Source: Halobacteriaceae archaeon
GTDB lineage: Archaea; Halobacteriota; Halobacteria; Halobacteriales; Halobacteriaceae
Reading direction: 5' to 3'
Assembly (NCBI GenBank): GCA_042216675.1
Contig: JBDGTS010000022.1
Span: 13,924-33,859, forward strand
Length of the DNA: 19,936 bases
Shown here: positions 1 to 19,936 of the stretch, piece after piece
Layout of the letters: the number at the start of each line of letters is the position of its first letter
Position numbering within the stretch: position 1 is the first letter of the stretch
Notes under the pieces: generated by a model
Database searches by the model: none
The model's input: the letters and a program-made list of their open reading frames with translations, nothing else
Told to the model about the DNA's origin: nothing
Program-made: the position numbers and the translations under genes

Positions 1-487
1 ACTTCCGATAGGCGCGCATCCCCGTCGTGGTGTCGTGAACTCGCTCCCCGAGGAGGACGGAGGCGAGGAGGGCGAACGCGTGGTTGCCGAGGCGGTTGAA
101 CGCCGGCATCGCGTCCGCACCGTGGTAGAGGCGGTCACCGCTCACCACGTCGTAGCCCTCGTTGATGAGTTCGAGGAAGTCCGGAATGCGGTCCATCGGA
201 TACGTGCCGTCGCAGTCCGTCGTGACGACGACCGGTCGCTCCGCGGCGTCGAGTGCGGCGGCCACGGCGACGCCGTAGCCCTGTGGCTCCTGTTCGATGA
301 CCCGCGCGCCGCGTTCGCGGGCGATGTCGGGCGTCCGGTCGCTGGACCCGTCGACGCAGACGACGGACGCGCGTCCGTCCGTGGCGTCGTCGATGTCGTC
401 GAGAACGGGGCCGACGGCCTCCTCCTCGTTGTACGTGCCCATCACGACGGCCACGTCGTCGAGCGTGTGGGTGTCCGCGTTCGTCAT
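1..487 (-). CDS. Glycosyltransferase family 2, dolichyl-phosphate hexose transferase-like (5' part; runs off the window's left edge)
   Basis: Absent from the ORF track because there is no stop in the window. Manual translation from ATG at 487 gives MTNADTHTLDDVAVVMGTYNEEEAVGPVLDDI...VVCVDGSSDRTPDIARERGARVIEQEPQGYGVAV...VVTTDCDGTYP...DVVSGDRL...FNRLGN...HDTTTGMRAYRK. This carries the GT2 YNE motif, D-x-S-x-D, the DxD motif (DCD) and the Dpm1-like D..TG.RAY motif. Confidence 0.9.
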   Translation of the reverse strand, partial: MTNADTHTLDDVAVVMGTYNEEEAVGPVLDDIDDATDGRASVVCVDGSSDRTPDIARERGARVIEQEPQGYGVAVAAALDAAERPVVVTTDCDGTYPMDRIPDFLELINEGYDVVSGDRLYHGADAMPAFNRLGNHAFALLASVLLGERVHDTTTGMRAYRK

Positions 488-510
488 GGCCGTCGTTGTG
501 ACCGCAAATA

Positions 511-528
511 TTTTAGGCTTGCCAAAAA
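511..528. promoter_or_regulatory. Imperfect palindrome TTTTAGGCTTGCCAAAAA overlapping the AT-rich divergent promoter; candidate DtxR/MntR-family (Idr/SirR/TroR-like) metal-regulator site
   Basis: A near-identical copy (TTTAGGCGCGCCAAAAA) lies upstream of the ZIP transporter at 7162-7179. It resembles the TTAGG..CCTAA core of DtxR-type operators. Confidence 0.65.
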
Positions 529-579
529 GAGTAGGAGACGAGACCCGCGGGGGTCCGGTCCGGACCCTCGCCCCAACAC

Positions 580-1710
580 ATGGCAAGCGAACAACTCACA
601 CAGGCCGAGCGGTCCGCGGCGGAACCAGCGGACGCGGCGGCCGACGAGACGGTTCTCGAACTCGACGGCGTGACGAAACTGTACGGCGAGGAGGCCGCCG
701 TCTCCGACCTCTCGCTCTCCGTGCGCGACGGCGAACTGCTGACGCTCCTCGGCCCCTCGGGGTGTGGCAAGACGACGACCCTCCAGTTGCTCGCCGGCCT
801 CGAACGGCCGACGGACGGCGCCGTCGTCATCGACGGCGAACGGGTGGCCGGCGGCGACGGGTCGTTCGTCCCGCCCGAGGACCGCGACGTGGGACTGGTG
901 TTTCAGGACTACGCGCTGTTTCCGCACCTCACCGTCGGCGAGAACGTCGCCTTCGGCCTCGACGGCTCCGACGACGAGCGAGTGGCCGAACTGCTCGAAC
1001 TCGTGGACCTCGCGGGCTTCGAGGACCGGGACGTGGACGGCCTCTCGGGCGGCCAGCAACAGCGCGTCGCCCTCGCGCGCGCCCTCGCGCCCGAACCGGA
1101 CGTGCTGTTGCTCGACGAACCGTTCTCGAATCTGGACGTGCGCCTCCGCGTCGAGATGCGCGAGGAGGTGCGCCGCATCCTGAAGGCCGCCGGCGTCACC
1201 GCTGTCTCCGTCACTCACGACCAGGAGGAGGCGCTCTCCATCAGCGACCGGGTGGCCGTGATGAACGACGGCGACGTGGAACAGGCCGGCCGCCCCGAGG
1301 AGGTGTTCGAGCACCCCGAGTCGCGCTTCGTCGCCGGCTTCCTCGGACAGGCCGGCTTCGTCTCGGGGCACCTCGACGACGGTGTCGTGGAGACGGCGCT
1401 CGACACGTTCCACCCCTCGCGGCTGGAGGGCCTCACCGAGGCGTACGACGGCGCGGCCCTCGACGTGTTGGTGCGCCCCGACGACTTGCGCGCGGTGCCC
1501 GCCGACGACGCCGACCCCGATTCCGTGCGCGCGTTCGGGACCGTCGTCCACCGGCAGTACATCGGCCCCTCCTTCGTCTATCGCGTCGAACTCGACGCCG
1601 GCGACGTGGTCCACTGCCAGCACAACCACTCGACGGAACTGGACCTCGACCAGCGGGTGGGGGTCGAACTCGTCGCCGACCACACGCTGGCGTGGTACCC
1701 CGCCGACTGA
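580..1710 (+). CDS. ABC transporter ATP-binding protein, FbpC/PotA family (probably Fe3+ uptake), with a C-terminal TOBE-type domain
   Basis: Walker A GPSGCGKTT, Q-loop VFQDYALFPHLTV, signature LSGGQQQR, Walker B LLLDEPFSNLD, H-loop VTHDQEEA; 376 aa. Confidence 0.9.
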   Translation: MASEQLTQAERSAAEPADAAADETVLELDGVTKLYGEEAAVSDLSLSVRDGELLTLLGPSGCGKTTTLQLLAGLERPTDGAVVIDGERVAGGDGSFVPPEDRDVGLVFQDYALFPHLTVGENVAFGLDGSDDERVAELLELVDLAGFEDRDVDGLSGGQQQRVALARALAPEPDVLLLDEPFSNLDVRLRVEMREEVRRILKAAGVTAVSVTHDQEEALSISDRVAVMNDGDVEQAGRPEEVFEHPESRFVAGFLGQAGFVSGHLDDGVVETALDTFHPSRLEGLTEAYDGAALDVLVRPDDLRAVPADDADPDSVRAFGTVVHRQYIGPSFVYRVELDAGDVVHCQHNHSTELDLDQRVGVELVADHTLAWYPAD

Positions 1711-1725
1711 GAACCAAACGCTGAA

Positions 1726-1744
1726 ACCGTCACCCGGTGACGGT
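1726..1744. promoter_or_regulatory. Perfect 9-bp inverted repeat ACCGTCACC-C-GGTGACGGT immediately upstream of the thiolase-like ATG
   Basis: Seen directly. It lies between a promoter-like AAACGCTGAAA (1716-1726) and the ATG at 1750. Confidence 0.45.
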
Positions 1745-1749
1745 CGGAT

Positions 1750-2919
1750 ATGGACCGCGTAGCGATCATCGGCGCGTCGATGACCCAGTTCGGCGAGCGC
1801 GAGGCGTGGATTCGCGACTTGCTCGCCGAGGCGGGTGACGCCTGCCTCCGCGATGCGGGCGTCCCGCCGGGGGACCTCGACCACCTCTACGTGTCGAACA
1901 TGGCCAGCGGCGAGTTCGAGGGCCAGACCGGCGTGATGAACGCGCTCGCACACGACTTGGGGGCACTCGGCGCCTACACACAGCGCGTCGACCAGACCTC
2001 GGCCTCCGGCGGCGCCGGCGTCTACGCCGCGTGGCAGTCCGTCGCCTCCGGCGCCTCGGAGTTGACCCTGCTCGTCGGCGGCGAGAAGATGAACGACACC
2101 GCGCCCGAGGGCGTCCCGAACACGGCGTTCGCGACGGACGTCATCGCGTCGCTCACCCACCCCGCGGAGTACAAGCACGGGGTCACGCTCCCGAGTTTCG
2201 CGGGCATGACCGCGCGGCGCTACCTCCACGAGTACGACGCGCCCCGCGAGTCGCTGGCGCGCGTCGCCGTCAAGAACCACGAGAACGGCGTCGACAACCC
2301 CAACGCCCACTTCCGGAAGGAAATCGACGTGGAGACGGCGCTGGAGTCGCCCATCGTGGCCGACCCGCTTCGGCTCTACGACTTCTGTCCCATCACGGAC
2401 GGGAGCGCGGCGCTCCTGCTCTGCCCGGAGTCCGTCGCCGAGGAGTACACCGACGACTACGTCGTCGTCTCGGGCATCGCGGGCGCGACGGACACCCACG
2501 TCGTCCACGAGCGCGACGACCCGACGACGATGGGCGGCGTCGTCGACTCGGGCGCGCAGGCCTACGAGATGGCCGACAGGGACCCCGAAGACGTGGACGT
2601 GGCCGAACTCCACGACATGTTCACCATCCTCGAGTTCCTGCAGGCCGAGGACCTCGGCTTCTTCGAGAAGGGCCACGCGTGGGAAGCGGCGATGGAGGGC
2701 GTCACCGACAGGGACGGCGACTTGCCCATCAACACCTCCGGCGGCCTCAAGTCGAAGGGGCATCCGTTGGGCGCGAGCGGCGTGGCACAGATTCACGAAC
2801 TGTACGAGCAGTTGCTCGGCGAGGCCGGCCGCCGACAGGTCGACGCGGAGGTGGCGTTGGCCTGTAACGTCGGCGGCTTCGGCAACTGCGTGACTACCAC
2901 CATCCTCGAACAGCCATGA
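1750..2919 (+). CDS. Thiolase-superfamily protein (archaeal/SCP2-type fold) lacking the canonical catalytic cysteines
   Basis: N-terminal VAIIGASMTQFG, GGEKM, VAVKNH.NG..NP.A.F, PLRLYDFCPITDGSAA, AELHDMF, INTSGGLKSKGHPLGASG and CNVGG. The CxS motif reads TSAS and HDCF reads HDMF. Confidence 0.9.
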   Translation: MDRVAIIGASMTQFGEREAWIRDLLAEAGDACLRDAGVPPGDLDHLYVSNMASGEFEGQTGVMNALAHDLGALGAYTQRVDQTSASGGAGVYAAWQSVASGASELTLLVGGEKMNDTAPEGVPNTAFATDVIASLTHPAEYKHGVTLPSFAGMTARRYLHEYDAPRESLARVAVKNHENGVDNPNAHFRKEIDVETALESPIVADPLRLYDFCPITDGSAALLLCPESVAEEYTDDYVVVSGIAGATDTHVVHERDDPTTMGGVVDSGAQAYEMADRDPEDVDVAELHDMFTILEFLQAEDLGFFEKGHAWEAAMEGVTDRDGDLPINTSGGLKSKGHPLGASGVAQIHELYEQLLGEAGRRQVDAEVALACNVGGFGNCVTTTILEQP

Positions 2920-3278
2920 GCCTCGACGCACACCGCTGTCCGAACGGGCACCTGACGAGTCCGCCACACCCCCGCTGTCCGGCGTGTGGCGAGGAACAGA
3001 CCGACGCCGTCGACCTGAGCGACCGGACGGCCGAAATCGTGACGTGGACGGAGAGTCAGGCGACGCCGCCGGGCGTCCGCCAACCCAACGCCATCGCCAT
3101 CGTCGAGTTCGACGTGGACGGCGAACGGGTGCGACAGATCGGCCAACTCACGGACGCGGACGTGGAAATCGGCGATAGCGTCCGCCCGGTCCACGTCGAC
3201 GAACTCAGGGACCCCGCCGCCGGCATCCGCCATCCCGACAGCCAGTCGTGGGACGGCTACCGATTCGAGCCGGTCTGA
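2916..3278 (+). CDS. DUF35-type Zn-ribbon/OB-fold protein (thiolase partner, ChsH2-like)
   Basis: CPNGH...PRCPACG Zn ribbon followed by OB-fold-like IVTWT...PPG...AIVEF...IGQL. ATGA overlap with the thiolase stop indicates translational coupling. Confidence 0.88.
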   Translation: MSLDAHRCPNGHLTSPPHPRCPACGEEQTDAVDLSDRTAEIVTWTESQATPPGVRQPNAIAIVEFDVDGERVRQIGQLTDADVEIGDSVRPVHVDELRDPAAGIRHPDSQSWDGYRFEPV

Positions 3279-3291
3279 GCGACCCCGAATA

Positions 3292-3321
3292 TTTATTACA
3301 TCGGGATTATTTCTTGTAATA
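3292..3321 (+). promoter_or_regulatory. TATA-like TTTATT overlapped by inverted repeat TATTACA-N14-TGTAATA
   Basis: AT-rich 50-bp intergenic region upstream of ATG 3329; repeat arms at 3294-3300 and 3315-3321. Confidence 0.5.
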
Positions 3322-3328
3322 GAGTGAA

Positions 3329-3973
3329 ATGAGCGAGGAAACGGAGGGGCGGGCGGCGGCGTTCGCCGACGCGCTGAACGACCTGAAGCGGCGAGGGTGC
3401 ATGCTGTTGGTCGTCGGAACGGGGGGAAACCTCGCCGCCGTGTGTGAGAAACTCCGGGGCGATGACGGCGACGAGCGACGCCGCCTCTACGTCCGGACCG
3501 GGGGCCGGTCGGCGCGCCCCGAGACGGACGTGGGCGTTCCGAGTCGCACGATTCGCTACGGCACCGACACTCGCTCCGCGGCCGCGACGAGCACCGACGC
3601 CGGCGCGGGCGCGCCGGACCGCGTCGTGGACTCGGGGCTTCCGGACCTGCAGTCGGCCATCGACGAGGCCGTCGCCGCCCTCGAACCCGACGCCGGCTAC
3701 GACGCCGCGGAGTTGCGCGTCTGCGTCGACGCCGCCGACGCTCTCCTCTCGCGGCACGCGGACGAACGCGTGTTCCAACTGCTCCACGCCCTCAGCGGGC
3801 GGATGCGGGAGACGGGCGGGATGTGCCACGTCCACCTGCCGGTGGCCTACGACGACGAACACGTCGCCCTGCTGGGACCACTGTTCGACGCCATCGTCGA
3901 GGTTCGTCACGGCACCGAACAGCGCTGGCACCTCTCCGACCCGGAGATGACCACCGACTGGGTGCCCCTCTAA
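3329..3973 (+). CDS. Haloarchaeal degenerate RecA/KaiC-like (DUF7504-type) protein
   Basis: 214 aa with FADALNDLKRRGCMLLVVG, ELRVCVDA..LL, FQLLHALSGRMR..GGMCHVHLPV and LGPLFDAIVEVR, typical of this family. No intact Walker A. Confidence 0.7.
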   Translation: MSEETEGRAAAFADALNDLKRRGCMLLVVGTGGNLAAVCEKLRGDDGDERRRLYVRTGGRSARPETDVGVPSRTIRYGTDTRSAAATSTDAGAGAPDRVVDSGLPDLQSAIDEAVAALEPDAGYDAAELRVCVDAADALLSRHADERVFQLLHALSGRMRETGGMCHVHLPVAYDDEHVALLGPLFDAIVEVRHGTEQRWHLSDPEMTTDWVPL

Positions 3974-5175
3974 CTCCGCAGGGCTTCGACGGCGGGGAGT
4001 TCGGTCCCCGTCAGCGCCCGGATGTACGCGCCCCCGGCGATGGAGACGTGTGAGAAGTCCGTTTCGTCCAGCCCGTACATCCGGATTGCCCGCGACGTGT
4101 CGCCGCCGCCGACCACCGAAAAGCAGTCCGTCTCGGCGATGGCCTCCAGAACGCCGACGGTGCCGTCGCTGAACCGCTCGTCCTCGAAGACACCCAGCGC
4201 ACCCTTCACGAAGACGGCCTCGGAGTCCCGAATCACGCCGGCGTACTCCTCGACCGTGACCCCTCCTACGTCGAGATAGGGGCGCTCTTTCTCCTCGACG
4301 TCGGCGACGGGGAGTTCCGCTCGCTCCCCGTCCGCGTCCTCGTATGCGAGGTCCGCGGGGAGGCGCACCTGCTCGCGGTGGGCGTCGAGGATGTCCGTCA
4401 CCGTCGCCTCGTTTCGGTCCCACTGCTCGTCGAACAGGTCCGTGTCCGCCACGTCCTTGCCGACGGGGAAACCGTCGGCGCGGAGGAACAGTTCCCCGGC
4501 GACGCCGCCGAGGAGGAACTGGTCCACCGTCTCGTCGAGTTCGCTCATCACGTCCACCACGTCGGTGGCCTTCGTGCCGCCACAGACCATCGTCACCGGG
4601 CCGTCGAACTCCCGAGCGGCGATGGCGGTGTTGGCCTCGTACTCGGCGGTCATCACGCGCCCGGCGTAGGCGGGCAACACCTGCGGGAAGCCCACCAGCG
4701 AGGCGTGGGCGCGGTGCGCCGCCGAGTAGGCGTCGTTGACGTAGGCGTCGAACTCCGGCGCGAGCGACTGTACGAACTCGCTTTCGGCGTGTTCGGCGGG
4801 TGGCTTTTCGGGGAGTTCGTCGTCCGCCATCCGGACGTTTTCGAGGAGGAGCGCATCGCCGCCGTCCAGCGCTCTGATGGCGTCGAGGGCGTCCGGCCCG
4901 TAGACGTCGTCCACGAAGTCGATGTCGCGGCCGACGTGGCTACCGAGGATGCGCGCGTGTTCGCGGAGCGTGGTGAAGTCCTCGCGGCCGGGCCGGCCCT
5001 GATGGGCCAGCAACACGACGGCGTGGCCGTCGTCGAGCAGTTCCCGAACCGTCTCGGCGTGACGCTCGAAACGGCGGTTGTCCTGTGGCCGCCCGTCTTC
5101 GATGGGCGCGTTGAGGTCGAGGCGGACCAGCAGTCGCAGTCCCGGGCTCAGGTCGTCGAGCGTGCAAAACGTCAT
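3970..5175 (-). CDS. pgk: Phosphoglycerate kinase
   Basis: LVRLDLNAP, LLAHQGRP, LLENVR, YVNDAYSAAHRAHAS, GGTKATD and VVGGGDT...HVSIAGGA motifs. The start ATG at 5175 overlaps the gap stop (ATGA). Confidence 0.96.
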   Translation of the reverse strand: MTFCTLDDLSPGLRLLVRLDLNAPIEDGRPQDNRRFERHAETVRELLDDGHAVVLLAHQGRPGREDFTTLREHARILGSHVGRDIDFVDDVYGPDALDAIRALDGGDALLLENVRMADDELPEKPPAEHAESEFVQSLAPEFDAYVNDAYSAAHRAHASLVGFPQVLPAYAGRVMTAEYEANTAIAAREFDGPVTMVCGGTKATDVVDVMSELDETVDQFLLGGVAGELFLRADGFPVGKDVADTDLFDEQWDRNEATVTDILDAHREQVRLPADLAYEDADGERAELPVADVEEKERPYLDVGGVTVEEYAGVIRDSEAVFVKGALGVFEDERFSDGTVGVLEAIAETDCFSVVGGGDTSRAIRMYGLDETDFSHVSIAGGAYIRALTGTELPAVEALRS

Positions 5176-6197
5176 GCGACGTAGGTTGCGAGGTCCAGCA
5201 TCCTGTTCGCGAAGCCGAACTCGTTGTCGTACCACGTCAGCACCTTCACGAGGTCACCGCCCGGGAGCGCCATCGTGGACTGGGTGTCGACGAGGCTGGA
5301 GTAGGGTTGGCCCAAAATGTCCTTCGACACCACCTCGTCGTCGGTGACGCCGAGGACGCCGTCGAGCGGGCCATCTGCGGCGGCGCGGAACGCTTCGTTC
5401 ACCTCCGTGGCGCCCGCGTCGGCGTCGAGGGAGACGGTGAAGTCCGTGAGCGACCCGTTCGGCGTCGGCACGCGGACGGCCATCCCGTCGAGGCGGCCGT
5501 CGAGTTCCGGAAGCACCTCCGTCGTCGCCTGCGCGGCGCCGGTGGAGGTGGGGACGATGTTCTCCGCGGCGGCGCGCCCGCGACGCGTCTTCCCCGAGGG
5601 GCCGTCGATGAGGTTCTGCGACCCCGTGTAGGAGTGGACCGTGGTCAGCAGCCCCGCCTCGATGCCGAACGTCTCGTGGAGGACTTTCGCGACGGGCGCG
5701 ACGCTGTTCGTCGTGCAGGAGGCGTTCGAGACGACGGACTCGCCGCCGTAGCGGTCCTCGTTGACACCGTAGACGATTTGCAAGACGTCTTTCTCACCCT
5801 TCGGGGGTGCGGAGATGATGGTCGTGTCCGCGCCCGCGTCGTTGTGGGCGCTGGCGTCCTCGTGGGTCCGGAACAGGCCGGTACACTCCATCGCCACGTC
5901 CACGTCGAGGTCGGCCCACGGCAGGTCGGCGGGGTCCGTCTCGTCGAACAGCGGTATCTCGCCGTCCTCGGTGCGGAGCGTCTCGTCGCCGAGTTCGACG
6001 CCGTCGAAGCGTCCGGCGACGCTGTCGTACTTCGCGAGATACGCCATGTCTGCGGTGTCCATGACGTCGTTGATACCGACCAGTTCGATTCGGGGGTCCC
6101 CGACCGCGGCGCGAAAAACGTTGCGGCCGATGCGCCCGAACCCGTTCAGGCCGACGCGCACCGCGTCCCCGGAGCCGCGGTCCGTAGGCGTTGACAT
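5172..6197 (-). CDS. gap: Glyceraldehyde-3-phosphate dehydrogenase, type I (bacterial-type)
   Basis: GLNGFGRIGR, ECTG, active site SNASCTTNS, GRAAAENIVPTSTGAA, GMAVRVPT and WYDNE. Start taken as ATG 6197, with TTTATC about 25-30 nt upstream. Confidence 0.96.
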   Translation of the reverse strand: MSTPTDRGSGDAVRVGLNGFGRIGRNVFRAAVGDPRIELVGINDVMDTADMAYLAKYDSVAGRFDGVELGDETLRTEDGEIPLFDETDPADLPWADLDVDVAMECTGLFRTHEDASAHNDAGADTTIISAPPKGEKDVLQIVYGVNEDRYGGESVVSNASCTTNSVAPVAKVLHETFGIEAGLLTTVHSYTGSQNLIDGPSGKTRRGRAAAENIVPTSTGAAQATTEVLPELDGRLDGMAVRVPTPNGSLTDFTVSLDADAGATEVNEAFRAAADGPLDGVLGVTDDEVVSKDILGQPYSSLVDTQSTMALPGGDLVKVLTWYDNEFGFANRMLDLATYVA

Positions 6198-6242
6198 GGC
6201 TGAGGCTAGGCGCGGGCCGGGATAAAGTGTTTCCACATCTCG

Positions 6243-7112
6243 TCAGGTCTGGACGACGAGCAGTGGCGCCATCATCACGACGCCGGCGGCGACGCCGATG
6301 ACCAGTTCGCGGTGCCCCCGTCCGGGGAGGTTCTGCCCGGCGTCGAGGGCCTCCGGGATGAACTCCGAGAGAACGAGAAATATCATCGCCCCCGCCGCGA
6401 ATCCGAAGCCGAGGGGCATGAACTCCTGTGCCCACGTCACGAAGCCGTAGGCGATGACGGCCCCGATTGGCTGGGGGAGACTGGAGAAGACGGCGGCCCC
6501 GACCATCCAGCGCCGGTCGATGCCGAGCGCTCGGAGCGGAATCGAGACGGCGAGCCCCTCCGGGACGTTGTGAATCGAGATGGCGATGGTCATGAACACC
6601 GCCAGCAGAGGGACCGAGAAGCCCAGAATCGGAATCCCGCCCTCGAAGCCGAGTTCCGCGAAGGAGACGCCGACGGCGACGCCCTCCGGAAACGAGTGGA
6701 CCGTGAGGACGCCGAGGATGAGAAACAGTTTCCGCCAGTCCCGGTCCGCGAGCGCCGTCGCCTGGGCCTCGGCGAGGGCGCCGTGGTCGTGGCCGTCGTC
6801 GTGGTCGTCGTCCTCGTGACTGTGCCCGTGTCCGCCCACTCGCTCCAGCACCCGATTCGCCACCACGACGAGGACGACCCCCGCGAGCAGTCCCGGCGCG
6901 ATGTCGGCCGGCGTGCCGTAGGCCAGTCCCTCTTCGATGAGACCGAACAGCGACGCCGACACCATGATGCCGGACGCCAACCCCCACAGTGCGACCCGCC
7001 AGCGCACGCTCACGTCGTCAACGATGAAGTACGGGACGGCACCGAGTCCGGTTGCGAGCGCCGTGACTAACCCCGCGAGAAAGACGAAGACGAAGGCCCC
7101 CAGTGACGCCAT
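6243..7112 (-). CDS. ZIP (ZupT/GufA) family divalent metal transporter
   Basis: Multi-TM protein with LTVHSFPEGVAVG and IAISIHNVPEG metal-binding motifs and a His/Asp-rich loop GHGHSHEDDDHDDGHDHG. Start taken as ATG 7112. Confidence 0.93.
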   Translation of the reverse strand: MASLGAFVFVFLAGLVTALATGLGAVPYFIVDDVSVRWRVALWGLASGIMVSASLFGLIEEGLAYGTPADIAPGLLAGVVLVVVANRVLERVGGHGHSHEDDDHDDGHDHGALAEAQATALADRDWRKLFLILGVLTVHSFPEGVAVGVSFAELGFEGGIPILGFSVPLLAVFMTIAISIHNVPEGLAVSIPLRALGIDRRWMVGAAVFSSLPQPIGAVIAYGFVTWAQEFMPLGFGFAAGAMIFLVLSEFIPEALDAGQNLPGRGHRELVIGVAAGVVMMAPLLVVQT

Positions 7113-7161
7113 GTCCAACGGTGAGGCGTCGCCGGAGAAAAGTCTTATCAAAATATCTATG

Positions 7162-7179
7162 TTTTTTGGCGCGCCTAAA
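7162..7179 (-). promoter_or_regulatory. Palindrome TTTAGGCGCGCCAAAAAA (minus strand) upstream of the ZIP gene; candidate metal-regulator site
   Basis: 15 of 17 positions are identical to the motif at 512-528. It overlaps the helicase stop codon and adjoins an AT-rich promoter-like tract (7139-7161). Confidence 0.65.
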
Positions 7180-9475
7180 CGTCGCCCGCGAACGCGTCCA
7201 GCAGTCGCCGCGCGAGGGGCTTGTCCAGCGGTTCGTTGGCGTTGCCACACTGGGGCGACTGGACGCAGGCCGGACAGCCGTCGTCGCAGGGGCACTCCGC
7301 CAAGAGCGACCGGGTGCGGTCGGTCAGCGTCGCCATCTCTTCGAACGCGGCGCGCGTGAGGCCGACGCCACCGGGGTGCCCGTCGTAGATGAACACGGTG
7401 CTGGCGCCGGTGTGCTGGTGGCGCGGCGTCGAGAGGCCGCCCACGTCGCCCCGGTCACAGAGCACCGTGAGCGGGAGCAGGGAAATCATCGCGTGTTCGG
7501 CGGCGTGAATCGCGCCAGCGAAGTCGCCTTCCGCGGCGCGCAGGTCCCGTTCGACGTCCTCGGGCACGGTGTAGTAGAGACCCTCGGTCCGAAGGGTCTG
7601 TTCGGGCAGGGAGAGGGACTGTCGACCGAGCGTCGTCCCGCGCGTGGCGTCCCGGCGCTCGAACCCGGTGACGCGTTCGCGGACGGTGAGTTCGGCGCGG
7701 CGCACCGGGACGTCCTCGCGGGCGAGCGGCCGGCGCTCGGTCACGTCGCGCTCCACCGTCACGTCTTTGTCGGTGAGGACGCGGGTGTGGTAGTCCGCCC
7801 ACGTCCGAGAGAGCGTCGCCACGTCGCGGTCGAGGTCGAGGTCCGCCACCTCGAACGTCTCGCCCTGATGGTGGTAGATGGCGCCGGGGTGCGCGTCGCG
7901 CAGCGCGTCCCCCAGCGGGAGCGACCCGATGGCGTCGTCGCCTTGCTGGTCGAGGAGCGTCACTTCTCGGTCCTCGATGGTGCGCAGGCTCACGTCGTGT
8001 TGGGGACTCCCGTCCGTCGACGTCCACCGGACGCCGTCGCGGGTGTCCCGGCGGTCGAGGCGCCCCGCCGATTCGAGAGTGGCCACGGTGTCCGGAAACC
8101 GCTCGCCGAAGTGTCGCTCGTCGTCCCGCGAGAGCCAGTTCTCGGCGGCGGCGGAGACGACGTGGGCCGGCAGAATCTCGCCGTTTTCGGGGTTCGCTAC
8201 GGCCCGCTCCGGGTCGCCGTCGAACAGGTCGTCGGGGTTGCGCATCACGTACTGGTCGAGTTGGTCGCCGCCCGCGACGAGACAGACGAGGCTGGCGTCG
8301 TCGCCGCGGCCCGCGCGGCCCGCACGCTGGAACGTCTCCATCCGCGTGCCGGGGTAGCCGTCGAGAATCACCGCGTCGAGACCGCCCACGTCGACGCCGA
8401 GTTCGAGCGCGTTCGTCGTCCACGCGCCGCGCACGTCGCCGTCGCGGAGCCCCGTCTCCAGTTCCCGACGACGCTCGGGGGTCAGCGCGGCATGATAGGC
8501 CGCCACGGAGTCCGCGCGGTCGGATTCGCCTCGCTCCCTGAGTCTGTCGGCGCTGTCCATCGCGTACCGCTCGGCGGCCTGTCTGGCGCGCGTGAAGACG
8601 AGCGTCTGGTAGCCACGCGACACGAGGTCCGCGAACAGTTTCATCGACTCGACGTGGCCCGAGCGCCGGCCCGATTCGGTCTCGGGCGGGTTCCACGACA
8701 GCCACCGCTTGGAACCGGACTCGCTGGCGTCGTCGTCCACGAGGCGAAACGAGTCGGCTGGCTGACCGGTGACGGTGCTGGCGTGGTCGACGGGGTTCGC
8801 CACCGTCGCGGAACAGCAGACCCAGTCCGGATCCGCGTCGAAGCGCTCGCAGATGCGGGCGAGACGCCGGAGCGTGAGGGCCACGTGGCTCCCGAACACG
8901 CCCCGATACTCGTGCACCTCGTCGACGACGACGGTTTCCAGCCCCGAGAAGAACCACTCCCAGAGCCGATGGGCGTGGGGCAGGAGGGCGTAGTGGAGCA
9001 TGTCGGGGTTCGACAGCAAGACGGTGGGGCGCCTGTCGCGCACGTCCTGTTTCTCCGTCTGCGAGAGCCGACCGGTGTACTGGTCGACGCTGACGCGGCT
9101 CCCGAAGCCGAGGTCGCGGGCCAGCGAGGACAGCGAGTCGGCCTGATCGGCGAGGAGCGCGTTCGTCGGGCCGAGGTAGAGCGTCCGCCCGCCGTGGTCC
9201 ATCGCTCGCTCGAACGCTGGCACCGTGTACGCGAGGCTCTTGCCACTCGCCGTCTGCGTCGCCAACACGGCGTTCTCGCCGTCCCGAACCGCCTCGATGG
9301 CGTCGGCCTGATGGGCGTACAGCGAGTCGATGCCGCGGTCCGCGAGGGCGTCGGCGAGGCGCGATTCGAGGGGCACGTCGCGGAGTCGCGCCTCCGACCC
9401 GGGCACCGTCCGGTCGTCGACGAGTTGGTCCTCGTAGTAGCGTCGGCCGCGAAGCCAGTCGGCCACGTCGTCCAC
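7175..9475 (-). CDS. DEAD/DEAH-box SF2 helicase with C-terminal DUF1998 Zn domain (Hrq1/MrfA/SftH family)
   Basis: LYAHQ Q-motif, TASGKS, NPDMLH, VVDEVH, SAT, TNALELGVDVG, QRAGRAGR, HAAEHA, FIYDGHPGGVG and CPCDDGCPAC; GTG start; 766 aa. Confidence 0.93.
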   Translation of the reverse strand: MDDVADWLRGRRYYEDQLVDDRTVPGSEARLRDVPLESRLADALADRGIDSLYAHQADAIEAVRDGENAVLATQTASGKSLAYTVPAFERAMDHGGRTLYLGPTNALLADQADSLSSLARDLGFGSRVSVDQYTGRLSQTEKQDVRDRRPTVLLSNPDMLHYALLPHAHRLWEWFFSGLETVVVDEVHEYRGVFGSHVALTLRRLARICERFDADPDWVCCSATVANPVDHASTVTGQPADSFRLVDDDASESGSKRWLSWNPPETESGRRSGHVESMKLFADLVSRGYQTLVFTRARQAAERYAMDSADRLRERGESDRADSVAAYHAALTPERRRELETGLRDGDVRGAWTTNALELGVDVGGLDAVILDGYPGTRMETFQRAGRAGRGDDASLVCLVAGGDQLDQYVMRNPDDLFDGDPERAVANPENGEILPAHVVSAAAENWLSRDDERHFGERFPDTVATLESAGRLDRRDTRDGVRWTSTDGSPQHDVSLRTIEDREVTLLDQQGDDAIGSLPLGDALRDAHPGAIYHHQGETFEVADLDLDRDVATLSRTWADYHTRVLTDKDVTVERDVTERRPLAREDVPVRRAELTVRERVTGFERRDATRGTTLGRQSLSLPEQTLRTEGLYYTVPEDVERDLRAAEGDFAGAIHAAEHAMISLLPLTVLCDRGDVGGLSTPRHQHTGASTVFIYDGHPGGVGLTRAAFEEMATLTDRTRSLLAECPCDDGCPACVQSPQCGNANEPLDKPLARRLLDAFAGDV

Positions 9476-9639
9476 GGTGCCCCTCGGCGTCGGGCGCGCA
9501 TTTCACTTTCGGTCACTCGTCCCGGGGCGGCACTTTCTTGTACGTCTGTGGCTGAACGCCTCTCACGAATGACTGCAGACGCGACGACGCGCGCTCGAAC
9601 CGGTCCGGTCCTGCGGCCCTCCCCGTCGGATGGTGAGCC

Positions 9640-11058
9640 GTGGTGACGGCCGACGACCGCCCCTCTTTCGAAGCCCTGTTCGACGCCGCCCCGGACGCGA
9701 TGCTCCTCGTGGGGAGCGACGGTCGCATCCGACTGGCCAACGAGCGCACCGCCGACCTCTTTGGATACGACGCCGCCACTCTCGAAGGCGAACCGATCGA
9801 GATACTGGTTCCCGAGGACGTCCGCGAGGACCACGCCGAACTCCGGAACGCGTACTTCGACGACCCCGAGCGCCGCCCGATGGGGGCCGGCCTCGACCTC
9901 GAAGGGCAACGCGAGGACGGGTCGACGTTCCGCGTGGACATCGGCCTCAGCCCGGTAGGCGAGGGGGCTGTCCTCGCCACAGTCCGCGACATCTCGGACC
10001 GCCTGAGCCTCCGCCGGAAGTACCGCGCGCTCCTCTCGACGATACCGGACGCCGTCGTGGTGACCGACGTGGACTCCGGCGAAATCGTCGAGGTGAACGA
10101 CGGCGCATCGGCGCTGTTCGGCCGCGACCGGGCCGACCTCATCGGGAGCCACCAGACCTCGCTCCACCCCGCGGGCCAAGAGGAGCGCTACCGAGACCTG
10201 TTCGAGCGGCGCGTCGCGGCCGGGACCGCCGTCTTCTCGTCGTTTCCGGACGGCGACGACATCCTCGTCGAAACCGCCGACGAGCAGCGCGTCCCGGTCG
10301 AAATCAACGGTCGCGTGGCGCGCCTCGACGACCACCCGGTGCTGATCGGGGTCTTCCGCGACGTCTCCGAGCGCCGCGCCTATCAACGGGACCTCGAACG
10401 CCAACTCGACCGCGTGGAGACACTCGCGAACATCCTCTCACACGACCTCCGGGGGCCGCTGAACGTCGCGGAGGGCTACCTCGACCGCGCCCGGACCGAC
10501 GAGGCGACGGTGTCCGAGTCACTGGACAAGGTCGCTGACGCCCACGACCGGATGGAGACCATCATCGACGACGTGCTGACGATGCTCACGGAGACCGGCG
10601 AACCCGACCTCGGGCCGGTCCACCTGCGCGAGACGGCGACGGAGTGCTGGTCGGCTGTCACCGGCACCGACGGCACCCTCGTCGTGCGTGACGACGCCGT
10701 GTTCGAGGCCGACCGCCGACAGGTCCGTCACGTCTTCGAGAACCTGTTTCGAAACGCGGTGGAACACGGCGCGGACGAGTCGGGGTCGGGCGTGACCGTG
10801 ACCGTCGGCGTTCTCGACGTGGCCTCGGGCATCTTCGTCGCGGACGACGGCCCCGGCATTCCGCCGTCGGACCGCGAGGCGATTTTGGACCCCGGCTACA
10901 CGACTCGACCCGGCGGGACCGGTCTCGGCCTCGTCATCGTCGCGGAAGTGGCGAACGCGCACGGCTGGGACCTCTCGATCACCGAGAGCGCCGCCGGCGG
11001 CGCCCGCTTCGAGTTCACGGGCGTCTCCATCCTCGGCACCGGCCCCAGCGACGGATAG
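9640..11058 (+). CDS. Cytoplasmic sensor histidine kinase with two PAS domains
   Basis: Two PAS repeats (APDAMLLV..DGRI..ANE...LFGY; IPDAVVVTD..SGEIVEVN), H-box SHDLRGPL, N-box ENLFRNAVEHG, G1 DDGPGI and G2 GTGLGL; no TM segments. Confidence 0.93.
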   Translation: MVTADDRPSFEALFDAAPDAMLLVGSDGRIRLANERTADLFGYDAATLEGEPIEILVPEDVREDHAELRNAYFDDPERRPMGAGLDLEGQREDGSTFRVDIGLSPVGEGAVLATVRDISDRLSLRRKYRALLSTIPDAVVVTDVDSGEIVEVNDGASALFGRDRADLIGSHQTSLHPAGQEERYRDLFERRVAAGTAVFSSFPDGDDILVETADEQRVPVEINGRVARLDDHPVLIGVFRDVSERRAYQRDLERQLDRVETLANILSHDLRGPLNVAEGYLDRARTDEATVSESLDKVADAHDRMETIIDDVLTMLTETGEPDLGPVHLRETATECWSAVTGTDGTLVVRDDAVFEADRRQVRHVFENLFRNAVEHGADESGSGVTVTVGVLDVASGIFVADDGPGIPPSDREAILDPGYTTRPGGTGLGLVIVAEVANAHGWDLSITESAAGGARFEFTGVSILGTGPSDG

Positions 11059-11107
11059 CCGGCGCCTATCCGCGGGACATAAGCAGGTGGCCCCGAAACC
11101 GACGCCC

Positions 11108-12202
11108 GTGTTTCCGCGCATCGAACTCCTCGACTGGATGCAGGGGCGGCCGGCCGCGGCGCTCCACGACCTCGGGACGACGGGGCTCCGCGGCACACGG
11201 GACGTGGGCGACGCCGTCGTGCCCGACCCGGTGGCCGACCGCGACGACCCGCCCGCCGGCGTCAATCTCCACTCCCTGCTCGCCGCCGAGTACGGCGTCC
11301 ACCCAAAGCAGGTGGTCGTGACCGCCGGCGCCAGCCACGCCGCCTTCCTCGCCGCCGCGGCCGCCGTCACCGACTCCGACGCCGACCAGCCACGCGCGCT
11401 CGTCGAACTCCCGGCCTACGAGCCACACGCGAAGACGCCCGCGGCCGTCGGCGCCGCGGTGGACCGGTTCCGCCGGACCGCAGAGGCAGACTTCGCTCTC
11501 GAACCCGACCGCATCGAGGCCGCGGTCCGCCCGGCGACGGCGCTGGTGACCGCGACGAACCGCCACAATCCGACCGGTGCGCTCGCCGACCGCGCGACGC
11601 TGGCCGACGCCGCCGACGCGGCCGGCACCGAGGACGCGCGCCTCCTCGTGGACGAAGTGTACGCGCCCTACGTAAGCGAGTCCGACGCCGAGCGGACGGC
11701 CTTCGGCGGTCCGACGGCCGCGGGCCTCGACGGCGCTGTCGTCGTGAACTCGCTCTCGAAGTTCTTCGGTCTGCCGGACCTCAGAGTCGGGTGGCTCGTC
11801 GCCGACGAGGCGTTCGCGGAACGCGCCCGCGCGGCGAAGCACCACGTGCCGGCCGTCGCGGACGTGACGGAGCGACTCGCCGCCCGCGCCGTTCACGCCG
11901 CGGGCGCCATCGCCGACGAACAGCGAGCGCTCTGTACCGAGAACGCGGCGCTCCTCCGCTCGTTCGTGGACGACCGACCGGACGTGACGGGTCGCGTCCG
12001 ACCCGACTGCCCGTTCGTGGCGCTCTCCGCGCCGGGGCGACCGGCCGACGAACTCGCCGCCGCCGCGTGGGAGCAGGGGGTCCTGGTGGTCCCCGGGCGC
12101 TTCTTCGGCCTCGACGACCGGGTGCGCGTCTCGCTCGGCCGCTCGCCCGAGGAGAACGCCGCGGCGCTAACGGCCCTCGACGACGTGCTCGGGTCGCCGT
12201 GA
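11108..12202 (+). CDS. PLP-dependent aminotransferase, class I/II
   Basis: VTAGASHA, NRHNPTG, VDEVY, PLP-lysine motif SLSKFFGLPDLRVGW, VLVVPGRFF and RVSLG. GTG 11108 (MFPRIE) is preferred over 11087 because CATAAG lies about 25-30 nt upstream. Confidence 0.88.
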   Translation: MFPRIELLDWMQGRPAAALHDLGTTGLRGTRDVGDAVVPDPVADRDDPPAGVNLHSLLAAEYGVHPKQVVVTAGASHAAFLAAAAAVTDSDADQPRALVELPAYEPHAKTPAAVGAAVDRFRRTAEADFALEPDRIEAAVRPATALVTATNRHNPTGALADRATLADAADAAGTEDARLLVDEVYAPYVSESDAERTAFGGPTAAGLDGAVVVNSLSKFFGLPDLRVGWLVADEAFAERARAAKHHVPAVADVTERLAARAVHAAGAIADEQRALCTENAALLRSFVDDRPDVTGRVRPDCPFVALSAPGRPADELAAAAWEQGVLVVPGRFFGLDDRVRVSLGRSPEENAAALTALDDVLGSP

Positions 12203-12237
12203 GTACCTTTAAGCCACGGGGACGTGACCCGATACGC

Positions 12238-12528
12238 ATGGACGCGACCCCCCAAGAGATAACCACGCTCGTCGGCCGCGAAGTGTACTCGAACAACGGC
12301 GTCTTCGTCGGCGAAGTCGAGGACCTGCGCCTGAATCTGGACAGCGAAGTCGTCACCGGACTCGCGCTGACGGCCGTCAACGAGGACTTGCTCGGCGCCC
12401 GCACCGCGGGGTCTGCGGGCGTCATCATCCCGTACCGCTGGGTGCGCGCGGTCGGCGACGTCGTTCTCGTCAACGACGTCGTCGAGCGACTCGGCGAGTC
12501 GGACGAGGAAGAGGAAGCGGTGGCCTAA
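12238..12528 (+). CDS. cdpB1: PRC-barrel domain protein, probable cell-division protein CdpB1
   Basis: 96 aa MDATPQEITTLVGREVYSNNGVFVGEVEDLRL...GVIIPYRWVRAVGDVVLV, a classic PRC barrel. TATA TTTAAG at 12208-12213. The paralog (B1 vs B2/B3) is assigned from memory of haloarchaeal sequences. Confidence 0.75.
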   Translation: MDATPQEITTLVGREVYSNNGVFVGEVEDLRLNLDSEVVTGLALTAVNEDLLGARTAGSAGVIIPYRWVRAVGDVVLVNDVVERLGESDEEEEAVA

Positions 12529-13976
12529 CTGCCGTTCGAACTCTCGCTCTCCACGACGCCCATCGCGTCGAACAGTTTTCGCGTCACCGCCTCCTCGGCG
12601 AGTTCCAACAGCGTCTCGCGATTGTCCTCACTGGAGTCGAGGCCCGTGAAGATGCCGAGCGGAATCTCGACGCTGGCCTGCGTCGAGTGGCCCGCCGTCT
12701 CGCCGATGTCACCGAAGGCGTCCGCGAGGACGTTGCCGATGTTCATCCGGATGTCCTTCGACCGGGCCGAGAGGTAGATGGTGTCGTCGACGATGCCGAA
12801 GACGGCCGTCGTCGTGATGCCCTCCAGATTGAGGAGTTGCTGGGCCGCCTGCGAGAGGGCGTCGCGGTCCGTGATGAACCCCGCGTTCGAGACGAGGTGG
12901 CTCCCCTCCACGTCGCGGTTGGTGATGGCCTCCGCGAGGACGTCGAGGGTCTCGGCGCTCATGTTCGGCGACTCCACCTGTTCGAGGGTGTCGTGGTCCG
13001 CGAAGGGGTAGAGATACGCCGCGGCGGTGAGGTCAGCGGGCGTCGTGTCGCGCCGGAAGTCGAGCGTCGCCGCGCGGATGCCGTACAGCAGGGCGGTGGC
13101 GACGGCCTCGCCGACGTTGAAGTCGTACTCCTGGATGTACTTCGTCAGGATGGTCGAGGTGGCCGAGATGTTCGGCCGCACGTCCGTGAACTCGGGCGCG
13201 AACTGCTCGCCGGGTTCGTGGTGGCCGATGTAGGCGTCGACGGAGACGCCGAGGGCCACGTCGACGGACTCGGTTTGGTCGATGAGCGCCACCGTGTCGT
13301 ACTCGTCGAGGTCGGCGTCAGGATACGCCGTGAGGTCGATGCCGAGCAGATTGACGAACGCGCGGTTCTCCTGTCTGCCGATGTCGCCGAAGTAGACGAT
13401 GTCCGACTCGACGCCGAACTCCTCGGCGATGGCCTGCAGGGCCGCGGCGCTGGCGATGGCGTCCGGGTCGGGGTTGTCGTGGGTGACGATGGCCATCCGG
13501 CCCTCAGTCGACTGGATGACGGAGGCGAGTTGGCTCGCGCGGTACTCCAGTTCGCCCGATTCGAGGGCGCGGAGCGCCGCGTCCGCGATGACGGAGGAGG
13601 GGTTGATGACCACGTCGGCGCCGAGGTCGCTGAGTTCCTCGCTGGAGACGGGGTCGCTCGCCCGCACGACGACGTACTGCTCCTCGTGTTCCGTGCGGAT
13701 ACTGCTGACCGCCGCCTCGTTGGCCTCCACGTCGGAGGAGAGAATGAGGACCACGTCGCGGTCGGCGACGAGGTCGGCGATTTCGGGTTCGCGGATGTCG
13801 GCCGTCTGCGCGTTGAGGTCCTGGTCGCGGAGCGCCTCCACCCGACTCTCGTCGTTGTCGACGATGAGGACGTCTTTCCCCCGTTCCGTGAGTTCCTCCG
13901 CGACGGCGTGCCCGACGCTCCCGCACCCGAGAATCGCGTACGAGGACATAGAGGAGATCGAGGCGCTACTGCTCAT
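12525..13976 (-). CDS. RCK/TrkA-N domain fused to a DHH/DHHA1-family phosphoesterase
   Basis: N-terminal Rossmann ILGCGSVG; DHH motif I HDNPDPDAIAS, then QENRAFVNLL, ATSTILT, ATALLYGIR and LSARSKD. The DHH position reads GHH. Confidence 0.88.
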   Translation of the reverse strand: MSSSASISSMSSYAILGCGSVGHAVAEELTERGKDVLIVDNDESRVEALRDQDLNAQTADIREPEIADLVADRDVVLILSSDVEANEAAVSSIRTEHEEQYVVVRASDPVSSEELSDLGADVVINPSSVIADAALRALESGELEYRASQLASVIQSTEGRMAIVTHDNPDPDAIASAAALQAIAEEFGVESDIVYFGDIGRQENRAFVNLLGIDLTAYPDADLDEYDTVALIDQTESVDVALGVSVDAYIGHHEPGEQFAPEFTDVRPNISATSTILTKYIQEYDFNVGEAVATALLYGIRAATLDFRRDTTPADLTAAAYLYPFADHDTLEQVESPNMSAETLDVLAEAITNRDVEGSHLVSNAGFITDRDALSQAAQQLLNLEGITTTAVFGIVDDTIYLSARSKDIRMNIGNVLADAFGDIGETAGHSTQASVEIPLGIFTGLDSSEDNRETLLELAEEAVTRKLFDAMGVVESESSNGS

Positions 13977-14104
13977 AGCACTACCATCGCCACGGTACGT
14001 ACTTAATTCCCTTGCGACGGGCGCGGGTGGTCCGTGCAACAAACGGCCCGGCGATTTCCCCGAAACAAAACCTATATCCGCGACCGGCGGAAACGCAAGA
14101 GTGA

Positions 14105-14178
14105 GGGCCGATAGCTCAGTTAGGGAGAGCGTCTGACTCTTAATCAGACGGTCGGGGGTTCAATTCCCTCTCGGCCCG
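14105..14178 (+). tRNA. tRNA-Lys (anticodon CTT)
   Basis: Acceptor stem GGGCCGA/TCGGCCC, D arm GCTC..GAGC, anticodon arm TCTGA-CT-CTT-AA-TCAGA (CTT at 14139-14141), T loop GGTTCAATTCC, no encoded CCA. TATA-like CCTATAT at 14071-14077. Confidence 0.97.
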
Positions 14179-14279
14179 CTTTCTGACGAACGGAGTGAGT
14201 CGAACGCGGCACGAGCGGAATTGAACGAGAGAACGTGAGCGAAGCGAGCGTTCGCGTGGTTCAATTCCCTCTCGGCCCG
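14157..14279. repeat. tRNA-3'-end-derived repeat element: exact 22-bp direct repeat (14157-14178 and 14258-14279), an intervening degenerate inverted copy (~14205-14226) and two hairpin-loop motifs
   Basis: GGTTCAATTCCCTCTCGGCCCG occurs twice. GAATTGAAC (14218-14226) is the reverse complement of GTTCAATTC. The loop motifs are GAACGGAGTGA (14188-14198) and GAGCGAAGCGA (14237-14247). Confidence 0.9.
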
Positions 14280-14419
14280 TCCCGCTTCCAGTCGGGTGGT
14301 GTTTCGTGCGATTCCCCGGATTCTACCTCTCGGAGACGGTGACCGACCCGTTCCTCGTGAACCGCCGGCCGCCAGCGGTGTGGCGCCGCTGCGACCCCGG
14401 GCCGCTCGCCGTGCCGGAG

Positions 14420-14827
14420 GTCCGATGGCATCCCAGCACCCGTCGGTGAGAGGCGGGTCCGAGGACGACGGCGGGTCTGGCTCGCCATCGGCCGCCGTCC
14501 GCTCTGCACAATTCGAGTTGCGGCGGGTCGCGCCGTACACAACCGTGCCCGACGCGGTGGCGAGGCCCCGCGGCGCTATTGATGCTGTCGCGGGGATGCG
14601 CGCCCGGTTCGTGAACTGCCGCGCGAACTCGCGCGCGACTGCCTACCGCATGTCGCCGCCGCCCGTCGCAGGCTACAGCGTCTCGCTCATGCTGTACCCG
14701 AACAGGGAGAACTGCCCGATGCCGACGAGGACCACGACCGCGATGGGGCACGGCCACCCCAGCACGAAGTCCGTCGCGTCTATCGCCGCGTCGAGATGGA
14801 ACCACGAAGTCGCGGTTTCGGTGCCAT
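14420..14827 (-). pseudogene. Decayed small membrane-protein gene resembling pleolipovirus internal membrane (matrix) protein VP3
   Basis: ATG 14827 gives MAPKPRLRGSISTR. After a frameshift near 14785 it reads IDATDFVLGWPCPIAVVVLVGIGQFSLFGYSMSETL*PATGGGDMR*AVA...FTNR, with in-frame TAG at 14673-14675 and 14643-14645. The 3' boundary is approximate and the VP3 similarity is from recall. Confidence 0.6.
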
Positions 14828-14927
14828 ACTGCGGTCGGAGGCTTCGCGGAGAGGGGTCTAAACCTCGGTAATTGAATATTTTGTTGGTACTCAGAAGGGG
14901 AGAATTGTGTCTGGGGAGTTTAGCGCA

Positions 14928-14941
14928 TGAAAAATGAAAAC
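14928..14941 (-). terminator. T-rich tract (TTTTCATTTTTC on the minus strand) downstream of the pilin gene
   Basis: Oligo-T runs about 20 nt after the pilin stop, typical of haloarchaeal terminators. Confidence 0.45.
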
Positions 14942-14960
14942 CGCAAATCGGCGAAGGTCG

Positions 14961-15512
14961 TTACGAGAGCGTCACGGTCTGGTCGACGACCGTGGACTCA
15001 GACGGCACGTGGATGATTTCGATGACGTAATCCGTGCCACTGCTAAGTTGGGTGTCGGCCGTAGTCCCGTTAGTGTCTCGAATCGTCATCGAATCCCCAA
15101 CCCCGAATGAATCGCCAGATTGCCAGTTAGCCGTGTCACCGTTCACTTGGATTTCGAGGTCGGTGTTACCACTCGACCAGCTTCCACTCTCCCAAGTAGC
15201 GATTACGGAGCCAGCAGTCGAGCGAATGTTCACTTTGATGTCGTCGTGGGCCAGCGAATCACCGTTGTTGTGGGACAGGACGAACATGTCGAACGCGCTG
15301 CCCGACGCGGTGCTGTCTTGCGCGTCCTGAACGCTAATTGAAGCCGTTGGCGCCGTGTTTCCGACGTTTTGCCCCAGTCCCAGCACGAAGGTCCCGATGA
15401 CCGCCGCCAGAATGACCGTAATGGCCACCATCAGGATGACCCCGATGACGGGGGACACCCCGGTCTTGTCCTCGATGAATGCCGTGTAGCGCTCTTTGAG
15501 TTCGTTGATCAT
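14961..15512 (-). CDS. pilA: Archaeal type IV pilin (Pilin_N/DUF1628, PilA type)
   Basis: Class III signal peptide KTG|[29 protein letters not shown], the conserved haloarchaeal PilA H-domain, followed by AP.AS, H.NGD and a C-terminal IIHVPSES. One N-glycosylation sequon (NGT). Start taken as ATG 15512 (MINELK). Confidence 0.93.
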
Positions 15513-16047
15513 GGTTTGTTTTGGATCGTAGCTTCCATATCGCACGGCCATCGGAAAAGAGGGCCGGGGAAACAGTTTAGCCGCGACCGCTACGTGACTA
15601 GCCCCGTCAGCCAAGGAGGTACTCTTCCACCCTCACCCGGCCGCGCCCCCGTTCTTTTCCGACGCCCGTGTTACCTCCCCCTCTAACGGCCACTCCCATA
15701 TACTTTCCTGTCGTTCGGGTGCGGTAAGAAGACCGACGCGCGTCAGACACGACGGCCCGGATGCCCCGCGTCGGGGCGTCCAGCCCCGAGTCGGCGCACG
15801 TCCTCCTGTCACTGCAGCACTTCGTGGGCATCGGGACCGCGCAGGCTGCGACCGGCCGCGAGCGGTCCCCTGTCGCACGGCACGGCCCTGCTGGCTCGGG
15901 CGTCACCCCGACTGCTGTGTGTTCGTGAGTACTGCCCTGCCGTCGGCCCGACTTCGGGAACGCCCCCCGAGCGCGACTGCGGGCCGTCCTCGGCCCGACC
16001 ATCGTCTCCCGCCTGCAGAGCGGACAGGGGTACCCGTCGGCGGACGG

Positions 16048-16728
16048 TCACGGCTCTTGTTCCGCGGGGCCGGCAGTCGGGCCGCCGATGTCGAGGGAGA
16101 ACTCCTCGTCTTCCGACACCTCGCTCGTCATCCCCGTCGTCATGATGAGGCGGAGGCCCTCTTTCACCGAGAGCCCACTCTCGTGGACGTGTTCCTCCGG
16201 AACCATCATGAGCGCCCCGCCGGTCGGGTTCGGCGCCGAGGGCGCGTACACGAAGAAAGCGTCTTGCTCCTCCATCTCCCGTAGTTTCTCCGGCGCGTCA
16301 CCGGTCACGAAGCCGAGGGAGTACACGCCCATCCGCGGGTACTCGACGATGACCACGTCCTCGAAGCGGGTCGACCGGTCGCTCAGCGAGGACGCCACCC
16401 CCCGGATGCCGCCGTAGACGGCGCGGAACAGCGGGATGAAGCTCACGAGACGGCCGATGCCCCCGAGCGTCCGCCGGCCGACGCTGAGTTGCGCGACGAG
16501 GCCGACGACGGTGATGAGGACGAGGATGCCCACGAGCGCCAACAACTGCGCCGCGAGTTCGATGTTCGCCGTGTAGGTGGCGAGTTGGGTCCCGCTCACG
16601 ATGGGGTCGACGACGCCGACGAGCCAGTCGAACGCGAACTTGAAGACGAACAGCGTCACCAGCAGGGGGCCGAGGATTATCAGTCCGCCGACGAAGCTGT
16701 CACGGACAATACTCTTGATGCGCTTCAT
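16048..16728 (-). CDS. DUF502 family membrane protein
   Basis: FVGGLIILGPLLVTLFV, IPLFRAVY, VIVEYPRMGVYSLGFVT, PSAPNPTGG and SVKEGLRLIMTTG; start ATG 16728. Confidence 0.9.
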   Translation of the reverse strand: MKRIKSIVRDSFVGGLIILGPLLVTLFVFKFAFDWLVGVVDPIVSGTQLATYTANIELAAQLLALVGILVLITVVGLVAQLSVGRRTLGGIGRLVSFIPLFRAVYGGIRGVASSLSDRSTRFEDVVIVEYPRMGVYSLGFVTGDAPEKLREMEEQDAFFVYAPSAPNPTGGALMMVPEEHVHESGLSVKEGLRLIMTTGMTSEVSEDEEFSLDIGGPTAGPAEQEP

Positions 16729-16811
16729 ACCCCGCGTACAGGGGGCGCCGGCAAAAGTGTACCCCGGCGGGCACAACATCTATGTCGACTGCTTCCGTAC
16801 GACCGCTCGTC

Positions 16812-16931
16812 ATGTCGGACTTCGAGACCTACACCTGCACGGAATGCGGTGCGGAGTTCCGCGCACACCCCTCCGCGAACGCCGCGGAGCGAGAACTGTG
16901 CAGTCCGGCGTGTGAGTCCGCGGCGCTCTGA
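16812..16931 (+). CDS. 39-aa zinc-finger microprotein (CxxC...CSxxC)
   Basis: Below the ORF-track cutoff. Translation: MSDFETYTCTECGAEFRAHPSANAAERELCSPACESAAL*. It is acidic, has four Cys in two pairs, follows a TATA-like ATCTAT about 28-33 nt upstream, and its stop abuts the guaB stop. Confidence 0.8.
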   Translation: MSDFETYTCTECGAEFRAHPSANAAERELCSPACESAAL

Positions 16932-18428
16932 TTACTCGCCGGGGCTGTAGTTGGGCGCCTCGTCCGTGATCATCACATCGTGGGGATGGCTCTCCTGTTG
17001 CCCGGCGCTGGAGACGCGCACGAAGCGCGCCTGCTCCTTGAACTCGGGAATCGTCGGGGCGCCGACGTAGCCCATCCCCGACTGGATGCCGCCGACGAGC
17101 TGGTGCAGTTCGGAGGCGAGACTCCCCTTGTACGGCGTCGCGGCCTCGACGCCCTCGGGGACGAACTCCTCGTCCTCCTCTTCTTCCTTGAGGTAGCGCT
17201 CGCCGCCGCCGGACTGCATCGCGCCGACGGAGCCCATGCCGCGGTACTGCTTGTACTTCTTGCCGTTCATCGTGATGACGCGGCCCGGTGCCTCGTCGGT
17301 GCCGGCGAAGTAGGAGCCGAGCATCACCGCGTCCGCGCCGGCCGCGATGGCCTTCGCGGCGTCGCCGGAGTAGCGGATGCCGCCGTCAGCGATGACCGGC
17401 ACGTCGTGCTTGGAGGCCACGTCCGCGACCTCGGAGACGGCGGTGATCTGGGGCATCCCGGCGCCGGTGACGACGCGCGTCGTGCAGATGGAGCCGGGAC
17501 CGATGCCCACCTTCACGCCGTCGGCGAAGTCGACGACTTCCTGTGCGGCTTCGCGGGTGCCGATGTTGCCGACGACGACGTCCGCGTCCACGTCCGCCTT
17601 GATTTCGCGGGCGCTGTCGATGACGTTCATGTTGTGCGCGTGAGCGGTGTCGATGAAGAGGACGTCGGCGCCCTCCTCGTCGGCGGCGAGTGCGCGTTCC
17701 GTGTCGAAGGGGCCGACGGCGACGCCGACGCGCAGGCGCCCGTTCTCGTCGCGGGCGGCGCTCTCGTGTTCGCGGCGGTTGAGGATGCCCTGCATCGTCA
17801 CGAGGCCGACGAGTCGGTCGTCCTCGGCCACGATGGGGACGCGCTCGATCTTGTGCTCGTACATCAGTTCGAGGGCGTCGCGCGCCGTCACGTCCTCGGG
17901 TGCGGTGATGACTTCGTCCGTCATCGCCTCCTGCACGGTGTCGCGTTCGCCGACTTCGAGGTACGGGCGGATGTCCGTGCCGGAGATGATGCCCAACACG
18001 CGGTCGTCCTCGTCGACGACGGGCGCGCCGGAGACGCCCTGTCGCTCCATCATCTCGTCGACGTCCTGCACCGTCTGCTCGGGGCTCGCGGTCACCACGT
18101 CCTCCCGGCGGATGACCAGTTCGTCGGCCCGCTTGACGCGGGCGATTTCGGCCCGCATCTCCGCGGTGTCCATGTTCTGGTGGAGGACGCCGATGCCACC
18201 CTCGCGGGCCATCGCGATGGCGAGGTCGCCCTCCGTCACGGTGTCCATCGCGGCGCTCAACACGGGGACGTTGAGCGAGACGTTCGTCGAGACTTTCGTG
18301 CTCACGTCCGCTTCGTCGGGTTCGACGCGGCTCTCAGCCGGTCGGAGCAACACGTCGTCGAAGGTGAGCGCTTCCGGTACTCGCAGTTTCTCCGAGAAAG
18401 GACCGCCGTCGCGCGAGTCGTTCGCCAT
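16932..18428 (-). CDS. guaB: Inosine-5'-monophosphate dehydrogenase (with CBS pair)
   Basis: [16 protein letters not shown], two CBS domains, catalytic [24 protein letters not shown] and VPEGVE; start ATG 18428. Confidence 0.97.
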
Positions 18429-18683
18429 GTAAACCGCACGGAGGGCCACATCAAAAGCGTTGCGAGAGGGGCACGCCCCGGCCCGTGCGGACACGTCCCA
18501 CGCAACGCTTATCGGGATTCCTCACGATTCTTCAGGTATGCGCTCCGCAGACATCTCTCGGTCACGAATCGCCCCCGACAGCGCCGTCACGGGGCCGACG
18601 TTCGCCGGGACAGCGGAGCAGTTCGACGCGCGGCGGTCACGTTCGCAGGGTGCGTCCGGACGGCGGCGCCGTGACAGAGGACT

Positions 18684-19421
18684 GTGAGCAAGGACGCCGC
18701 ACCCGCGCAGTCGCTCGCGGTGGTGATGGGGCTCCCCTTAGCCGACGGCGTGTTCGCGACGCTCGTCCTCGCCGGGACGCTCGACACCGCCGTCGGCGTC
18801 GTACAGACGGGTCTCCTTGTGTTCGGCGGCGCCGCGACGGCGGCGCTTCTGCTCGCCTCCGACCGGTCTCGGCCCGCGGACGGACGTCGTCTCCTCCGCA
18901 TCGGCGTTCCCCTCGTCACCGTCGCCGCGGCGGAAGCGGCCCTCGCGGGCACGTTCGTCTCCGTCGTCGACACCGCGACGTTCCGGCCCTTCGCCGGTCT
19001 CGTGTTGGTCGCCGTGGCCGCGCGCGTCGCGAGCGCTCACGTGACCCGCTACCTCCCGGGGCCGGGTATCGTCGTCGCCGTCGGCGCGGTGCTGAGTTTC
19101 GACCCCAACGGCCCCGTCGCGATTGCGCCCGACGCGACGGCCGCTCTCCACGCCGTCGCCGCGGCGGGTATCGGCGTCGCGTTCGGTCTCGGCGTCGTGG
19201 CCGCGCGTCCGCACCTCCGACGCATCCTCGACGCCGAGCGCTTCCGCTTCGGGAGCGCCGTCGCTCTCGGGACGATGGGGGCCTCCGTGGCCGGACTGGT
19301 CCCCTCCGGGTCGCCACTCCCCCTCGTCGCGTTGGCGCTGGCGGCCGTCCTTGCTTTCGACCCGAACCGCGAAGACGTGGACGCCGGCACCGACAGTGGC
19401 GAAGACGCGCCGACCCGGTGA
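18684..19421 (+). CDS. DUF5794 family membrane protein
   Basis: Hydrophobic 245-aa protein with LAVVMGLPLADGVFATLVLAG, GLLVFGG and RFRFGSAVALG. Its position between guaB and DUF5795 matches the usual haloarchaeal context. The start is uncertain. Confidence 0.75.
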   Translation: MSKDAAPAQSLAVVMGLPLADGVFATLVLAGTLDTAVGVVQTGLLVFGGAATAALLLASDRSRPADGRRLLRIGVPLVTVAAAEAALAGTFVSVVDTATFRPFAGLVLVAVAARVASAHVTRYLPGPGIVVAVGAVLSFDPNGPVAIAPDATAALHAVAAAGIGVAFGLGVVAARPHLRRILDAERFRFGSAVALGTMGASVAGLVPSGSPLPLVALALAAVLAFDPNREDVDAGTDSGEDAPTR

Positions 19422-19460
19422 CCAGCAGTTTTATCGCCGCGTGGCCCCGAGCGCCCGGTC

Positions 19461-19688
19461 ATGGCTGACAACCGCGTCGTGCAGGGTCGGATGGTGACGC
19501 CCGGGAAACTCGCGGCGATGATCGAAGGTGAGTCCGTGATGGAGGCCGAGGCCATCGAGGAGGCCGACCGGGACTGCCCGGCGTGTGGCGGCGGCGTGCT
19601 GAAGGTGGGCTACATGCCCACCGTCACCGAGTTCGTCACCGGCTACAAGTGCCAAGACTGCGACTGGAGCGACACCGACCGCGACTGA
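19461..19688 (+). CDS. DUF5795 family small CPxCG-type zinc-finger protein
   Basis: 75 aa MADNRVVQGRMVT...DCPACGG...VGYMP...YKCQDCDW; TATA TTTTAT at 19429-19434. Confidence 0.85.
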   Translation: MADNRVVQGRMVTPGKLAAMIEGESVMEAEAIEEADRDCPACGGGVLKVGYMPTVTEFVTGYKCQDCDWSDTDRD

Positions 19689-19733
19689 GGAATCGAAAAC
19701 CCCTTTACACACCGTCGATGTATGGAAAGACAC

Positions 19734-19907
19734 GGGGCTGTGGCCAAGCCAGGAATGGCGACTGACTCCAGAGGCTACAGCGCCAGGGACGAGGGACTGA
19801 TATACCGAGCGGACGGCTGATCACCGGCCGCGTTGACGACCCTCTGGAGTCCCGAGGCGCTCACCGGAGATATCAGTCGATCGGGGGTTCAAATCCCTCC
19901 GGCCCCA
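19734..19907 (+). tRNA. tRNA-Trp (anticodon CCA) with a 100-nt intron at 37/38 (19772-19871)
   Basis: Acceptor GGGGCTG/CGGCCCC-A, anticodon arm ACTGA-CT-CCA-G|intron|A-TCAGT, T loop GGTTCAAATCC. TATA-like TTTACA at 19704-19709. Confidence 0.96.
19772..19871 (+). ncRNA. Intron-encoded box C/D guide RNA directing 2'-O-methylation of C34 and U39 of pre-tRNA-Trp
   Basis: C box GGGACGA 19786-19792, D' CCGA 19805-19808, C' TTGACGA 19833-19839, D CCGA 19852-19855. Guide CCTCTGGAGT pairs with 19765-19774 and guide GACTGATA pairs with 19871-19878. The N+5 rule lands on C34 (19768) and U39 (19873). Confidence 0.9.
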
Positions 19908-19936
19908 TCTCCACCTTAATTTTACCTTATTACTGC

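What the first reader, a model, noticed from the sequence alone, without database searches (positions are those of the whole stretch)
14157..14279. Triplicated tRNA-Lys 3' end (direct-inverted-direct) stitched together by two copies of a conserved hairpin-loop motif
Seen: the last 22 nt of tRNA-Lys are repeated exactly 79 bp downstream. Between the two copies is a degenerate reverse-complement copy (CGCGGCACGAGCGGAATTGAAC versus the expected CGGGCCGAGAGGGAATTGAACC). Each change of orientation happens at a hairpin with a related 11-nt loop: CCGC.TTC.GAC-[GAACGGAGTGA]-GTC.GAA.GCGG (14176-14209) and GAATTGAAC..GAACG-T-[GAGCGAAGCGA]-G-CGTTC..GTTCAATTC (14218-14267). The loop consensus is GARCGRAGYGA. 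Inference: a plain attL/attR excision scar would give only a direct repeat. This fold-back layout instead suggests a small non-autonomous palindromic (REP/MITE-like) element that copies the adjacent sequence by template switching, possibly driven by an HUH-type enzyme in trans. If transcribed, the inverted copy could pair with the tRNA T-arm/acceptor end and affect 3' processing, or the extra copy could serve as a decoy att site for tRNA-targeting integrases. I recall similar loop motifs in haloarchaeal intergenic DNA but know of no defined mechanism.
Basis: partly seen in the sequence, partly recalled or inferred. Interest (0 to 1): 0.75.

Follow-up and report, generated by a model that had tools for sequence, protein, structure and literature searches.

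The report
Hairpin repeat appended to haloarchaeal tRNA genes
The extra copy of the tRNA-Lys end is one unit of a small hairpin-rich repeat that follows many tRNA genes in salt-loving archaea, an apparently undescribed archaeal counterpart of the long-unexplained tRNA-linked repeats of E. coli.

Summary
The last 22 nt of tRNA-Lys(CTT), tRNA positions 52-73, recur exactly 79 nt downstream. An exact 10-nt inverted copy of the T-loop region lies between them, and each turn has a hairpin.

It is not a one-off att scar. The same layout follows at least 13 of 32 called tRNA genes in this genome, plus two intron-bearing tRNAs that ARAGORN missed. The direct and inverted copies always match the local tRNA. 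An inverted-T-loop/hairpin/T-loop module was found in 143 of 151 Halobacteria genomes searched; a reversed control pattern found none.

The "11-nt loop" is really a tandem G.A mismatch, a 2-bp covarying mini-stem and a GNA triloop. It sits almost only on the tRNA-sense strand (93 GA/GA loops against 3 TC/TC).

Units form arrays of 1-3. They differ in number and swap hairpin cassettes between congeneric species, and each ends in a T-rich tract. In Haloferax, RNA-library contigs cover such units.

I found no integrase, phage or plasmid link, and no Y1/HUH gene in this genome.

Best reading: a non-coding, co-transcribed tRNA-linked repeat that spreads by local duplication and recombination. Its function is unproven. 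Earlier notes of this scan report analogous modules on other DNA.

The parts
14105..14178 (+). tRNA-Lys(CTT) gene, no encoded CCA
   Evidence: ARAGORN; Rfam RF00005 at 69.9 bits
14157..14178 (+). DR1: tRNA positions 52-73 (last two T-stem 5' bases, T-loop, T-stem 3' strand, acceptor 3' strand, discriminator)
   Evidence: Exact 22-nt repeat. Boundaries at 52 and 73 are the commonest across 65 units
14179..14187 (+). Pyrimidine-rich trailer CTTTCTGAC, which forms the 5' arm of hairpin 1
   Evidence: Sequence. Trailers are about 31% T against 16% background
14176..14209 (+). Hairpin 1, with apical motif GAACGGAGTGA at 14188-14198 (tandem G.A, then A-U and C-G pairs, then a GGA triloop)
   Evidence: Fold; motif statistics
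14205..14226 (+). Inverted copy. 14217-14226 GGAATTGAAC is an exact complement of the T-loop/T-stem part of DR1 and DR2. 14205-14216 is only a weak complement of the acceptor strand
   Evidence: I17, I19
14227..14257 (+). Hairpin 2 cassette: GAGA, GAACG (14231-14235), apical GAGCGAAGCGA (14237-14247), CGTTC (14249-14253), GCGT
   Evidence: Fold. The same cassette type, 'GAGAGAACG...CGTTCGCGTGG', follows tRNA-Leu(TAG) and tRNA-Asp in this genome
14258..14279 (+). DR2: exact second copy of tRNA positions 52-73
14280..14294 (+). TCCCGCTTCCAGTCG: a pyrimidine-rich tract after DR2 that resembles the tRNA end plus trailer (14174-14188). Probably a decayed older end/trailer copy
   Evidence: family D4 (76% identity)

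Best explanation
The feature is one unit of a family of tRNA-linked repeat modules found across the class Halobacteria.

Layout of a unit: T/C-rich trailer, GA-capped hairpin 1, inverted copy of the local T-loop/T-stem, GA-capped hairpin 2, an exact copy of tRNA positions 52-73, then another T/C-rich tract.

The unit codes for nothing and carries no enzyme. At the DNA level it arises and turns over locally. Duplication and unequal recombination or conversion between the T-loop-derived repeats make arrays of 1-3 units. The same processes delete units, keep the copy nearest the tRNA identical to it, and exchange hairpin cassettes between loci.

The unit is transcribed as a continuation of the tRNA transcript. 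There the inverted copy pairs with the extra 3'-end copy, so the unit ends in a long hairpin followed by a U-rich tract. This makes a second, tRNA-end-like termination or processing site.

Shown:
- the anatomy
- recurrence at many tRNAs and across the class
- local matching of the direct and inverted copies
- strand-specific tandem-G.A hairpins with covariation
- differences in unit number and cassette between species
- RNA-library coverage of equivalent units in Haloferax

Inferred:
- the duplication/conversion mechanism
- transcription of this particular unit
- the back-up terminator/processing role
For: Recurrence in this genome:
- 13 of 32 ARAGORN tRNAs have an exact repeat of 17 nt or more of their own 3' end 69-126 nt downstream; 12 of these repeats are 22 nt or longer. 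All have an inverted T-loop copy in between.
- Two intron-bearing tRNAs missed by ARAGORN carry two units each.
- Of 261 T-loop-like 9-mers, 22 have their complement within 75 nt upstream. 21 of the 22 lie behind tRNAs (13 direct hits, 6 opposite-strand readings of the same palindromes, 2 behind the missed tRNAs). The reversed control gave 0.

Local matching: the inverted copy matches the local T-loop variant at 8-11 of 11 positions in 12 of 12 units of this genome. At tRNA-Lys genes of other genera the direct and inverted copies follow the local variants TTCAATT, TTCAAAT and TTCAACT.

Boundaries: the repeat starts at position 52 in 43 of 65 units. It ends at 73 in 39, at 74 in 13, and at 76 only in 2 bacterial cases with an encoded CCA.

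Class-wide spread: 143 of 151 Halobacteria genomes have the module; the control pattern hit 0 of 151.

Structure: in Watson-Crick-only folds of 65 units, 2x2 internal loops are GA/GA 93 times and TC/TC 3 times. Of the 93, 30 enclose 2 bp plus a triloop, and 20 of those 30 triloops are GNA. The mini-stem covaries as GC/GC, AC/GT, GT/AC and CC/GG. The sense strand folds better than the antisense strand in 46 of 65 units.

Turnover:
- The orthologous tRNA-Lys(TTT) loci of two congeners, with flanks 92.6% identical, carry 3 and 2 units, different hairpin-2 cassettes, and a hairpin-1 stem replaced with full compensation.
- L020 and L021 differ by a unit-sized recombination.
- Module counts within one genus range from 4 to 31.

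Trailers: the 12 nt after the tRNA end and after DR2 are 31% and 32% T, against 16% background. The first base is a pyrimidine in 61 of 65 for both.

RNA: on the Haloferax gibbonsii locus L156, RNA-library contigs span tRNA-Asp and its units.
- X2 covers 50-360 at k-mer depth 917 and X3 covers 7-360 at depth 756. These libraries hold 12 and 29 million letters.
- X4 covers 1-242. Adapter-bearing ends lie at 90 and 231, which is 11 and 10 nt after the two discriminators.

No mobile-element context here: the neighbours are a TrkA_N/DHH protein, an unassigned ORF and a pilin. The two integrase-family hits are on other contigs. Phages and plasmids gave no match.
Against: - There are no RNA data for this locus or organism. 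The Haloferax evidence comes from assembled contigs, which cannot show strand, true ends or levels.
- Single mismatches in stems show no excess of G:U-type (11) over A:C-type (16). RNA-level selection on the stems is therefore not demonstrated.
- C-GNA-G triloops with tandem G.A are, from my own recall of the DNA mini-hairpin literature, the classic hyperstable single-stranded DNA hairpin. That would fit a DNA-level role equally well.
- The acceptor part of DR2 is poorly paired with the inverted copy, which is not ideal for a terminator hairpin next to the U-tract.
- About half the tRNAs, and 10 of 23 tRNA-Lys loci examined, have no repeat of their 3' end at all. An eleventh (L014) has only a 10-nt repeat. 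The unit is therefore dispensable.
- Conversion between 22-nt repeats is assumed, not shown.
- The first origin of the inverted copy is unexplained.
Confidence: 0.5

Rival explanations
1. Miniature integrase-dependent elements or att-site arrays. The direct repeats are attL/attR cores made by T-loop-targeting tyrosine integrases. The units are stripped-down, trans-mobilised integrative elements or landing pads.
For: - The repeat runs from the T-loop to the exact tRNA end, and to CCA where CCA is encoded (2 of 65 units). This is the block an integrating element must restore.
- Haloarchaeal proviruses leave 22-, 27- and 43-nt tRNA duplications (passages of PMC3119063; PMC7002104).
- Outer copies in arrays are more decayed than inner ones at L003, L020 and G003. 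This is as expected if new insertions enter at the tRNA.
- A nested insertion lies inside a DR2 in two Haloferax loci.
Against: - 79 nt is far too small for an ordinary element, and there is no integrase nearby.
- At least 15 different tRNAs in one genome carry units with shared cassettes. Known integrases are specific for one tRNA (from my own knowledge).
- A real 14.5-kb low-GC insertion at tRNA-Lys of G022 has a 28-nt repeat and no inverted-copy/hairpin module at its junction.
- No match to phages or plasmids.
Confidence: 0.15
2. REP/REPIN- or IS200-like single-stranded DNA hairpin elements are moved by a Y1/HUH enzyme in trans. They copy flanking sequence by fold-back template switching at the stable hairpin caps.
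For: - The alternating direct-inverted-direct layout.
- Strand-specific hairpins capped by DNA-type GNA triloops with tandem G.A.
- A near-perfect fold-back centred on a GA cap behind the tRNA on C18.
- GA-capped hairpin doublets and arrays that are not linked to tRNAs.
- Copy number varies 4-31 within one genus.
Against: - No PF01797 hit in this genome, and none in 7 of 25 high-quality relatives. Five of those 7 carry modules.
- The arms are not a conserved sequence as in REPs; they change with each tRNA.
- No insertion event with an empty site was caught.
Confidence: 0.12
3. A purely functional RNA module kept by selection, such as a protein-binding trailer RNA or a regulator of tRNA 3' maturation. 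The inverted copy would alternately pair with the tRNA's own T-arm or with the decoy copy.
For: - Class-wide presence.
- The tRNA-Lys unit aligns across genera at 74-80% identity over tRNA plus unit.
- Compensatory stem changes.
- Strand specificity.
- RNA-library coverage.
- The MFE with the tRNA included shows the alternative pairings.
Against: - Presence is patchy among tRNAs and species, and unit number is variable.
- Cassettes are swapped between subfamilies at one locus.
- No G:U excess.
- No 3-nt bulge, so the motif is not a canonical K-turn (sequence).
- No Rfam family matches.
Confidence: 0.18
4. A chance repeat or an assembly artefact.
For: The genome is a fragmented assembly of 58 contigs. 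Some contigs end inside such repeats.
Against: The same architecture occurs in complete genomes of cultured species, for example Halorientalis marina L003, and in 143 of 151 genomes. Reversed controls gave 0.
Confidence: 0.01

Closest known systems
E. coli tRNA-linked repeats (TLRs: the rtT/tyrT 178-bp repeats, rrA/rrB/rrF). Passages read in PMC8144298, which cites Egan & Landy 1978 and Rudd 1999
   Same: - They sit directly behind tRNA or rRNA genes in the same orientation.
- Each repeat ends in a copy (18-19 bp there, 22 nt here) of the 3' end of the upstream RNA gene.
- There are 1-5 units per locus at about ten loci.
- They are transcribed with the operon.
- Most have no known function.
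   Different: - No sequence relation: the Rfam scan at E up to 10 gave no RtT-type or other hit.
- The haloarchaeal units add an inverted T-loop copy and two hairpins capped by tandem G.A.
- They occur in a different domain, across a whole class, and behind about half of the tRNA genes.
- The copy ends at the discriminator because CCA is not encoded.
attL/attR duplications of tRNA 3' ends made by tyrosine integrases of haloarchaeal proviruses and plasmids (passages of PMC3119063; PMC7002104)
   Same: A direct repeat covering the T-loop to the tRNA 3' end. A 22-nt example is reported in Haloquadratum.
   Different: Here the repeats enclose 79 nt with no gene. The same layout is seen at many tRNAs with shared internal cassettes. 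There is no integrase nearby. A real insertion in a relative lacks the inverted-copy module.
REP/BIME/REPIN elements of bacteria
   Same: Short non-coding palindromic units in alternating orientation. They are transcribed within operons and vary in copy number.
   Different: REP arms are a conserved sequence and go with RAYT genes. Here the arms are copies of the neighbouring tRNA, the conserved part is the hairpin cap, and no Y1 gene is needed for presence.
tRNA-end hairpin modules noted earlier by this scan in DPANN archaea, Patescibacteria and Acidobacteria (e1-1472887, e1-4800053, e1-1107825, e1-2239081, e1-2366373)
   Same: A direct plus an inverted copy of the local tRNA end around hairpins, recurring behind many tRNAs. 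I saw the same layout in bacterial loci: L064, L075, L112 and L117.
   Different: Those are other lineages with other cassette sequences. The GA-capped hairpins and the class-wide spread in Halobacteria are specific to this case. The earlier notes are unchecked AI notes.

Membership tests
tRNA-linked repeats (E. coli TLR type) | Lies immediately downstream of a tRNA/rRNA gene, in the same orientation | tested here: met
   The unit starts at the base after the discriminator. The same holds at 13 of 32 tRNAs
tRNA-linked repeats (E. coli TLR type) | The 3' end of the repeat is identical to the 3' end of the upstream RNA gene (18-19 bp in E. coli) | tested here: met
   22 of 22 nt identical. The repeat ends at position 73 in 39 of 65 units and at 74 in 13
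tRNA-linked repeats (E. coli TLR type) | Several loci per genome, one to a few tandem units each | tested here: met
   At least 15 tRNA loci with 1-3 units each
tRNA-linked repeats (E. coli TLR type) | Transcribed as part of the tRNA/rRNA transcript | tested here: inconclusive
   RNA-library contigs cover equivalent units in Haloferax. There are no data for this locus, and contigs do not show strand
tRNA-linked repeats (E. coli TLR type) | Sequence homology to the enterobacterial repeats | tested here: not met
   No Rfam family other than tRNA reached even E = 10 in a meaningful way. The resemblance is one of architecture only
Integrase att scar / integrated element | Element DNA (integrase, foreign genes, deviant composition) between the repeats, or a spacer derived from a known element | tested here: not met
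   The spacer is 79 nt with no ORF. There are no phage or plasmid matches. Integrase hits are on other contigs. GC is 0.63-0.65 around the site against 0.69 for the contig
REP/RAYT (REPIN) elements | A cognate Y1/HUH (RAYT) gene in the genome | tested here: not met
   PF01797 gave 0 hits in G000 (80% complete). It is absent from 7 of 25 high-quality relatives, and 5 of those carry modules
REP/RAYT (REPIN) elements | Conserved arm sequence shared by all copies | tested here: not met
   The arms equal the local tRNA T-loop or 3' end and differ between tRNAs
MITE (transposase-derived) | Terminal inverted repeats plus a fixed-length target-site duplication made on insertion | not testable with these tools
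   The 22-nt repeat could be read as a target duplication, but no insertion/empty-site pair was found. The unit-sized differences seen lie within existing repeats
K-turn / K-loop (L7Ae-binding) RNA motif | Tandem sheared G.A pairs next to a 3-nt bulge or loop | tested here: inconclusive
   Tandem GA/GA is abundant (93 in 65 units). It is flanked by Watson-Crick pairs on both sides with no 3-nt bulge. Only a K-loop reading of the 7-nt cap remains possible. Binding was not tested

The most novel reading that the evidence does not exclude
The inverted T-loop copy acts as a guide. On the tRNA-sense strand, as single-stranded DNA or as RNA, it pairs with the T-loop of a tRNA gene or transcript. With the hyperstable GA-capped hairpins as turn-around points, this pairing directs copying of the tRNA end. 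That would make these units a self-targeting, enzyme-less or host-enzyme-driven class of hairpin element specialised on tRNA genes. It would be common to Halobacteria and, in other guises, to DPANN, CPR and other bacteria, and it would be the mechanism behind the unexplained E. coli TLRs. Alternatively, the same pairing could give cells a switch on tRNA 3' maturation.
Probability: 0.15. Interest if true: 0.85.

Novelty: new variant of a known kind. Interest (0 to 1): 0.6.

Why it matters
E. coli tRNA-linked repeats have been known since 1978, and most still have no assigned function or origin (PMC8144298, passages). This finding shows an architecturally equivalent but richer system in a whole class of archaea. 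It follows roughly half of the tRNA genes, has a defined strand-specific structural motif, changes rapidly between species, and shows evidence of transcription.

Halobacteria include genetically tractable models such as Haloferax and Halobacterium. That makes the old question directly testable: is this a terminator or processing aid, a regulatory RNA, or selfish DNA?

There is also a practical side. These units break assemblies, mimic att sites in provirus prediction, and can be mistaken for partial tRNA genes.

Tried and rejected
- **Simple att scar: rejected.** No element DNA lies between the repeats, there is no phage or plasmid match, and the layout recurs at many tRNAs.
- **HUH/Y1 driver: not supported**.
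- **Pseudo-tRNA or tRNA minihelix reading of inverted copy + hairpin 2 + DR2: rejected.** The T-loop is base-paired instead of free, and the acceptor part is barely complementary.
- **Bulge-helix-bulge intron reading** (DR1 to hairpin 2 as an intron at position 51/52): rejected by inspection. The complementary segments are not adjacent to the would-be splice sites.
- **Canonical K-turn: rejected.** There is no 3-nt bulge.
- **Coding reading of the loop** (GAR CGR AGY reads as Glu-Arg-Ser): noted, but the variable positions are explained by the covarying mini-stem.
- **Orientation of GA-capped hairpins relative to neighbouring genes.** I used a crude GC3 strand predictor on the 32 of 38 hairpins that lie at least 400 nt from a contig end. 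The result was mixed: 13 opposite/same, 7 same/opposite, 7 opposite/opposite, 5 same/same. No conclusion.
- **G:U versus A:C mismatch asymmetry as a test for RNA selection:** no signal, 11 against 16.
- **Integrated elements at tRNA-Lys** were looked for in three relatives. In G022 I found a 14.5-kb insert with a 28-nt repeat. In G028 and G030 no second copy with 4 or fewer mismatches of the right kind lies within 40 kb. None showed units used as integration sites.
- **No close relative of this genome** (same genus) was available, so no gain or loss at this very locus could be dated.
- **A Haloferax volcanii locus was not recovered** by the pattern scan. H. gibbonsii was used instead for the RNA look-up.
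- **Literature.** Searches for 'tRNA-linked repeats', haloarchaea + tRNA gene + direct repeat + integrase + MITE, Haloferax + tRNA + trailer + tRNase Z + tRNA-like and archaea + tRNA genes + inverted repeat + T-loop found no description of these archaeal units. Only CC-licensed PMC papers and bioRxiv were searched. Supplements such as sRNA or terminator tables for Haloferax could not be seen and may list such RNAs.

Full report
**1. The observation**

tRNA-Lys(CTT) lies at 14105-14178. Its last 22 nt (14157-14178) recur exactly at 14258-14279. These are the only two copies in the 2.15-Mb, 58-contig genome that holds the window.

Between them, GGAATTGAAC (14217-14226) is an exact complement of the T-loop/T-stem part of both copies (I17 and I19). 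The acceptor-strand portion scores 10 of a possible 22, against 8.2 for unrelated tRNA ends.

RNA folding reproduces both hairpins and the long pairing of the tRNA end with the inverted copy. With the whole tRNA included, the inverted copy pairs instead with the second copy. Z-scores are modest, from -1.5 to -2.7.

**2. It is not unique to tRNA-Lys**

ARAGORN tRNAs in the genome.
- 13 have an exact repeat of 17 nt or more of their own 3' end 69-126 nt downstream; 12 of these repeats are 22 nt or longer.
- All 13 have an inverted T-loop copy in between.
- 4 of the other 19 lie within 70 nt of a contig end and cannot be judged.
- Two intron-bearing tRNAs that ARAGORN missed (C45 Lys-TTT and one on C18) carry two units each.

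An independent scan looked for T-loop-like 9-mers with their complement within 75 nt upstream. It found 22 of 261. Of these, 21 lie behind tRNAs and 1 is unrelated. A reversed control found none.

The inverted copy follows the local T-loop variant in 12 of 12 units:
- AATTGAA for Lys and Gly-CCC
- AGTTGAA for Val
- ATTCGAA for Pro and Leu
- AATCGAA for His

**3. Boundaries**

I assembled 65 units: 12 from this genome and 53 from the loci.
- The repeat starts at tRNA position 52 in 43 units, at 51 in 12 and at 50 in 9.
- It ends at 73 in 39 units and at 74 in 13.
- It ends at 76 only in 2 bacterial cases whose genes encode CCA.

The start at 52 or before was forced by the search pattern in the 53 fetched loci. 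In the 12 unbiased units of this genome it is 52 in 8.

**4. The "loop"**

GARCGRAGYGA occurs 53 times, against 18-32 in simulated genomes. Of the 53, 18 sit between at least 4 perfect flanking pairs.

Positions 3 and 9 covary: G..C 27, A..T 16, A..C 7, G..T 3.

In Watson-Crick-only folds of the 65 units, 2x2 internal loops are GA/GA 93 times and TC/TC 3 times.
- 30 of the 93 enclose 2 bp plus a triloop, and 18 enclose 8 nt.
- 20 of the 30 triloops are GNA.
- The mini-stem is GC/GC, AC/GT, GT/AC or CC/GG.

So the conserved element is a structure: tandem G.A, a 2-bp stem and a GNA triloop. It sits almost only on the tRNA-sense strand. Accordingly the sense strand folds better than the antisense strand in 46 of 65 units.

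Single mismatches show no G:U-type excess, 11 against 16. The stems alone therefore do not tell RNA from single-stranded DNA. I recall, from no call, that C-GNA-G with sheared G.A is the classic hyperstable DNA mini-hairpin.

**5. Distribution**

By their record titles roughly three quarters are Halobacteria. The rest include Nitrososphaeraceae, DPANN, CPR, Acidimicrobiia, Bifidobacterium and Alphaproteobacteria.
- In 68 of the 119 loci ARAGORN finds a tRNA within the 200-nt flank. Most of these show the repeat.
- In a sample of 151 Halobacteria genomes, 143 have the module. The reversed control pattern hit 0 of 151.
- Of 23 tRNA-Lys loci, own locus included, 12 have a repeat of 16 nt or more, 1 has a 10-nt repeat and 10 have none. 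Several of the empty ones are followed at once by low-GC DNA.
- Bacterial examples share the layout and include CCA in the repeat.

**6. Dynamics**

- The orthologous tRNA-Lys(TTT) loci of two congeners have flanks 92.6% identical. They carry 3 and 2 units, hairpin-2 cassettes of different subfamilies, and a hairpin-1 stem replaced with full compensation.
- L020 and L021 differ by recombination between two inverted copies.
- Module counts in one genus range from 4 to 31.
- In two Haloferax loci a further hairpin module is inserted inside DR2.
- In H. gibbonsii a unit sits where two congeners have a second tRNA-Asp gene.
- Cassette subfamilies recur across tRNAs and genera. Examples are GAAY-CAGGGA-stem-GACCGTG-GTTC and GAGAGAACG...CGTTCGCGTGG.
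- The unit behind tRNA-Lys aligns across genera at 74-80% identity over tRNA plus unit.

**7. Context**

The neighbours are a TrkA_N/DHH-family gene, an unassigned ORF, a pilin gene, a DUF502 gene and IMP dehydrogenase. The only two integrase-family hits are on contigs C28 and C30. Y1_Tnp gave 0 hits in this genome and was found in 22 of 41 relatives.

The 141-nt region matches nothing in 50,697 phage or 72,556 plasmid records.

A genuine 14.5-kb low-GC insertion at tRNA-Lys in relative G022 is bounded by a 28-nt repeat and has no inverted-copy/hairpin module.

**8. Transcription**

The 12 nt after the tRNA end and after DR2 are equally T-rich: 31% and 32%, against 16% background. TTT occurs in 20 and 24 of 65. 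The first base is a pyrimidine in 61 of 65 in both sets.

For the H. gibbonsii locus L156 the map is tRNA-Asp 7-79, unit 1 at 80-221 and unit 2 from 222.
- RNA-library contigs of coded runs X2 and X3 span 50-360 and 7-360 at k-mer depths of about 750-900. These libraries hold 12-29 million letters, too few for DNA carry-over to give such depth.
- Run X4 covers 1-242.
- Adapter-bearing contig ends lie at 90 and 231, which is 11 and 10 nt after the two discriminators.
- One contig joins 224 to 340, a form lacking one unit.

Contigs cannot prove strand, ends or levels, so this is a hint, and it is not from the window's organism.

**9. Interpretation**

The feature is a haloarchaeal version of tRNA-linked repeats. 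E. coli TLRs share the defining traits: they lie behind tRNA or rRNA genes, end in a copy of the gene's 3' end, occur at several loci in small arrays, are co-transcribed, and have unknown function (PMC8144298, passages). They share no sequence with this unit.

I read the unit as non-coding DNA that duplicates and recombines locally through its T-loop-derived repeats. It is transcribed as a structured trailer that ends in a second tRNA-end-like hairpin plus U-tract.

The integrase, HUH and purely functional RNA readings remain as rivals. The origin of the inverted copy and the reason for the exact 52-73 block are not settled.

My four literature searches found no description of these archaeal units. 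Supplements were closed. Earlier notes of this scan report analogous modules in other lineages.

Noticed in passing
window 19760-19936: The window and contig end in a tRNA 3' half (GGGGGTTCAAATCCCTCCGGCCCCA, ending at 19908). It is preceded by about 100 nt that look like the long box-C/D-type intron of haloarchaeal tRNA-Trp; that assignment is from recall. ARAGORN did not call it. 28 nt of AT-rich sequence follow before the contig ends.
   Followed up: partly
G000:C13:46215-46480, C1:6890-7010, C55:6015-6125, C45:3380-3490 (outside the window): GA-punctuated hairpin doublets that are not linked to tRNAs. One forms a three-fold array with a 73-nt period. Watson-Crick segments are separated by nested tandem G.A loops. 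They may be the same family as the in-frame two-hairpin repeat of note e1-2647107, but I did not check this.
   Followed up: partly
L094:201-340 (minus strand as shown) and L114: In two Haloferax species the second 3'-end copy is split after TTCAAATCCC(G) by a homologous insert of about 70 nt. The insert carries a GA-cap hairpin in the opposite orientation. This is a nested insertion into a unit.
   Followed up: no
A1 (L155, L156, L153): H. denitrificans and H. larsenii have two tandem tRNA-Asp genes 33 nt apart. H. gibbonsii has a repeat unit where the second gene would be.
   Followed up: no
G000 contig ends (C4:1-60, C37:1-40 and 22480-22560, C41:19800-19872, C47:1-60): Several contigs start or stop inside tRNA-linked units or GA-capped hairpins. 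These repeats therefore break the assembly, and the unit count is a lower bound.
   Followed up: no
G000:C45:10403-10760: An intron-bearing tRNA-Lys(TTT) is followed by two units. The 33-nt trailer after the tRNA is repeated after the third 3'-end copy. The second unit is 83% identical to the window's unit, so cassettes are shared between the two tRNA-Lys genes.
   Followed up: partly
L075, L112, L117 (bacterial loci): MAGs of Alphaproteobacteria, Acidimicrobiia and Rhodospirillaceae show tandem units of trailer, inverted T-arm, hairpin and tRNA 3' end, with CCA included. The architecture is therefore not confined to archaea.
   Followed up: partly

Follow-up and report, generated by a model that had tools for sequence, protein, structure and literature searches.

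A probable eroded betapleolipovirus-like provirus with an intact pilin gene beside a haloarchaeal tRNA-Lys gene

The window is the whole 19,936-nucleotide stretch of DNA that was analysed. On the right of its tRNA-Lys(CUU) gene it carries a hairpin cassette, several minus-strand gene fragments and an intact type IV pilin gene. The fragments and the pilin gene were compared chiefly with C30, another contig of the window's own genome (G000). The features of the locus, in window coordinates, are as follows.

14105 to 14179, plus strand: tRNA-Lys(CUU) (ARAGORN; Rfam tRNA, 69.9 bits)
14180 to 14278, plus strand: hairpin cassette of about 100 nt with an inverted degenerate T-arm copy, ending in a 21-nt copy of the tRNA-Lys 3' end (repeat search)
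14316 to 14450, minus strand: frameshifted scrap of a VP4-type spike gene that also contains a stop, spanning roughly codons 561-606 of the 696 (blastn/tblastn)
14451 to 14612, no strand assigned: GC-rich DNA between the two spike scraps, holding a 12-nt identity to the TNRA codons (global alignment)
14613 to 14661, minus strand: spike 5' end, about 15 nt of upstream sequence and about 11 codons, start codon changed from GTG to GTA (C30 match)
14660 to 14827, minus strand: membrane-protein pseudogene, codons 1-56 of 138 (C30 alignments, phrog_3232 match)
14828 to 14875, minus strand: sequence 5' of the pseudogene, including the TATA-like TTTAGA of 14862-14857 (aligned with an identical or nearly identical C30 block)
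14961 to 15614, minus strand: intact proviral type IV pilin gene, longest open reading frame 217 codons (Pilin_N, C30 collinearity)
15654 to 15711, minus strand: pilin upstream region, the last stretch collinear with C30 (77.6% over 58 nt, C30 11544-11488)

What is the broken frame beside the tRNA gene? On the minus strand it opens at the ATG at 14827-14825 and reaches a stop after 15 codons; the reading TETATSWFHLDAAIDATDFVLGWPCPIAVVVLVGIGQFSLFGYSMSETL*PATG... carries on one frame over from the frame of that ATG. The preliminary description of this DNA had taken it for the fossil of a pleolipovirus small membrane-protein gene, and this identification stands on two matches. In a PHROG profile search, the read-through translation of the fossil matches phrog_3232 alone (E 4.2e-5, 25 bits), a weak and short match that pairs fossil residues 39-78 with profile positions 5-44 of 135. 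In a blastn search of the genome, 14875-14660 matches an intact 138-codon gene on contig C30 (G000:C30:10208-10624) with 83.4% identity over 217 nt (E 1e-59 genome-wide), and the fossil and this paralog share 72% protein identity over 54 residues. The fossil reading searched directly against phage records by tblastn gave nothing relevant, the one match being to a Ralstonia phage at E=4. The C30 gene, which was found by a phrog_3232 search of the genome, matches that profile at 1.3e-27. By tblastn its product matches HHPV3 VP1 and HHPV4 VP9 at 5-6e-6 and HRPV-13 at 6e-3, and all five phage records that it matches are pleolipoviruses. HHPV3 VP1 itself matches phrog_3232 at 3.4e-43. A better match to a cellular membrane protein was sought, and Pfam and NCBIfam returned no cellular family for the fossil or for the C30 paralog. 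Out-of-frame and plus-strand open reading frames at 14160-14871 and 15607-16284 gave nothing above noise in Pfam, the best match being DUF5818 at E 0.02. The broken frame is a pseudogene of a betapleolipovirus small virion membrane protein of the HHPV3 VP1 / HHPV4 VP9 type (PHROG 3232).

HHPV4 VP9, the equivalent of HHPV3 VP1, is described as a small membrane-associated structural protein with four predicted transmembrane helices (PMC5867852). The two viral proteins belong to phrog_3232, are encoded directly upstream of the spike gene and are 31% identical to the C30 paralog over residues 14-90. In contrast to these full-length genes, the window copy comprises codons 1-56 of 138, is frameshifted and carries a nonsense mutation; it is not an open gene of about 135-150 codons with four transmembrane helices. 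Its position directly upstream of the spike gene (phrog_2231) is preserved through spike scraps that are collinear with C30. The more specific assignment to an HRPV-1-type VP3, made in the preliminary description, does not hold. HRPV-1 VP3, the internal membrane protein of an alphapleolipovirus, is likewise a small membrane protein encoded just before the spike gene VP4, and the HRPV-1 proteins VP4, ORF6 and VP8 have PHROGs in common with the C30 spike, p224 and NTPase. However, HRPV-1 VP3 falls in phrog_5900 only (1.1e-61), whereas the fossil, its paralog and HHPV3 VP1 fall in phrog_3232. The 18% identity of HRPV-1 VP3 to the C30 paralog extends over 84 residues of the C-terminal half, which is absent from the fossil. 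In alignment, the motif given for VP3 in the preliminary description (D..D.(I/V)LG...VGIG.FSL.G...TL...W...TN) is carried by the C30 paralog; HHPV3 VP1 follows it loosely, and HRPV-1 VP3 lacks it.

The similarity to the C30 gene extends upstream of the coding region, and about 48 nt on the 5' side of the ATG belong to the 217-nt match. The TATA-like TTTAGA box noted earlier is present at 14862-14857, inside the block GGTTTAGACCCC, which is identical in the window and C30 copies. This region may have served as a promoter, to judge from its sequence.

The pseudogene carries a frameshift, a nonsense codon and a truncation. The frameshift is a single missing base in codon 2, directly after ATGGC (ATGGC-ACC in the window against ATGGCAACT in the C30 alignment). 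The first TAG, at 14675-14673, corresponds to Trp52 of the intact copy (TGG>TAG). The membrane-protein homology ends at 14660, in codon 56, and the match to the spike 5' end begins at the adjacent base, so that the two matches abut at 14660/14661. We therefore consider that one deletion, about 449 bp long when measured against C30, fused the pseudogene to the spike start and took codons 57-138 together with most of the intergenic spacer, as the alignments indicate. The spike 5' match (14661-14613 against C30 10006-9959) amounts to 79.6% identity over 49 nt and on its own is marginal (E 9e-4 genome-wide); in local alignment this segment scores 46 against the spike gene and 25 against the membrane-protein gene. 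Because homology switches to the spike gene at 14661, the second TAG at 14645-14643 and the tail read as AVA...FTNR are out-of-frame spike 5' sequence. The broken frame as first described thus keeps its start, its one frameshift and its first TAG, in place of TGG, but not its extent to 14420, since the homology stops at 14660, and its second TAG is not a lesion of the membrane-protein gene.

A second spike scrap lies at 14316-14450 and matches C30 8174-8308 with 72% identity over 136 nt (blastn, E 6e-12 genome-wide). At the protein level it scores 34.7 bits in tblastn, a value that none of 200 shuffles reaches. The earlier statement that spike, Rep and integrase genes are missing must be amended for the spike, of which these two scraps are present, and is correct for the other two: neither an integrase nor a replication gene occurs in the window. 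The DNA between the scraps, 14451-14612, matches nothing significantly, either elsewhere in the genome or among 56 loci, and the open reading frames that overlap it have no Pfam match. A global alignment had suggested that the membrane-protein gene ran on to a TNRA motif with a second Trp>TAG change, a model that was dropped after local alignments. That alignment shows a 12-nt identity between 14612-14601 and the TNRA codons of the paralog, which is out of order with the spike 5' match. It is either a chance match or the trace of a rearrangement; by our rough estimate, such an identity would have a chance of a few per cent.

The reference for these comparisons is a complete betapleolipovirus-like provirus at about 2200-14650 of C30. 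Its genes stand in the order DUF7845/phrog_3288, p124, Zot-like NTPase (phrog_1979), phrog_3526, phrog_1938, 696-codon spike (phrog_2231), membrane protein, Pilin_N protein, phrog_14115, wHTH regulator and tyrosine integrase. Identities to HHPV3/HHPV4 are 27% for the DUF7845 protein, 46% for p124, 51% for the NTPase, 43% for p273, 23% for the spike and 31% for the membrane protein, and the integrase shares 48% identity with its HHPV4 counterpart. Six window segments match this provirus with order and strand kept; they begin in the region upstream of the pilin gene and reach to about spike codons 561-606. On C30, no tRNA was found in a search that excluded introns. Positions 303 and 14641 of C30 share a 12-nt repeat, a weak att candidate on a contig where repeats that long are frequent (25 families). 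The DNA between p124 and the NTPase gene contains a perfect direct repeat of 55 nt (C30 4932-4986 and 5087-5141, spaced 155 nt).

The pilin gene of the window has likely starts at ATG 15551 or 15512. Its product matches Pilin_N (PF07790) at 79.1 bits against a cut-off of 25.2 and TIGR02537 at 43.4 bits against 20. The translated N-terminus resembles a class III signal peptide and is presumably cleaved where archaeal type IV pilins generally are. The window and C30 pilins are 52% identical over 192 residues, end to end, and the window segments 15711-15654, 15582-15343 and 14986-14929 are collinear with C30 11544-10755. The pilin therefore belongs to the remnant and is proviral, and the neighbourhood that had been described as a tRNA-Lys/pilA locus is in this respect part of the viral DNA rather than host context. 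The GC content is 53-60% over 14800-15700 and about 68% around it. The pilin gene is the only intact gene of the remnant, which is about 1.4 kb long.

At the site itself, a DHH-protein gene adjoins tRNA-Lys throughout the family, and the conserved backbone runs from DHH and tRNA-Lys to IMPDH. The gap between the tRNA and IMPDH genes is 513 bp in G031 and 1.7 kb in G001; in the window it measures 2.75 kb and is taken up by the cassette, the remnant and a DUF502 gene. In a further genome, G003, a phrog_3288/DUF7845 gene that is 51% identical to that of C30 (G003:C1 2888-4519) lies 0.9 kb from the orthologous tRNA-Lys, and none of six other open reading frames tested within the next 5.5 kb has a PHROG match. 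This gene probably represents a further remnant at the tRNA-Lys site. The genome sets searched contain no genome of the same genus for comparison of an empty site or a sister locus. A scan of metagenome contigs with the pilin returned one weak locus (37% over 55 residues) and no close relative. Also in the window, near its end, a tRNA-Trp(CCA) gene interrupted by a 100-nt intron is predicted at 19734-19907 by ARAGORN when introns are searched for, but not in its default mode, and the 3' end of this gene is a third, 83% copy of the repeat designated D9.

Integrase, NTPase and replication genes are all missing from the window, and tblastn with the C30 p224, p273 and NTPase proteins gave nothing at E<0.1 there. 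The core genes are absent save for the pseudogene and the spike scraps, and the element is therefore a remnant rather than a provirus. Its right border lies between 15711 and 16048. A far-side att site or copy of the tRNA end is absent from 15560-16100, where the best match is 9 nt long; the right border and the integration event are therefore ones that we infer. On the left, the remnant abuts the copy of the tRNA-Lys 3' end at 14258-14278.

Does this copy mark the integration site? The 21-mer GGTTCAATTCCCTCTCGGCCC occurs exactly twice, at 14157-14177 inside the tRNA gene and at 14258-14278, and none of 200 shuffles matches this. Together with the second copy, the 80 nt that separate the two make up a unit also present behind other tRNA genes. 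Every such cassette combines an inverted T-arm copy with a central hairpin, which is conserved, and with a direct copy of the 3' end of its own tRNA. When cassettes are counted as matches to the last 18 nt of a tRNA with at most two mismatches, 49-336 nt downstream, they follow 15 of the 32 intron-less tRNA genes (tRNA-Lys included) and two with short introns, in one to three copies each. The other cassettes recorded in the genome are these.

C45 10509-10703: tRNA-end cassette
C25 10626-10828: tRNA-end cassette
C16 3830-3933: tRNA-end cassette
C2 103845-103939: tRNA-end cassette
C8 about 15980-16170: tRNA-end cassette

The cassette folds as a long hairpin of unexceptional energy (z -1.67; 12 of 200 shuffles fold as well). 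Rfam recognizes the tRNA alone at the locus, with one sub-threshold match on its reverse strand, and has no match for the cassette. Because the 21-bp repeat belongs to a cassette family, it is not evidence for a proviral attL/attR pair. Either 21-bp copy may have been the target of the provirus.

Similar truncations occur in other genomes. Of 401 genomes that were sampled to represent the order, 165 have matches to phrog_3232. Among the best 150 of the 245 matches, shortened copies of the membrane-protein gene end at residues 77-111, and the following were recorded.

G055, beside a tRNA-Arg gene with its own cassette: intact pilin gene (152 codons) and membrane-protein residues 1-77
G061, in a partly deleted provirus at a tRNA-Ala gene: intact pilin gene (153 codons) and membrane-protein residues 1-91 fused in frame to residue 75 of the NTPase
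G197:C1 3653-3895 and G147:C1 3692-3922: membrane-protein residues 14-94 in an open frame of 240-256 codons
G365 and G122: other shortened copies of the membrane-protein gene

The G061 provirus is laid out as tRNA and DUF7845 on the plus strand followed by p124, NTPase, membrane protein and pilin on the minus strand, the same orientation as in the window. G197 and G147 are two species of one genus and are 95.5% identical over a 693-nt stretch; the G197 copy lies beside tRNA-Tyr and the G147 copy beside an integrase. Instead of a fossil, this open frame may represent a fusion gene that has been conserved. That the shortened copies have a recombination breakpoint or a pseudo-att site within the gene in common is speculation, as their junctions show no shared sequence except within one genus.

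We propose, with a probability of roughly 85%, that the segment from 14279 to about 15711 is an eroded SNJ2/HHPV3-like (betapleolipovirus) provirus that was once integrated at tRNA-Lys(CUU) and of which the pilin is the sole intact gene. The earlier suggestion that a largely deleted provirus left a remnant beside tRNA-Lys is supported by the C30 collinearity, the pseudogene and the spike scraps. The provirus would have sat at the tRNA gene with its morphogenesis genes pointing to it. Deletions would then have taken the replication module, the NTPase gene with the genes next to it, almost the whole spike gene, the regulator/integrase end and the 3' 60% of the small membrane-protein gene. What would be left over is 56 dead codons, two spike scraps and an intact pilin gene with its own upstream region. 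The membrane-protein fossil itself would do nothing. The targets of SNJ2-type integrases are tRNA 3' ends; pleolipoproviruses or their remnants are reported to make up 33 of 38 such elements (PMC5861418), and the same source explicitly reports remnants of SNJ2-type pleolipoproviruses at haloarchaeal tRNA genes. Like those proviruses, the window element has betapleolipovirus core genes beside a tRNA 3' end, but it has no integrase, accessory genes or second att core, and its tRNA-side repeat belongs to a cassette.

Could the block have reached this place without any integration here? It might have been copied or recombined from a provirus elsewhere in the genome, such as one like that on C30, by illegitimate or homologous recombination. 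A related intact provirus does exist in the same genome, the locus has neither attR nor integrase, and a cassette family unrelated to the provirus accounts for the tRNA-end repeat. However, identity to C30 of only 72-83% shows that the block is no recent copy of that element, its orientation to the tRNA is that of the tRNA-gene proviruses of G061, G055 and G197, and tRNA 3' ends are documented targets of SNJ2-type integrases (PMC5861418). We thus regard transfer from another provirus as unlikely.

It is less probable still that the gene is intact in the organism and that the lesions arose through faulty sequencing or assembly of a metagenome-assembled genome. The G000 assembly is fragmented (58 contigs, 80% complete), and the two sequencing runs that hold the stretch, X1 and X2, come from one study and are possibly the source samples of G000. 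Against this, the Logan contigs of X1 (depth about 23) and X2 (about 10.6) were built independently and are identical to the window over 14141-15450: they show no differences and no gaps over 14141-14736 and 14709-15450, and no variant is listed in 14280-14960. The check for sequencing errors thus reproduces the lesions in both runs. Moreover, a base-calling error could not have removed codons 57-138 and almost the entire spike gene. A third run from another study, X3, covers only conserved parts of the tRNA and of the pilin N-terminus and is uninformative on this organism. RNA datasets holding the stretch: none are listed.

Two further observations concern coding function. TAG ends two of the six conserved genes of the window and is found in frame inside none of the six, and it is therefore an ordinary stop here. 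Differences from the C30 copy are distributed over the three codon positions as 5/8/14 in the pseudogene (54 codons) and as 7/3/31 in the pilin gene (60 codons), a pattern that is consistent with constraint on the pilin and relaxation on the pseudogene, with the provisos that the numbers are small and that most of the divergence predates the decay. Accordingly least probable of all, at close to zero, is the idea of a stand-alone domesticated VP3 gene that still yields a working short membrane protein, for example by TAG recoding or a programmed frameshift: the TATA-like upstream region is kept and N-terminal halves survive elsewhere, including the 95.5% identical copy of two congeners in its frame of 240-256 codons, but the frameshift lies in codon 2, a nonsense codon follows in an organism whose neighbouring genes use TAG as a normal stop, codons 57-138 are missing so that one of four transmembrane segments would remain, and the differences from the paralog spread over all three codon positions.

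The provirus remnant leaves the pilin as the one point worth follow-up, because it has outlived its provirus. What could such a pilin do for the cell? The SNJ2 products ORF10a/b are two functional type IV pilins that are assembled by the host machinery, dispensable for SNJ2 and dominant on the cell surface, and 16 of 51 SNJ2-like proviruses are reported to carry pilins (PMC12426801). Similar to SNJ2 PilA1/PilA2, the window pilin is encoded by a Pilin_N gene of a betapleolipovirus-type provirus just upstream of the morphogenesis genes; unlike them, it no longer has a provirus around it. It may still be in use and, by analogy with the SNJ2 pilins, would be assembled by the pilus machinery of the host. 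Such use would entail processing by PibD and assembly by PilB/PilC into filaments on the cell surface. The genome has six T2SSE-type ATPase genes. It has three Pilin_N genes above the cut-off, and the best two, those of the window and of C30, are both provirus-derived.

The locus would serve as an example of a provirus decayed to its one host-useful gene, an outcome that fits the report that host cells come to bear mainly pili built from the pilins of SNJ2-type proviruses (PMC12426801). Published examples already exist both of pleolipoprovirus remnants beside tRNA genes and of pilins carried by proviruses. A bolder and quite tentative reading, to which we give clearly less than even weight, is that the locus is a snapshot of domestication in which a provirus-borne pilin was kept by the cell while the surrounding virus was deleted. 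This runs in reverse of the host-to-virus pilin capture that has been proposed (PMC12426801). Were it general, haloarchaea would owe some of their chromosomal pilin genes to decayed pleolipoproviruses. For annotation, the gene labelled pilA beside tRNA-Lys is viral in origin, and the 21-bp tRNA-end repeat is not to be counted as a proviral att site. An intact pilin gene together with a 5' stump of the membrane-protein gene is also found in two other species, G055 and G061. In the taxonomic family, 22 phrog_3232 loci came from 15 of 56 genomes. Ten of these loci, those of the window and C30 included, have a pilin gene near the phrog_3232 gene, upstream on the same strand in eight and divergent in two; it is absent within 1.5 kb in the other 12.
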